From contig CP048747.1 of NCBI GenBank assembly GCA_011752475.1, positions 77,584 to 141,583 on the forward strand: a stretch of DNA of 64,000 nt, read 5' to 3'. This DNA comes from Buchnera aphidicola (Microlophium carnosum). Lineage in GTDB: Bacteria > Pseudomonadota > Gammaproteobacteria > Enterobacterales > Enterobacteriaceae. Both the position numbers and the translations under genes were made by a program. The notes under the pieces are model-generated. The model saw nothing but the letters and a program-made list of their open reading frames with translations, was not told the origin of the DNA and searched no databases. Shown here one piece after another: positions 1-64,000 of this stretch; positions within the stretch are counted from its first letter, which is position 1; every line of letters starts with the position of its first letter.

Positions 1-882
1 GGTAATGTTTATGCCCAAGTAACTGCACAGATAGATTTTAATTCACAAGAAAAAACACAAGAACAATATTCACCGAATACTGATCGTAAAAATCAATCTA
101 TAAGATCTCATCAAATAAGTATTCATGATGAAGTAGAGAAAAAAAATATGCAGGGCGACATACCAAATTCTTTATCTAACAATAATATTTATTTTAATAA
201 AAATACTCTAAATAATAAAGATGCAAAAAAAATACATTCTATTAAAGATAGTAAAATTTTAAAAGATAATTTTACTCCTATTAACAGTAATACTCATCGT
301 GATCATACCATAAATTATGAATTAAATCATAGTGTATCACACACTAAAATGAACATAGGAGAAATTAAAAGGTTATCTGCAGCAGTTATAATAAATTTTT
401 CTAAAGATAAGAACGAAAAATTAGTTCCTTTAACTATAGAAAAAACAAAAAATATTGAAAAATTAATACAAGAAGCAATAGGATATTCTAAATCTCGAGG
501 AGATAGTATTCATCTTGTTAACGCACCATTTGCTAAATATAATGAAAAAATGCCAGTTCAAATTAATAATGTAAAAACGTTTAAATTTTCGAATTCTTTG
601 TTTACTATTGCTCCATGGTTTTTTTCTTTTTTATTTTTTTTACTCTTATTTAAAAAATATATTTGTCCTTTTTCAAAAAATAATAATCTTGAAAATACAG
701 TGGTTATGCCAACAGAAAGAGATATAGAAAAAAAAGATATTATAGAAAAAAACATTACTCAAGTAGATTTGAAAAAAAATATCAATATAGATAAATTAAT
801 CCATCAAATTTGTAATATATCTAATCAGAATCCACGTACTATAGCGTTGATTATTCGTCAATGGATGAGTGATAAAATATGA
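1..882 (+). CDS. fliF: Flagellar M-ring protein FliF, C-terminal part (5' end lies outside the window)
   Basis: Frame 1 is open from base 1 (GNVYAQVTAQIDFNSQEKTQEQYSPNTDRK...) and runs into listed ORF 148..882. The VTAQ.DF..-EQT-EQYSPN stretch resembles enterobacterial FliF. Lies directly upstream of fliG with a 4-nt ATGA overlap. Confidence 0.85.
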   Translation, partial: GNVYAQVTAQIDFNSQEKTQEQYSPNTDRKNQSIRSHQISIHDEVEKKNMQGDIPNSLSNNNIYFNKNTLNNKDAKKIHSIKDSKILKDNFTPINSNTHRDHTINYELNHSVSHTKMNIGEIKRLSAAVIINFSKDKNEKLVPLTIEKTKNIEKLIQEAIGYSKSRGDSIHLVNAPFAKYNEKMPVQINNVKTFKFSNSLFTIAPWFFSFLFFLLLFKKYICPFSKNNNLENTVVMPTERDIEKKDIIEKNITQVDLKKNINIDKLIHQICNISNQNPRTIALIIRQWMSDKI

Positions 883-1874
883 TTTTAAATGGTACTGAAA
901 AAAGTGCGTTATTATTAATAGCAATAGGGTCTGATCAAGCAGGAGAAATATTAAAACATTTAACTCCTTTTGAAGTACAAGAACTGATTACTGCTATGGT
1001 GAATATTAAAAGAGTTTCTACTCAAAAATTAAATGAAATACTACTGGAGTGTTATGATCTTGCAATAAAAAACAATGCTTTAAATTGTAATAATAGTGAT
1101 AAGTATCTTATTAAGATGCTAACTAAAGCATTAGGAGAAAAACAAGGAAATTCTCTGTTACAAGATGCACTAGAAATTCGTAATGCTTTAATATATATTA
1201 AAGCACTCAATTATATGCCAGCTAAAAAAATAGCTTTTTTATTAGAAAATGAACACCCGCAAATTGTTACTACAATACTTGTATATTTAGATAAAAATCA
1301 ATCGGCTCAAGTTCTTTCGTTTCTAGGTGATAAAAAACGAGCTGAAATTATATTAAGAATCATAGATTTTCGGGGTATTGAAGAATCTAGTTTAGTAGAA
1401 CTAAACAAAGTTATTAATAATTTATTAAAATATAAAAAATTAATTTTATCAGAAAAAGGAGGTATAAAAACCGCTGCTCAAATTTTAAATTCGATGAAAA
1501 TAAAGCATGAAAAAGAAACGATAAAAAAAATTAGTCAATGTGACGAACAATTAGCCGATAAAATTATTGCAGAAATGTTTTTATTCGAAAATTTATTAGA
1601 TGTAGATGATAAATACATTAAATTAGCAATGAAAAATATAGAAAAAGAAAAGTTGTATATTGCACTTCAAAAGACTAGTCCTGCTATTAAGGAAAAGTTT
1701 TTTAAAAATATGCCTGAGATAGAATCTAATCAACTATCTTTAAGTTTACAGAAAAAATCTTATGTTTCTAATGACTCAATAAAAAATGAACAAAAACTAA
1801 TTTTAATAATGATTAAAAATATTATAGAAAACAAAAAAATATCATTAAAAACTTTAAGAGAGTATTATGCCTAA
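879..1874 (+). CDS. fliG: Flagellar motor switch / C-ring protein FliG
   Basis: 331-aa ORF of E. coli FliG size. N-terminus [28 protein letters not shown] is FliG-like. Sits between fliF and fliH. Confidence 0.9.
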
Positions 1875-2529
1875 TTCGATCTTAGAAAAAACATGGAAAC
1901 GATGGTATCCAGAAAAAATATTTTTAAAAAATACAAAAAAAAATAAAATAATTTTATTTCATTTTGATAAATTTAAAAAAGAAGATTTTTCTTTAGAATT
2001 ACAAAATACAAAAAATTATAGTGTTGATAAAAAAGAATTCGAAAGAGATTTAATGAAAACAAAAGGATATGAAATTGGTTTTAAAAAAGGATTTTTACAA
2101 AGTCAAGAAGAGAGTGTTTTATTAAAAAACAAATTGAATAATTTGTTTTTAGATTTTGAAAAAGCTTTATCTATGTTTGAAAATGCACTATTTTCTCAAT
2201 TACTAAATACAGTTTTAAAAATTTCATCTTATGTAATTGGTAAAAACATTGATATTGACGAATCAATGTTAATTAATTATATAACAAATATTATTAAAAA
2301 AGACGGTATCTTTTTAAAAAAACCGCAACTTGTAATTCATCCTAATAATAAAAAATTAATCGAAAGTACCTTTAAAGATTTTTTAAATACTTATAAATGG
2401 ACATTAATTTTCGATGATAATATAGACTTAAATGGTTGTAAAATTAAATCAGAAAATATTGATATAGATGCTACAGTTGATGCTAGATGGCAAGAAGTAT
2501 GTCGTTTTATCTATTCAGAGGAATATTAA
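1867..2529 (+). CDS. fliH: Flagellar export ATPase regulator FliH
   Basis: 220-aa ORF between fliG and fliI, overlapping both. Sequence is weakly conserved, so the call rests mainly on position and size. Confidence 0.75.
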
Positions 2530-3890
2530 TGAATTTAAGATTCGTTCAATTTTTAAAAAAGTTTTCTTCTTTTGAAAATAGAATTGAGAAGCTATCTGAT
2601 ATTATTAATTACGGTCGTCTTATTAGTATTAATGGATTAGTTTTAGAAGTGATGGGATTAAAGATGCCTATTGGTTCAGAGTGTTTTATTGAAAGAATAA
2701 TAGATGGTCAAAATGTAAATATTCATGCTGAAGTAATAGGTTTTTCAGGAGAAAAAACTCTATTATTATCTTATGAAGACATTAATGGTGTTTTTCCTGG
2801 TGCTCGTGTTTTTTTAAAATTAGGAAGTTATGTAGATCGTATTATAAAAAAAATGCCACTTTGTGTAGAATTGTTAGGAAGAGTATTAGATGGTCGAGGT
2901 CGACCATTAGATCAACTACCTAAAATTGATTATAAACATTATACTGTTATAAAAAACGATAGTATTAATCCGTTACATAGAACTCCAATTACTGAAGTAT
3001 TAGATACTGGAATACGTGCTATTAATGGACTTTTAACTGTTGGAAGAGGTCAAAAAATAGGAATTTTTTCTAGTTCAGGTATTGGTAAAAGTGTTTTACT
3101 TGGTATGATGGCTAGGTATACACAAGCTGATGTTATTATTATCGCGTTAATCGGAGAACGAGGTCGAGAAGTAAAAGATTTTATAGAAAATATATTAGGA
3201 GTTGAAGGATTATCACGATCAGTAGTTATTGCTGCTCCTGCAGATGTATCTCCTTTGTTAAAAATACAAGCGGCATCTTATGCTACTAATATTGCAGAAT
3301 ATTTTTATAAAAGAAACAAACATGTATTGTTAATTATGGATTCTTTAACACGTTATGCAATGGCACAACGAGAAATTTCATTGTCTTTAGGAGAATTTCC
3401 GATTTCTAAAGGCTATCCGTCTTCTATATTTTCAAAGATTCCAATGTTAGTAGAACGTACAGGAATAGCTAATAAAAGCAAAGCTTCAATTACTTCATTT
3501 TATACCGTTTTGACTGAAGGTGAAGATGAACAAGATCCTATTTCACATCTTGCTCGTTCTATATTAGATGGACATATTATATTGTCTCGTCATTACTCTG
3601 ATTTAGGTCATTATCCTGCAATTGATATTGAATCTTCTATTAGTCGTGTTATGCCTAGTATTATTAATACGAAACAATATAATCAAGCTTTGTATTTTAA
3701 AAAATTAGTTGCTTCTTATCAAAGGAATAGAGATTTAATAAATATAGGTGCCTACGTGAATGGTACTGATTTAATTTTAGATCATGCTATTAAAATATGG
3801 CCAAAATTAAAAAAATTTTTGCAACAAGAAATATCGGAAAAAAGTGATTATTTGATTTCTTGTGAAGCGTTAAATGAAATATTTCTTTAA
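2529..3890 (+). CDS. fliI: Flagellum-specific type III export ATPase FliI
   Basis: Walker A GIFSSSGIGKSVLLGMM and Walker B VLLIMDSLTRYAMAQRE. The listed ORF starts at 2487, but the ATG at 2529 overlaps the fliH stop (TAATG) and gives MNLRFVQF..., the more likely start. Confidence 0.93.
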   Translation: MNLRFVQFLKKFSSFENRIEKLSDIINYGRLISINGLVLEVMGLKMPIGSECFIERIIDGQNVNIHAEVIGFSGEKTLLLSYEDINGVFPGARVFLKLGSYVDRIIKKMPLCVELLGRVLDGRGRPLDQLPKIDYKHYTVIKNDSINPLHRTPITEVLDTGIRAINGLLTVGRGQKIGIFSSSGIGKSVLLGMMARYTQADVIIIALIGERGREVKDFIENILGVEGLSRSVVIAAPADVSPLLKIQAASYATNIAEYFYKRNKHVLLIMDSLTRYAMAQREISLSLGEFPISKGYPSSIFSKIPMLVERTGIANKSKASITSFYTVLTEGEDEQDPISHLARSILDGHIILSRHYSDLGHYPAIDIESSISRVMPSIINTKQYNQALYFKKLVASYQRNRDLINIGAYVNGTDLILDHAIKIWPKLKKFLQQEISEKSDYLISCEALNEIFL

Positions 3891-3919
3891 TATTTAAATA
3901 TACTGGATGTATTAAATCA

Positions 3920-4366
3920 ATGACATATAAAAAATTTTCATTTTCTTTATTAGAAGAAATAGAAAAAAAGAAAATAGACATAGAACTTATTAATCTTAAA
4001 CAGCTGTATTTACAAAAAGAACAGAATAGTAAGCAATTACAATTGTTGATTGATTATCAAAAAGAATATTCAAAAAAAATACATGATAAAATGATATTAG
4101 GAATTTGTATACATCAATGGGAAAACTACAATAATTTTATTTCGATGCTGCAAATAATTATCCAAGACAATCTAAATAGAATTGAAAAACATAAAAAAAT
4201 AATTGAAGAAAGTTTAAGAACATGGTCTAAAAATAAAATTAAACTAAAAGTTTGGCAACATTTTAATATAGTAAATAAAAAAGAAATACTAAAAATAAGA
4301 AAAATACAGGAAGACATAATTAATAATAATTATATTCAATTAAAATTTTTAAAAAAAGGACAATGA
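3920..4366 (+). CDS. fliJ: Flagellar export chaperone/stalk protein FliJ
   Basis: 148-aa coiled-coil-like ORF. LQLLIDYQKEYSKK matches E. coli FliJ LKMLIDYQNEYRNN. Correct position after fliI. Confidence 0.8.
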   Translation: MTYKKFSFSLLEEIEKKKIDIELINLKQLYLQKEQNSKQLQLLIDYQKEYSKKIHDKMILGICIHQWENYNNFISMLQIIIQDNLNRIEKHKKIIEESLRTWSKNKIKLKVWQHFNIVNKKEILKIRKIQEDIINNNYIQLKFLKKGQ

Positions 4367-5526
4367 TTATAATGTTAGAAATGATTTTCAATGTAGCATC
4401 ACAGAACAATGCTTCTTTTAATAAAAACAATAATTTTTTTGATGTTCTTTATGAAACAGGATTATCAAAATCTATTTTTAATGAATTAAATAAACACTTA
4501 CTGAGTAAAAAAATAGAATTTGATGATGTTTTCAACAAAGAAAAAAAAGATGATGATAAAAGTATTCTCTGTTCTAATTTTGTAATCAATAATTTATTGA
4601 ATTTTTTAAGTGTAAAAGATGTAGGTTGTAATTTGAAAGACGTGAATAATATTGAAGATGATAAAATACAAAAAAAAAGAATAGATAAAGATCAAAATAC
4701 TCCGTCAAATTCTATTGATTCTTTAAAAAATAGAAAAAATGATAACATCAAAAAAAATAAAAAAAAAATTGAAGTATTAAAAATAGATAGTTCACCAAAT
4801 AAGCTGATAAAAAATAAAAATACATACAATCACATTCGTGAATTAAATAATATAAATATAAGAAATAATGTATATTCTAAAAAAATTAATCATAAATTTT
4901 TTCAAAAAAAAATAAGTATGTCTAATATTAATAAAAATAATATAAAATGTGTAGAAGACGCAAAAAAAATAATTGTTCCGACAGATATTAAAAAAAATAA
5001 AAATGTTTTATTTACATCCAAATATGAAAATGTAATTAACAGAGGAAGTTCCTTAAAAGTTTTTAATCAACCCAAAGATATGAAATTATGCATAGAACCA
5101 TTGTTTTCAAATGATTCAAGTAACTCTATTAAATGGAAAAAATTAATCAGCCAAAAAATACTTTTGTCAATTTCTAATAAGTTTAATGAAGTAGAAATAC
5201 ATTTAAAACCAGAATATTTAGGTTCTATACATGTTGTCATCAATATGAAAAATAATGCTGCTACATTAAAACTTATTTCTAAATATAATGAAGTTAGAAT
5301 GTTTTTAGATGATTATATGCCTTTTTTACGTGATTCTTTAACAAAAAATGGAATTAAATTAGAAGAATTCAAGATTTGTAGTTCTTTGAAAAATAACAAA
5401 CTAAAAATCTATAAAAATTCATTTTATAAAAATATGCATCGTACAGATAATTTTAAAAAAATGTTGAATATATATGAAAAAAAAACAGATTTTACAAAAT
5501 ATAAACTAATTGACATATGTGTGTGA
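4363..5526 (+). CDS. fliK: Flagellar hook-length control protein FliK (divergent K/N-rich N-terminus, conserved C-terminal domain)
   Basis: The C-terminal block EVEIHLKPEYLGSIHVVINMKNNAATLKLISKYNEVRMFLDDYMPFLRDSLTKNGIKL aligns with the FliK C-terminal switch domain (LRLHPEELG...V...L...LP.LR..L...GI.L). ATGA overlap with the fliJ stop. Confidence 0.75.
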   Translation: MIIMLEMIFNVASQNNASFNKNNNFFDVLYETGLSKSIFNELNKHLLSKKIEFDDVFNKEKKDDDKSILCSNFVINNLLNFLSVKDVGCNLKDVNNIEDDKIQKKRIDKDQNTPSNSIDSLKNRKNDNIKKNKKKIEVLKIDSSPNKLIKNKNTYNHIRELNNINIRNNVYSKKINHKFFQKKISMSNINKNNIKCVEDAKKIIVPTDIKKNKNVLFTSKYENVINRGSSLKVFNQPKDMKLCIEPLFSNDSSNSIKWKKLISQKILLSISNKFNEVEIHLKPEYLGSIHVVINMKNNAATLKLISKYNEVRMFLDDYMPFLRDSLTKNGIKLEEFKICSSLKNNKLKIYKNSFYKNMHRTDNFKKMLNIYEKKTDFTKYKLIDICV

Positions 5527-5626
5527 AAAAAATATAAACTATTTTGCAAAATAATCATGTTATTCGATGTAAACAATCGAAGTATTCAGTTTTTCTTTTA
5601 ATAACTTTTACCTGTGAGGTATAAAA

Positions 5627-6607
5627 ATGGGGAAAAGTAATAATTTATATAATAAATTCAAAAAAGTTTATGAAAGGGAAAATAATTTAAAGCATTCTTT
5701 AAAAGAATATGAAATTAAAATTTTAGAAGATATTAATGATGGTTTGGTAGAACATTTTATAACATTTTTTTCTAATCTTACTAAAAAGAATATAAAATTA
5801 ATATCTTACAACACAAGGATAGGATCTTGTTATGCTAATGAAAACATCGTAAAAAACTTAAGATGTCTTAATTTAATAGAAATACTTCCTTATAATAATC
5901 AATCTTTTATAATTTTTTCCGATAATTTTTTATCTATTGTCATAGATATTTTGTTTGGAGGAAAGGATAATTCTATAAACAATAATAAAAAAATAACACA
6001 TATCACGTCTGCCGAGATTTTCATTAATAAAAAAATAATTAAATTTATAACAAGCTCTTTGACTCGAATTTATAAAAAATATTTTTTAAAAGAAATAACT
6101 TTTATTAATACAAAAACGTTTTTTGATATAAAACAATTTGATTTTGATCTTAATAGAGTATTTTTAATTCATTATTTTAATTTTACTATTAATAATATAG
6201 AAGTTTTTTTTAATATTTTAATCCCAATTTCAATACTGAAACATATTGATAAAAAAATAGTTCTTTCAATGAGCGGTAATTATAAAAACACGCATATAGA
6301 AGAAAAAAATACTAAGAATAGTATCTCTTTTAATGATATATATAATGTTGAATTAAATATTAAATCTAAAATCGTTGGCATTTCTATTTCATATGATAAA
6401 ATTTATAATTTATCGGTAGGAGATATTTTACCAATTAAAAAACCTAATAAAATTACAGCTTTCATAAAAGATCAAGCTATATTTTTTGGTGACTATAAAA
6501 CGTTTAATGAACAATCTATTGTTTTTATAGAAGAGTTTATTAATAATAATTTAGAGTCTGATCAAGATAAGGAACGCTCTCATGAGCAATACACAGAACA
6601 ACGATGA
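5627..6607 (+). CDS. fliM: Flagellar motor switch protein FliM
   Basis: 326-aa [11 protein letters not shown] and [16 protein letters not shown] motifs match FliM (DNLFGGDG, GDVLPIEKPDRIIAHV). Lies upstream of and overlapping fliN. Confidence 0.9.
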
Positions 6608-6983
6608 TAAGAAAAAATCAATTAATTCTGAAAAAAAAATATCTAAAAATCAAGATGTTAATGAGGATTTATCACTGCAAGAAAATGTGAATAAAAATAT
6701 ATTAAATGATTCTAGAACTACAGTAGATAGTAAACATGTTTTACTTAATACCTTTGTTAATATTACTGTAGAATTAGGAAAATCCAAAGTAAAAATAAAA
6801 GATTTTCTTAGCTTTTCAAAGGGAAGCATGTTAATTTTAGATAAATCAATAAAAGAATCATTAGATATTTTTGTTAATGGTTATTTAATCGCATCTGGCG
6901 AAATTGTAGTGCTAGAAAAAAAATATGGTCTTCGTATTACTAGTATAAAGAATTCTTTAAAAACTATAAATGTTTTATCTTAA
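6582..6983 (+). CDS. fliN: Flagellar motor switch protein FliN
   Basis: C-terminal SpoA domain: [28 protein letters not shown]...[26 protein letters not shown], close to E. coli FliN. Confidence 0.92.
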
Positions 6984-6994
6984 ATTTAAACTTT

Positions 6995-8134
6995 ATGAAA
7001 AATAATATGTTTTTTCAGTCAATATCAAGTATTTTTCAACCGATATTTAATAGTGAAAAATTTTATCAAATAATTAGTGCTTTATCTGAAATAATATTAT
7101 TGATATTAATTTTAAGTTGGATTTTAAAAAAAATTTCTTTTTTTAAAGTTAATCACTTAATATCTTGTATAAAAATTATAGATAGATTATCTGTCGGATC
7201 CCAAGAGTCTGTTCTTCTTGTAGAGGTTCAAAAAGTAAGACTATTATTGGGTGTAACAACAAAAAATATTACGCATTTATATACATTTTCATCTATTTTA
7301 AAGGATGTACCAATAAAAAAAACAGATGAAACTTTGTTTCAAAAAAATTCTTTTAATCATTCTTTAAAAAATTTTTCTAAAATATCCTGGAAAAAAACAA
7401 TGTTTTATCGAATTATTCCATTTTTATTTTTATTATTTCTTTGTCCAACAGTTCGTGCAGAAATACCTGGATTAACAAGTCATATTTTAGATGACGGAGG
7501 ACAGACTTGGTCGGTTCCAGTACAAACATTAGTTTTTTTAACATCTTTAACTTTCCTTCCAGCCTTTCTTTTAATGATGACTAGTTTTACAAGAATTATT
7601 ATTGTTTTTGGTTTATTACGAAATGCATTAGGAACACCGTATGCGCCACCAAATCAAATATTACTGGGTTTAGCACTTTTTTTGACATTTTTTATAATGT
7701 CTCCTACATTTGATAAAATATATAAAGATGCTTATGTGCCATTTAGCGAAGAAAAGATAAATATGGAAGATGCTATTCTAAAAGGTGTAGTTCCGTTAAA
7801 AAAATTTATGTTAAATCAAACACATACACCTGATTTAGAATTATTTTCAAAATTAGCAAATATTTCCTATTATAAAAATAAAAATGATATACCAATGCGA
7901 ATTTTATTACCATCATTTATTACTAGTGAATTAAAAACAGCTTTTCAAATTGGATTTACTATTTTTATACCCTTTTTAATTATTGATTTAGTTGTAGCTA
8001 GTGTATTGATGGCTCTTGGCATGATGATGGTGCCACCTTCAACAATTTCTTTACCTTTTAAACTAATGTTGTTTGTATTAGCTGATGGATGGCAATTATT
8101 AATTACTTCATTAACACAAAGTTTTAATGCATAA
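6995..8134 (+). CDS. fliP: Fused FliO-FliP export-gate protein (FliO-like residues 1-135, complete FliP from internal Met at 7400)
   Basis: N-terminal part ...[17 protein letters not shown]...[35 protein letters not shown] aligns with E. coli FliO (...AAAWLVKRLGF...SLGARERVVVVDVEDARLVLGVTAGQINLLHKL). From [27 protein letters not shown]...[23 protein letters not shown] it is canonical FliP. There is no stop between the two parts. Confidence 0.88.
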
Positions 8135-8204
8135 CATTTTTGTAAAATATATTTATATATGATAAATAATTTTAAATTAACTGTTAAAATGGAGATGTTT
8201 ATTT

Positions 8205-8477
8205 ATGACATCTGAATATGTCATGGAATTATTTCATAATTCCATAAAAGTTGCATTAATTATTGCTGCACCATTATTATTAGCAGCTTTAATTAGTGGT
8301 TTAGTTATTAGCATCTTACAAGCGGCTACACAAGTTAATGAACAAACTCTATCTTTTATTCCTAAAATTATTTCTGTTTTAGGCGTAATCGTAATACTTG
8401 GACCCTGGATGTTAGGTATTATGCTAGATTACATGCATAATTTATTCAATAGTATACCTTTGATTATTAAATCATAA
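8205..8477 (+). CDS. fliQ: Flagellar export-gate protein FliQ
   Basis: 90-aa two-TM ORF. ISILQAATQVNEQTLSFIPKI is the conserved FliQ core. Confidence 0.92.
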   Translation: MTSEYVMELFHNSIKVALIIAAPLLLAALISGLVISILQAATQVNEQTLSFIPKIISVLGVIVILGPWMLGIMLDYMHNLFNSIPLIIKS

Positions 8478-9253
8478 TGTTAACATTTAATAGTTTACAA
8501 TTGATAACCTTAATTAGTAATTTTTTCTGGCCTATGGTACGAATTTTATCTTTTTTTTCTACTGCACCTATTTTTAATGATAAACTTATTAATAGAAAGA
8601 ATAAAATTGTTTTATCTGGCATGATCAGTTGGTTAGTATTTCCTCTGTTACCTGAAGTTCATACAACATTGTTTTCATATTTGGGATTGTTGTTACTTTT
8701 ACAACAAATATTAATTGGAATTGTTTTAGGTTTTACTGCACAATTGTTATTTGTTACAGTAAATTTAGCTGGTGAAATAATAGGCTTACAAATGGGTCTA
8801 TCATTTGCAACTTTTTTTAATCACAATAGTCATATTGGTATTTCTGTAATATCTCGTTTATTGAATATTTTGACTTTATTTTTTTTTCTAATTTTAAATA
8901 CTCATCTTTATTTAATTTCTATATTAATTGATAGCTTTTATAGTATGCCTATTGATAGTTATTTTTTAAATGTCAATATTTTCTTTATCTTATTAAAATT
9001 TTCTAGTTATATTTTTTTTAATAGCATTTTATTTATTTTTCCAGTTATGATTGTTTTATTATCTCTTGGGTTTATAATGAGTTTATTAAATCGTTTATCT
9101 CCCCAGATATCTATTTTTTCTATTGGGTTTTCGTTAAATGTATTAGTAGGGATATTAGTTTTATATTTTTTAATACCTGTTACATTTCCTTTGTTTAAAA
9201 AAATATTATATGATTTAATGTTTTTTATAACTCACACTTTTTTAAATATATAG
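8477..9253 (+). CDS. fliR: Flagellar export-gate protein FliR
   Basis: 258-aa polytopic membrane ORF. Its start overlaps the fliQ stop. FWPMVRILSFFSTAPIF and AGEIIGLQMGLSFA are FliR-like. Confidence 0.9.
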   Translation: MLTFNSLQLITLISNFFWPMVRILSFFSTAPIFNDKLINRKNKIVLSGMISWLVFPLLPEVHTTLFSYLGLLLLLQQILIGIVLGFTAQLLFVTVNLAGEIIGLQMGLSFATFFNHNSHIGISVISRLLNILTLFFFLILNTHLYLISILIDSFYSMPIDSYFLNVNIFFILLKFSSYIFFNSILFIFPVMIVLLSLGFIMSLLNRLSPQISIFSIGFSLNVLVGILVLYFLIPVTFPLFKKILYDLMFFITHTFLNI

Positions 9254-9359
9254 TTTTTATTTTATTATTTAAATGGTATAATTTAATTTAAAAAAGATAA
9301 CTATTATACATTATTATGTATTTTAAGATTGGAATTTTTTTTAAAAAATTCTTATAAAT

Positions 9360-9395
9360 AAAGTATAATTTTTCTAAAATTATACTTTAGTTTTT
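9360..9395. terminator. AT-rich perfect 13-bp hairpin between convergent fliR and rpmG (candidate bidirectional terminator)
   Basis: aaagtataatttt (9360-9372), loop tct, aaaattatacttt (9376-9388), then ag+TTTTT. The stem has a single G:C pair, so stability is modest. Confidence 0.4.
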
Positions 9396-9438
9396 AGTAT
9401 AAAATAAAAATATTTTTTAATAGAAATGTATTATTTTT

Positions 9439-9606
9439 TTATTTGATCTTGCCTTCGTTATATAAGACATGTTTTCGAATTACAGGATCATATTTTTTGA
9501 ATTTTAACTTATCTGGCGTATTTCTTTTATTTTTAGTTGTAGTGTAATAATGTCCAGTTCCTGCAGATGATATCATTTTTATTTTTTCACGAGTTTTTTT
9601 AGCCAT
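9439..9606 (-). CDS. rpmG: 50S ribosomal protein L33
   Basis: Not in the ORF track (55 aa). The minus strand reads [55 protein letters not shown], near-identical in pattern to E. coli L33. Confidence 0.93.
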
Positions 9607-9616
9607 TAAATCACCC

Positions 9617-9847
9617 TTATTTTTTATAATTTATTTTTTTTATTATTTTTTCAATACCGTTTTTGTCAATACAACGCATTCCATTAGCTGAGACACGTAA
9701 TTTAACAAATCTTTTTTCATCAGCAATCCAAAATCGATGGTATTGAATATTTATTAAAAATTTTCTTTTAGTTGCATTCATAGCATGAGAACGATTGTTA
9801 CCAATCATTCTTTTTTTACCAGTAACTTGACATATACGTGACATCAT
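9617..9847 (-). CDS. rpmB: 50S ribosomal protein L28
   Basis: M(M)[38 protein letters not shown]... matches E. coli L28. There are two adjacent ATGs (9847 and 9844), with an AAGGGG Shine-Dalgarno upstream. Confidence 0.93.
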
Positions 9848-10191
9848 TTTTCCCCTTGAAGTATAATACGATATATTTTAAATCAATGAATTTTATCAGC
9901 ATTATTGTCTTATAAAATCAAAAAAATATTTTAACATATTATCAAAAACTATAATAGTTGTTTAACTTTCGATATTTTTTATAAAACAGGATCTAGTATA
10001 TTGCAATATTATAATTAATTTTTAATATTACGTAAATTTATTATAAAGTATTTTAAAAATCATACTTACATAATAGAAAAATATCGTTTTTTTATTGTTT
10101 TTAATATAAAATATATCATGTTAACTCTTAGTTAATTTATTATAAATTAATTTTTATATTTATAATTTAATACTAAATCAGGACAATTTTT

Positions 10192-13097
10192 ATGAGTATA
10201 TATCAGAGATGCTTATCTAAATCTTTGATTTTTTTTTCTACGTTCTTTGTAATTTTTTTATTATTTATAGAAAGTAATATTGGATTTAAATATTTTTTTA
10301 ATTTTACTAGTCGTTTTTTTATAGGATTAAAAGCAGAAGAAATATCGGGAAATTGGCGTGATTTTACTTTAAAAAATGCTGAATATAATGCTTTTGGTAT
10401 TTCAATGAGAACAAATAGTGTACATGTGATTCTAGATACTCAATCTCTATTTAAAATGGAAACAAGTTTTAAAGAAATTAAAACAAAAACTTTGATCGTT
10501 TCATCAGAAAACAATATATCCCATAATTTTTTAAAAAAAAATACATCTCTTAATATTTTTAAAAAAAATATTTTTATAAAATATCCCTTAATTTTTCGAA
10601 AAATACATGCAGATAAAATTTTTTTTAAATCGCCAGGAGTACATATATGTTTTTTAAATGTTTTAAGTAGTATAGAGTTAGTTAAAAATAATATTATTTT
10701 TTCACCTACTTATATAAATTCTATTTATTTATCATCAAAGGTTGATTTAAAAAAAAAAATATTTTAAATCATTCAACTTTGAAAGAGAAATTTAATAAAT
10801 ATAAAAAAATATATAGTTTTTTACAATTTTTTTCATATGAACAAAAAAACTTTATTCCCTTAAATATTAATTTTAAATCTTTAAAATGTAATAAAATAAA
10901 ATTTATAGATTATAAAAATAATAATGTCTTTAAAGTAGAGTTCAAAGCTAAAATAGAAAATAGTATTTTAAAAATAAAGAATCTAAAAATAGATTCTTCT
11001 TTTTTAAAAACAAATTCTTATGGAAAAATTTTTTTTAATAATCATGGTTCAACTTCATGTTTTATCAATACTGGAATAATGACGCCGATATTTCATAACA
11101 AAATTATGCATGTTTCATTTACAGCAGGTTTAAGTACTCATAATAAATTTAAATTTAAATTAAAATCTAAAGATTTATATAATATTAAAATTTATGGATT
11201 AGTTTTTTTAAACAGTGTAGATTATCCATTTTTTATAAAATTAAAGAGTAACAATTTATCTTTACCAATTAAAAAAGATTATATATTAAAATTAGATAAT
11301 TTTAATGGTGTTTTGAAAGGAAAAATTAATAATTATTTTTTATCTTTAAAAAATATTTTTACTCTACAAGGTTTTCCTTCAATATTTATTGATATTAAAG
11401 GAAGCGGTAATTTACAGAATATATTTTTAAAAAAAATTAAATTTATTCCAGTTAAACAAAAAAATTTTTATAAAAAAATAATTAATTTAAAAGAAAATAT
11501 TCAACATAATAAATATATATTAAAATTAATAGGAAAAATGAATATAGCAGGAAACTATGATAATAATATAAGTAATTTATATATTCCTAAAATACATTTA
11601 GATGGTAATATCATAAGAAAACAATTCTCTGTACTAGGCTCTCTATACTATAAAAACTTTAATTGTATAGATATTCCTGGAATAGATTTATTTTTAGGAA
11701 AGAATAAATTACATTTCAATGGTTCGTTAGGAAACAAATATAATATTTATTCATCTTTTTATGCTAATAATTTAAATTATTTTACACCTAATTTAAAAGG
11801 TAGAATTAAAGCAAAATTAAATTGTTACGGCGATTATTTATTTCCTACTATTACCAGTCAAATTTTAGCTAGTGATTTAGATTGGAATAATACATATTTA
11901 AAAAATATAAAAATATCTACGAAAATAAATATGAATAATAAATTTTTAGGAAAAATATTAATAGACGCAAAAAAAATTCATTTTAATAATTTTTATATTA
12001 ATACTTTACGTATTCACACTTGTTCTTATAATAATAAACAACATTTTTCTTTTTTATTAAAAAGTCATAAACTATATATAAATTTAATAATCAATGGATT
12101 TTTTAATAAAAAAACAGGAAATTGGAAAGGTTTTTTTAAAAAAGTCAAGATTCAAACTTTTTTAGGACAAGTCAATGCAAAAAAAAATAATTTAATTAAT
12201 TATTATGATTCTAATAATAATATCAGTAATTTTTATCAAGAAAATATTAGAAAAAGAGATAATTTTTTATCCTTTTTACATAACATAAAAATATCTTTTT
12301 TTAATATATTTAATCCAGAACTGCTGAATTTTAAAAGTGAATTATCTATTAATTCACAATTTCAATGGAAATTGAAAAAAAATATTTATGATAGTAAATT
12401 AATTCTAATAGGCAATAATATAAAATTAGAAAAAAAGATCAATAAAAAAATTTTTATTGAAAATATAGATTATTTTAAAATATCTATTCATTTAATAAAT
12501 AATGATTTGAAAAGTAAATGGATGGTAAACAAGATAAGAGACTCATTGCAAAAAAACAGTATCGTAGGATATTTAAATATTATAGATATTTATGATAAAA
12601 AAAATATAGAAGGTGAATTTATTGTTGATCATTTCCCTTTTTCTTTTATAAATTTTTTTACTTTAAACTTTAAACAAGCAAATGGTATTTTTCAAAGTAA
12701 AATAAATATTTTTGGTACTTGGTATCAGCCTAAAGTTTCGGCTGATGTTAGTTTTCAAAATATTTTTATCAGAAGTAATAAAATATTAAAGTATATAACT
12801 TTATTTTTTCCTTATTTTTCAGGAAAAATAGATATTATAAAAATTAATCAAGAAATTATAATAGACAAAGGAAATATATTATTTACACTACATCCATTTC
12901 TCAAGAATTCTACTAATATAGAATGGACTATTGCATTTAATAGTAAAAAAATATCAGTTTTGATTTTTCCTAAAATAAAACTAAAATTTTCTTCTCAATT
13001 GAATTTGCACTATTTACTTTCAAAATATGATTTAATTGGATATATAAGATTTTTATTATTTTATTTTAAAATTAATGAAAAAAATTTTATTTTTTAA
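10192..13097 (+). pseudogene. tamB: tamB/ytfN-like (AsmA-family) gene split by a frameshift in an A11 tract; C-terminus shortened; possibly still expressed through slippage
   Basis: ORF 10192..10767 has a TamB-like N-terminal anchor (…FFIGLKAEEISGNWRDFTLKNAEYNAFGISMRTNSVHV vs E. coli …[37 protein letters not shown]). ORF 10779..13097 lies in the other frame, which is already open from 10746 through the A11 run at 10749-10759. GTWYQPKVSADVSFQNIF resembles the start of DUF490. In E. coli, ppa lies close downstream of tamB (recalled from memory). Confidence 0.7.
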
Positions 13098-13131
13098 ATA
13101 TATTACAAATATTATTTATATCAAAAAAATA

Positions 13132-13665
13132 TTATTGTTGTTGCTTAGCACGATTATATGCATTTTTAATTTCTAATTTCGCATCTTGACAATCTCCCCA
13201 TCCAACAATTTTTACCCATTTTCTTTTTTCTAGGTTTTTATAATGTTGAAAAAAATGAGAAATCTGTTTTTTTAATAATTCTGGTATATCTGATATATCA
13301 TTTATATTTTTGTATTCTTTACAAATTTTACTTTTAGGAACTGCTATAATTTTAGCATCATCACCTGATTCATCTTGCATTTTTAAGATTCCAACAGGTT
13401 TGCAGTGAATAACACAGTTCGATTGTATTGGATAGTATGAAGATACTAAAACATCTAAAGGATCACCATCTAGAGATAAAGTTTGATTAATATAACCGTA
13501 GTTACAAGGATAAAACATGGGAGTAGGTATAAAACGATCTACGAAAAGCATACCTGATTTTTTATCTATTTCATATTTAATAGGAGATGAGTTTGATGGT
13601 ATTTCTATAATAACGTATATATCATTTGGTATATCATCACCGGCAATAATTTTTTTGAAATTCAT
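13132..13665 (-). CDS. ppa: Inorganic pyrophosphatase
   Basis: [60 protein letters not shown] is near-identical to E. coli Ppa. The ATG at 13665 (AAGGA Shine-Dalgarno upstream) is preferred over the TTG at 13683. Confidence 0.95.
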
Positions 13666-13860
13666 TTTTTTCCTTAATAACAATCTTTGATTGTTCTAGT
13701 ATATTAGTTAAATGAGCAAATAATCATATGACATTCAATAAATTTTAACATTGAAGAATAATTATATCTATATTTTATACAAAGTAATTTATTTTAATTT
13801 TAAGTATTTTTTAATATAATCTTTATATATAAAAAAATATTTTTACAAGGGTTAATATAT

Positions 13861-15201
13861 ATGGAATTAATTAAGGAAATCGAAAAAGAAGAATTATTTC
13901 TTATGAATGTAGTTAAAGAAACTCTTCAACTATCTAAAAATAAAAGTACTGCTGTTGAAGTATTTGTCAAAAAAACAATAGGTATTAGTGTTACTATAAG
14001 AAATAGTATTATTGAAAATGTAGAGTTTAATAGTGACGGTGCATTATTTATAACAGTATATAATAAATTCTCTAAAGGTAGTGTTTCATCAAAAGATTTT
14101 AGTATCAATAGTATTGAAAAAATGTTAGATATAGCTATCAATATTTCAAAGTATTCATCTTCTGATTTTTTTTCAGGTTTGCCAGATATAAAGTTATTAT
14201 GTTTCCATTGTATAGAACTTAACTTATTTCATCCATGGGAATTTAATGTGAAAAATGCAATTGATCTTTGTGTCTCATCAGAGAAAGCAGCTTTTAAATT
14301 TGACAAGAGAATTATTAATAGCGAAGGTAGTTTTTTTAATAGTTATGCAACTATAAATGTTTTTGGAAATAGTCTAGGTATGTTAGAAAAATATAAATCT
14401 ACTCGTTATTCAACTTATAACTGTATAGTTGCTAAAGATAAAAATTCTATGCAAAGAGATTTTGATTATTCTGTTTCAAGAAAAATAGACAATTTAGTAA
14501 AACCGGAAATATTAGGTCAAAAAACTGCTGAACGAGTCATATCTAGACTAGGTTCTCGAAAAATACATACTATGAAATCTCCAGTTATTTTTTCATCGGA
14601 AATATCTCATATCTTTTTTTCGCATCTTGTTCATGCTATTAGTGGTGATAATGTTTATCAAAAATCTACATTTTTAATTAATGATTTAAAAATGAGAATT
14701 TTCCCTGATTGGCTGAATATCGAAGAAAATCCTCATTTAAAAGAAGGATTAGGAAGCAAACCTTTTGATAATGAAGGTGTAATTACAACAAATAAATATA
14801 TTATTCAAAACGGAATATTACAAACTTGGTTATTAAATAGTTACAATGCACGTAAACTTAAATTAAAAAGTACAGGAAATTGCGGTGGAATTTATAATTG
14901 GTTGATTTCAAATAGCAACATATCTTTTGAAGAGCTTTTAAAAAAGATGAATCAGGGAGTATTAGTAACAGAATTAATGGGACAAGGTGTAGATATAATC
15001 AGTGGTAATTATTCACGTGGAGCAGTAGGTTTTTGGGTTGAAAAAGGAAAAATTTCTTATCCTATTAATGAAATTACTATATCTGGTAATTTAAAAAATA
15101 TGTGGAATAATATTATTGATATTAGTACTGATATTGATAGTCGTAATAATATTCAATGTGGATCAGTATTATTATCTGAAATGCAGATTTCTGGAAATTA
15201 A
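13861..15201 (+). CDS. pmbA: Metalloprotease PmbA/TldE
   Basis: 446 aa. [29 protein letters not shown] matches E. coli Pmb[30 protein letters not shown]. Confidence 0.9.
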
Positions 15202-15277
15202 ATTACATTCTTGAATGCTTTAAACATTAATCAATTAAAGGTAATAAACTTATTACCTTTATAGAAATTTTTTAGAC

Positions 15278-15644
15278 TGGTGAAGTTGACCTGTAAGCCG
15301 GGTTCTGTTTTAACAGTCATTCATCTAGATTAGTAATTACTTACTAACTCAAGCAGCCTACCCAGGTTTATAAAGTACGAGCAATACGCAATAATTTATC
15401 CTATATTTGGCTTTGCTCCGGGTGGAGTTTACCATGCCATAAATTGTTACCAATTATGCGGTGTGCTTTTACCACACCTTTTCACCCTGGCCATATTTTT
15501 TATTAAAAAATAGGTGGTTTTTTTTCTGTTGCACTAGTCATAAGCTTACGCTTTCCAGATGTTATCTGGCACCCTGCTCTATGGAGCCCGGACTTTCCTC
15601 TTTTTAATTTTTAAAAATTAAACAGCGACTGTTTGGTCAACTTC
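15278..15644 (-). ncRNA. rnpB: RNase P RNA (M1 RNA)
   Basis: The minus strand reads GAAGTTGACCAAACAGTCGC...GAGGAAAGTCCGGGCTCCATAGAGCAGGGTGCCAG...GGTAAACTCCACCCGGAGCAAAGCCAAATA...GGGTAGGCTGCTTGAG...CTAGATGAATGACTGT...ACAGAACCCGGCTTACAGGTCAACTTCACC. All universally conserved type-A RNase P blocks are present and colinear with E. coli rnpB. This is a clear GC-richer island in the window, judged by eye. Confidence 0.95.
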
Positions 15645-15676
15645 AAGATTAATGATACATTATTCATGTAATATTG

Positions 15677-16525
15677 TCACTCTTCTTTTTTTATCACGTA
15701 TTGATATAAATTATTTTTACTAATCTTATGTATTTGGGAAGTAATTAAAACTGATGTTTTTAATGAAAAAAAATTTCTTAATATTAAAAATGTATCCAAG
15801 ATTTTTTTTGATAAATTATCTGTTTTTAATTTTTTAAAACCATCAACAATAATTACTATTTCTCCTTGATAACGATATTTATCAGCTTTAAGCCATTGAA
15901 GCATTACACTTGCTTTTGCTCCATAAATAGATTCCCATTTTTTTGTAATTTCTCTTGCTATTACTACGTGTCTATTTTTATCTATTTGTTCTATTATATC
16001 TTGTATACTTTCAAGTATCCTATATTTAGATTCATAAAAAATAATTGTTCGTGTTTCTTCTTTTAAAGAATAGAGTAAATCACGTCTTGCTTTTTTTTTA
16101 GAAGGCAAGAATCCTTCATAGCAAAAACGATTATTTATTATTCCAGAAGCACTTAATGCTGTAATAGCAGCACAAGGTCCTGGAAGAGGAATAACTGTTA
16201 TATTACAAGAATGGCATTTTTTTATTAATATACCGCCAGGATCATTAATAATTGGAGTGCCTGCATTAGAAACTAAAGCAATTTTTTTTCCTTTTTTTAG
16301 TTCTTGAATTAAGTTATCACTTTGTTTTTTTTCATTATCTTTATTCATTAATATTAAATAGTTTTTAATATTAAAATGTTGAAGTAAAATATTAGTATGT
16401 CTAATATTTTCAGCTACAATTATATGAACATCTTTCAATATTTTTAATGCCCTATAACTTATATCTGAAAGGTTACCGATAGGAGTTGGTACAATATAAA
16501 GTATACCAATGTAAAATTCATTCAT
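15677..16525 (-). CDS. rsmI: 16S rRNA (cytidine1402-2'-O)-methyltransferase RsmI (YraL)
   Basis: 282 aa. LYIVPTPIGNLSDISYRALKILKDVHIIVAE.. and VSNAGTPIINDPG are tetrapyrrole-methylase/RsmI signatures. Confidence 0.88.
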   Translation of the reverse strand: MNEFYIGILYIVPTPIGNLSDISYRALKILKDVHIIVAENIRHTNILLQHFNIKNYLILMNKDNEKKQSDNLIQELKKGKKIALVSNAGTPIINDPGGILIKKCHSCNITVIPLPGPCAAITALSASGIINNRFCYEGFLPSKKKARRDLLYSLKEETRTIIFYESKYRILESIQDIIEQIDKNRHVVIAREITKKWESIYGAKASVMLQWLKADKYRYQGEIVIIVDGFKKLKTDNLSKKILDTFLILRNFFSLKTSVLITSQIHKISKNNLYQYVIKKEE

Positions 16526-16670
16526 TTTTTTTATCCATAAAATATCGTTATATGTATGATGAGAAATTAAATTAATTTAAATATTTTATTGTGCATGTAA
16601 AATTGCGCTTTGATTTTTTATTACTAGTTTTTATTAGATATATAATTTTTCATAAATTTAAGGATTAAAA

Positions 16671-17891
16671 GTGAGACGAGTAGTGATAACAGGTATTGGT
16701 ATTATTTCGAGCATTGGTAATAAAAAAAAAGAAGTCCTTGATTCTTTATATAATGGTGCTTCCGGAATTGTTTTTTCAGAAGAAATGAAAAAATTAGGAA
16801 TGCGTAGTAACATTTGGGGTAATATTAAATTAAAAAGTATGAATATGATATCACAGAAATTGTCTCGATTTATGAATAATGCCTCTAGATATTCTTTTTT
16901 GGCGATGATTGAAGCTATCAAAGATGCCAATATAGAAAGTGCAGAATATCAGAAAAATCCTCGTGTTGGATTAATTGCTGGATCAGGATGTAGTTTTTCA
17001 AAAAATATTATTGAATCTAATATAAATACTATGAAAAATACAGGTTTTTTAAACTATATTAGCCCTTATCTTGCAGTTAAAACTATGCCTTCTGGAATAT
17101 CGGCTTGTTTATCTACTTTTTTTAAAATTTATGGAATAACTTATTCTATAAGTTCAGCTTGTGCTACTTCTGCACATTGTATTGGACATGCATTTGAATT
17201 AATTCAGTTTGGTAGACAAGATATTATTTTTGCAGGTGGAGGTGAAGAGGTGAGTTTAGAATTAGCTAGTCAATTTGATGCAATGCGAGTGCTCTCTACA
17301 AATTTTAACAGTAATCCTGTGAAATCATCACGTGTATACGATATAAATCGTGATGGTTTTGTTATTTCAGGTGGTGCAGGAATGCTAGTTATTGAAGAAT
17401 TGAGTTCTGCTTTATCTCGTTCTGCTCATATTTATGCAGAAATCATCGGATATGCAGCAACATCTGATGGTTTTAATATGGTATCACCTTCAGGAAATGG
17501 AGCGCTTCGCTGTATGAATTTAGCAAGAAAAGATAAAAATATCTCCATTGATTACGTTAATGTACATGGAACTTCGACGAAAACTGGTGATTTAATAGAA
17601 CTAAAAGCAATTAAAAAAGTGTTCTTAAATGAAAAAAAACCAATGATTTCAGCAACAAAATCAATGACAGGTCATTCGTTAGGAGCTTCAGGAGTACATG
17701 AAATTATTTATACTCTATTAATGTTAAAATATGATTTTATTGCTCCTTCAATCAATATTGAAACATTAGAATCTTGTGCAAAAGATATGAATATTATTCA
17801 AAAAACTACAAATATAAAAATTAGAACAGCGATGTCTAACAGTTTTGGTTTTGGTGGCACTAACGCTTCATTAATAATAAAAAAATATTGA
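16671..17891 (+). CDS. fabB: 3-oxoacyl-ACP synthase I
   Basis: GTG start after AAGGA. MRRVVITGIGIISSIGNKKKEVLDSLYNGASGIVFS vs E. coli FabB [36 protein letters not shown]. Active-site region SSACATSAHCIG and C-terminal NSFGFGGTNASL are present. Confidence 0.93.
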   Translation: MRRVVITGIGIISSIGNKKKEVLDSLYNGASGIVFSEEMKKLGMRSNIWGNIKLKSMNMISQKLSRFMNNASRYSFLAMIEAIKDANIESAEYQKNPRVGLIAGSGCSFSKNIIESNINTMKNTGFLNYISPYLAVKTMPSGISACLSTFFKIYGITYSISSACATSAHCIGHAFELIQFGRQDIIFAGGGEEVSLELASQFDAMRVLSTNFNSNPVKSSRVYDINRDGFVISGGAGMLVIEELSSALSRSAHIYAEIIGYAATSDGFNMVSPSGNGALRCMNLARKDKNISIDYVNVHGTSTKTGDLIELKAIKKVFLNEKKPMISATKSMTGHSLGASGVHEIIYTLLMLKYDFIAPSINIETLESCAKDMNIIQKTTNIKIRTAMSNSFGFGGTNASLIIKKY

Positions 17892-18036
17892 TAAATATAT
17901 CACTAATCATTTAAATATTTTCAATAAAATTAATCTGTAGATATATTAAAAATATTTATGAAATTTTTTGAAAATTATTTTTATATTAAGAAAATATATA
18001 TTTTTTATGTGTGTTTATTTAATTTATACTAGTTAG

Positions 18037-18077
18037 AAAAAATCATTTTAATATTTTTAATATTAAAATGATTTTTT
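18037..18077 (+). terminator. Rho-independent terminator candidate downstream of fabB
   Basis: Perfect 19-bp inverted repeat: aaaaaatcattttaatatt (18037-18055), loop ttt, aatattaaaatgatttttt (18059-18077), ending in a T6 run. AT-rich stem. Confidence 0.6.
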
Positions 18078-18177
18078 GTTATTAATATATAATGTTTTAA
18101 TTAGTACTGAGTAGAAATATATTTATTATTTTTTCATTGATATATTTTTAAATTTAAATTTTTTATTTTTAAGAAAA

Positions 18178-19140
18178 ATGAGATTAACTATGAATCAATT
18201 AAATGCTTTAAAACAATTTTCAACGATAGTTGCAGATACTAGTGATATAGAATCTATTTGCAAGTATACACCAGAAGATGCTACTACTAATCCATCTTTG
18301 ATACTTAAAGCAGTAAGTTTGAGTGTTAATCAAATTTTTATAGATCAAGCTATAGAATATGCAAGAAAGAAAGGGGGTTTATATAAAGAACAAATAATTA
18401 ATGCAAGCGATAAAATATTAGTTGATCTTGGAATAGCAATTTTAAATAAAATACCAGGTTATGTTTCTAGTGAAGTTGATGCTCGATTGTCTTTTAGTAC
18501 AGAAAAATGTATTTTAAAAGCAAAAAAAATAATTAATTTGTATGAAGAACAAGGAATTCCTAGAAGAAGAGTGTTAATTAAATTAGCTGCTACATGGGAA
18601 TGTATAAAAGCTGCAGAAGAACTTAAAAAAGACAATATTCTTTGCAACTTAACTCTTTTGTTTTCCTTTGCTCAAGCACGCGCTTGCGCAGAAGCAAATG
18701 TTTTTTTAATATCTCCTTTTGTTGGTCGTATTTACGATTGGTATATTTCTCAAAACTTACTATCTAAATCTTTTTCAGGAAAAGATCCTGGTGTGATATC
18801 TGTTTGTAAAATATATGAATACTATAAAAAACATAATTATAAAACTATTATTATGGGAGCAAGCTTTCGTAATATCCAACAAATATTATATTTATCTGGA
18901 TGTGATCGACTAACTATTTCACCTGTTTTATTAAAAGAACTAGAATCTAATACTGGAAACATTGATAGACAACTTAATCCTCCTAGTTCTACTTCACTTC
19001 CTCCAATAAAACTTTCTGAAGAAGAATTTCGATGGGAACATAATCAAGATCCTATGGCTGTTCAAAAATTATCTGAAGGTATACGTATTTTTGGAAAAGA
19101 TCAATTATATCTAGAAGAAATATTCTCTAAAAAGATATAA
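18178..19140 (+). CDS. tal: Transaldolase
   Basis: [35 protein letters not shown] matches TalA/TalB. The catalytic-Lys region [19 protein letters not shown] is present. An alternative start at ATG 18190 (MNQLNAL...) fits E. coli length better. Confidence 0.93.
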
Positions 19141-19195
19141 AACGTTTTTTTAAAATAAAACTTCACTAGTAATATTTTAATCTAAAGGAAAATCT

Positions 19196-21193
19196 ATGTT
19201 TTTACGAAGAGAACTAGCTAATGCAATCCGAATATTAAGTATAGATGCTGTACAAAATGCGCAATCAGGTCATCCTGGTATGCCTATGGGAATGGCAGAT
19301 ATTGCTGAGGTTTTGTGGAGAAACTTTTTAAAACATAATCCAAGAAATCCTAATTGGACTGATCGCGATCGTTTTGTATTGTCTAATGGACATGGTTCTA
19401 TGTTATTGTATAGTTTGTTACATCTTACAGGATATGATTTATCAATAGAAGAGCTAAAAAATTTTAGACAACTTAATTCAAAAACTCCAGGACATCCTGA
19501 AACAGGTGAAACACCTGGTGTAGAAACAACTACCGGTCCATTAGGACAAGGATTGGCAAATGCTGTTGGTATGGCTATTGCAGAAAGAACTTTAAGTTCT
19601 TATTTTAATCGACCAGAACACGATATAGTTAATCATTATACTTGGGTTTTTGTAGGTGATGGTTGTTTAATGGAAGGAATTTCTCACGAAGTATGTTCTT
19701 TAGCAGGAACTTTAAGTCTTGGAAAATTAATTGTTTTTTATGATAAGAATGGTATTTCAATTGATGGAAAAACATCTAATTGGTTTACTGATGATACAGC
19801 AAAACGTTTTGAATCGTATAATTGGCATGTAGTAGATGCGATTGATGGTCATAATTCAGAATCTATAAAAAATAGTATAAAAGAAGCAAAATCAATCATA
19901 GACAAACCTTCAATTATTATTTGTAATACTATCATTGGTTTTGGTTCTCCTAATAAATCAGGCACAGCAGAATCGCATGGCGCTCCACTTGGTGAAGCAG
20001 AAATTGCTTTGACTCGAGAACAATTACATTGGAAGTATCCTCCTTTTGAAATACCTAAAAAAATTTATAAAGAATGGAATTTTGTAGAAAAAGGTTCTGA
20101 ACTTGAAAAAGAATGGAATAAAAAATTTTCTTCATATCAATCTAAATATTCTAATTTATCGTTAGAATATTTACGACGAATGAAAAAAGAATTACCTTTA
20201 AATTGGAGTAAGATAACAAATAATTATATTCATTTTTTACAGGAAAATAAAAAAAATATTGCTAGTCGAAAAGCTTCTCAAAATACATTAGAAAATTATG
20301 CTAAAATTTTGCCTGAGTTGATTGGTGGTTCAGCAGATCTATCGCCTAGTAACTTGACTATGTCGTCAGTTTCTAATTCTATTGTAGATCATTTATCTGG
20401 AAATTATATTCATTATGGAGTTCGTGAATTTGGAATGACAGCTATTGCAAATGGAATCTCTCATCATGGAGGTTTCATTCCTTATACTGCTACATTTTTA
20501 ATGTTTGTTGAATATGCACGTAATGCAGTTCGTATGGCTGCTTTAATGAATACTAAACATATTTTTGTATATACTCATGATTCTATTGGATTAGGTGAAG
20601 ATGGTCCTACGCATCAACCTGTAGAACAATTAGCTAGCTTAAGAATGACTCCTAATATAGATGTATGGAGACCTAGTGATCAAGTCGAAACAGCAATAGC
20701 TTGGAAACAAGCTATTGAAAAAAAATCAGGACCTACAGCATTAATTTTATCACGTCAAAATTTAGAACAATTTCATCGAGACTCCAAACAATTAGATAGT
20801 ATTTCTTATGGGGCATATATATTATACGATTCTAAAAAACCACTAGACGTTATTTTTATATCAACTGGTTCAGAACTGAATATTACTTTAATTGCTGCAA
20901 AAAAACTTGTGTCTTTAGGGTATTCTGTACGTGTCGTATCGATGCCTTCTACTAATGTTTTTGATAGACAAGATACTACTTATAAAGAACTTGTATTGCC
21001 ATCTTATGTTACTAAAAGAATTGTAGTTGAAGCAAGTATAGAAGATTTTTGGTATAAGTATGTAGGACTCAATGGTTTAATTATTGGCATGAAAACATTT
21101 GGTAACTCAGCTCCTGCTGAAGATTTATTTAAAAAGTTTGGTTTTACTACTGAAAATATAGTTGATCAATCGATAACTTTATTAAAATCTTAA
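19196..21193 (+). CDS. tkt: Transketolase
   Basis: 665 aa. [35 protein letters not shown] and [17 protein letters not shown] are transketolase signatures. Confidence 0.95.
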
Positions 21194-21220
21194 CTTGATT
21201 TTTAAAAGTTTTTAATTTTT

Positions 21221-21248
21221 ATGGGGCTTAGTTATAGCCCCATTTTTT
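21221..21248 (+). terminator. Rho-independent terminator after tkt
   Basis: atggggct (21221-21228), loop tagttat, agccccat (21236-21243), followed by a T-run through 21248. GC-containing stem in AT-rich surroundings. Confidence 0.75.
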
Positions 21249-21300
21249 ATAAAAAATATTGATAATATTTTTTAGTATGAATCCTAGATTAGGAAGATAT

Positions 21301-22428
21301 ATGATTTGCTCAATCACTAAATTAGCACAAGAATTAATTTCTATTCCATCTATTAGTCCAAAAGATTTAGGTTGTCAGGATATTATTATTAAACGTTTAT
21401 GTGCAATAGGATTTAAAGTTAAAATAATTAATATTCATGATACAAAAAATTTTTGGGCTTTTAGAGGTACTGGAAAAACATTCACATTTGCAGGACATAC
21501 TGATGTAGTGCCACCCGGACCGGAACAAGATTGGTATACTAATCCTTTTGAACCAGTAATTAGAAATGGATTTTTATTTGGACGAGGTTCTTCAGATATG
21601 AAAGGTGCTTTAGCAGCTATGGTTATTGCTACTGAAAGATTTGTAAAAAAATTCCCAAAACACAAAGGACGTTTATCTTTTCTTATTACTTCGGATGAAG
21701 AGTCTAGTGCAGTTAATGGAACGACTAAAGTAGTAGAATATTTAACCTATAAAAATGATTTTATTGATTACTGTTTAGTAGGAGAACCTTCTAGTACTGC
21801 TGTAGTAGGTGATGTTATAAAAAATGGTCGACGTGGTTCAATTACGGCGAATTTAACTATTCATGGAATACAAGGTCATATTGCTTATCCTGATTTAGCA
21901 GATAATCCAATACATAAGGGATTACCGATCATTTTAAAGATATTATCTATACAATTAGACAATGGGAATGATTTTTTTTTACCTACGAGTATAAATATTG
22001 CAAATATTCATGCAGGAGATGGCACTAATAACATTATTCCAGGTTCCTTATTCGTTCAGTTTAATATTCGATTTAATACAGAAGTTTCTGAGAAAGATAT
22101 TCAATCTAAAATAGTCAATATATTAGATGAAAATAATATCAATTACTCTATCAAATGGTTGTTATCAGGAAAACCATTTCTTACTAAAAAAGGTTTATTA
22201 ATAACAACTGTAATACAATCTGTTTCTTATTTTAATAAGAAAAAACCTATTTTATCTACTTCTGGTGGAACTTCTGATGGTCGATTTATTTCCTTAACAG
22301 GTTCTGAAGTAGTCGAATTAGGATTAACTAATAGCACAATTCATAAAATGAATGAATGTGTAAAAATATCTGATTTGCAATTATTAAGTTGTATGTATGA
22401 AGATATCATGAAGAAGTTATTCACTTAA
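21301..22428 (+). CDS. dapE: Succinyl-diaminopimelate desuccinylase
   Basis: [33 protein letters not shown] vs E. coli [33 protein letters not shown]. ATG 21301, preceded by AGGAAG, gives 375 aa as in E. coli. The listed ORF start at 21259 is an upstream extension. Confidence 0.92.
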
Positions 22429-22551
22429 TTCCTTGAAAATTATTTTTCTAATTTTTTATTATAAGTAATGCAGAATATCATGAAGATAGTCTGCATTAAT
22501 TGACATAAATAATGTTTAACTTAAAAACATTTTTTTAAAACATGATATGTT

Positions 22552-22830
22552 TTATATAGGAGGAAATATATCATGATTTTTTTTTTCTAAATCTTTATCT
22601 GTATAAGGAATACTATATTCTTCTTTTTTATCGGGAATGCTGATCCCCTTTGGAACGATTAATTTTTTAAATTGATTTTTTGTATTGTAAAAATCAAAAT
22701 CATCATTTTTTTTAAAATCTTTTAATGTGCAAGATGTTATTAAAAATATATTTAATATTTGAAATATTATTGTTTTTTTAAAAAATGTTCTATAATATTT
22801 TAAGATTAGCATATTGAATGGCTTTTTCAA
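22552..22830 (-). CDS. bamC: Truncated BamC/NlpB-like lipoprotein (signal peptide, lipobox and N-terminal segment only)
   Basis: Lies immediately downstream of dapA, as in E. coli (dapA-nlpB). Lipobox-like ...[44 protein letters not shown] aligns with E. coli BamC [37 protein letters not shown]. Start is TTG 22830 or ATG 22812, and both overlap the dapA 3' end. Only 123 nt remain before the dapE stop, so the globular domains are gone. Confidence 0.6.
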
Positions 22831-23674
22831 GTTGAAAACGTGTAGAATCTAAAATAGGAGTCATGGGTAAACGAAGTGTATCATAATTTATTAATCCTGT
22901 TCTTTTAGCTAGCCATTTTATAGGGATGGGATTAGGTTCTATAAAAAGTGCTTCATGTAATAACATTAAACGATTATTTAGAGATCTAGCTTTAATAAAA
23001 TCTCCTTTTAATGCATATGAGCAAATTTTCATCATTTCTTTTGCAGCAACATTTGCTGTAACTGATATTACACCGTGACCGCCTAATTGTATAAAATCTA
23101 AAGCTGTTGCATCATCTCCGCTAATTAATAAGAAATCACTTGGAACTAATGCTTTTATTTTGTTAATTCTAGATAAATCTCCAGTTGCTTCTTTAATTCC
23201 TATTATATTTTTTAATTGAGCTAATTTTGCAACTGTTTCTGGAAGTAAATCACATCCTGTACGACTAGGCACATTATATAAAATTTGTGGTAATTCAGTA
23301 TTTTCTGAAATGGCTTTAAAATGTTGATATAATCCTTCTTGAGTAGGTTTATTATAATATGGAGTAACAGTTAAACAACCTGAAATACCAGATTTTTCAA
23401 ATCTGTTTGTTAAAGATATAGCTTCTGTTGTAGCATTTGCTCCTGTACCTGCAATAATTGGAATACGGTTGTCTGCCAATTCTAAAGTCAGCATAACAAT
23501 ATTTATATGTTCTTCTTGACTCAGTGTTGCGGATTCTCCAGTAGTTCCAATAGAAACAATAGCTGTAGTTTTATTAGTAATATGATAATTTATTAGTTTT
23601 TTTAAACTTGAATGACAAATCCGACCTTTTTCATCCATGGGTGTAATTAGTGCAACAATACTTCCTTTAAACAT
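22790..23674 (-). CDS. dapA: 4-hydroxy-tetrahydrodipicolinate synthase
   Basis: [17 protein letters not shown]...[13 protein letters not shown]...YNVPSRTG; 294 aa. Strong GGAGGAGGG Shine-Dalgarno upstream of the ATG. Confidence 0.95.
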
Positions 23675-24512
23675 TATTGGCCCTCCTCCATAAAAAATAT
23701 TTTATGGGATTTTTGACACATTTAAAAATAAAGTATATAGAAATTATGAGTATTATGTTTTTAAAATATAATTTTATTTTAAATATAAAAATATTAGATA
23801 ATACGATTTATATTATAAAGTATTAATTATTTAATATAATAAAAAATATTTTTTATTTTAATTTATATTTGATATACTTATCTTTATGTATTAAATGTAT
23901 ATTTTTTAGTTGTTTAGCAATCAAAAAAAAATTCATATATAAAAGTATATTGTTTAAATAAAAAATAAAGATAATAGTTAGTTGTTTTGGGTTATAAATA
24001 TGATAATATCGAGCACTATTATGGTGGAATTTATTTTATTTAATTAGATCAGAAAAATAGTAAAAACTAATAAATGAGTTAGAATAGAAAAATAACTTTT
24101 TTTGATACATCCATGACTTTGATTTGTATAATACAAGATTTTAATATGCTAGACAACAGCGAATTTTTTAAAAAATATAGCATATTAATAAATTAATTTT
24201 TACTACTAATAAACTCTTATTATTTCACACAAAAAATTAAAATTTTTTTTTTAAAAAAACAATTTTTTTATAAAAATTTAGTATTTAGAAAGATAAGTAT
24301 AACAATTTTTATTGTACTCTTTTTAAATTGGTTGTATTTTATAAGTAAAAATACTTAAACGATTTGAATATAAGACTCAATATCAAAAAACTTATTCTAT
24401 TTAAAATATAAAGTATAGCGATATTAATTTTTGAAAGAATTTATAATGTTTTTATATAATTATACTACTAAATAAATATTTACTTAGTAGTATTTATATA
24501 TTTTAAAAAAAA

Positions 24513-25577
24513 TTATTTTCCATTACATTGTGCACGAAATCTTAATAAATGATCCATTAATACAATTGCTACCATTGCTTCAGTTATTGGAACAGCACGT
24601 AATCCTACACATGGATCATGTCTACCTTTAGTGATGATTTGAACTGTTTCGTTATTTTGATTAATTGTATTTCCTACTTTTCGAATGCTTGATGTAGGTT
24701 TAAATGCTACTTTTAATAAAATATGTTCACCATTACTAATACCACCTAAAATGCCACCAGAACGATTAGTTAAAAATCCTTTTGGTGTAATTTCATCACG
24801 ATGTGTACTTCCTGTTTGAGTTACGACTGAAAATCCATCTCCGATTTCTATTCCTTTAACTGCATTAATACTCATTAAGGCATGTGCTAAATCAGCATCA
24901 AGACGATCAAAAACTGGTTCTCCTAATCCTATAGGAATATTTTCAGCAATAATTGTTATTTCGGCTCCAATCGAATCACCTATTTTTTTTAAATTTTTAA
25001 TTGAAGTTTCAAGTTCTGAAATTTTTTCAGTATCAGCACAGAAAAAAGGATTTTTTTCTACTTCTTCCCAAGATTTCAAAGAACATTTAATATTTCCCAT
25101 TGCTGATAAATATGCTCTTACTTTTACTCCATATTTATTTTTAAGATATTTTTTTGCGATAGCACCTGCTGCAACACGCATAGTAGTTTCGCGAGCAGAA
25201 GATCTTCCACCTCCACGATAATCTCTAATTCCATATTTTTTTTCATAAGTATAATCAGCATGTCCTGGTCGGAATATATTTTTGATATCATTATAATCTT
25301 GAGAACGTTGATCACTATTATAAATAATTAAACCGATACTAGTACCAGTTGTAAGTCCATTAAATATACCAGAAAGTATATGAATTTTGTCAGGTTCACA
25401 TCGTGGAGTTGTGTAACGAGAAGTTCCTGGTCGTCTCCGATTTAAATCATATTGTAAATCTTTACAAGATAATTCTAGACCTGGTGGTGTCCCATCAACT
25501 ACACATCCTAATGCTTCTCCGTGTGATTCACCAAAAGTAGTTACACAAAATATTTTACCGATTGTATTTCCAGACAT
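24513..25577 (-). CDS. aroC: Chorismate synthase
   Basis: [36 protein letters not shown]...RPGHADYTY...[10 protein letters not shown]; 354 aa. Confidence 0.95.
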
Positions 25578-25863
25578 TTTTATTTTTCTATAATTGTTAA
25601 AATATAATAATATAACTATACAGAATAAATAAAAAAAAATGATTCTTTATTTCTTGAAAAATTAAAATTATTTTTTTTAAAAATATCAATTATTGAAAAT
25701 AGCTTATTTACTATATAGTCTGCTAATAATATTTTTTTATTTGTTGTTTTTACAAAAACTAAATTATATAATTAATAAAAAATACGTAAATCATTATAAA
25801 AATTACAAGTAAATTGTATATGTATTTAAAATTTTCAATTAATATTATTGGTAAAAAATAATT

Positions 25864-26397
25864 ATGAATAAAAATAGACGACATGCTATTAATTCGAATA
25901 TTTTATTTCGTAAATGGTTAAATGGTACTCGTGAGATAGTACAAGACACTATTTTTCATTCTCGAGTTCATAAAAAAAATAATACTAATACGGTATCTCA
26001 GCGAATTTTTTTAGAGAAAAATGCTCATACACATTATTTTTCTGATAAAAATAAAAAAGATTTATTTCAAGATAATCCCGTTTCTTATGTTCGTCATCAA
26101 AGTTTATACAATATATTAAAAAATATAAAAAAAGGAAAATATGAACCAGATATATTTCTTGATTTACATGGATTAACACAATATCAAGCACAACAAGCAT
26201 TAGCTGAATTAATCACAATATGTCAAAAAGAAAAAATTTTTTGTGCTCATATTATGCATGGACATGGTAAACATATTTTAAAAAAACAAATGCCTTTTTG
26301 GCTATCTCAACATCCAGATATCATAGCTTTCCATGAAGCTCCTAAATTTTTTGGAAGCGATGCTGCAATCATAGTTATAATTGAAGTTAATTTTTAA
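25864..26397 (+). CDS. smrB: Smr-domain ribosome-rescue endonuclease SmrB (YfcN)
   Basis: C-terminal Smr domain LDLHGLTQYQAQQALAELI...HGHGKHILKKQMPFWLSQHPDIIAFHEAP. Confidence 0.85.
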   Translation: MNKNRRHAINSNILFRKWLNGTREIVQDTIFHSRVHKKNNTNTVSQRIFLEKNAHTHYFSDKNKKDLFQDNPVSYVRHQSLYNILKNIKKGKYEPDIFLDLHGLTQYQAQQALAELITICQKEKIFCAHIMHGHGKHILKKQMPFWLSQHPDIIAFHEAPKFFGSDAAIIVIIEVNF

Positions 26398-26728
26398 AGA
26401 AAAAAATACAAATATTTTAACTAATAAATTAAATAATTTTATATCAAAGATATAAAAATAAAATTTTTATTTTTTAATACAATTCTAATTTTTTAATTTT
26501 AAATTAATTATTAATCACTTTAAATTTCATTAATCATGTTTTTCAATGTAAATAAAATTTTTTAAATTCAATTAAAATCGTATTATTATCTTTTTAAATA
26601 TCAAAAAGTATTTTAATAAAAGTGTGTAAAACAAAACTAGTATCAATAATTTTTATATGAACATTATTCGCGTTGTTAAAATTATTTAATTATTATGTTT
26701 TTTCATATTATAGAGAAATATTTTTTTT

Positions 26729-26760
26729 AAAAACCCTTATTTATTTGGGTTTTTTTATTT
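26729..26760 (+). terminator. Terminator-like hairpin about 65 nt upstream of hisG (possible fossil his attenuator)
   Basis: aaaaaccc (26729-26736), 10-nt loop, gggttttt (26747-26754), inside a T7 run (26750-26756). Confidence 0.45.
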
Positions 26761-26824
26761 TTGAAAAAAAATAAAAGTTATAATTTTTTTTGTTTAATAT
26801 AAAGAATTTTAAAGGATTTCAAAT

Positions 26825-27724
26825 ATGTTTGACAATAATCGTATACGTATAGCGATGCAAAAAACTGGTCGTTTAAGCAACGATTCTATAAGACTATTAA
26901 CATGTTGTGGTATTAGAATTAATTTAAAACAACAAAAGCTAATAGCTTTTGCTGAAAACATGCCGATTGATGTTATGTTAGTCCGTGATGATGATATTCC
27001 TGGGTTAGTAATGGATGGTGTTGTAGATTTAGGAATAGTCGGAGAAAATGTTCTTGAAGAAGAGTTATTAAAACGAACGTCGCAAAAACTAGAATATTCT
27101 TATGTTACTTTAAGACGACTTGATTTTGGAGTGTGTAGATTATCTTTAGCTTTACCAGTAAATACTACATACTCTAGTATAAAATGCTTAAAAAACATTA
27201 GAATTGCTACTTCATATCCTTATTTGTTAAAAAAATATTTAGATCAAAAAAATGTCTCATTTAAATTATGCATGTTAAATGGATCAGTAGAAGTTGCACC
27301 TAGAGCTGGTTTAGCAGATGCTATTTGTGATTTAGTTTCTACAGGAGCCACATTAGAAGCTAATGGTTTACGTGAAGTACAAATAGTTTATCATTCTCAT
27401 GCATGTCTTATTTCTAAGACTGGAAACATTAATGCTATAAAAAAAGAAGTTATTAGTAAATTAATGACTCGTATTAAAGGTGTGATTAAAGCTCGTGAAT
27501 CCAAATATATCATGTTGCATGCTCCTGTAAAAAAATTGGAAGAAGTAATATCTTTACTACATGGAGCAGAAAAACCGACTATTCTAAAATTAGCAGGGGA
27601 TAATGATCGAGTAGCCATGCATATGGTAAGCAGTGAAACACTATTTTGGGAAACAATGGAAAAATTAAAATTATTAGGAGCTAGTTCAATTTTAGTTTTA
27701 CCAATTGAAAAAATGATGGAGTAA
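26825..27724 (+). CDS. hisG: ATP phosphoribosyltransferase
   Basis: [18 protein letters not shown]...[14 protein letters not shown]; first gene of the hisGDCBHAFI order. Confidence 0.94.
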
Positions 27725-27732
27725 AAACTATA

Positions 27733-29040
27733 ATGAAATATTTTAACAATTTAATTTATTGGAATAAATTAAATTCTAATGAACAAAAAAAAATATTATC
27801 AAGACCTTTTTTTAAAAAAAGCAATACTATTAAAAAAACTGTTACAGAAATTATAGAAAACATTAAAACGTTAGGTGATCAAGCATTAAAAAAATATACC
27901 TTTTTATTTGACAAATGTGATTTAAATCAATTTCAAATTTCAGAAAAAAAAATTTCTTCCGCTTCATCTTACCTAAGTGATATTTTAAAAACCTCTATTT
28001 TAATTGCAAAAAAAAACATTACTTTGTTTCATAAAGCTCAAATTTCATCAACAGTAGATATTGAAACAGAAATTGGAGTGCGTTGTCAGCAAATTAATCT
28101 ACCTTTAAATTCGATAGGTATTTATATACCTGGTGGAACTGCACCTTTTTTTTCAACTGTATTAATGTTAGCGATACCTGCAAAAATTGCTGGTTGTAAA
28201 GAAGTTGTTCTTTGTTCGCCTCCTCCGATTAGCAACGAAATTCTCTATACAGCTGATATTTGCGGGATTAAAAAAATTTTTCAAGTTGGTGGAGCGCAAG
28301 CTATAGCAGCTCTTTCTTTAGGAACTGAGACTATTCCTAAAGTAGACAAGATTTTTGGTCCAGGAAATGCTTATGTTACAGAAGCAAAATTACAAGTTAA
28401 TTCTATTGCTGATGGAACTGCAATAGATATGTTAGCAGGACCTTCAGAACTATTAATAATTGCTGATTATAGTGCTAATGCAGATTTTTTGGCCGCTGAT
28501 TTATTGTCTCAAGCTGAACACGGTATATCCTCGCAAGTTATTTTACTAACATCATGTGTTGAATTAGCAAAAAATGTAATTTATTCTCTTAATAAACAAT
28601 TAAACAATTTATCTAGATTATCAGAAATTTTAATAGCATTAAAAAATAGTACGATTATTATTACTGAAAATTTATCAGAATGTATTAAAATATCTAATTT
28701 ATATGCGCCTGAACATTTAATCATTCAAACAAAATCACCTAGAGAGGTGCTTAATTATATCTCTAATGCTAGTTCTATTTTTTTAGGTTTATGGTCTCCT
28801 GAATCTGCAGGTGACTATGCGTCTGGAACAAATCATGTTCTACCAACATATGGAAAATCTGTTACTAATTCTGCTTTAGGATTATCTGATTTTCAAAAAC
28901 GCATATTAGTGCAAGAGTTAACACCACAAGGATTGATCAAATTATCTAATACTCTTGAAATTTTATCTTCTGCAGAAAAACTTGAAGCACATAAAAATGC
29001 TGTAAAAATTCGAATAGATTTTTTAAAGAGAAAAATATGA
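27733..29040 (+). CDS. hisD: Histidinol dehydrogenase
   Basis: 435 aa. GIYIPGGTAPFFSTVLM, LLSQAEHG and APEHLII motifs. Confidence 0.94.
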   Translation: MKYFNNLIYWNKLNSNEQKKILSRPFFKKSNTIKKTVTEIIENIKTLGDQALKKYTFLFDKCDLNQFQISEKKISSASSYLSDILKTSILIAKKNITLFHKAQISSTVDIETEIGVRCQQINLPLNSIGIYIPGGTAPFFSTVLMLAIPAKIAGCKEVVLCSPPPISNEILYTADICGIKKIFQVGGAQAIAALSLGTETIPKVDKIFGPGNAYVTEAKLQVNSIADGTAIDMLAGPSELLIIADYSANADFLAADLLSQAEHGISSQVILLTSCVELAKNVIYSLNKQLNNLSRLSEILIALKNSTIIITENLSECIKISNLYAPEHLIIQTKSPREVLNYISNASSIFLGLWSPESAGDYASGTNHVLPTYGKSVTNSALGLSDFQKRILVQELTPQGLIKLSNTLEILSSAEKLEAHKNAVKIRIDFLKRKI

Positions 29041-30143
29041 CAGATAATATTCTAAAATTAGCTAGAACTAATATACAAGATTTAATACCTTATCAATCTG
29101 CAAGACGTATAGGAGGTGAGCATGGTAACGTATTATTAAACGCTAATGAATCACCTGTACCTGTTTTTTTTGAATTAAAAAAAAGATCATTTAATCGCTA
29201 TCCAGAATGTCAACCGAATAATTTAATAGTTTCTTATGCTAATTATGTTAATTTATCTTATGATCAAATTTTAGTTACAAGAGGTGCTGATGAAGGAATT
29301 GAATTGTTAATTAAAGCTTTTTGTGAACCAGGAAAAGATGCAATTATTTATTGTCCTCCCACTTATGATATGTATCGAATAAATGCAAAAATAGCTGGTA
29401 TAGAAATAAAAGAAATTCCTACCATTAAAAATACTTGGCAATTAGATTTGCCAAAAATTGCGTTAAATTTAAGCAGAGTAAAATTAGTGTATATTTGTAA
29501 TCCTAATAATCCCACTGCAAATATTTTTTTAAAAGAAGATCTAATATTCTTACTAAATATAACTTTAGGTCGATCTTTAGTTGTTATCGATGAAGCTTAT
29601 ATTGAATTTTCTCCAAAAGAAAGTATGACAAATGACTTAAAAAAATATCCAAACTTAGTTATTCTACGAACATTGTCCAAGGCTTTTTCTTTAGCTGGGA
29701 TAAGATGTGGTTTTACTTTAGCAAAAAAAGAAATTATTAAAATTTTAAATAAAGTTATCAGTCCTTATCCGATATCAATACCTGTTGCTGATATAGCGGT
29801 GAAATCTTTAGAAACACATTATATTAAATTAATGCAAAGCAGAGTATTAGATTCAAACAATAATCGTATTTGGTTAATTAATCAATTACAAAATATTTCT
29901 TGTGTAGAAAAAGTATTTGAAAGCCATACAAATTATGTATTAGTAAAATTTTTTATGTTTAAAAAAGTTTTTAAAACTTTATGGAATCAAGGAATAATTT
30001 TAAGAAATCAAAATGAGAAAGTTAATATAAAAAAATGTATAAGAATTTCAATAGGAACACGTTTAGAATCTTCACGTTTAATTGAAGAGCTTAAAATTTT
30101 TTCTAAAAAACATATTTTTCAAGGTGATATGAGTGAAAAATAA
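29037..30143 (+). CDS. hisC: Histidinol-phosphate aminotransferase
   Basis: 368 aa. LNANESP..., YPECQP, RTLSKAFSLAGIRCGF (PLP-Lys motif). ATGA overlap with hisD. Confidence 0.93.
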   Translation: MTDNILKLARTNIQDLIPYQSARRIGGEHGNVLLNANESPVPVFFELKKRSFNRYPECQPNNLIVSYANYVNLSYDQILVTRGADEGIELLIKAFCEPGKDAIIYCPPTYDMYRINAKIAGIEIKEIPTIKNTWQLDLPKIALNLSRVKLVYICNPNNPTANIFLKEDLIFLLNITLGRSLVVIDEAYIEFSPKESMTNDLKKYPNLVILRTLSKAFSLAGIRCGFTLAKKEIIKILNKVISPYPISIPVADIAVKSLETHYIKLMQSRVLDSNNNRIWLINQLQNISCVEKVFESHTNYVLVKFFMFKKVFKTLWNQGIILRNQNEKVNIKKCIRISIGTRLESSRLIEELKIFSKKHIFQGDMSEK

Positions 30144-31194
30144 AATATTATTTATTGATCGAGATGGGACATTAATTGATGAACCTATTAATACTTACCA
30201 GATAGATTCAATAAGTAAATTAATATTTAAAAAAAATGTCATTTCTTCATTGCGTAAATTAATAAAACTTGGTTATAAATTAATTATGGTGACTAACCAA
30301 GATGGTCTTGGTACTAAAAATTTTCCTCTTGAAAATTTTAATGTACCTCATATTTTTATGTTGAAAATTTTTCGTTCAGAAGGAGTGATATTCGATGATA
30401 TATTAATTTGCCCTCATTTTTTAGATGATCATTGTGAATGTCGTAAACCTAAAATAAATATGATAAAACCATGGTTAAATAAAATAGATTTGAAAAGTAG
30501 CTACGTTATTGGTGACCGAAGTACAGATATAGAACTATCAAAAAATCTTCGAATCAAAGGCATTCAATATCAAGAAAACATATGTGGTTGGGTTGATATT
30601 GAAAAATATATTATAAAACATAACAGATATTCTAGAATTATTAGAAAAACAAAAGAAACTACAGTTCATGTTGACGTTTGGTTAGATCTAGAAGAAACAA
30701 GTAAAATTGATACTGGTATAAAGTTTTTTGATCATATGTTAGAACAATTAGCAGTACATAGTGGTATTTGTATGAATGTTTCTACACAAGGCGATCTTCA
30801 TATTGATGATCATCATACAATAGAAGATACAGGTATTGTATTAGGGGAAGCGTTATTACAAGCTTTAGGAAAAAAAAATGGTTTGTGTAGATTCGGTTTT
30901 TACTTACCTATGGACGAAAGTAAATCTAATTGTATTATGGATATATCAAATCGTCCATACCTAAATTTTAAAGCCAATTTTAACTATAAAATGGTTGGTG
31001 ATCTTAGTACTGATATGGTTGAACATTTTTTTTATTCCCTTTGTTATTCTATGAAAATCACACTTCATTTATATGCTGAAGGAAAAAATGATCACCATTG
31101 TATTGAAAGTTTATTTAAGGTTTTTGGTCGTACGTTACGTCAAGCTATTAAGCTAGAAGGCAATGTGTTACCTACTTCAAAAGGGATTTTATGA
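30133..31194 (+). CDS. hisB: Bifunctional histidinol-phosphatase / imidazoleglycerol-phosphate dehydratase
   Basis: GTG start overlapping the hisC end. [15 protein letters not shown] (HAD motif) and [15 protein letters not shown] / [14 protein letters not shown] (IGPD motifs). Confidence 0.94.
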
Positions 31195-31784
31195 TGAACA
31201 TAGTAATAGTAGATACTGGTTGTGCGAATTTAACATCGATAAAAGTAGCAATTAAAAATTTAGGGTATGATCCTATAATAACTTCAGCACCATCTATTAT
31301 CTCACAATCTAAAAAGATTTTTTTACCTGGAGTAGGAACTGCTTCTTCAGCAATGAATTTTTTATTTCAAAAAAATATAGTTAGTATTATTCAAAAATTC
31401 AAACAACCAATATTAGGAATATGTCTTGGCATGCAATTGTTTTGTGATTTTAGTGAAGAATGTAATGGTGTAAAAACACTTGGAATCATTAAATCGTCTG
31501 CATTACGTTTAAAAACTAATCATTTACCATTACCTCATATTGGTTGGAACCAAATTATATTTCATACAGAGCATCCTTTATTTAAAAAAATACCAAATCA
31601 CTCGAGATTTTATTTCGTTCATAGTTATATAGTTCCTATCAATAAATACACATTGTCTACAACTAATTATGGTCTAGATTTTAGTTCAGTTATACAAAAA
31701 AATAATTTTTTTGGAGTTCAATTTCATCCAGAAAAATCTGGAAATATAGGTTCGCAATTGTTAAAAAATTTTTTGGAGATGTAA
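31191..31784 (+). CDS. hisH: Imidazole glycerol phosphate synthase, glutaminase subunit
   Basis: M(M)[21 protein letters not shown] (catalytic Cys), FHPEKSG. Confidence 0.94.
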
Positions 31785-31788
31785 ATTA

Positions 31789-32529
31789 ATGATTATTCCA
31801 GCATTTGACTTAATCGATGGTAGAGCAGTACGTTTATATCAAGGTAATTATTTAAATAAAAAAAATTACGATATAAATTTACTTTCTCATTTAGAAGAAT
31901 ATAAATTAAAAAATGTTAAAATTGTTCACTTAGTAGATTTAGACGGAGCAAAAGACAGCAATAATAGACAAATAGCATTATTGAAAAAAGTTTTATCTTG
32001 TACTGCTATTCCTATACAAATAGGTGGCGGGGTAAGAACTACCAAAGATATAAGTACGCTTCTTAGTTTAGGAGCTAAAAGAGTAGTGATTGGTTCTTCT
32101 GTTATAGATAATACAAACAAAGTAAAAGAATGGTTAAAAATTTATGGTTCAGATTCAATTGTTTTAGCATTAGACGTAAACATTAATAGTCATAATGAAA
32201 AAGAAATATATATTAATGGTTGGCAAAAAAGAACTAATTTGATGCTTGAGGAAGTCATTGAATATTTTTTACCGAGTGGTTTAAAACATGTATTATGTAC
32301 AGATATATCTAAAGATGGAACATTACTAGGACCAAATTTTAATTTATATAAAGAAATTACTAATTCTTTTAAAAGTATACATTTTCAAGCATCTGGTGGG
32401 GTATCTACCTTACAAGATATTATTTCTTTAAAACAAACTGGAATTAAAAGTATTATTATTGGCCGTAGTTTATTAGAAAAAAAATTTACGATAGAAGAGG
32501 TTTTAAAATGTTGGCAAAGCGAATCATAG
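31789..32529 (+). CDS. hisA: ProFAR isomerase
   Basis: [21 protein letters not shown]...HLVDLDGA...IQIGGGVRT. Confidence 0.94.
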
Positions 32530-33284
32530 CATGTCTTGATGTTAATAACGGTGTAGTAGTAAAAGGGATCAAATTTCAAAATCATAAGATTGTAGGTGAT
32601 ATTTTGCCATTATCTAAACGTTACACAAAAGAAGGTATAGATGAATTAGTATTTTATGATATAACTGCTTCAACAAGAAATAAATTAGTTAATAAAATCT
32701 GGATAAAAAATATTGCTAAAATAATAAATATTCCATTTTGTGTAGCTGGAGGAATTAAAAGTGTAGAAGACGCAGGAAGCATTTTATCTAGTGGTGCAGA
32801 TAAAATATCGATTAATTCTGCAGCATTAATGGATCCTGATTTAATTACTAAAATTTCAGAACGTTTTGGCGTACAGTGTACGGTAGTTGGTATTGATTCT
32901 TGGTTTGATAAAGAAAAAAATTCTTATATGGTACAGCAATATACAGGAGATATCAGAAAAACTTATCAAACTTGTTGGAAAACATCTGATTGGGTAAAAA
33001 AAGTTCAAGAAAAAGGTGCTGGTGAAATCGTTTTAAATGTAATGAATAAAGATGGATTGCAACAAGGATACGATCTTTCGCATCTAAGCGAAATAAGAGA
33101 AATATGTAAAGTTCCCTTAGTTGCATCAGGAGGTGCAGGAAATATAACACATTTTTATGAAGCATTACATTATTCTAACGTAGATGGAGTATTAGCGGCA
33201 TCTGTTTTCCACAGAAATATAGTAGATATACGCACTTTAAAAAATTTTTTAATTGCACGGGGAATGGAGATTAGAGAATGTTAA
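32508..33284 (+). CDS. hisF: Imidazole glycerol phosphate synthase, cyclase subunit
   Basis: [20 protein letters not shown]...[11 protein letters not shown]...VAGGI...ASGGAG. Confidence 0.94.
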
Positions 33285-33910
33285 GAACAAGTAATTTAGT
33301 AAATCTTAATTGGAAAAAAACTAATGGCATGATTCCTGCAATCATACAAGATTATTCTTCGAATGAAATTTTAATGCATGGATACATGAATAAAGAAGCT
33401 TTATTAAAAACCCAAAAAGATGGTTTAGTGACATTTTATTCTCGTACTAAGAATTGTTTATGGACTAAAGGAGAAACATCAGGAAATTATTTACAAGTAA
33501 TTGAAATTAGTACGGATTGTGATCATGATGCATTGTTAATTTTAGTTACTCCCCAAGGGAAGACATGTCATTTAGGAAATACGAGTTGTTTTATTTTAAA
33601 GGAAAATAATATAAATTTTTTATTTCGATTAGAAAAAATTATAGAGGATAGAAAAAATAAATTTTCTACTCATTCATATACGTCTAGTTTATATGAATCG
33701 GGAACAAGTCGTATAGCCCAAAAAGTAGGTGAAGAGGCTGTAGAAACAATATTAGCCGCCATGAAGAAAGATTCAAATGAATTAATCAATGAATCTTCAG
33801 ATCTAATTTATCATCTTATTGTATTATTGCATGATCAAAATTTAAATTTAAATATAGTTCTTGATAATTTGAAAAAAAGAAGAAAAAAAAAATTACATAT
33901 TAATCTTTAG
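33278..33910 (+). CDS. hisI: Bifunctional phosphoribosyl-AMP cyclohydrolase / phosphoribosyl-ATP pyrophosphatase
   Basis: [24 protein letters not shown]...[15 protein letters not shown] plus a C-terminal PRA-PH part ([17 protein letters not shown]). Last gene of the operon. Confidence 0.93.
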
Positions 33911-34290
33911 AAAATTAAATGTATAATATTAAAAAATATTAATAAAAACAGATCTATGACATTTCAATTTCAAAAATAAATTTCAATAATATAAAACACA
34001 TATATATTATGTGTGATTATACGTAAACATCTCCATTTTTAAAAAATTTCTTAGATATTATATGAGTAAATTTTTCTTTTTTTACAAAATCAAATATTAA
34101 TATAATTTTTGCAAAGTTTTTATCTGTATTTTAAATTAATAAAAATACTTTTTTCATATTTTATTTTAAATTAATGAAAAATTGAAAATATTTGTAATAT
34201 CATTTATTGTGTAAGAAATTAAATGAAATGTAATAATTTTTAACAATGATGATTTAATATTTATTTAGCATATTGTAATTGGAGAAAGAA

Positions 34291-35697
34291 ATGTCACAAC
34301 AACAAATTGGTGTTGTAGGAATGGCAGTTATGGGACGAAATTTAGCATTAAATATTGAGAGTAAAAATTATACTGTATCTATATTTAATCGAACAAGTTC
34401 AATCACAAAAGAAATAATAAATCAACATAAGAAGAAGAATATTTTTCCATATTTTTCTATTGAAGATTTTATTAATTCACTTATGAAACCAAGATGTATT
34501 TTATTAATGGTTCAATCTGGAAGAGCCACTGATGAGACTATTAAACTAATTATACCCTATTTAGAAAAAGAAGATATATTAATTGATGCAGGTAACACTT
34601 TTTATAAAGATACTATTCGAAGAAGTGAAGAATTATCTAAATACGGCATTAATTTTATTGGAATGGGAGTATCTGGAGGTGAATTAGGAGCATTACATGG
34701 TCCATCTATTATGCCAGGAGGACAAAGAACAGCATATAATCTTGTATTTCCTATATTACAAAAAATATCCGCAAAATTTAAAGGTGATTCATGTGTAAGT
34801 TATATTGGTCCAAATGGTTCAGGTCATTATGTAAAAATGATACATAATGGTATTGAATATGGTGATATGCAATTAATTTCAGAGTCATATTTTTTATTAA
34901 AAAGTTTATTAAATCTAAGTAATGAAGAATTATCATCTATATTTTCTGAATGGAATAAAGGTGAACTCAATAGTTATTTAATTGAAATAACAAAAAATAT
35001 TTTTATTAAAAAAGATCATAATGGAAAATATTTAATAGATATTATTTTAGATGTAGCTGAAGATAAAGGTACGGGTAAATGGATCAGCAAAAATGCTTTA
35101 GAATTACGAGAACCTCTTTCATTAATTACTGAATCTGTTTTTTCACGTTATTTGTCTTCTCTAAAACAACAACGTATCGCTGCATCAAAAATATTGAAAG
35201 GACCTAATATACAAGCATCGATTAAAGATAAAAATAGTTTCATTGAAGAAGTTAGACGAGCTTTGTATTTAGGGAAAATAATTTCTTATGCTCAAGGTTT
35301 TTCTCAATTAAAAAAAGCTTCAGAAAAATATAATTGGAGTTTACAATATGGAGAAATTGCTAAGATTTTTAGAGCTGGATGTATTATACGAGCCAATTTT
35401 TTAGAAAAAATAACAGAAGAATATTCGCAAAATAAAAACATAATGAATTTATTATTAACTCCTTATTTTTCAAAAGTAGCTAATGAATACGAAAGATCAT
35501 TACGTAAAATTGTTATTTATGGGGTAAAATATGGTGTTGCTATTCCAACTTTTTCTGCAGCAATATCTTATTATGATAGTTATAGAACAATAGATTTGCC
35601 AGCTAATCTTATCCAGGCTCAAAGAGATTATTTTGGTTCACATACTTATCAAAGAATAGATAAAACTGGTTACTTTCATACGAATTGGTCTGAATAA
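34291..35697 (+). CDS. gnd: 6-phosphogluconate dehydrogenase (decarboxylating)
   Basis: [24 protein letters not shown] is almost identical to E. coli Gnd. ATG 34291 after GGAGA gives 468 aa as in E. coli. The listed TTG start at 34279 is an extension. Confidence 0.95.
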
Positions 35698-35902
35698 AAA
35701 ATAATACTAGAATAGTTGATATTTATATATGTATCTATCATGTTTCTTATATCATGGATATTATCTTATAGTTAAAAACTAAAATAGCAGAATATATTAA
35801 AAAATATCTCTGCTATTCGATTCTATTTATTACTTGTTATATTTTTTATCGATGTTATAACATATTTTTTTTAATGACATTAATTATATTACAGGAATAA
35901 AA

Positions 35903-36484
35903 ATGCGTTTATGTGATAAAGATATTGAAGAATGGTTGAAAAGAAAAGAATTAATTATAGAACCTTATCCTGAAAAAAAATTAATTAATGGAATCACTGT
36001 TGACATACATCTGAGTAATAAATTTCGTTTTTTTTATGAACATACTAGCTCTTGTATTGATTTAAGTAATTCTAAAATAAATAAAGCGTCAGAATTAAGA
36101 GAAATTATGAGTCATGAAATAATTTTTTCTAAAGAAAAACCATTGTTTTTACAACCGAGATCTTTAGTATTATCTTCTACTTTTGAAAATATTAAAATTC
36201 CAAATAATTTAGTTGGTTGGCTAGATGGACGTTCTTCTTTAGCTCGTCTAGGACTAATGATTCATGCTACTGCACATCGGATTGATCCAGGATGGAAGGG
36301 TAATATTGTTCTAGAAATGTTTAATGCAGGAAAATTAACATTAGTATTATGTCCTCAAATGAAGATTGCCGCACTTAGTTTTGAAGTTTTATCTCAACCA
36401 GTATTACGTCCTTATAATTTAAGACAAGAAGCTAAATATAAAATTCAAAATGGAGTGGTTCCTAGTCGTATTGATAAAGAATAA
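35903..36484 (+). CDS. dcd: dCTP deaminase
   Basis: MRLCDKDIEEWL...GWLDGRSSLARLGLMIHATAHRIDPGW.G.IVLE; 193 aa. Confidence 0.94.
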   Translation: MRLCDKDIEEWLKRKELIIEPYPEKKLINGITVDIHLSNKFRFFYEHTSSCIDLSNSKINKASELREIMSHEIIFSKEKPLFLQPRSLVLSSTFENIKIPNNLVGWLDGRSSLARLGLMIHATAHRIDPGWKGNIVLEMFNAGKLTLVLCPQMKIAALSFEVLSQPVLRPYNLRQEAKYKIQNGVVPSRIDKE

Positions 36485-36627
36485 AACTTTTTATAAAAAA
36501 TATCATCTATATTTTAATTTCTTAGTTGTTTTATAAATTAATTATTAATAAAATTATTGATTTAAACTAGTAATAGTTTGTAATTATTTTTTTACATCAT
36601 ATTTTTCATTTAAAAAAATATAATATT

Positions 36628-38274
36628 ATGACAAGTGTACTTAGAAAAATTTTAGTTACCTGTGCTTTACCTTATGCAAATGGTTCGATTCATATTGGAC
36701 ATATGTTGGAACATATTCAAGCAGATATTTGGGTGCGTTATCATAGAATGCGTGGTCATGAAGTATGGTTTGTTTCCGCTGATGATGCACACGGTACTGC
36801 GATAATGTTAAAATCTAAAGATTTGGGAATATCTTCTAATGAACTGATTAAAAATATTAGAAAAGAACATCAAATAGATTTTTTAAATTTTAAAATTTCA
36901 CATGATAATTATTATTCAACTCATAGTGTAGAAAATTTATATTTATTAAGAAAAATTTTTACATGTTTGAATAAACAAGGTTTAATTAAAGAAAAACAAA
37001 TCTCTCAATTGTATGATGATGAAAAGAAAATTTTTCTTCCAGATCGATTTATCAAAGGTACATGTCCGATTTGTAGATCCAAACATCAATATGGTGATAA
37101 TTGTGAAATATGTAGTTCAACTTATGAACCTATAGATTTAATTAATCCAATATCTGTGATTTCAGGAACAAAACCTATTTTAAAAAATACAAAACATTTA
37201 TATTTTGATTTGCCTTTCTTTAGTGATATGCTGAAAATATGGATACATTCTGGTGTTTTAGAAAATTCAGTAATTAAAAAGACAGAAGAATGGTTTAAAG
37301 TAGGTTTAAAATCATGGTGTATTTCTCGAGATGCACCTTATTTTGGATTTAAAATTCCTAAATATCTTAATAAATATTTTTATGTTTGGCTTGATGCTCC
37401 TATTGGTTATATTAGTACATTCAAAAATCTTTGTTTTAAAAATAAAAAATTAAATTTTCATGAATTGTGGAATGAAAAATCTAGTTATGAACTATACCAT
37501 TTCATTGGAAAAGATATTATTTATTTTCATACTTTATTTTGGCCTGCAATATTAGAAGCTTTTTCTTTTAGAAAACCTAATAAAATTTTTGTTCATGGTT
37601 ATCTTACGATAAACGGATTGAAATTATCAAAATCACGAGGTGCTTTAATTAAAGCTAGAGATTGGATTAAATGTTTTGATTCAGATAGTTTACGTTATTA
37701 TTATGCAAGCAAGTCATCTAATAAAATTCACGATATTGAAATTAATTTAGAAGATTTTGTTTGTAAAATAAATAGTGATATTGTAAATAAATTAGTTAAT
37801 TTAGCCTCAAGAAATGCTAGTTTTATTAATAAATATTTTAATGGATATTTATCCAGTACATTAAGTGACATGAAACTATATCAATATTTTGTTAATGCAA
37901 GCAGTAATATTGAAAGTTTCTTAGAAAATCGTGAATTTAATTTTGTTGTAAGAGAATCGATGAGATTATTAGATGTAGCTAATCAATATATTAATAAAAA
38001 AAAACCATGGAAAATTGAACGAACAGAAAAAAATATTATTGAATTACAAAAAATTTGTACAATGGGTATCAATTTATTTAGAATTGTTATGATTTTTTTA
38101 AAACCAATTATACCTGATTTAGCAATGAAAACAGAATCTTTTTTACTATCAAAATTAACTTGGAACGATATTAAAAATCCACTATTATCTCACCAAATTA
38201 ATGAATTTATACCTTTATATAAAAGAATTAGTATTAAAAAAATTTTGGAATTAATTAAATTAAGTCAAGAGTAA
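36628..38274 (+). CDS. metG: Methionyl-tRNA synthetase, short form (no C-terminal tRNA-binding/dimerisation appendix)
   Basis: KILVTCALPYANGSIHIGHMLEHIQADIWVRY (HIGH), zinc knuckle CPICRS...GDNCEICS, and KLSKSRG (KMSKS variant). 548 aa versus 677 in E. coli. Confidence 0.94.
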   Translation: MTSVLRKILVTCALPYANGSIHIGHMLEHIQADIWVRYHRMRGHEVWFVSADDAHGTAIMLKSKDLGISSNELIKNIRKEHQIDFLNFKISHDNYYSTHSVENLYLLRKIFTCLNKQGLIKEKQISQLYDDEKKIFLPDRFIKGTCPICRSKHQYGDNCEICSSTYEPIDLINPISVISGTKPILKNTKHLYFDLPFFSDMLKIWIHSGVLENSVIKKTEEWFKVGLKSWCISRDAPYFGFKIPKYLNKYFYVWLDAPIGYISTFKNLCFKNKKLNFHELWNEKSSYELYHFIGKDIIYFHTLFWPAILEAFSFRKPNKIFVHGYLTINGLKLSKSRGALIKARDWIKCFDSDSLRYYYASKSSNKIHDIEINLEDFVCKINSDIVNKLVNLASRNASFINKYFNGYLSSTLSDMKLYQYFVNASSNIESFLENREFNFVVRESMRLLDVANQYINKKKPWKIERTEKNIIELQKICTMGINLFRIVMIFLKPIIPDLAMKTESFLLSKLTWNDIKNPLLSHQINEFIPLYKRISIKKILELIKLSQE

Positions 38275-38319
38275 TAAATTTTTTATTAAAATACATAATA
38301 GTTGCATTTAATAAAAATT

Positions 38320-39641
38320 TTAATAAAACGAAAATAAGTTATTATTATCTAATTTTAAATTATTTCGCCAAGATATTGTCCAGGTGTTTCTTTTTTTATT
38401 TTTTATATTAATAACAAATATTCCTATAGCGCTAATAAAGTTATTGTTATAAAACAGAAGTGGAATTTGGTTACGTAACCAGGGAGGAATATTTTTTTCT
38501 TGCCAAATTTTTTTTATTTTTCTTTTTTTATTTCTTCCTAATATTAGAATGTCTCCTTCATATTGAAAACGAATATTAATTAATTCATTATTTTCAGGTG
38601 CAGGGAGTATCATGCCATTATTATCTTTTATTAATTCTCCTAAATTATTAGGCAGTGTCAATTTTTTATTTTTGTTATGCCAAAACAATAAAGTATTTTT
38701 AATATTAGATTGTGTTTTTATAAAGTATAATGATTTCTTATAACGTCTAATTTCATGTTTTTCTAAAATTATTTTAGGATCTGCGTCTATTCGACTAAAA
38801 ATCATTTGATGATAAATACATTGTATATTTTTATAAGATGGCATTTTTATTTTTTTTAACGAGATCCAATATCTAATTAATGCTGTACATATTTCTTTTT
38901 TTATACTTTTAAAATTTTCAATATTTAAAGAATCATCAAATTTTATAAATACATGAATTTTTTCATGAAGAAAGTAATTTAGTAATATAGTTTCTTGTTG
39001 GCATATATTTGTTGTACGGAAACAATTTTTGATAAAGTAAGGCCATCTTTTTTCTAATATAGGAATAATTTTATTTCGTATAAAATTACGATCATAATCA
39101 ATATTAAAATTGCTAAAATCTTCAATCCAATGTAAATTTTTTTTTTTAGCCCATAATTTTAATTCTTTTTTTGTTTTTTTTAGAAAAGGACGAACTATTT
39201 TTTTTGTTCCAAATGAAGTTTCAAAAGACATACTAGAAAGTCCAGTAGGACCACTTCCTCTTTTTAAAGATAAAATTAATGTTTCGCATTGATCATTCAT
39301 ATGATGACCAGTGAGTAATATTTCATTAGTACATAAATGATTGTATATAATATTATATCGTTTTATTCTTAATCTTTCTTCAAGATTATTTGTGTCTTTT
39401 GCAATGTTAATATTTTCAACAATTAAAGGTATATGATTGGTATCGCAAATTTTTTTACAATGTTCTGTCCATTGTTTTGAAATTAAAGTAAGATTGTGAT
39501 TAATATGAATGGCGCGTATTGTAATACGATTTTTTTTTTTATTTCTAACAACTGATAAAGAAGCACTGTAGAATCTAATCCGCCACTATAAGCTATTAAA
39601 AATGATTTTTTTTTATATTTTTTAATAATTTTTTCGATCAA
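38320..39641 (-). pseudogene. tilS: tRNA(Ile)-lysidine synthase gene interrupted by a frameshift in an A11 tract (possibly rescued by slippage)
   Basis: The upstream frame gives ...KKSFLIAYSGGLDSTVLLYQLLEIKKK (PP-loop SGGxDS). After the T11 run at 39530-39540 (A11 on the coding strand), the other frame reads NRITIRAIHINHNLTLISKQWTEHCKKICDTNHIPLIVENI...ILLTGHHMNDQCETLILSLKRGSGP, colinear with E. coli TilS, and continues as ORF 38320..39300. The 5' start is tentative (TTG 39641). Confidence 0.8.
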
Positions 39642-39673
39642 ATAAACATTACCTATAAATTTATATTTTTTAA

Positions 39674-39747
39674 TACGTTCGAGTGGACTTGAACCACCAA
39701 CTTCTACCATGTCATGGTAGCGCTCTAACCAATTGAGCTACGAACGT
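39674..39747 (-). tRNA. tRNA-Val (anticodon GAC), 3' CCA not encoded
   Basis: The minus strand reads ACGTTCG TA GCTC AATTGGTTA GAGC G CTACC ATGACAT GGTAG AAGTT GGTGG TTCAAGT CCACT CGAACGT A. This gives a 7-bp acceptor stem, a T-loop TTCAAGT and an anticodon loop AT-GAC-AT. It is close to E. coli tRNA-Val(GAC) and is followed by TTA rather than CCA. Confidence 0.92.
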
Positions 39748-39915
39748 AAACATTAAAAAAAATTTTTCTTATTTTGTTTTACAATGTCAATTGTATATTA
39801 TTAATATAACATAAAAATACTTTTTTTTAAAATTTAAAATTAATAAAAATTTTTTGTTTTTTATATTAGAAGTATATACATATAAATTAAAAAATATTAT
39901 TTTTAAGGAGATATT

Positions 39916-40524
39916 ATGTTTACAGGTATCATAAATGGAATTGCGAGTATTGTTTCTATAGATAAAAAAAAAAATTATAGCTATACAGTTAAGATGCCAT
40001 CTATTTTATCTAAAAATTTAAAGTTAGGTGAGTCAATATCACATAATGGATGTTGTTTAACTGTAAGATTAATTAATAATTCTTATATAACATGTGATGT
40101 TGTAGAAGAAACATTAAAAATTACTAATTTAGGAATATTAGAAATTGGAGATGATATTAATATTGAGAGATCAGCAAAATATGGTGATGAAATTGGTGGT
40201 CATATTATTTCTGGTCATATTATGAATACTGCTGAGATTTCTAAAATAGTAAAGTCACATGATACTTGTATTATATGGTTAAAAATGAAAAATAAATTAT
40301 TAATGAAGTATATTTTTTGCAAAGGATTTATTTGTGTTGATGGGATTAGTCTTACTGTTAGTGATATTATTAATAATGAATTTTGTGTAAATATTATACC
40401 TCATACTTTTTCATCTACTACTATAAAAAATAAAAGTCATGGTAGTATTGTGAATATTGAAATTGATTTTTATACTCAAACAATCGTAGATACTACTGAA
40501 CGATTAATAAATAAACGTATTTAA
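39916..40524 (+). CDS. ribE: Riboflavin synthase (alpha chain)
   Basis: [18 protein letters not shown]...[13 protein letters not shown] and an internal repeat ...DGISLTV; 202 aa. Confidence 0.92.
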
Positions 40525-40611
40525 TATATTTCGTAATTTTATATGAATAATAATGTACAATGATTTGATGATTAAGAATAAAATTCATATACTTAATTGT
40601 AGGAATTATAA

Positions 40612-41193
<582 letters not shown>

Positions 41194-41195
41194 TT

Positions 41196-41699
41196 ATGTT
41201 AATACTTATTATTTTTGGTATTTTATCTTTTCTATTAGGTATTGTATTAAGCTTTGCCTCTTATAAGTTTCAATTACAAAAAGATCCTGCTATAGAAATA
41301 GTTAATACATTATTACCTCAAAGTCAATGTGCTCAATGCGGATATTCTGGATGTTATCCTTACGCAAAAGCAATCGTTAAAAATTCTGAAAAAATTAATA
41401 AATGTATTCCTGGTGGTACTGATCTTGTGTTAGAAATAGCTAATGTATTGAACCTAGAAAACCCTCAAGAGAATTTAATTGTTAATAACAATCAAAAACA
41501 AAAATATACTACTGTACAGATTGATGAAAAAAACTGTGTTGGATGTTCAAAATGCGCTATTTTTTGTCCAGTAGATGCCATAGTTGGAGCTCCTAATTTT
41601 ATGCATACAGTACTGGAAGAATTTTGTACTGGTTGTAATATTTGTTTATCACATTGTCCTACTAATTGTATTAAAATAAAAAAAGAGACGTATGAATAA
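41196..41699 (+). CDS. rnfB: Rnf/Rsx complex subunit B (Fe-S)
   Basis: [22 protein letters not shown] plus two ferredoxin motifs, [16 protein letters not shown] and [16 protein letters not shown]. Confidence 0.93.
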
Positions 41700-41759
41700 T
41701 ATAAAATTAATCATAAAAAATTTTTTAAAAAAAATTTTTTCTATAAGATTCTGGGAAAA

Positions 41760-43319
41760 ATTATTGTTTTTTGTTTTCAATATAAAAAAAAATATAATTT
41801 TAAGGGTGGATTAAAATATTCTTTTAAAAAAAAACAATCTAGTAATTTATCATTAAAATCTTTACCTCTTCCTGATAAATTTTCTGTTCTTATAAAAAAT
41901 AATTGTTGTGATACAACATTGCGTGTCAAATTACACGAAAAAGTTTTACGTGGGCAACCTTTAGTTTTTGGTAATATTGTTAATGTTCCTGTTCATGCGC
42001 CAACTTCAGGTGTGATAGAGAATATTCATTTTGATTCGCATCCTGTTGAAAAATATAAAAACAGTATAAGGATTATAATTTCTTCTGATTATTTAGATAA
42101 ATGGATTAGATTAAAAAAGATCAAAAATTATAAAGAATATACTCCTGAAAAATTAATTAAAATAATTTATCAATCGGGTATTGTTGGTCTTGGAGGAGGT
42201 CAATTTTCTTCTGCAAAAAAATTAATGTTAAGTCTTAACAAAACACATACTTTAATTGTAAATGCTGTAGAAAGTGAACCTTATATAACAGCAGATAATT
42301 GTTTAATCTATAATCATATAGATGAAATTTTAATAGGATGCAAGATTATTTGTTGGATAACTAAAATTAAAATAGTTTTGATTGCTATTCAAGAAGATAG
42401 CATTCAATCAATTTTAAAAATTTATAATTTTATTAAAAATGAATCATTATTTAAAATTCGCATTATTAAAAAGAAATATCCTGGAGGTAGTAGTAAAGTA
42501 CTGATTAAATCCTTAACAGGAAAAGAAATACCTCATAAAAAACATTCTATAGATATCGGATATCTTATTTTTAATGTTGCTACAATATTTTCTATAAAAA
42601 AAGCAATTGTTAATGGAGAACCATTAACAGAACGTGTTATAACTTTTTTAGGAGATAAAAATTTTTTATCTGGTAATTTCTGGGTCAGAATTGGTACTCC
42701 GATAAAGTATTTCTTAACTAAAAATACACTGAATAAACATTTTCTTGAATCTGTATATTTAGGCGGACCATTTATGGGAAAAAGAATTGATAATATCAAT
42801 TATTCTATATTAAAGAAGACAAATTGTATTTTCATTAAATCGACAAAAGAAGAATATAAAAATATTCCTGAACAGATTTGTATTCGCTGTAGTTATTGTT
42901 CACATGTATGTCCTGTAAATTTACTTCCCCAACAACTTTATTGGTATAGTAAAACAAATAATCATGAACAAACAAAAAAACACTATATTTTAGATTGTAT
43001 TGAATGTAAAGCGTGTGAAAAGGTATGTCCGAGTCATATTCCACTAGTAAAATATTTTAAAAAAGAGAAAACAATTTTAAAGACTATTAAATTAGAGAAT
43101 GATCGTAAAAAAATATCATTAATTCGATTTAAAAAACGAGAAAAACGATTGTTAGATAATAAAAGAATAAGTAACATGGATCACAAAAATGATATTTTAG
43201 TAAAACACAGTAATTTATTTTTGATGCGACAAAAAGATGAAAAAAGTAATAATATAAAAAAAGATATGCGAAAAAAAATAATTCAAGATGCAATAGAACG
43301 TATGCAATCTAAAAAATAA
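41760..43319 (+). CDS. rnfC: Rnf/Rsx complex subunit C; true 5' end unresolved
   Basis: VLRGQPL...VPVHAPTSG, GIVGLGGGQFSS, NAVESEPYITADN, CIRCSYCSHVCP and CIECKACEKVCP match RsxC. The conserved N-terminus (…FCFQYKKKYNFKGGLKY... vs E. coli [18 protein letters not shown]) lies in the same frame upstream of the listed TTG start at 41919. That frame has no ATG/GTG/TTG between the rnfB stop and 41919. The start coordinate given here is approximate. Confidence 0.8.
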   Translation: MIVFCFQYKKKYNFKGGLKYSFKKKQSSNLSLKSLPLPDKFSVLIKNNCCDTTLRVKLHEKVLRGQPLVFGNIVNVPVHAPTSGVIENIHFDSHPVEKYKNSIRIIISSDYLDKWIRLKKIKNYKEYTPEKLIKIIYQSGIVGLGGGQFSSAKKLMLSLNKTHTLIVNAVESEPYITADNCLIYNHIDEILIGCKIICWITKIKIVLIAIQEDSIQSILKIYNFIKNESLFKIRIIKKKYPGGSSKVLIKSLTGKEIPHKKHSIDIGYLIFNVATIFSIKKAIVNGEPLTERVITFLGDKNFLSGNFWVRIGTPIKYFLTKNTLNKHFLESVYLGGPFMGKRIDNINYSILKKTNCIFIKSTKEEYKNIPEQICIRCSYCSHVCPVNLLPQQLYWYSKTNNHEQTKKHYILDCIECKACEKVCPSHIPLVKYFKKEKTILKTIKLENDRKKISLIRFKKREKRLLDNKRISNMDHKNDILVKHSNLFLMRQKDEKSNNIKKDMRKKIIQDAIERMQSKK

Positions 43320-43353
43320 ATTTTTATATTAGTATATAATTTAAGAAAAAAAA

Positions 43354-44415
43354 ATGAACTTTACTTATATATACCATATTTACAGCGTTAGAAAAATAAT
43401 GTTTTTGGTTATTATGGCTTGTATTCCAGGAATATTTGTTAAATATTATTTTTTTGGTAGCGGTACTTTGATACAAATTTTATTTTCTATATTAACTGCT
43501 TTGTTATTAGAGACTATTATTTTAAAAATGCGTTTTAAAAAACTTAAAACTAATTTACAAGACAATTCTACGATTTTAACGTCAGTTTTATTTGGAGTTA
43601 GTGTTCCTTCTTTACTTCCTTGGTGGATAGTCATTATCGGGTTATTTTTTTCTATCGTTGTTACTAAACATTTATATGGTGGTCTTGGTCAAAATATATT
43701 CAATCCAGCTATGGTTGGATATGCAGTATTATTAATATCTTTTCCAATTTACATGAATAATTGGCACGAAAGAGATTTTTCTATATCTTTTTTTGATGAT
43801 TTTAAAAAATCTACATACACTATTTTTTTAAAACATGATGCATATATGATTGATGGAACTAGTAGTGTGGATAATACTAATTTTAAAATTATTCCAGATG
43901 CTTTTACAGAAGCTACTCCTTTAGATAATTTTAAGATTAAATCTCATTTGAAAGATAATTTTTTATCAAAAGAATATATATTAAAAAACAAAAAAAATAC
44001 TATTCAAAATAGTTGGAAATATATAAATATCAGCTTTTTCTTAGGTGGTGTTTTTTTATTGTTTATACGAATAATTTGTTGGCGTATTCCGATAAGTTTT
44101 TTAACTACTTTAGGAGTTTTGTCAATGATAACTTATTTTTTTTCGCAAGAGTTATTTATGTCTCCATTAGTTCATTTTTTTTCTGGAGGAACTATGATAT
44201 GTGCATTCTTTATTGCTACTGATCCAGTAACAACTTCTTGTACTAATATAGGGAAAATAATTTTTGGCATTATTATTGGCGTTTTAGTTTGGATTATTCG
44301 AAATTATAGTGATTATCCTGATGCAATTGCTTTTTCTGTTTTATTCGCAAATATGACAGTGCCATTTATAGATCATTACACAAAAACTTCTGGATATGGT
44401 CATTATAATATATGA
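43354..44415 (+). CDS. rnfD: Rnf/Rsx complex subunit D
   Basis: 353-aa polytopic [38 protein letters not shown] and FFIATDPVT are RnfD-like. Confidence 0.92.
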
Positions 44416-45044
44416 AAATTTTCAAAAAAATATTCAAACACGCTTTTTTAATAAGTTTTTTTTCAATTATATCCATATCTGGAACAGTATTCATAAATGA
44501 CATCACAAAAAATAAAATCATTAGTCAACGAGAAAAAGAAAAAAAAAAAATATTAGAAGAGGTTGTTCCTTCGAATATATATAATACATTTAAAAAAATA
44601 TCATATAAAATTAAAAGTAAATTATTAGGAGATTATAAAACGCATAATTTATGGTTATTGTTTAAAAATAAAAAACCTGAAGCAGCAATTGTTGAAACTA
44701 TAGCCCCTGATGGGTATTCGGGCTCTATTTACATGTTAGTAGCAGCATATTTTAATGGAAAAATTATTGGTGTAAGAGTTTTATCTCATAGGGAAACACC
44801 TGGAATTGGAGATAAAATTGAATTGTCTATTTCTGATTGGATCAGTAAATTTACTGGTATGTACGTATCTTCTATAGAAGATAAAGATTTCTCATTGAGG
44901 AAATATGGAGGAAAAATTGAACAGTTTACAGGAGCAACAATAACACCGCAATCAGTAACAAATGCTGTTAAAAGAACAGTGATTTTTATTAAAAATATAC
45001 CGTCAATGTTTGATTTTTTACATAAGGATATTCATGAATATTAA
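44412..45044 (+). CDS. rnfG: Rnf/Rsx complex subunit G
   Basis: 210 aa. [10 protein letters not shown] and [13 protein letters not shown] (FMN-binding domain). Contains an in-frame A12 tract at 44539-44550. Confidence 0.9.
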
Positions 45045-45729
45045 ATATTTTCTATATAATAGATTATGGAAAAGAAATTCTTCTTTAGTGCAATTATTAG
45101 GATTATGTCCTGTTTTAGCCATGACAACAAATTCTGTAAATGCTATAGGTTTAGGGATAACAACTACTTTAGTATTAACTTTTACAAATACGACAATTTC
45201 TATTTGTAAAAAAATTATACCTAATGATTTAAGAATCCCAATTTATATGATGATTGTTTCTTCTACTGTTACAGCGATAGAAATGTTGCTTCATGCTTAT
45301 CAATTTAATTTATATCAATCTTTAGGTATTTTTATTCCATTAATAGTTACTAATTGTATTATTGTAGGACGAGCAGATCTTATTGCTTATAAAAATTCTA
45401 TAATAGAATCTTTTTTTGACGGTGTTTTTATAGGTTTAGGTTCAACTTTTGCTATGTTTATAGTAGGTTCTATGCGTGAGATATTAGGTAATGGAACTTT
45501 ATTTTTTGGGATTAATAAAATTATATCTAATATAGATAATTCTATGTATATTACATTGTTAGATAAACAATATACAATAATTTTAGCTATTCTCCCTCCT
45601 GGTGGTTTTTTAATATTAGGTTTTATAATTGCTATTAAAAATTTTATCGATTTGCACTATCAAAAAAATACAAGAAAAAATACTGTTACATGTTTGTGTA
45701 CTAATAAAATAAAAAAAATAATACAATAA
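45034..45729 (+). CDS. rnfE: Rnf/Rsx complex subunit E
   Basis: [32 protein letters not shown] vs E. coli RsxE ...[26 protein letters not shown] 45034 with an AAGGA Shine-Dalgarno is preferred to the listed start at 45010. Confidence 0.92.
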
Positions 45730-46361
45730 TGAATAACAAAAAACGTTATAATATTTTATCACTTTTTTACAAAAAATATCCTGACCCGAACATAGAATTA
45801 GTTTATTCTTCTGACTTTGAATTATTGTTATCTGTAATTCTGTCCGCTCAATCTACTGATTTTTCTGTAAATAAAACTACTAAAATATTATTTCAAAGAG
45901 CAAATACTCCTGAAAGTATTTTGTTATTAGGATTAAACAATCTGAAAAATTATATTAGAAATATTGGCTTATATAATACTAAAGCATTGAATATTATTCG
46001 TACTTCTTTTTTAATATTAAATAAATACAATGGAATAGTTCCAAACAATCGTATTGAATTAGAGTCTTTACCTGGTGTAGGAAGAAAAACATCTAATATT
46101 ATTTTAAATATATTATTCAAAAAGAAAACTATTGCTGTAGATACACATGTTTTTAGGGTATCGAATCGTACTAATTTTGCTAAAGGGAAAAATGTGAAAG
46201 AAGTTGAAAAAAAATTAATTAAAGTAGTTCCTAATATTTTTAAATTAAATTTTCATTCTTGGTTTGTTTTACACGGGAGGTATATTTGCACTGCTCGGAA
46301 AATTAAATGTAATATATGTCTAATATTTAAATTATGTGAGTTTAACAAGAAAATTTTTTAA
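45729..46361 (+). CDS. nth: Endonuclease III
   Basis: FELLLSVILSAQSTDFSVNK, LPGVGRKTSNIILN, and Fe-S cluster loop CTARKIKCNICLIFKLCEF. Confidence 0.93.
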   Translation: MNNKKRYNILSLFYKKYPDPNIELVYSSDFELLLSVILSAQSTDFSVNKTTKILFQRANTPESILLLGLNNLKNYIRNIGLYNTKALNIIRTSFLILNKYNGIVPNNRIELESLPGVGRKTSNIILNILFKKKTIAVDTHVFRVSNRTNFAKGKNVKEVEKKLIKVVPNIFKLNFHSWFVLHGRYICTARKIKCNICLIFKLCEFNKKIF

Positions 46362-46382
46362 TATTTTTTTATGGATGTATAA

Positions 46383-48560
46383 GTGATTATTGTAAAAGTT
46401 GTTTTACCTCTTCCTATCAGACAATATTTTAAATATTTTATGCCTGATTTTATGTATCCTGTAATTGGAGGAAGAATTTTAGTTCCCTTTAATTCTAAAT
46501 GTATTATAGGTATCGTAGTCGCTTTTTATAAAAAAAATGATATAAGTAAACTAAATTTTAAATATGTTAAAGCATTGATTGATACTAAGTCACTTTATAC
46601 CAATATTATATTAGATCTTATTAATTGGATCAATAAACATTGTCATTGTCCTATTGGGAATTTATTTTTTTCAATTTTACCAAAGATCTTACGTTCTAGT
46701 CATGTTATAAAAAATAAATATATTTGTCAGTGGAGTATAACAAAAAAGGGTCAAGAATTAGATTTGAATTGTTTGAAAAGAAAAAAAAGACAATTATATA
46801 CTTTGCTTTTTTTAAAAAAAACAAATATTTTAAGTACTGAATTAAAAAAATATAACTTATCTCATGTGATTTTAAAGAAATTAGAAAATCAAGAGTTATG
46901 TACAAGAAATATTAATTATGAAGTATTTTTTAAAAAAAAAACATTTATACTAAAGAATGTTTTTTTCAATAAAAAAATATCAATTGTTCTTGATAATATT
47001 TTAATAAGAAAACGTTTTTCATCTTGGTTGTTAACCAAAATTAATTTATATTCTAAAGTTAAATTTTATTTGGGTTTAATTAATTCAGTATTATATCAAG
47101 AGATGCAAATTTTAATCTTAGTTCCTTACATTAAAAATATAAATATCATTTTAGTTTTTTTAAAAAAATATTTTAATGTATCTATTGATATAATGCATTC
47201 AAAATTAACTAGTACTAAACACTTTAAAAATTGGATTAGAACAAAAAATGGTGAAAATTCTATTGTTATTGGTACAGGAACAAGTATTTTTTTACCTTTT
47301 TTAAAATTAGGTGTTATTATTGTTCTTGAAGAACATAACTTGCAATACAAGAGTACGGATCAATGCAGATATAATATTAGAGATTTAGGGATATTGAGAG
47401 CATATAAAGAAAATATACCTATAATTTTAGACTCAGAAACTCCATCATTAAAAACATTGTATAATATTTTGCACAAAAAGTGTTTTTATATTGAATTAGA
47501 ACAATATAATTATATAAATCAATTAAATCATCGTATTATTGATTTAAAAAAAGACAAAATAAAATTTGGTTTATCTTTAACTTTAATAAATGAAATTTAT
47601 AAAAACTTTAAAAAGAAACAAGTTTTATTAATTTTTAATAAGTTTAGTTTATTTTTTTTTGTATTAAAATGCAATAAATGTCATTGGATATTTGAATGTA
47701 GTAGTTGCAATCATTATTTAGAAATTAATCAATATCGTAATATTTTGTTTTGTAAATTTTGTTTAACTTACATTAAAAAACCAATTTTTTGTTATAATTG
47801 TGGATATGTTTCTTTAGTGGCAATAAATATAGATATAGAAAAAATTCAAAATAAAATACGGGATATTTTCCCAAATATTCCATTATTTTTCTTATTAAAT
47901 AAAAAACATATAAATAAAAAAATATTCAATATAAAGATTTTTGAATTTTCTATTTCTAGTCCTTGTATTATTATTGTAACAGAAGAAATTGTTCAACATT
48001 GCTATTTTCCTCATATCAAATTAATTGTCTTAACTTGTATTGATAATTATTTTTTATCTTTTAACTTCCGATCCATAGAATATTTTGCTCAATTTTACAT
48101 CAATTTAACTCAATTAACTAGAAATTTAAAAGAGTCATTTAAAATATTAATACAAACATCATTTCCTAATGATCTAAATTTAAAAGAAATATGTAATGAC
48201 GGATATTATTCGTTTGCAAGAAAAATATTACTAATTCGAAAACAATTTTTACTACCTCCTTGGAGTTTTCATAGTATCGTTTATTCAGAAAGTGTACGTG
48301 CTGAATATAATATAATTTTTTTAAATTTAATTCGTAAAATACTACAAAAAAAATCTAATAAATACAATTGTTTTTTATGGTTTATAGGTCCTCATAATAC
48401 ATTTGTATTAAAAAATAAAAAAAAGTATTTTCATAAATTATTAATTCAATGCTCTTCACGTATTTTGCTTAATAATATATTAAATGAATCCATTGATTTA
48501 ATTGATATTTTTACTATTTCTAAACGAGTTAATTGGTTTTTAGATATTGATCCAAATTAA
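46383..48560 (+). CDS. priA: Primosomal protein N' (PriA) with degenerate helicase motifs
   Basis: GTG start; 725 aa. Colinear with E. coli PriA from the N-terminus (VKVVLPLPIRQYFKYFMP...RILVPFNSKCIIGIVV) through the Cys4-Cys4 zinc region (CNKCHW..CSSCNH...CKFC...CYNCG) to the C-terminus (WFLDIDP). Confidence 0.88.
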   Translation: MIIVKVVLPLPIRQYFKYFMPDFMYPVIGGRILVPFNSKCIIGIVVAFYKKNDISKLNFKYVKALIDTKSLYTNIILDLINWINKHCHCPIGNLFFSILPKILRSSHVIKNKYICQWSITKKGQELDLNCLKRKKRQLYTLLFLKKTNILSTELKKYNLSHVILKKLENQELCTRNINYEVFFKKKTFILKNVFFNKKISIVLDNILIRKRFSSWLLTKINLYSKVKFYLGLINSVLYQEMQILILVPYIKNINIILVFLKKYFNVSIDIMHSKLTSTKHFKNWIRTKNGENSIVIGTGTSIFLPFLKLGVIIVLEEHNLQYKSTDQCRYNIRDLGILRAYKENIPIILDSETPSLKTLYNILHKKCFYIELEQYNYINQLNHRIIDLKKDKIKFGLSLTLINEIYKNFKKKQVLLIFNKFSLFFFVLKCNKCHWIFECSSCNHYLEINQYRNILFCKFCLTYIKKPIFCYNCGYVSLVAINIDIEKIQNKIRDIFPNIPLFFLLNKKHINKKIFNIKIFEFSISSPCIIIVTEEIVQHCYFPHIKLIVLTCIDNYFLSFNFRSIEYFAQFYINLTQLTRNLKESFKILIQTSFPNDLNLKEICNDGYYSFARKILLIRKQFLLPPWSFHSIVYSESVRAEYNIIFLNLIRKILQKKSNKYNCFLWFIGPHNTFVLKNKKKYFHKLLIQCSSRILLNNILNESIDLIDIFTISKRVNWFLDIDPN

Positions 48561-48725
48561 AATTAAATAGAATACATATGTTAAGAAATAATTATTGATT
48601 TTATATTTTACTCATTGAAGTTTTAATGAAATTAGAATAAAATATTTTTTAAAAAATATAAAATCTAAATCCATTTATAGATAGTTTTTGATTTGTAAAA
48701 AATTAATATTAAAAAAGAGGTTTTA

Positions 48726-49994
48726 ATGAGTGAATTTAATTTAATTAAAAGATTACGCAATAGAGGATTAATATCTCATATTACTAATGAAGATAATTTA
48801 AGTACACTCATTCAAAATAAAAGAATTTCTTTGTATTGTGGTTTTGATCCTACAGATGAAAGTCTTCATATAGGTCATCTTTTACCTTTAATTACTTTAA
48901 GAAGATTTCAAATAGCAGGTCATAGACCTATAGTACTCGTAGGAGGAGCTACAAGTTTAATTGGAGATCCTAGTTTTAAAGAAAAAGAACGTATTTTTAA
49001 TACTAATAATAATATTAATAAATGGACAGAAAAAATTAGCAAACAAATTTCTTCTTTTTTAGATTTTAATTGTGGGGAAAATAGTGCTTTGTTATTAAAT
49101 AATAATATATGGTTTAATAATATTAATATATTATCTTTTTTACGAGATGTTGGAAAATATTTTTCAATTAATACTATGATCAATCGGGCAGCAGTGAAAA
49201 AACGTATTACAAGACCAGATCAAGGTATTTCATTTACAGAATTTTCTTATAATTTATTACAAGCATATGATTTTTTTATTTTAAATAAACAATATGAAGT
49301 AGTTCTGCAAATTGGGGGAGCTGATCAATGGGGCAATATTTCTTCAGGGATGCATTTGATACACCGTAGATCTAAGAAAGAAGTATATGGTTTGACTGTA
49401 CCTCTTCTTATACAATCTAATGGCATGAAATTTGGTAAAACAGAATCAGGAACTATATGGTTAGATGCAAATAAAACTAGTCCTTATAAATTTTATCAAT
49501 TTTGGATGAATATAGAAGATGAAAACGTCTATCATTTTTTAAAGATTTTTACTTTTATAAAGATAGTAGAAATCAATAAAAGAGAACAAAAAAAGCACAT
49601 TAATAATCAAATCATTGATGACAAGTCTTTTCTTGCAAAAAATATTACTCAGTTAGTACATGGAAAAGAAAATTTATTAGCAGTAGAAAGAATTACAGAA
49701 TTCTTATTTTTTAAAAATATTACTAATATTCAAGAATCTGATTTTCAGCAATTAAAAAAAGATGGTATACCATTTATTAAAGTCAATCAAATGAAAGATT
49801 TACAAGAAGCATTAGTATTAACTTCATTAGCACAATCTCGTACTCAAGCTAAAAATATGATAATTTCAAATTCTATATCTATCAATACTCAAAAAATAAG
49901 AAAAAATCATATTTTTAATAACCAAGATAAATTGTTTGGGAAGTTTACTTTATTATCTAGAGGTAAAAAAAATCATTCTTTGTTATGTTGGTAA
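48726..49994 (+). CDS. tyrS: Tyrosyl-tRNA synthetase
   Basis: YCGFDPTDESLHIGHLLPL (HIGH), GGADQWGNI, KFGKTESG (KMSKS-type). Confidence 0.94.
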   Translation: MSEFNLIKRLRNRGLISHITNEDNLSTLIQNKRISLYCGFDPTDESLHIGHLLPLITLRRFQIAGHRPIVLVGGATSLIGDPSFKEKERIFNTNNNINKWTEKISKQISSFLDFNCGENSALLLNNNIWFNNINILSFLRDVGKYFSINTMINRAAVKKRITRPDQGISFTEFSYNLLQAYDFFILNKQYEVVLQIGGADQWGNISSGMHLIHRRSKKEVYGLTVPLLIQSNGMKFGKTESGTIWLDANKTSPYKFYQFWMNIEDENVYHFLKIFTFIKIVEINKREQKKHINNQIIDDKSFLAKNITQLVHGKENLLAVERITEFLFFKNITNIQESDFQQLKKDGIPFIKVNQMKDLQEALVLTSLAQSRTQAKNMIISNSISINTQKIRKNHIFNNQDKLFGKFTLLSRGKKNHSLLCW

Positions 49995-50001
49995 TTTATT
50001 T

Positions 50002-50394
50002 TTAATTTATTGAAAAACTTTCGCCACAACCGCAAAAATTTTCTAATTTAGAATTGTAAAACTTAAATATTTGATTAATATTATTTTTCACAAAATCTAT
50101 TGTCACTCCTGCTAAAAATGGTATATCTTTAGAATATATATATACGAGAATATTTTTATAAAAAAAACTTATTTCTTTTTTATCTTTTTCTTTTTTAAAA
50201 TCTGAAGATTTTACTAATTTCATAGTATAGCGGAAGCCTGCACATCCTGATTTTTTTACACTTAATCTTATCCCTATATTATCAGAATTTAAATTAATTA
50301 GAAATAATATTTGTTTTATGGCATTGTTAGTTATTAAAATATTATTCCATATATTTTGATTTGGTAAATAAGTACTAGCCTTATCTTTATTCAT
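50002..50394 (-). CDS. sufA: A-type Fe-S cluster carrier (HesB/IscA family), SufA-like
   Basis: GIRLSVKKSGCAGFRY and NQIFKFYNSKLENFCGCGESFSIN match E. coli SufA ([39 protein letters not shown]). Confidence 0.8.
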   Translation of the reverse strand: MNKDKASTYLPNQNIWNNILITNNAIKQILFLINLNSDNIGIRLSVKKSGCAGFRYTMKLVKSSDFKKEKDKKEISFFYKNILVYIYSKDIPFLAGVTIDFVKNNINQIFKFYNSKLENFCGCGESFSIN

Positions 50395-50630
50395 AATGTC
50401 CTCTTTTTGTAAAATATATTTATAGAAATAAAAAAAATGAATTGAGATATGCTTCTATTGTCAATGAGTATTTGTATATTAAACAATATTATTTTTTATT
50501 AATTATTTTTATAAATTTTGATGTTATAATTATTTTATATTTCTATAGAAATATAAAATTTTTTTATAAAACTACATTAATTTTACAAGAAATTATTTAT
50601 AATATAAAAATATTGAGGTACAAACATTAT

Positions 50631-51713
50631 ATGCAAAATCCAAAAGAGAAAATGGATTTATCGCAGTCTATTTTATCACTAATATTTATTATTTCTATAG
50701 GTGTAATAAGTTTTTTAGTAATTCATCCATTTATGTTGGGATTTTCTTGGGCGAGTATGATTGTAATTGCTACTTGGCCTATTATGTTAACAATACAGAG
50801 ATTTTTAGGTGGACAGCGTTCACTCGCAGTAATGGTGATGATTATTACTTTACTGCTGTTTTTGATTATTCCAATATTTTTTTTAGTAAACAGTTTAATT
50901 GCAACAAGTATACCTATTATTCATTGGTTTAGCTCAAATATTTTAGAATTTCCAGAATTAGTATGGCTTCAAGATATTCCCCTGATTGGTAAAAAAATAT
51001 TCATTAATTATCAAGAATTATTAGATAGTGATGGAGGTGAGTTAATTCGTGAAATAAGACCCTACATGGGACGTACAACTGAATTTGTTATACTGCAAGC
51101 TAAAAATTGTGGATTGTTTTTTGTACATTTAATATTAATGCTATTTTTTAGTGCTTTACTGTATTGGAATGGTGAAAAAATCAGTAATATTATTCATCGT
51201 TTTGCATATCGTATTAGTGCAAAAAATGGGTATACTATTATTTTACTAGCAACTCAAGCAGTGAGAGCTGTTGCATTAGGTGTTGCAGTAACAGCTTTCA
51301 TACAAGCTCTTTTGTCTGGTATAGGATTATTGATTTCTGGTATTCCTATTTGGGCTTTTTTAATGATAATAATTTTTTTCTCTTGTTTAATACAGATAGG
51401 ACCGTTGCCTATTTTAATACCTTCTATTATATGGCTGTATTGGAATGATGATACTACTTGGAGCACAATATTATTAATTTGGAGTTGTTTGGTATTCATA
51501 CTTGATCATATACTTAGACCGTTTTTTATACGTCTAGGAGCTGATTTACCTATTTTATTGACTTTATCTGGAGTATTGGGTGGTTTAGTGACTTTTGGAA
51601 TACTTGGTTTATTTATTGGTCCAGTAGTATTAGTAATATTTTATCGTTTAATAATATCATGGATGTATGGAATTTCAATTACATCTTTTTTAGAAAATAC
51701 ATCGTTAAAATAA
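50631..51713 (+). CDS. ydiK: AI-2E/PerM-family (UPF0118) inner-membrane transporter YdiK
   Basis: HPFMLGFSWASMIVIATWPIML..QRFLGGQRSLAVMVM and GPLPILIPSIIWLYWNDDTTW are colinear with E. coli YdiK. ATG 50631 (GAGG upstream) is preferred. The listed ORF start at 50442 adds 63 low-complexity codons. Confidence 0.88.
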   Translation: MQNPKEKMDLSQSILSLIFIISIGVISFLVIHPFMLGFSWASMIVIATWPIMLTIQRFLGGQRSLAVMVMIITLLLFLIIPIFFLVNSLIATSIPIIHWFSSNILEFPELVWLQDIPLIGKKIFINYQELLDSDGGELIREIRPYMGRTTEFVILQAKNCGLFFVHLILMLFFSALLYWNGEKISNIIHRFAYRISAKNGYTIILLATQAVRAVALGVAVTAFIQALLSGIGLLISGIPIWAFLMIIIFFSCLIQIGPLPILIPSIIWLYWNDDTTWSTILLIWSCLVFILDHILRPFFIRLGADLPILLTLSGVLGGLVTFGILGLFIGPVVLVIFYRLIISWMYGISITSFLENTSLK

Positions 51714-52071
51714 AATTTTAATTGATATCAAGACAATAGATAAAATAAATACTTTTAATTAAATATAATCTAAATTATGATAATATAGAAGAAATAATTT
51801 AGTTATATCTAGAAATTACTAAACAGAAAATTAATCATACTATACAACTATAATTTTTTATAGGATTTGATTTTCATTTTTTTCTGTTCGAAACTTCTGT
51901 CATATTATTTAAAGTATACTATTAAAAATTCTGCTCCTAATATTATGAATATTATTCTATTGAGTATTTTAAAAACTATTAGAAACAAGATTATGACTAG
52001 TTAGTTTTTTTATGATTGTTATCAAATCTTCATATTCTTTCCAGAATAAAAAAATTCATTTAGAGAACAAA

Positions 52072-53118
52072 ATGAAAAAAACAGATGAACTACGTACAAT
52101 ACGAATTGATCCATTAATAACTCCAGCTGAATTAGCAAAGCAATATGTGATTACTTCGGAAATTATGGACACTGTTATTGCAACGAGACAAAATATTGCT
52201 CGCATTATGACTGGAAAAGATTTGCGATTACTTGTTATAATAGGTCCATGTTCAGTTCATGATCCCATTGCTGCAGTAGAATATGCACATCGATTATATG
52301 AATTACGAGTAAAATACAAAGATCGTCTTGAAATTGTAATGCGTACATATTTCGAAAAACCGAGAACAGTTGTTGGATGGAAAGGACTGATTTCAGATCC
52401 AGATTTAAACGGGACTTTTCGAGTTAATCATGGATTAGCTGTAGCTCGTAAATTATTGTTAGATATTAATGCATTAGGTATGCCTGCAGCAACAGAATTT
52501 CTCGATATGGTTATAGGTCAGTTTATTGCAGATTTAATTAGTTGGGGCGCTATTGGAGCAAGAACAACAGAAAGTCAAATTCATAGAGAAATGGCTTCTG
52601 CATTGTCTTGTCCAGTAGGTTTTAAAAATGGTACTGATGGTAATATACGAATTGCAATTGACGCGATTCGCGCAGCAAAAGTTCGACATTTATTTTTAGC
52701 CCCTAATAAAGATGGACAAATGACCATTAATCATACTAGTGGTAATCCATATGGGCATATAATTATGCGAGGTGGTCGTTCTCCTAATTACCATGCTGAT
52801 GATATTAATTTAGCAGTAAAACATTTACGTGAGTTTAATCTAGTAGAACATTTAATGATTGATTTTAGTCACGGTAATTGTTTGAAAGAACATCTTCGTC
52901 AAAAAAATGTTTCTAATTCTGTTTCATATCAAATTTCTCATGGTTCTCGAGCTATATTTGGTGTTATGATTGAAAGCTTTTTAGAAGAAGGTTTTCAAAC
53001 AGTAACTAATACTCAACCATTAATATATGGTAAATCAATTACTGATGCTTGTTTAAATTGGAAGGATAGCACGTTAATTATTAAACAATTAGCAGATGCT
53101 GTAGATGCTCGTTTTTAA
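52072..53118 (+). CDS. aroH: DAHP synthase (AroH-type)
   Basis: MKKTDELRTIRIDPLITPAELAKQY...RLLVIIGPCSVHD vs E. coli AroH MNRTDELRTARIESLVTPAELALRY...RLLVIIGPCSIHD. ATG 52072 gives 348 aa as in E. coli. Confidence 0.94.
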   Translation: MKKTDELRTIRIDPLITPAELAKQYVITSEIMDTVIATRQNIARIMTGKDLRLLVIIGPCSVHDPIAAVEYAHRLYELRVKYKDRLEIVMRTYFEKPRTVVGWKGLISDPDLNGTFRVNHGLAVARKLLLDINALGMPAATEFLDMVIGQFIADLISWGAIGARTTESQIHREMASALSCPVGFKNGTDGNIRIAIDAIRAAKVRHLFLAPNKDGQMTINHTSGNPYGHIIMRGGRSPNYHADDINLAVKHLREFNLVEHLMIDFSHGNCLKEHLRQKNVSNSVSYQISHGSRAIFGVMIESFLEEGFQTVTNTQPLIYGKSITDACLNWKDSTLIIKQLADAVDARF

Positions 53119-53123
53119 TTTAT

Positions 53124-53163
53124 ATGCTAGTCAAAAAAAATTGACTAGCATGGTTTTTTTTTT
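53124..53163 (+). terminator. Rho-independent terminator after aroH
   Basis: Perfect 11-bp stem atgctagtcaa (53124-53134) / ttgactagcat (53141-53151), A6 loop, then GG + T10 (53154-53163). Confidence 0.85.
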
Positions 53164-53309
53164 GAAAGTTTGTTGTGCGAAATTTATCTTTATATTCTTG
53201 TATATAGAAACTTTTTTTTATATCAGAATACATACTATATAAATGTTTTATAAATAATTGATTTTTTTATATTAAAAAACGATTAAGATTTTTAATTAAG
53301 GACTTAAGA

Positions 53310-55238
53310 ATGCCTGTAATAAGATTTTTTGATGGAAGTCAGCAGGTGTACGAGCATTCTGTTCCATTGATAGAGATTATTAAAAATAAAAAACCTAATA
53401 TTATAAAATCTCTTGTTGCAGTTTCTGTGAATAATCATTTTGCAAATTTTAACGATTTAATAGAAGAAGATTCTTTTATAGAATTTTTTAATCAAACAGA
53501 TCATAAAACATTAAATATTATTCGATATTCTTGTGCACAACTTTTAAGTTATGCGATAAAAAATATATGGTCCTTTTCACAAATTGCGACAAGCAATATT
53601 ATAGAAAATGGTTTTTATTGTGATGTAGATTGCGAAAACAAAATTTCAGAACAAGATCTTATCTTATTAGAAAAAAATATGAATATTCTTATAAAAAAAG
53701 AATATAATATTTTAAATAAATTAGTCTCTCATGCTGAAGCGAGAAAAATTTTTCAAAAATTTTTTGAGAGATATAAAATTTCTTTAATTGATAAAAAAAA
53801 CAATTGTGAAAAGAAAATTTCTTTGTATTACCATGAAAATTATGTAGATCTTGATATGGGAATGCAAGTTTCTAATATAAAATTTTGTAAATATTTTAAA
53901 CTTCAGAAAATTGGGGGGGTTTACTGGGAGAAGAATAAAAAAAATAAAATGCTACATCGTATTTATGGTACAGCTTGGTCTAGTAAGGAGGAACTAGATA
54001 AACATCTTAATTATTTAAATGAGCTCGAAAAAAGAGATCATAGAAGAATTGGAAAATTTCTTCAATTGTATCATATGCAAGAAGAATCTCCGGGTATGAT
54101 TTTCTGGCATAATAAAGGTTGGATTATTTTTAATGAACTGCAAAATTTTGTTCGATTAAAGCTAAAAGAGTATCAATATAAAGAAGTTAAAACACCATTA
54201 TTGATAGATAAATCAATTTGGGAAAAAAGCGGACATTGGGATAATTATAAAAATGCTATTTTTACTACATCATCAGAACATCGAGAATATTGTATTAAAC
54301 CAATGAATTGTCCTGGACATGTACAAGTTTTTAATAGCAGATTAAAATCTTATCGAGATTTACCTATTCGTATGGCAGAATTTGGAAGTTGTCATCGTAA
54401 TGAACCTTCAGGTTCTTTACATGGACTCATGCGAGTGCGAAATTTTACTCAAGATGATGCTCATATATTTTGTACTAGAGAACAAGTACGCGCCGAAATT
54501 AATGATTGTATTAAAATGATATATGATATGTACAGCATATTTAATTTTAAAAAAATATTAGTTAAACTATCTACTCGTCCAGAAAAACGTATTGGAACCG
54601 ATTCTTTATGGGATGAATCAGAAAAAGATTTATCTGATATGTTACTAGAAAATCATTTATCATTTGAATATCAATCAGGAGAAGGTGCTTTCTACGGACC
54701 TAAAATTGAATTTATTTTACAAGATTCTTTAGATCGAAATTGGCAATGTGGAACAATTCAACTTGATTTTTATTTGCCATTACGTTTAAATTCGTTCTAT
54801 ATAAATGAAAATAATGAACGTCAAGTTCCTGTAATTATTCATCGAGCGATATTAGGTTCAATAGAACGATTTATTGGTATACTCATTGAAGAATGTTCAG
54901 GTAATTTGCCAACATGGTTATCTCCGATACAAGTAGTAATTATTGGTATTACTGATATTAGCTCAGATTATGTTAAAGAATTATTTATAAGATTTTCTGA
55001 TGTTAACATTCGTATAGAATCTGATTTAAGAAATGAAAAAATTGGTTTTAAAATTCGTGAACATACACTACGTCGCATTCCTTATATACTAATTTGCGGT
55101 AAAAAAGAAATTAGTTCTAGAAAAATATCTGTTCGAAATAGAAATGGTTATAATTTCGGCATGATTGATATTGATTTTTTTATTGAAAAGTTACAAAAAG
55201 AAATTATTACTCGTAACTTTTATCAAATGGAGGAATAA
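53310..55238 (+). CDS. thrS: Threonyl-tRNA synthetase
   Basis: 642 aa. MPVIRFFDGS, RDHRRIGK, KPMNCPGH and FGSCHRNEPSG...RVRNFTQDDAHIF are class-II ThrRS motifs. Confidence 0.95.
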   Translation: MPVIRFFDGSQQVYEHSVPLIEIIKNKKPNIIKSLVAVSVNNHFANFNDLIEEDSFIEFFNQTDHKTLNIIRYSCAQLLSYAIKNIWSFSQIATSNIIENGFYCDVDCENKISEQDLILLEKNMNILIKKEYNILNKLVSHAEARKIFQKFFERYKISLIDKKNNCEKKISLYYHENYVDLDMGMQVSNIKFCKYFKLQKIGGVYWEKNKKNKMLHRIYGTAWSSKEELDKHLNYLNELEKRDHRRIGKFLQLYHMQEESPGMIFWHNKGWIIFNELQNFVRLKLKEYQYKEVKTPLLIDKSIWEKSGHWDNYKNAIFTTSSEHREYCIKPMNCPGHVQVFNSRLKSYRDLPIRMAEFGSCHRNEPSGSLHGLMRVRNFTQDDAHIFCTREQVRAEINDCIKMIYDMYSIFNFKKILVKLSTRPEKRIGTDSLWDESEKDLSDMLLENHLSFEYQSGEGAFYGPKIEFILQDSLDRNWQCGTIQLDFYLPLRLNSFYINENNERQVPVIIHRAILGSIERFIGILIEECSGNLPTWLSPIQVVIIGITDISSDYVKELFIRFSDVNIRIESDLRNEKIGFKIREHTLRRIPYILICGKKEISSRKISVRNRNGYNFGMIDIDFFIEKLQKEIITRNFYQMEE

Positions 55239-55241
55239 AGT

Positions 55242-55781
55242 ATTAAAGGTGGAAAAAGAATTCAATTGATACGTCCTAATCGAGTTAACAGTGAGATACG
55301 TGCCGTTAAAGTTCGTCTTACAGGCGTCGAAGGCGATCAAATTGGTATAGTTAATTTACGTGAAGCTTTAGAAAAATCTGAGGAGTTAGGATTAGATTTA
55401 GTTGAAATTAGTCCAAATGCTGAACCTCCCGTTTGTCGTATTATGGATTATGGAAAGTTTCTTTATGAAAAAAGTAAATCTTCCAAGGAACAGAAAAAAA
55501 AACAAAAAGTGATTCAGATAAAAGAAATAAAATTTCGTCCAGGAACTGATGAAGGCGATTATCAAGTTAAATTACGTAATTTAATACGTTTTTTAGGTGA
55601 TGGCGATAAAACTAAAATTACTCTACGATTTAGAGGTCGAGAAATGGCACATCAAAAAATTGGTGTGGATGTTTTGAATAGAGTTAAAAATGACTTGATT
55701 GAATTAGCAACTGTAGAATCTTTTCCATCGAAAATTGAAGGTCGACAAATGATAATGATTTTAGCACCAAAGAAAAAATAA
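55242..55781 (+). CDS. infC: Translation initiation factor IF-3, ATT (AUU) start codon
   Basis: ATT AAA GGT GGA AAA AGA ... = (M)[20 protein letters not shown], matching the E. coli IF3 N-terminus [21 protein letters not shown]. It is in frame with listed ORF 55266..55781 and starts 4 nt after the thrS stop. 179 aa. Confidence 0.9.
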
Positions 55782-55870
55782 TAATGTTTAATTATATTTT
55801 TTTAGAATATATATGTAAATTATTTAAACAATTTTTTATATTTTTTTTTATAATTTAAATGAAATAGTTT

Positions 55871-56068
55871 ATGCCAAAAATTAAAACTTTAAAAAGTGCA
55901 GCTAAACGTTTTAAAAAAACTGCATCTGGTAAATTTAAACGTAAACAAGCAAACTTACGTCATATTTTAACGAAAAAAACAACAACTAAAAAACGTCATC
56001 TTCGTCCTAAGATTCTAGTATCTAAAGGAGATATAGATAGAGTTAAATCTTTTTTACCATATGCGTAA
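55871..56068 (+). CDS. rpmI: 50S ribosomal protein L35
   Basis: [36 protein letters not shown] is canonical L35. Confidence 0.95.
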
Positions 56069-56109
56069 ATTCACTTTTTTATGAAGATTTTACGAATAGG
56101 AGAGCATAA

Positions 56110-56466
56110 ATGGCTCGTGTAAAACGTGGAGTAATTGCCCACGCTCGTCACAAAAAAATCTTAAAACAAGCAAAAGGTTACTATGGAGCTCGATCGCGTA
56201 TTTATAGAGTTGCTTGTCAAGCAGTAATTAAAGCTGGTCAATATGCTTATCGTGATAGACGACAACGAAAACGACAATTCCGTCAATTATGGATTTCACG
56301 TATTAATGCTGCTGTTCGACAAAGTAAAATGTCTTATAGTAATTTTATATTTGGTTTAAAAAAAGCTTCAATTAATATTGATCGAAAAATATTATCTGAT
56401 ATTGCAATATTTGATATATTTTCATTTAATGCATTAGTAAAAAAAGCAAAAGAAGCTTTATTGTAA
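56110..56466 (+). CDS. rplT: 50S ribosomal protein L20
   Basis: [35 protein letters not shown]...[17 protein letters not shown] is canonical L20. Confidence 0.95.
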
Positions 56467-56502
56467 ATATTACATTTTAGTATATTAAGATAAGTATATT
56501 AC

Positions 56503-56530
56503 GAGGGGAAAATTAATCTCCCCTCCATTT
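56503..56530 (+). terminator. Hairpin after rplT (candidate terminator)
   Basis: gagggga (56503-56509), 9-nt loop, tcccctc (56519-56525), followed by caTTTT. The stem is G/C-rich relative to its surroundings. Confidence 0.5.
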
Positions 56531-56602
56531 TAAAAAAATTACTATATCTAATAGAGTTTTTTTTTATATTTCAATTTTAGATTTATTCGTCTGAATAAAA
56601 AT

Positions 56603-56626
56603 AAGCTTCCTTTATGGAAGCTTTTT
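56603..56626 (+). terminator. Terminator-like hairpin immediately upstream of pheS (possible fossil pheST attenuator)
   Basis: aagcttcc (56603-56610), loop tttat, ggaagctt (56616-56623), then TTT. It lies 23 nt after the stop of a Phe-rich mini-frame (…EFFFIFQF*). Confidence 0.55.
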
Positions 56627-56677
56627 AGTATGTTAAATACATTCTTAAATACAAATAAAATAAAAAAAGAATATAAT

Positions 56678-57667
56678 ATGTTAAATTTAAATCAGTTATT
56701 CAAAACTGTTAAAATAGATATAAAAAATTCAAAAACAATAGAAGAATTAGATAAAATTCGTGTGAAATATTTAGGAAAAAAAGGTATTTTTACTGCTTAT
56801 ATGAAAAATTTAAAAAATTTTTCTTTTGAAGAAAAAAAGCAATATAGTATTTTTATTAATCAAAAAAAACAAGAAATTATTGAACAAATTAATCAAAAAA
56901 AACAAAAAGTAACTATAGAGATTTTAGAACAACGTATTAAGAAAGAAACTATTGATGTATCTTTACCTGGACGTCGGATGGAACGCGGTTGTTTACATCC
57001 TATAACACATACTATTAATCATATAAAAAATTTTTTTTTAACATTAGGATTTCAATCAATAAATAGTCCTGAAATAGAAGATGAATATCATAATTTTGAT
57101 GCTTTAAATATTTCTAAAAATCATCCAGCTCGAGATAGTCATGATACTTTTTGGTTTGATGATGTGCGATTATTAAGAACACAAACTTCAAGTATGCAAA
57201 TTCGCATTATGAAAAAAGAAAAGCCACCAATTAGATTTATTTTTCCTGGTAAAGTGTACCGTAATGATTACGATATTACACATACACCTATGTTTCATCA
57301 AATTGAAGGTTTGATAGTTGATAAAAATATTAATTTTTCCAATTTAAAATGGATTATATATAAATTTTTATATAATTTTTTTGGAGAAGAAGTTTCTATT
57401 AAATTTCGTCCATCGTATTTTCCTTTTACTGTACCTTCTGCAGAAGTAGATATTATTAATCATGATGGAAAATCTTTAGAAATATTAGGATGTGGAATGG
57501 TACATCCTAATGTCTTGAAAAATGTTAATATTAATTCAAAGATATATTCTGCTTGTGCTTTTGGAATAGGTATTGAAAGAATTACAATGCTACGCTATGG
57601 AATCTCTGATATTCGATCTTTTTTTGAAAACGACATAAGATTTTTAGATCAATTTAAATATAATTAG
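56678..57667 (+). CDS. pheS: Phenylalanyl-tRNA synthetase alpha subunit
   Basis: IRVKYLGKKG, IDVSLPGRRMERGCLHP, FDALNISKNHPARD, RTQTSSMQIR, GKVYRNDYDITHTPMFHQIEG. The second ATG (56678) reproduces the E. coli spacing to VRVEYLGKKG. The listed start at 56630 is an in-frame alternative. Confidence 0.93.
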   Translation: MLNLNQLFKTVKIDIKNSKTIEELDKIRVKYLGKKGIFTAYMKNLKNFSFEEKKQYSIFINQKKQEIIEQINQKKQKVTIEILEQRIKKETIDVSLPGRRMERGCLHPITHTINHIKNFFLTLGFQSINSPEIEDEYHNFDALNISKNHPARDSHDTFWFDDVRLLRTQTSSMQIRIMKKEKPPIRFIFPGKVYRNDYDITHTPMFHQIEGLIVDKNINFSNLKWIIYKFLYNFFGEEVSIKFRPSYFPFTVPSAEVDIINHDGKSLEILGCGMVHPNVLKNVNINSKIYSACAFGIGIERITMLRYGISDIRSFFENDIRFLDQFKYN

Positions 57668-57676
57668 CAGGATAAA

Positions 57677-60061
57677 ATGAAATTTAGTGAAAAATGGTTG
57701 CGTGAATGGATAAATCCAAAAATTAATAGTGAGATTTTATACGAACAAATTTCTAGTTCTGGTATTGAAGTAGAACATATTAATAATTTTAAAGTTACAT
57801 TTGATGGTGTTGTAGTTGGTGAAATAGTTCAATGTGTTTCCCATTCTCAATCTCATAATTTAAAGATACTGAAAGTAGATATAGGAGATAAAAAATTATT
57901 AAATATTATATGTGGAGCACCTAATTGTTATAATGGTATGAAAGTTGCAGTAGCTACCATCGGTTCTACTTTACCTAAAAATATAATAATTAGTAAAAAA
58001 ATATTCTTGGGAGAATTATCTGAAGGAATGCTGTGTTCTTTTTTTGAATTAGGTATTTTTTTTGATGACAATAACATTATTGAATTTCCTAAAGAAACAA
58101 TGATAGGGATTGATGTGCATGATTATTTATCATTAAATGATAATATTATTAAAGTTGCTATGACGTCGAATCGTCCAGATAGCATGAGTATTTTAGGTTT
58201 GTCTCGCAATATAGCAGCTATAAATAATTTAAGAATACCACCTTTAATATATAAATCCATTCCTGTAATTGTTGAGAAAAAAATTGATATTGATATTCAA
58301 GCAAAAAAAGATTGTATTAATTTTTTAGGGAGAATGATAGAAAATATTAATATAGATGTTGATATTCCTTTTCAGATGAAAAAAAAATTATTTTTTTCTG
58401 ATCTTTTAACAGAAAATGTGATAACAAATATTCTTAATTACGTCTTAATTGAAATTGGACAACCATTAAATGCACTAAATTCAGATAATATTGATGGTTC
58501 TGTTATAGTTCGTCTGGCAAAAGATAAAGAAAATATATTTTTAAAGAATAATATAAATATAAGTTTAAATAAAAATATATTAGTTTTTTCTGATACTAGT
58601 AAAATCTTATTCCTTCCTGGAAATATTAATTCTAATATTGTTGATGTTAATAAAAATACTAAAAACATATTTTTAACTTCATCTTTAATTAACAGACATT
58701 CAATTTTTTATATTCTCAAAAAAATGAATTCTAATAAAATATTAGAATATTACAATTATGGTGTTGATCCGTTACTTCAAAATTATGCTATTGAGTATGC
58801 AACTGATTTAATTATAAAAATATGTGGTGGTACTCCTGGTCCAGTTAATAGTAAAAAAGTTGATTCTTCTATACATAAAAATGCAATAAGATTGCATCAT
58901 AAAACAGTAAATAAAGTGATAGGTTTTTTTGTTGATACAATTGTTATTTCAAATATTTTATGTAGTCTTGATTATCAGTTAAATTTTCAAAAAAAATTTT
59001 GGAACGTTATTCCTCCTAGCTGGCGATTCGATATACTTATTGAGGAAGATGTAATTAGTGATATACTTCGAATTTACGGATATAAAAATGTTTGTTTGAC
59101 TCCATTAAAAGAGTTTTCAGATTGTAATAAAAAAAGTGAATTGATAGATTTTTTATTAAATAAATCTGCGATTATATTAATTAATCAAGGTTATTATGAA
59201 GTTATAAACTATGGTTTTATTGATCCTAAAATACAAAATTTAATTTTTCCGAATAAAAAAAATTTATTGTTATCTAATCCTATTTCTCAAGATATGTCAT
59301 GTATGCGCTTATCTTTATGGCCTGGTTTGCTTAAAAATATTTCTTTTAATAAAAATCGTCAGCAACATAGTATCCGTATTTTTGAAAGTGGACTTTGTTT
59401 TGCAGAGGATGAAAAAGAAAATCTTGGTGTGAAGCAAGAATTTTTTTTAGCAGCAGCAATTAGTGGAAATTATATTAAAGAAAATTGGTATGATAAAACA
59501 AGAAAAATGGATTTTTATGATTTAAAAGGTGATTTGGAATCTATATTAGAATCGTTATGTCAATTGAATCATATAGAATTTCGGCGTGAAATAATATCTG
59601 GACTACATCCAGAACAAAGTGCATCAGTTTATTTTAGAAATCATTTAATTGGTAGTATTGGAGCCATTGACCCAAGACTAGAAAAAGAATTAAATATAAA
59701 TAGTGCTACATTTTTATTTGAAATATCATTAAATCATTTTTCATATATTAAACCATTAAAAATTCAAGAAATTTCAAAATTTCCTACTATTCGACGTGAT
59801 ATTGCAATACTAATCTCAGAAGAGATTTCAGTTTATACTGTTATTAAAGAATGTAAAAAGTTTTTTATTAATCAAAAAGTAGAAATTAATATATTTGATA
59901 TATACTCTTGTGAAGAATTTTATAATAAGAAAAAAAGTTTAGGGATTAGTTTTATTTTTCAGAATAAAAAAAGAACTTTACAAGATAATGAAATTAATTT
60001 AAAGATGAACGATCTTATAGGAGTATTAAAGAACAAATTTCAAGCTATCTTAAGGAAATAA
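57677..60061 (+). CDS. pheT: Phenylalanyl-tRNA synthetase beta subunit
   Basis: 794 aa. [14 protein letters not shown] is the conserved PheT N-terminus. Follows pheS by 9 nt. Confidence 0.94.
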
Positions 60062-60065
60062 ACTT

Positions 60066-60374
60066 ATGGTACTTACAAAATCCGAAATTTCAGAAAATTT
60101 ATTTGAGAAATTACAATTAACTAAAAAAGAATCAAAGAAATTTGTAGAATTTTTTTTTGAAGAAGTTAAAAAATCCTTAGAACAGGGAGAAGATGTTAAA
60201 TTATCTGGATTTGGAAATTTTCAAATCAAGAATAAAAAATCTCGTCCTGGTAGAAATCCTAGAACAGGAGAATTTTGTCTTATAACAGCTAGAAGAGTAG
60301 TTACTTTTAAAGCTGGACAAAAACTGAAAAGTAAAATTGATATTAATTTAATAAAAAAAAATAATGATGTTTAG
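60066..60374 (+). CDS. ihfA: Integration host factor alpha subunit
   Basis: [32 protein letters not shown]...[22 protein letters not shown] matches IHF-alpha. Confidence 0.93.
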
Positions 60375-60469
60375 TATTACTAGAATCATTTTTTAAAAAA
60401 ATTAATAATATATAATTATCTAATTTTTATTTTTTATTTACCAGCAATCACTGAGATCCTTATTATATT

Positions 60470-61245
60470 CGTAGTACATATTGTGTAATAGTTATGTACA
60501 GATATACTAGAGTATTATTCTAGAACTTTTTTTTAAAATTTTTAAAATAAAATTAATTGTGTTGATATATTTTGTTCTAAATAATACTAAAGTTATTCTT
60601 ATTCGTTTTTTTGGTATATAAATAAAACAAAAAGATCTGTTTTTAATTAAAAAATTTAGATGTTAATTAATATTACACTGTATATAAAAAAATAAATGTT
60701 GTTCTTGTATCTACTGCTAAATTATATTTTGAGTTTACCTTTTTTAGATATATCTTATAATAAGAGTGCAGGTATAAATTATATGATTTTTTAGATAGGT
60801 TTTAGTATATTTTTCATTAATTACAAAGTTAAAAATTAGAGAATTTATTATAAATTCTGCATTAGTTAAAGTGTTTTCTTTAATAATTAAAAAGATTAAA
60901 TCTTGTAAAAAATAGCAGTTGTATTATTTTGATGAGTACCGAGTACACTTTTTTTGTAGAAAGTGCTTATCACTTGCTCATATAATCTAATATATCAAAC
61001 GTTTTATTAAGACATGCTAATATTTTTGTATATTTTAGTTGCAAATATAATCACATTCATATGTTAATTACTAATTTTTATTTTTCTAAACTAACATTAA
61101 TCATGTTATTTGCTGTTTTTAAAAGATGTAACAATACAATGAGCACTTATCATAAAAAAATAATAAACGAATAGAGTTTTTTTATTATGATGATGTAATA
61201 AAAGTGCATCATTTAGTCTGTTTTAAATTAGAATCCTTTAAAAAA
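60470..61245 (+). pseudogene. queA: Eroded queA (S-adenosylmethionine:tRNA ribosyltransferase-isomerase) remnant; 5' boundary uncertain
   Basis: Frame 2, 61019-61171: NIFVYFSCKYNHIHMLITNFYFSKLTLIMLFAVFKRCNNTMSTYHKKIINE* aligns with E. coli QueA [51 protein letters not shown]. It shifts to frame 1 for EFFYYDDVIKV (RFFSYGDAMFI). Stops occur at 60983 and 61172. A weaker relic, DLFLIKKFR (DLLVFNNTR), starts at 60634. No ORF of 60 codons or more exists in the region. Confidence 0.75.
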
Positions 61246-61311
61246 TTACAGGATTATAGAGAAGAAATTCAAAATACAGGAGGTGAGAGTATTCTACTGA
61301 TGTGTTTCATT

Positions 61312-62120
61312 TGTATTTTAGAACTAGATACAAAAGAATAAAATTATATAAAACATTGTATAATTTTATAAATTGATCAGGATTTATTCTGACTTATTTT
61401 TGAATATTGTGATTTTTAATTGTTTAGAATTTTGTCAAGTTATTAAAAACAGAGTTCTTTTTTTAAATTATATTAACGAAAAAAATTTATATCTAGAAAA
61501 TTATATAAAATTTTAATTAGATTTAGATTCGAATATTGTCATAATTTTTGATGAATATATTATATATATTAAATATCTAAAAAAATACATGGAAGTTTAT
61601 TATTTTCGCTAAAAAAGTTCTTTTTTATTTTTATAAAAAAATTTATTATTTGGTATTGTTCATAAAAATATATTTATTTTAAAGTAATATTGTGCTAAAA
61701 AAATCAATAAAAATAAATTTTTATTAATATGTATTAGGTAATTGATTTGTTGAAGACTCAAAAATAAATATATAGAGTATTATATTATATTTATTCTCAA
61801 ATACTAAAAAATAAACCTCGTGTTTTATAAGAATAGGTAATCTATAAGATTTTTATATGAATAGTTGATAAAAAAAGTATAGAAATAAAAGATATAATGA
61901 AGTTTAATCTTATTTTAGATAGTATACGTACTTGTTGCACTCTTTAATATTATACTCGTTCTTATTTATACATCGTGTTTACATTATTAGTAGCTCGTTT
62001 AAAATATCAATACATAATTTAGATTGTTATCAGACATTAATGTCTAATGTAAGAATTTCAATAAAAAATAATACATTCTCTAATGTATATTAAATTTTTA
62101 TAAAAAAATAAAATTAATTT
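61312..62120 (+). pseudogene. tgt: Eroded tgt (queuine tRNA-ribosyltransferase) remnant
   Basis: Relics colinear with E. coli Tgt: ILELDTKE* at 61315-61341 (MKFELDTTDG). LDSNIVIIFDEY at 61523-61558 (LGSDIVMIFDEC). KKYMEVYYFR*KS (AKRSMEMSLRWAKRS). NLLFGIVHKN at 61640-61669 (NALFGIIQGS). YTRSYLYI...LLVARLK at 61951-62004 (YSRAYLHH...ILGARLN). Multiple stops and frame changes, and about 300 nt shorter than an intact gene. Sits just upstream of yajC, as tgt does in E. coli. Confidence 0.8.
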
Positions 62121-62148
62121 TCAGTAGTATAATTTTAAGGAAAAACAA

Positions 62149-62484
62149 ATGAATTTTTTAATTCAAAATGCTAATGCTATAGCACATGAAACATCAGAAA
62201 GTGGAAATTCGTATTCTTTAATATTTATGGTTATAATATTTTTATTAGTTTTTTATTTTATGCTTTTTCGTCCTCAACAAAAGAAAGATAAAGAACATAA
62301 AAATCTCATGCATTCTCTTGTTTCAGGAGATGAAGTTATAACAACTAGTGGATTATTAGGACGCATAAAAAAAATTACAAAAAATGGATATATTTTACTT
62401 CAATTGAACGATACAACTGAAGTCTTTATAAAACAAGATTTTATAGCATCGTCATTACCTAAAGGCACTTTAAAATCGTTATAA
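62149..62484 (+). CDS. yajC: Sec translocon accessory protein YajC
   Basis: LIFMVIIFLLVFYFMLFRPQQKKDKEHKNLMHSLVSGDEVITTSGLLGRI...LNDTTEVFIKQDFIASSLPKGTLKSL is colinear with E. coli YajC. AAGGA Shine-Dalgarno upstream. Confidence 0.93.
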   Translation: MNFLIQNANAIAHETSESGNSYSLIFMVIIFLLVFYFMLFRPQQKKDKEHKNLMHSLVSGDEVITTSGLLGRIKKITKNGYILLQLNDTTEVFIKQDFIASSLPKGTLKSL

Positions 62485-62544
62485 TTGTTATTACTAAAAA
62501 AGTGTAATATATTTATACTGAATGCTTATTTTTTTTAAATATAT

Positions 62545-64000
62545 TTAATATAAATAAGAGAAATCTGCTATTGAAAAAAAAATTTTTTTTAAGGCATTAA
62601 GTAAAAGTAATCGGTTTAATCGTATTTTAGAATTAGAATCATTTATTTTAACTTTGTTAAAAAAATTACATATAGGTTTTTCAAGTTCTTTGATTTTTAT
62701 TAAAATATCTTGATATTTTTTTTCTAAAAATAATTTTTTTGTATCAACTTTAAATTTTTTTATTTGGTTAAATAATATCATTTCTTCTTCTTTTTGTATT
62801 AATTTGATATTAATACGTCCAGAAATTTTTTTACTTTCTTTGTCTAAAATGTTCGATATTCTTTTAATAGATAATATTATTGATTTTGAACCTTCTAGTT
62901 TTTGAAAAGAAGATATAGCTTGTATTTTTTGATCAATATCTATTAGTTGTGTTGATTTATACGTTAGTATTGATTTAATAGTTTTTATTTTATATCCTGT
63001 TTCTTCATACCAATGAAATAATCTTTTGATTAAAAATTTAAAAATTTCACTTGATATTAATAAATTATTAGTATTTTTTTTATTATATAGATTGAGGCTT
63101 TTATTAATTAAATCGTTTAAATCTAATGGTATATTTTTTACGATAATAATACGTATTATTCCTATTGCTAAACGTCTTAACGCAAATGGATCTTTATCTG
63201 CACTGGGGGTGTTTCCAATATAAAACATTCCTGATAAAGTATCCATTTTATCAGCAATTGATAATGCACAACCTATAGCAGTACACGGAAGTCTATCACC
63301 TGAAAAAGACGGTAAATATTGTTCTTCAAGAGCAATAGCAACATTTTTTTGTTCTTTGTCTTTTAAAGAATAATACATGCCTATAGTGCCTTGTAATTCT
63401 GGAAATTCGCATACAACATGAGTAATCAGATCACATTTAGATAGAAGTGCTGCTCTAATTGCATCTTGTATGTTACTACAATTATACTTAGCAATCCATT
63501 TAACAAGTAATTTAAGACGCAATGTTTTTTCATACAATGAACCAAGCTTGTTTTGAAACAAAACTTTTTTTAAAGATAAAAGATGGCTTTCTAATTTTAC
63601 CATTCTATCATTTTTAAAAAAAAATTCAGCATCTGAAAGTCGTGCATGCATTACTTTTTGATTTCCTATAATAATTTTTTTTGGTTCTTTTGAGTTAATA
63701 TTAGAAACAAAGATAAAATATGGAAGAAGTTTGTTTTGAAAATTATATACTGGAAAACATTTTTGTTGTTTTTCTATAGTATGTATTAGTATTTTTTCAG
63801 GTATTTTAAGAAATTTTTTTTTAAAAGTAGCTAAAAGTACTTCAGGTGATTCTACTAAAGCAGTCACTTCTTCAATTAAAAAATCACTATTTTTTATATA
63901 TCCGTTAATTTTTTGCGCAATTTCTTTAATTTTTTTTATAATTATTTCTTTACGAGTTATATAATTAGCCACGATATTATTTTTTTGAAAAAGAATCGTC
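62545..64000 (-). CDS. glyS: Glycyl-tRNA synthetase beta subunit, C-terminal about two thirds (5' end beyond window)
   Basis: LIEEVTALVESPEVLLATFKKKFLKIPEKILIHTIEKQQKCFPVY matches E. coli GlyS LLEEV.SLVEWPVVL...F..KFL.VP.E.L...M...QKYFPV. The reading frame stays open upstream of the listed GTG (63972) to the window edge. Confidence 0.9.
   Translation of the reverse strand, partial: TILFQKNNIVANYITRKEIIIKKIKEIAQKINGYIKNSDFLIEEVTALVESPEVLLATFKKKFLKIPEKILIHTIEKQQKCFPVYNFQNKLLPYFIFVSNINSKEPKKIIIGNQKVMHARLSDAEFFFKNDRMVKLESHLLSLKKVLFQNKLGSLYEKTLRLKLLVKWIAKYNCSNIQDAIRAALLSKCDLITHVVCEFPELQGTIGMYYSLKDKEQKNVAIALEEQYLPSFSGDRLPCTAIGCALSIADKMDTLSGMFYIGNTPSADKDPFALRRLAIGIIRIIIVKNIPLDLNDLINKSLNLYNKKNTNNLLISSEIFKFLIKRLFHWYEETGYKIKTIKSILTYKSTQLIDIDQKIQAISSFQKLEGSKSIILSIKRISNILDKESKKISGRINIKLIQKEEEMILFNQIKKFKVDTKKLFLEKKYQDILIKIKELEKPICNFFNKVKINDSNSKIRLNRLLLLNALKKIFFSIADFSYLY

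Follow-up and report, generated by a model that had tools for sequence, protein, structure and literature searches.

The window analysed here, a 64-kb stretch of the Buchnera aphidicola genome with a G+C content of 24.5%, carries the his operon, gnd, dcd, metG, tilS (on the minus strand), a tRNA-Val gene, ribE, and rnfABCDGE, a gene order common to Buchnera aphidicola of Macrosiphini aphids. The tRNA-Val(GAC) gene is the only tRNA gene in the window, and the gene for tRNA-Ile(CAU) lies outside it. No terminator-like site was found between tRNA-Val(GAC) and tilS. The features of the locus are as follows:

39673..39748, minus strand: tRNA-Val(GAC), directly upstream of tilS and on the same strand, an arrangement kept in relatives
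38320..39641, minus strand: tilS (tRNA-Ile lysidine synthetase), whole gene, with a TTG start and a TAA stop; 1322 nt, that is, 3 × 441 minus 1
39570..39587, minus strand: PP-loop ATP-binding motif SGGLDS, read from the sequence, 5' of the break and aligned with the SGGLDS of 1NI5
39530..39540, minus strand: A11 homopolymer carrying the frameshift (T11 on the plus strand); the in-frame lengths are A12 or A9
39483..39641, minus strand: upstream-frame product of tilS, 37 native residues followed by a 15-residue out-of-frame tail; premature TAA at 39485–39483
38320..39531, minus strand: downstream frame of tilS, 403 codons from NRITIRAIHINHNL... to the stop, with zero stops and zero further indels
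39137..39147, minus strand: second A11 run within tilS (WAKKKN), in frame, an internal control for homopolymer calling

The start codon of tilS is a TTG at 39641–39639, the same codon at the same position as in relatives. At the tract, the coding strand reads ...GAA ATA AAA AAA AAA ATC GTA..., and this uninterrupted A11 leaves the gene 1 nt short and without a single uninterrupted frame. The original prediction, made from the sequence alone, had placed an A11 run at 39530–39540 on the coding minus strand, where it is indeed found, as T11 on the plus strand. The initiating frame runs through ...SFLIAYSGGLDSTVLLYQLLEIKKK (the PP-loop) and then IVLQYAPFILITILL before reaching a TAA, which is the 16th codon past the last Lys, in agreement with the claim that the upstream, PP-loop frame ends 16 codons after the tract (TAA at 39485–39483). 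The product of this zero frame is a 52-aa stub with no evident use. The downstream frame, set back by one base, has no stop across the tract (VVRNKKKNRITIRAIHINHNL...) and encodes NRITIRAIHINHNL...GHHMNDQCETLILSLKRGSGP... as far as its stop, the last base of which is 38320; translation thus bore out the prediction that the other frame is open right through the tract to that position. The SGGLDS motif is encoded before the break, so translation of the downstream frame on its own would give a protein devoid of the PP-loop motif. It had also been proposed that one extra A (A12), or two fewer (A9), would restore TilS, and this held when the gene was rebuilt: A12 yields an uninterrupted frame of 440 aa and A9 one of 439 aa, while A10 and A11 are not open. 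Across the tract, the full-length protein would read ...LLEIKKKNRITIRAIH...

The identity of the protein rebuilt with A12 was assessed by profile and homology searches. It scores 186.1 bits against TIGR02432 (TilS N-terminal; cutoff 93.6) and 64.6 bits against TIGR02433 (TilS C-terminal; cutoff 20.2). The PF01171 match (E = 2.6e-60, residues 14–190) passes its cutoff, and PF09179 and PF11734 score 48.1 bits (cutoff 21) and 71.8 bits (cutoff 22), so that the substrate-binding and C-terminal domains of the long (E. coli) type of TilS are present. The full-length equivalog NF007942/PRK10660 is matched with 466.5 bits over positions 15–437 of its 439-position profile, a score under the curated cutoff of 606 that we attribute to the divergence of a fast-evolving endosymbiont protein. 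The sequence of the E. coli TilS structure 1NI5 aligns collinearly (E = 5.2e-96, residues 12–412 vs 14–414), with a sole gap of one residue exactly at the Lys run. The closest database proteins, 81–83% identical and 440 aa long, are the Buchnera TilS of Acyrthosiphon kondoi, A. pisum-type strains, Sitobion, and others, and the A12 version equals its closest relatives in length (440 aa, 83% identical). These matches identify the rebuilt protein as TilS, complete with its three domains.

Homopolymers were then considered across the whole window, taking intact ORFs of at least 100 aa as the control. There are 11 A/T runs of 10 or more in the 64 kb, and seven of them lie in frame within intact ORFs (three A10, three A11, one of which is the second run inside tilS, and one A12), the others being intergenic or in ORF-free gaps; a further 26 runs of nine A or T lie in intact ORFs. 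Since long A-runs are so common in the window, finding one is not remarkable in itself, and what is notable is that this one interrupts an essential gene whose conservation is otherwise perfect. No gene besides tilS is split at a run within the 64 kb, and tilS is the sole broken gene there. The in-frame long runs argue against a systematic undercalling of homopolymers, though not against a single error.

To extend the comparison to other genomes, a homology search was used, and the DNA behind the three shortened TilS proteins that it returned (389, 402, and 326 aa) was examined together with that of six intact relatives. The three sources are the complete genome of the Buchnera of Uroleucon sonchi (CP047588.1; L003) and two JGI assemblies (L004 and L005; samples 3300009482 and 3300009468). 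In all three, the same tRNA-Val precedes tilS. The phase of the tract was gauged by counting the nucleotides between the SGG codons (from their first base) and the RAIH codons, with the following results:

Acyrthosiphon/Macrosiphum-type genomes: 75 nt, in frame; A10 followed by TAT or TAC (Tyr), or A6 interrupted by a G
Buchnera of Uroleucon ambrosiae: 72 nt, in frame; A9, encoding KK-NN
Window: 74 nt, one short; A11
L005: 74 nt, one short; A11
L004: 74 nt, one short; A11
L003 (U. sonchi): 74 nt, one short; A14

The comparison of the tract in sister strains, which had been proposed along with the original prediction, therefore revealed the same 1-nt deficit in three other lineages. In all four carriers the Lys codons are followed by AAT (Asn), and an in-frame tract would therefore measure A12, or A15 in U. 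sonchi. An in-frame A12 was found in none of the assemblies examined, and wherever Asn (AAT) follows the Lys run, the gene is one base short. All four also share the TTG start 54 nt before the PP-loop and 397–398 intact codons past RAIH, with no other lesion. The U. sonchi record annotates the locus as a 50-aa 'ATP-binding protein' and a 402-aa TilS without a PP-loop, and that 50-aa stub was the only match in a search with the 52-aa frameshift product. Two pattern scans were also run. The scan of genome contigs, the patterns of which were too specific, returned two loci, from the Buchnera of Pterocomma populeum and from Stammera, and that of metagenome contigs was dominated by TilS of free-living bacteria and gave just two more Buchnera-like loci (L006 and L041). 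The metG gene of L005 looks split as well, which is due to a run of N's in the scaffold and not to a frameshift. A higher AT content of the carriers was considered and rejected, as the GC contents of tilS, metG, and ribE overlap between carriers and non-carriers.

The relationships among these lineages were estimated by neighbour-joining with bootstrap on MetG and RibE, with or without Dcd and TilS. The tree groups L004 with U. ambrosiae and U. sonchi as (L004,(U. ambrosiae, U. sonchi)), with 83–99% bootstrap, and places L005 (90% support) outside the cluster in which the window falls together with its in-frame relatives. Out-of-frame tilS genes are thus interleaved with in-frame lineages, which means that the state arose independently at least three times or was repeatedly restored. 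In the Uroleucon clade, the tract of U. ambrosiae (A9) is two bases shorter than A11 and that of U. sonchi (A14) three bases longer, and by tract length an out-of-frame A11 in the ancestor of the clade would be as parsimonious as an in-frame A12. The recurrence appears to be convergent rather than a single ancient frameshift that has been conserved. The phase shared by the carriers, four of four being fixed by one added A, matches the dominant (+1) polymerase error and is suggestive but short of significance (two-sided p = 0.125 if both phases are equally likely); a deletion bias, whether biological or technical, would equally produce this one-phase pattern.

The selection acting on tilS was evaluated as terminal-branch omega, by three-point estimates with the Nei–Gojobori method and a codon bootstrap. 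Synonymous distances approach saturation in a genome this rich in AT, so omegas are informative only when like is compared with like, and on that basis the window tilS (0.22, 95% bootstrap 0.13–0.38) is indistinguishable from that of intact sister lineages (0.15–0.24). The other out-of-frame genes gave 0.35 (U. sonchi), 0.38 (L004), and 0.33 (L005), the in-frame genes of five intact lineages 0.15–0.31, and metG, the control gene, 0.14–0.23 in the same lineages. The terminal dN of the window tilS is 0.044, compared with 0.042 and 0.043 in intact sisters, and its tilS/metG dN ratio of about 1.5 is the same as in intact lineages and not raised. The window TilS also agrees at every one of the 181 columns in which eight intact Buchnera TilS do not vary (181/181), while leave-one-out controls differ at 1–24 invariant columns. 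The gene is under continued purifying selection. The part downstream of the break had been described as conserved, which was taken to argue against a dead gene, and both omega (0.22, 0.13–0.38) and the absence of changes at invariant columns (0 of 181) support that description; the dN/dS of about 1 that was named as the mark of a neutrally evolving downstream frame was not observed.

Stops would be expected to accumulate before long in a neutrally decaying gene: in the 403 downstream codons, 217 single-base changes would create a stop, and the neutral probability that the frame has none is 0.49 at a divergence of 0.01, 0.24 at 0.02, and 0.027 at 0.05. A very recent tilS frameshift would also be expected to leave omega below 1 where the terminal branch is long.

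The need for the enzyme is apparent from codon usage. AUA accounts for 851 of the 18,088 codons in the 55 ORFs of the window (4.7%) and for 38% of the Ile codons, in keeping with the heavy use of AUA that had been proposed, and tilS itself contains 28 AUA codons. Hansen and Moran (2012) found TilS to be encoded by every Buchnera examined and regarded lysidine as required for AUA decoding (PMC3439896), and proposed minimal gene sets include tilS (PMC9035817).

Our preferred reading, to which we assign a probability of roughly 55%, is that a real deletion turned A12 into A11 and that tilS is still used, some full-length TilS being produced by slippage at the tract. An ancestral in-frame A12, encoding Lys-Lys-Lys-Asn, would have lost one base, and full-length TilS would come from the minority of expression events in which the frame is repaired at the tract. 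Two routes can be envisaged. In the RNA route, the polymerase would slip backwards on the T11 template and add one A, giving an A12 mRNA or, less often, A9 or A15; in the ribosomal route, a −1 slip would take place on the A-AAA-AAA Lys codons. By either route, AAA-AAA-AAA would be read on into AAT-CGT. The part of the protein encoded by the tract is a variable, Lys-rich loop that joins the PP-loop helix to the strand after it, and relatives have KK, KKK, or KKKK at this point; proteins carrying two to four Lys there should accordingly all work. As TilS acts catalytically on a single tRNA species, a low yield may suffice for AUA decoding. The sequences compared show the lesion, that it is the only one of its kind in the window, that other lineages have it at the same site and in the same phase, and that purifying selection goes on; slippage at tilS, the route that would dominate, and the making of TilS protein are what we infer.

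RNA-polymerase slippage had been put forward as the possible mechanism. That part of the original prediction stands as far as the class of lesion is concerned, for which it is the established explanation in PMC3017870 and PMC3164680, both citing Tamas et al. (2008); for tilS itself, slippage would follow by extension from that class. According to the same accounts, frameshifted genes of Buchnera and Blochmannia give mixed mRNA pools in which approximately 30% of the transcripts are full-length, and functional protein is produced (PMC3017870, citing Tamas et al. 2008; PMC3164680). In Buchnera, 151 of 157 transcription insertions were located in homopolymer runs, mostly as single bases arising from backward slippage, and the insertion rate climbs exponentially with run length (PMC5574713). 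Runs of nine A or T suffice for slippage in other bacteria (PMC5009743; PMC1088944). The survey of Traverse and Ochman recovered zero frame-restoring transcription errors (PMC5574713), and this tempers the slippage account, weakening it without refuting it.

For the ribosomal route, a zero-frame slippery heptamer of the form X-XXY-YYZ is present, as A-AAA-AAA within ATA-AAA-AAA-AAA-ATC. A-AAA-AAA is a classical slippery heptamer. Ribosomes are also known to slide on iterated AAA codons (PMC4363877). A programmed −1 frameshift stimulator at tilS was considered and rejected, given that no significant or conserved structure was detected: the only structure was a 5-bp hairpin just past the tract (−2.1 kcal/mol, z = 0.01), with nothing common to the four carriers, and no Shine–Dalgarno-like GGAG or AGGA occurs in the 15 nt upstream of the tract. 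Any ribosomal contribution would therefore be unprogrammed.

The main rival to a real deletion is an artefact, with a true tract of A12 (or A9), an intact tilS, and one base dropped by polymerase stutter in library PCR or by homopolymer undercalling. The tilS A11 is among the longest A-runs in the window, the gene rebuilt with A12 is perfect in every respect, as an error would leave it, and very long A-runs systematically called one base short would look the same, all four out-of-frame assemblies being short by exactly one base and none of those examined having the in-frame A12. Moreover, L004 and L005 have neighbouring sample numbers and may share a sequencing project or library protocol. Against these points, an A12 and three other A11 runs were called in frame in intact genes of the window, and the U. 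sonchi genome, deposited separately, has the same defect at a different length (A14). Real homopolymer frameshifts, moreover, number 8–18 per Aphidinae Buchnera genome (PMC3164680, in which the two new genomes were deeply sequenced by both Illumina and 454), which gives a high prior to a real one at tilS. On balance, we regard a sequencing or library error as somewhat unlikely. Another rival is a mixture of A11 and A12 among the many genome copies, kept up by replication slippage, with A11 in the consensus and TilS supplied by the in-frame copies. The tract does change length fast between lineages (A6, A9, A10, A11, and A14), and within-sample single-base indel polymorphisms occur in Buchnera Ak and Ua in deep Illumina and 454 data (PMC3164680). 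Such heteroplasmy would account for the intact selection on tilS, yet it needs long-lasting selection on a minority allele and, alone, leaves the fixation of the same phase in all four lineages unexplained; we hold it to be quite improbable. Mixed genome copies at the DNA level and slippage at the RNA level can coexist.

It is also conceivable that tilS has just become a pseudogene that has not yet decayed, AUA being decoded poorly or by other means, such as an altered tRNA. Most pseudogenes found in single Buchnera genomes start as homopolymer indels, and convergent inactivation of one gene in several lineages is documented, for example for murF (PMC3164680); so long as neutral divergence does not exceed 0.01, the downstream frame is still likely to be found intact (P = 0.49). 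Such a loss would, however, require four lineages each to have been caught very soon after inactivation, none with a second lesion and all with omegas of 0.22–0.38, for a gene that every Buchnera examined earlier has kept and that proposed minimal gene sets include, as noted above (PMC3439896; PMC9035817). AUA, moreover, makes up 4.7% of the codons in the window. We consider recent loss very unlikely.

In some organisms, such as Mycoplasma mobile, tilS was lost and AUA is decoded by tRNA-Ile(UAU). A replacement of this type is a route by which the frameshift could be a genuine loss; unlike in M. mobile, the tilS of the window shows no decay and is under selection, and we know of no alternative AUA-decoding tRNA in Buchnera. 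A further proposal, improbable in our estimation, is that the one-base-short tilS is a selectively maintained recoding site, the tract serving as an attenuator that sets a low dose of TilS. Given an Asn after the Lys run, low-GC Buchnera of Macrosiphini would then keep tilS permanently out of phase, and the phase could be corrected only by +1 RNA-polymerase slippage or −1 ribosomal sliding. Were this the case, several symbiont lineages would be obliged to recode an essential gene, tilS, in order to express it.

The rescue of the tilS frameshift by slippage, as we propose it, has its closest counterparts in the poly-A/T frameshifts of Buchnera and Blochmannia rescued by transcriptional slippage (Tamas et al. 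2008; Wernegreen et al. 2010, as reported in PMC3017870 and PMC3164680). As these sources describe that class, tilS resembles it in several ways: a single indel in an A-run (9–10 or more in the class) with the gene otherwise intact, an omega well below 1 with no acceleration of the protein, an AT-rich obligate insect endosymbiont as host, an essential information-processing gene as the one hit (dnaX, dnaG, and pth in Blochmannia vafer), and one tract out of frame in several lineages (for tilS, L003, L004, L005, and the window). It differs in the gene affected, in that slippage is here a proposal, and in the apparently convergent recurrence. Frameshifts of the same class in Buchnera were catalogued by Degnan et al. 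(PMC3164680), including the convergent homopolymer frameshifts of murF.

Programmed transcriptional slippage is known from Thermus thermophilus dnaX, the transposases of IS elements, and potyvirus P3N-PIPO (PMC1088944; PMC5009743; PMC4552492). In common with tilS, for which this is proposed, the polymerase realigns on an A/T run and the added base joins two frames. Unlike at tilS, both products are used in those cases and the slip site is conserved as such, whereas the zero frame of tilS gives only the 52-aa stub and the gene is in frame in most relatives. In E. coli dnaX, ribosomal −1 frameshifting takes place at A-AAA-AAG. Like such ribosomal cases, tilS has a slippery sequence, A-AAA-AAA, read by tRNA-Lys(UUU), and a −1 shift gives the needed frame; unlike programmed −1 sites, it is without a downstream hairpin or pseudoknot (fold z-scores of about 0, not conserved) or SD-like stimulator. 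The correction of a homopolymer frameshift in chloroplast atpB (PMC8254509) is similar in that the indel affects an essential gene of a reduced genome.

That homopolymer frameshifts are tolerated in Buchnera is already known, and the break in tilS fits this phenomenon. Among the papers searched, none describes a frameshifted tilS in Buchnera. What would be new here, as read from the genomes compared, is the gene, an essential enzyme of decoding fidelity, and a break that recurs, at one site and in one phase, in at least three lineages where selection continues. Should the break be real, the symbiont depends on errors of expression for an enzyme that safeguards the accuracy of decoding. Because the recurrence involves at least three independent lineages, it also offers a natural replicated test, bearing on whether homopolymer frameshifts are tolerated or maintained, and on whether the +1 direction of polymerase slippage limits which genomic indels survive. 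Annotation pipelines treat the locus of the tract inconsistently, the U. sonchi record being one example, and comparisons of gene content among Buchnera can consequently score tilS wrongly as lost or truncated.

The public record of the Uroleucon sonchi Buchnera (CP047588.1; positions 2385–3709 of locus L003) divides tilS into a 50-aa “ATP-binding protein” and a 402-aa “TilS”, the latter lacking the PP-loop, beginning with MQIRAIH and apparently using ATT as its start codon. The homopolymer frameshift is here masked by the annotation. Also 402 aa long is an Aphis-type Buchnera TilS from a 4.9 kb Logan contig, whose C-terminus reads ...RRNIKKFGKNIIFLLGYVIKFLCYFIMIN and differs from the 23-residue sequence otherwise expected there. 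As judged from its sequence, this tilS, which comes from another lineage or read set, is frameshifted in another A-run, that of the IKKIWQE codons.

Very long A-runs also lie in frame within genes of the window, the three A11 runs being in three genes, tilS and ribE among them:

44539–44550, A12 run, in the gene in the rnfG position
10749–10759, A11 run
39137–39147, A11 run, in tilS
39964–39974, A11 run

Frameshifted transcripts should arise in large numbers at these runs, which are also candidates for where the next homopolymer frameshifts will occur.

The rnf operon, which comes after ribE in the window, is absent from the Uroleucon-type loci (that of the U. sonchi Buchnera, locus L004 from a JGI assembly, and locus L056), where nth follows ribE instead. 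At both Sitobion miscanthi loci (L054 and L055) no rnf genes were called, and only short ORFs remain. It thus looks as if rnf was lost independently within the Macrosiphini Buchnera. In the second A. kondoi Buchnera assembly (CP113415.1; positions 248–1917 of locus L051), rnfC was not called, while the first (CP002645.1) has a 490-aa RnfC at this place; the missing call may stem from a frameshift specific to the strain or from a difference between the assemblies.

Two stretches of the window poor in ORFs, and one short ORF, may be remnants of genes:

60375–62148, ORF-poor stretch of 1.77 kb, between an IHF-alpha-like gene (60066–60374) and yajC (62149–62484)
23675–24512, gap of 840 bp without an ORF, between dapA (22790–23674, minus strand) and aroC (24513–25577, minus strand)
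22552–22830, minus strand, 92-aa ORF that shares 41 nt with the 3′ end of dapA

No ORF longer than 53 aa, tRNA or Rfam match was found in the first, which may be an eroded tgt/queA remnant, because the E. coli order is queA-tgt-yajC. The dapA-aroC gap, with a T10 run at 24243–24252, may be a decayed pseudogene. The 92-aa ORF, which contains a T10/A10 run (22577–22586), may be a truncated lipoprotein remnant, since its position matches that of bamC (nlpB), which comes next after dapA in E. coli.

The seeming gap between the ORFs at 15201 and 15677 is occupied by an RNA gene:

15278–15644, minus strand, RNase P RNA (match to RF00010, 310 bits)
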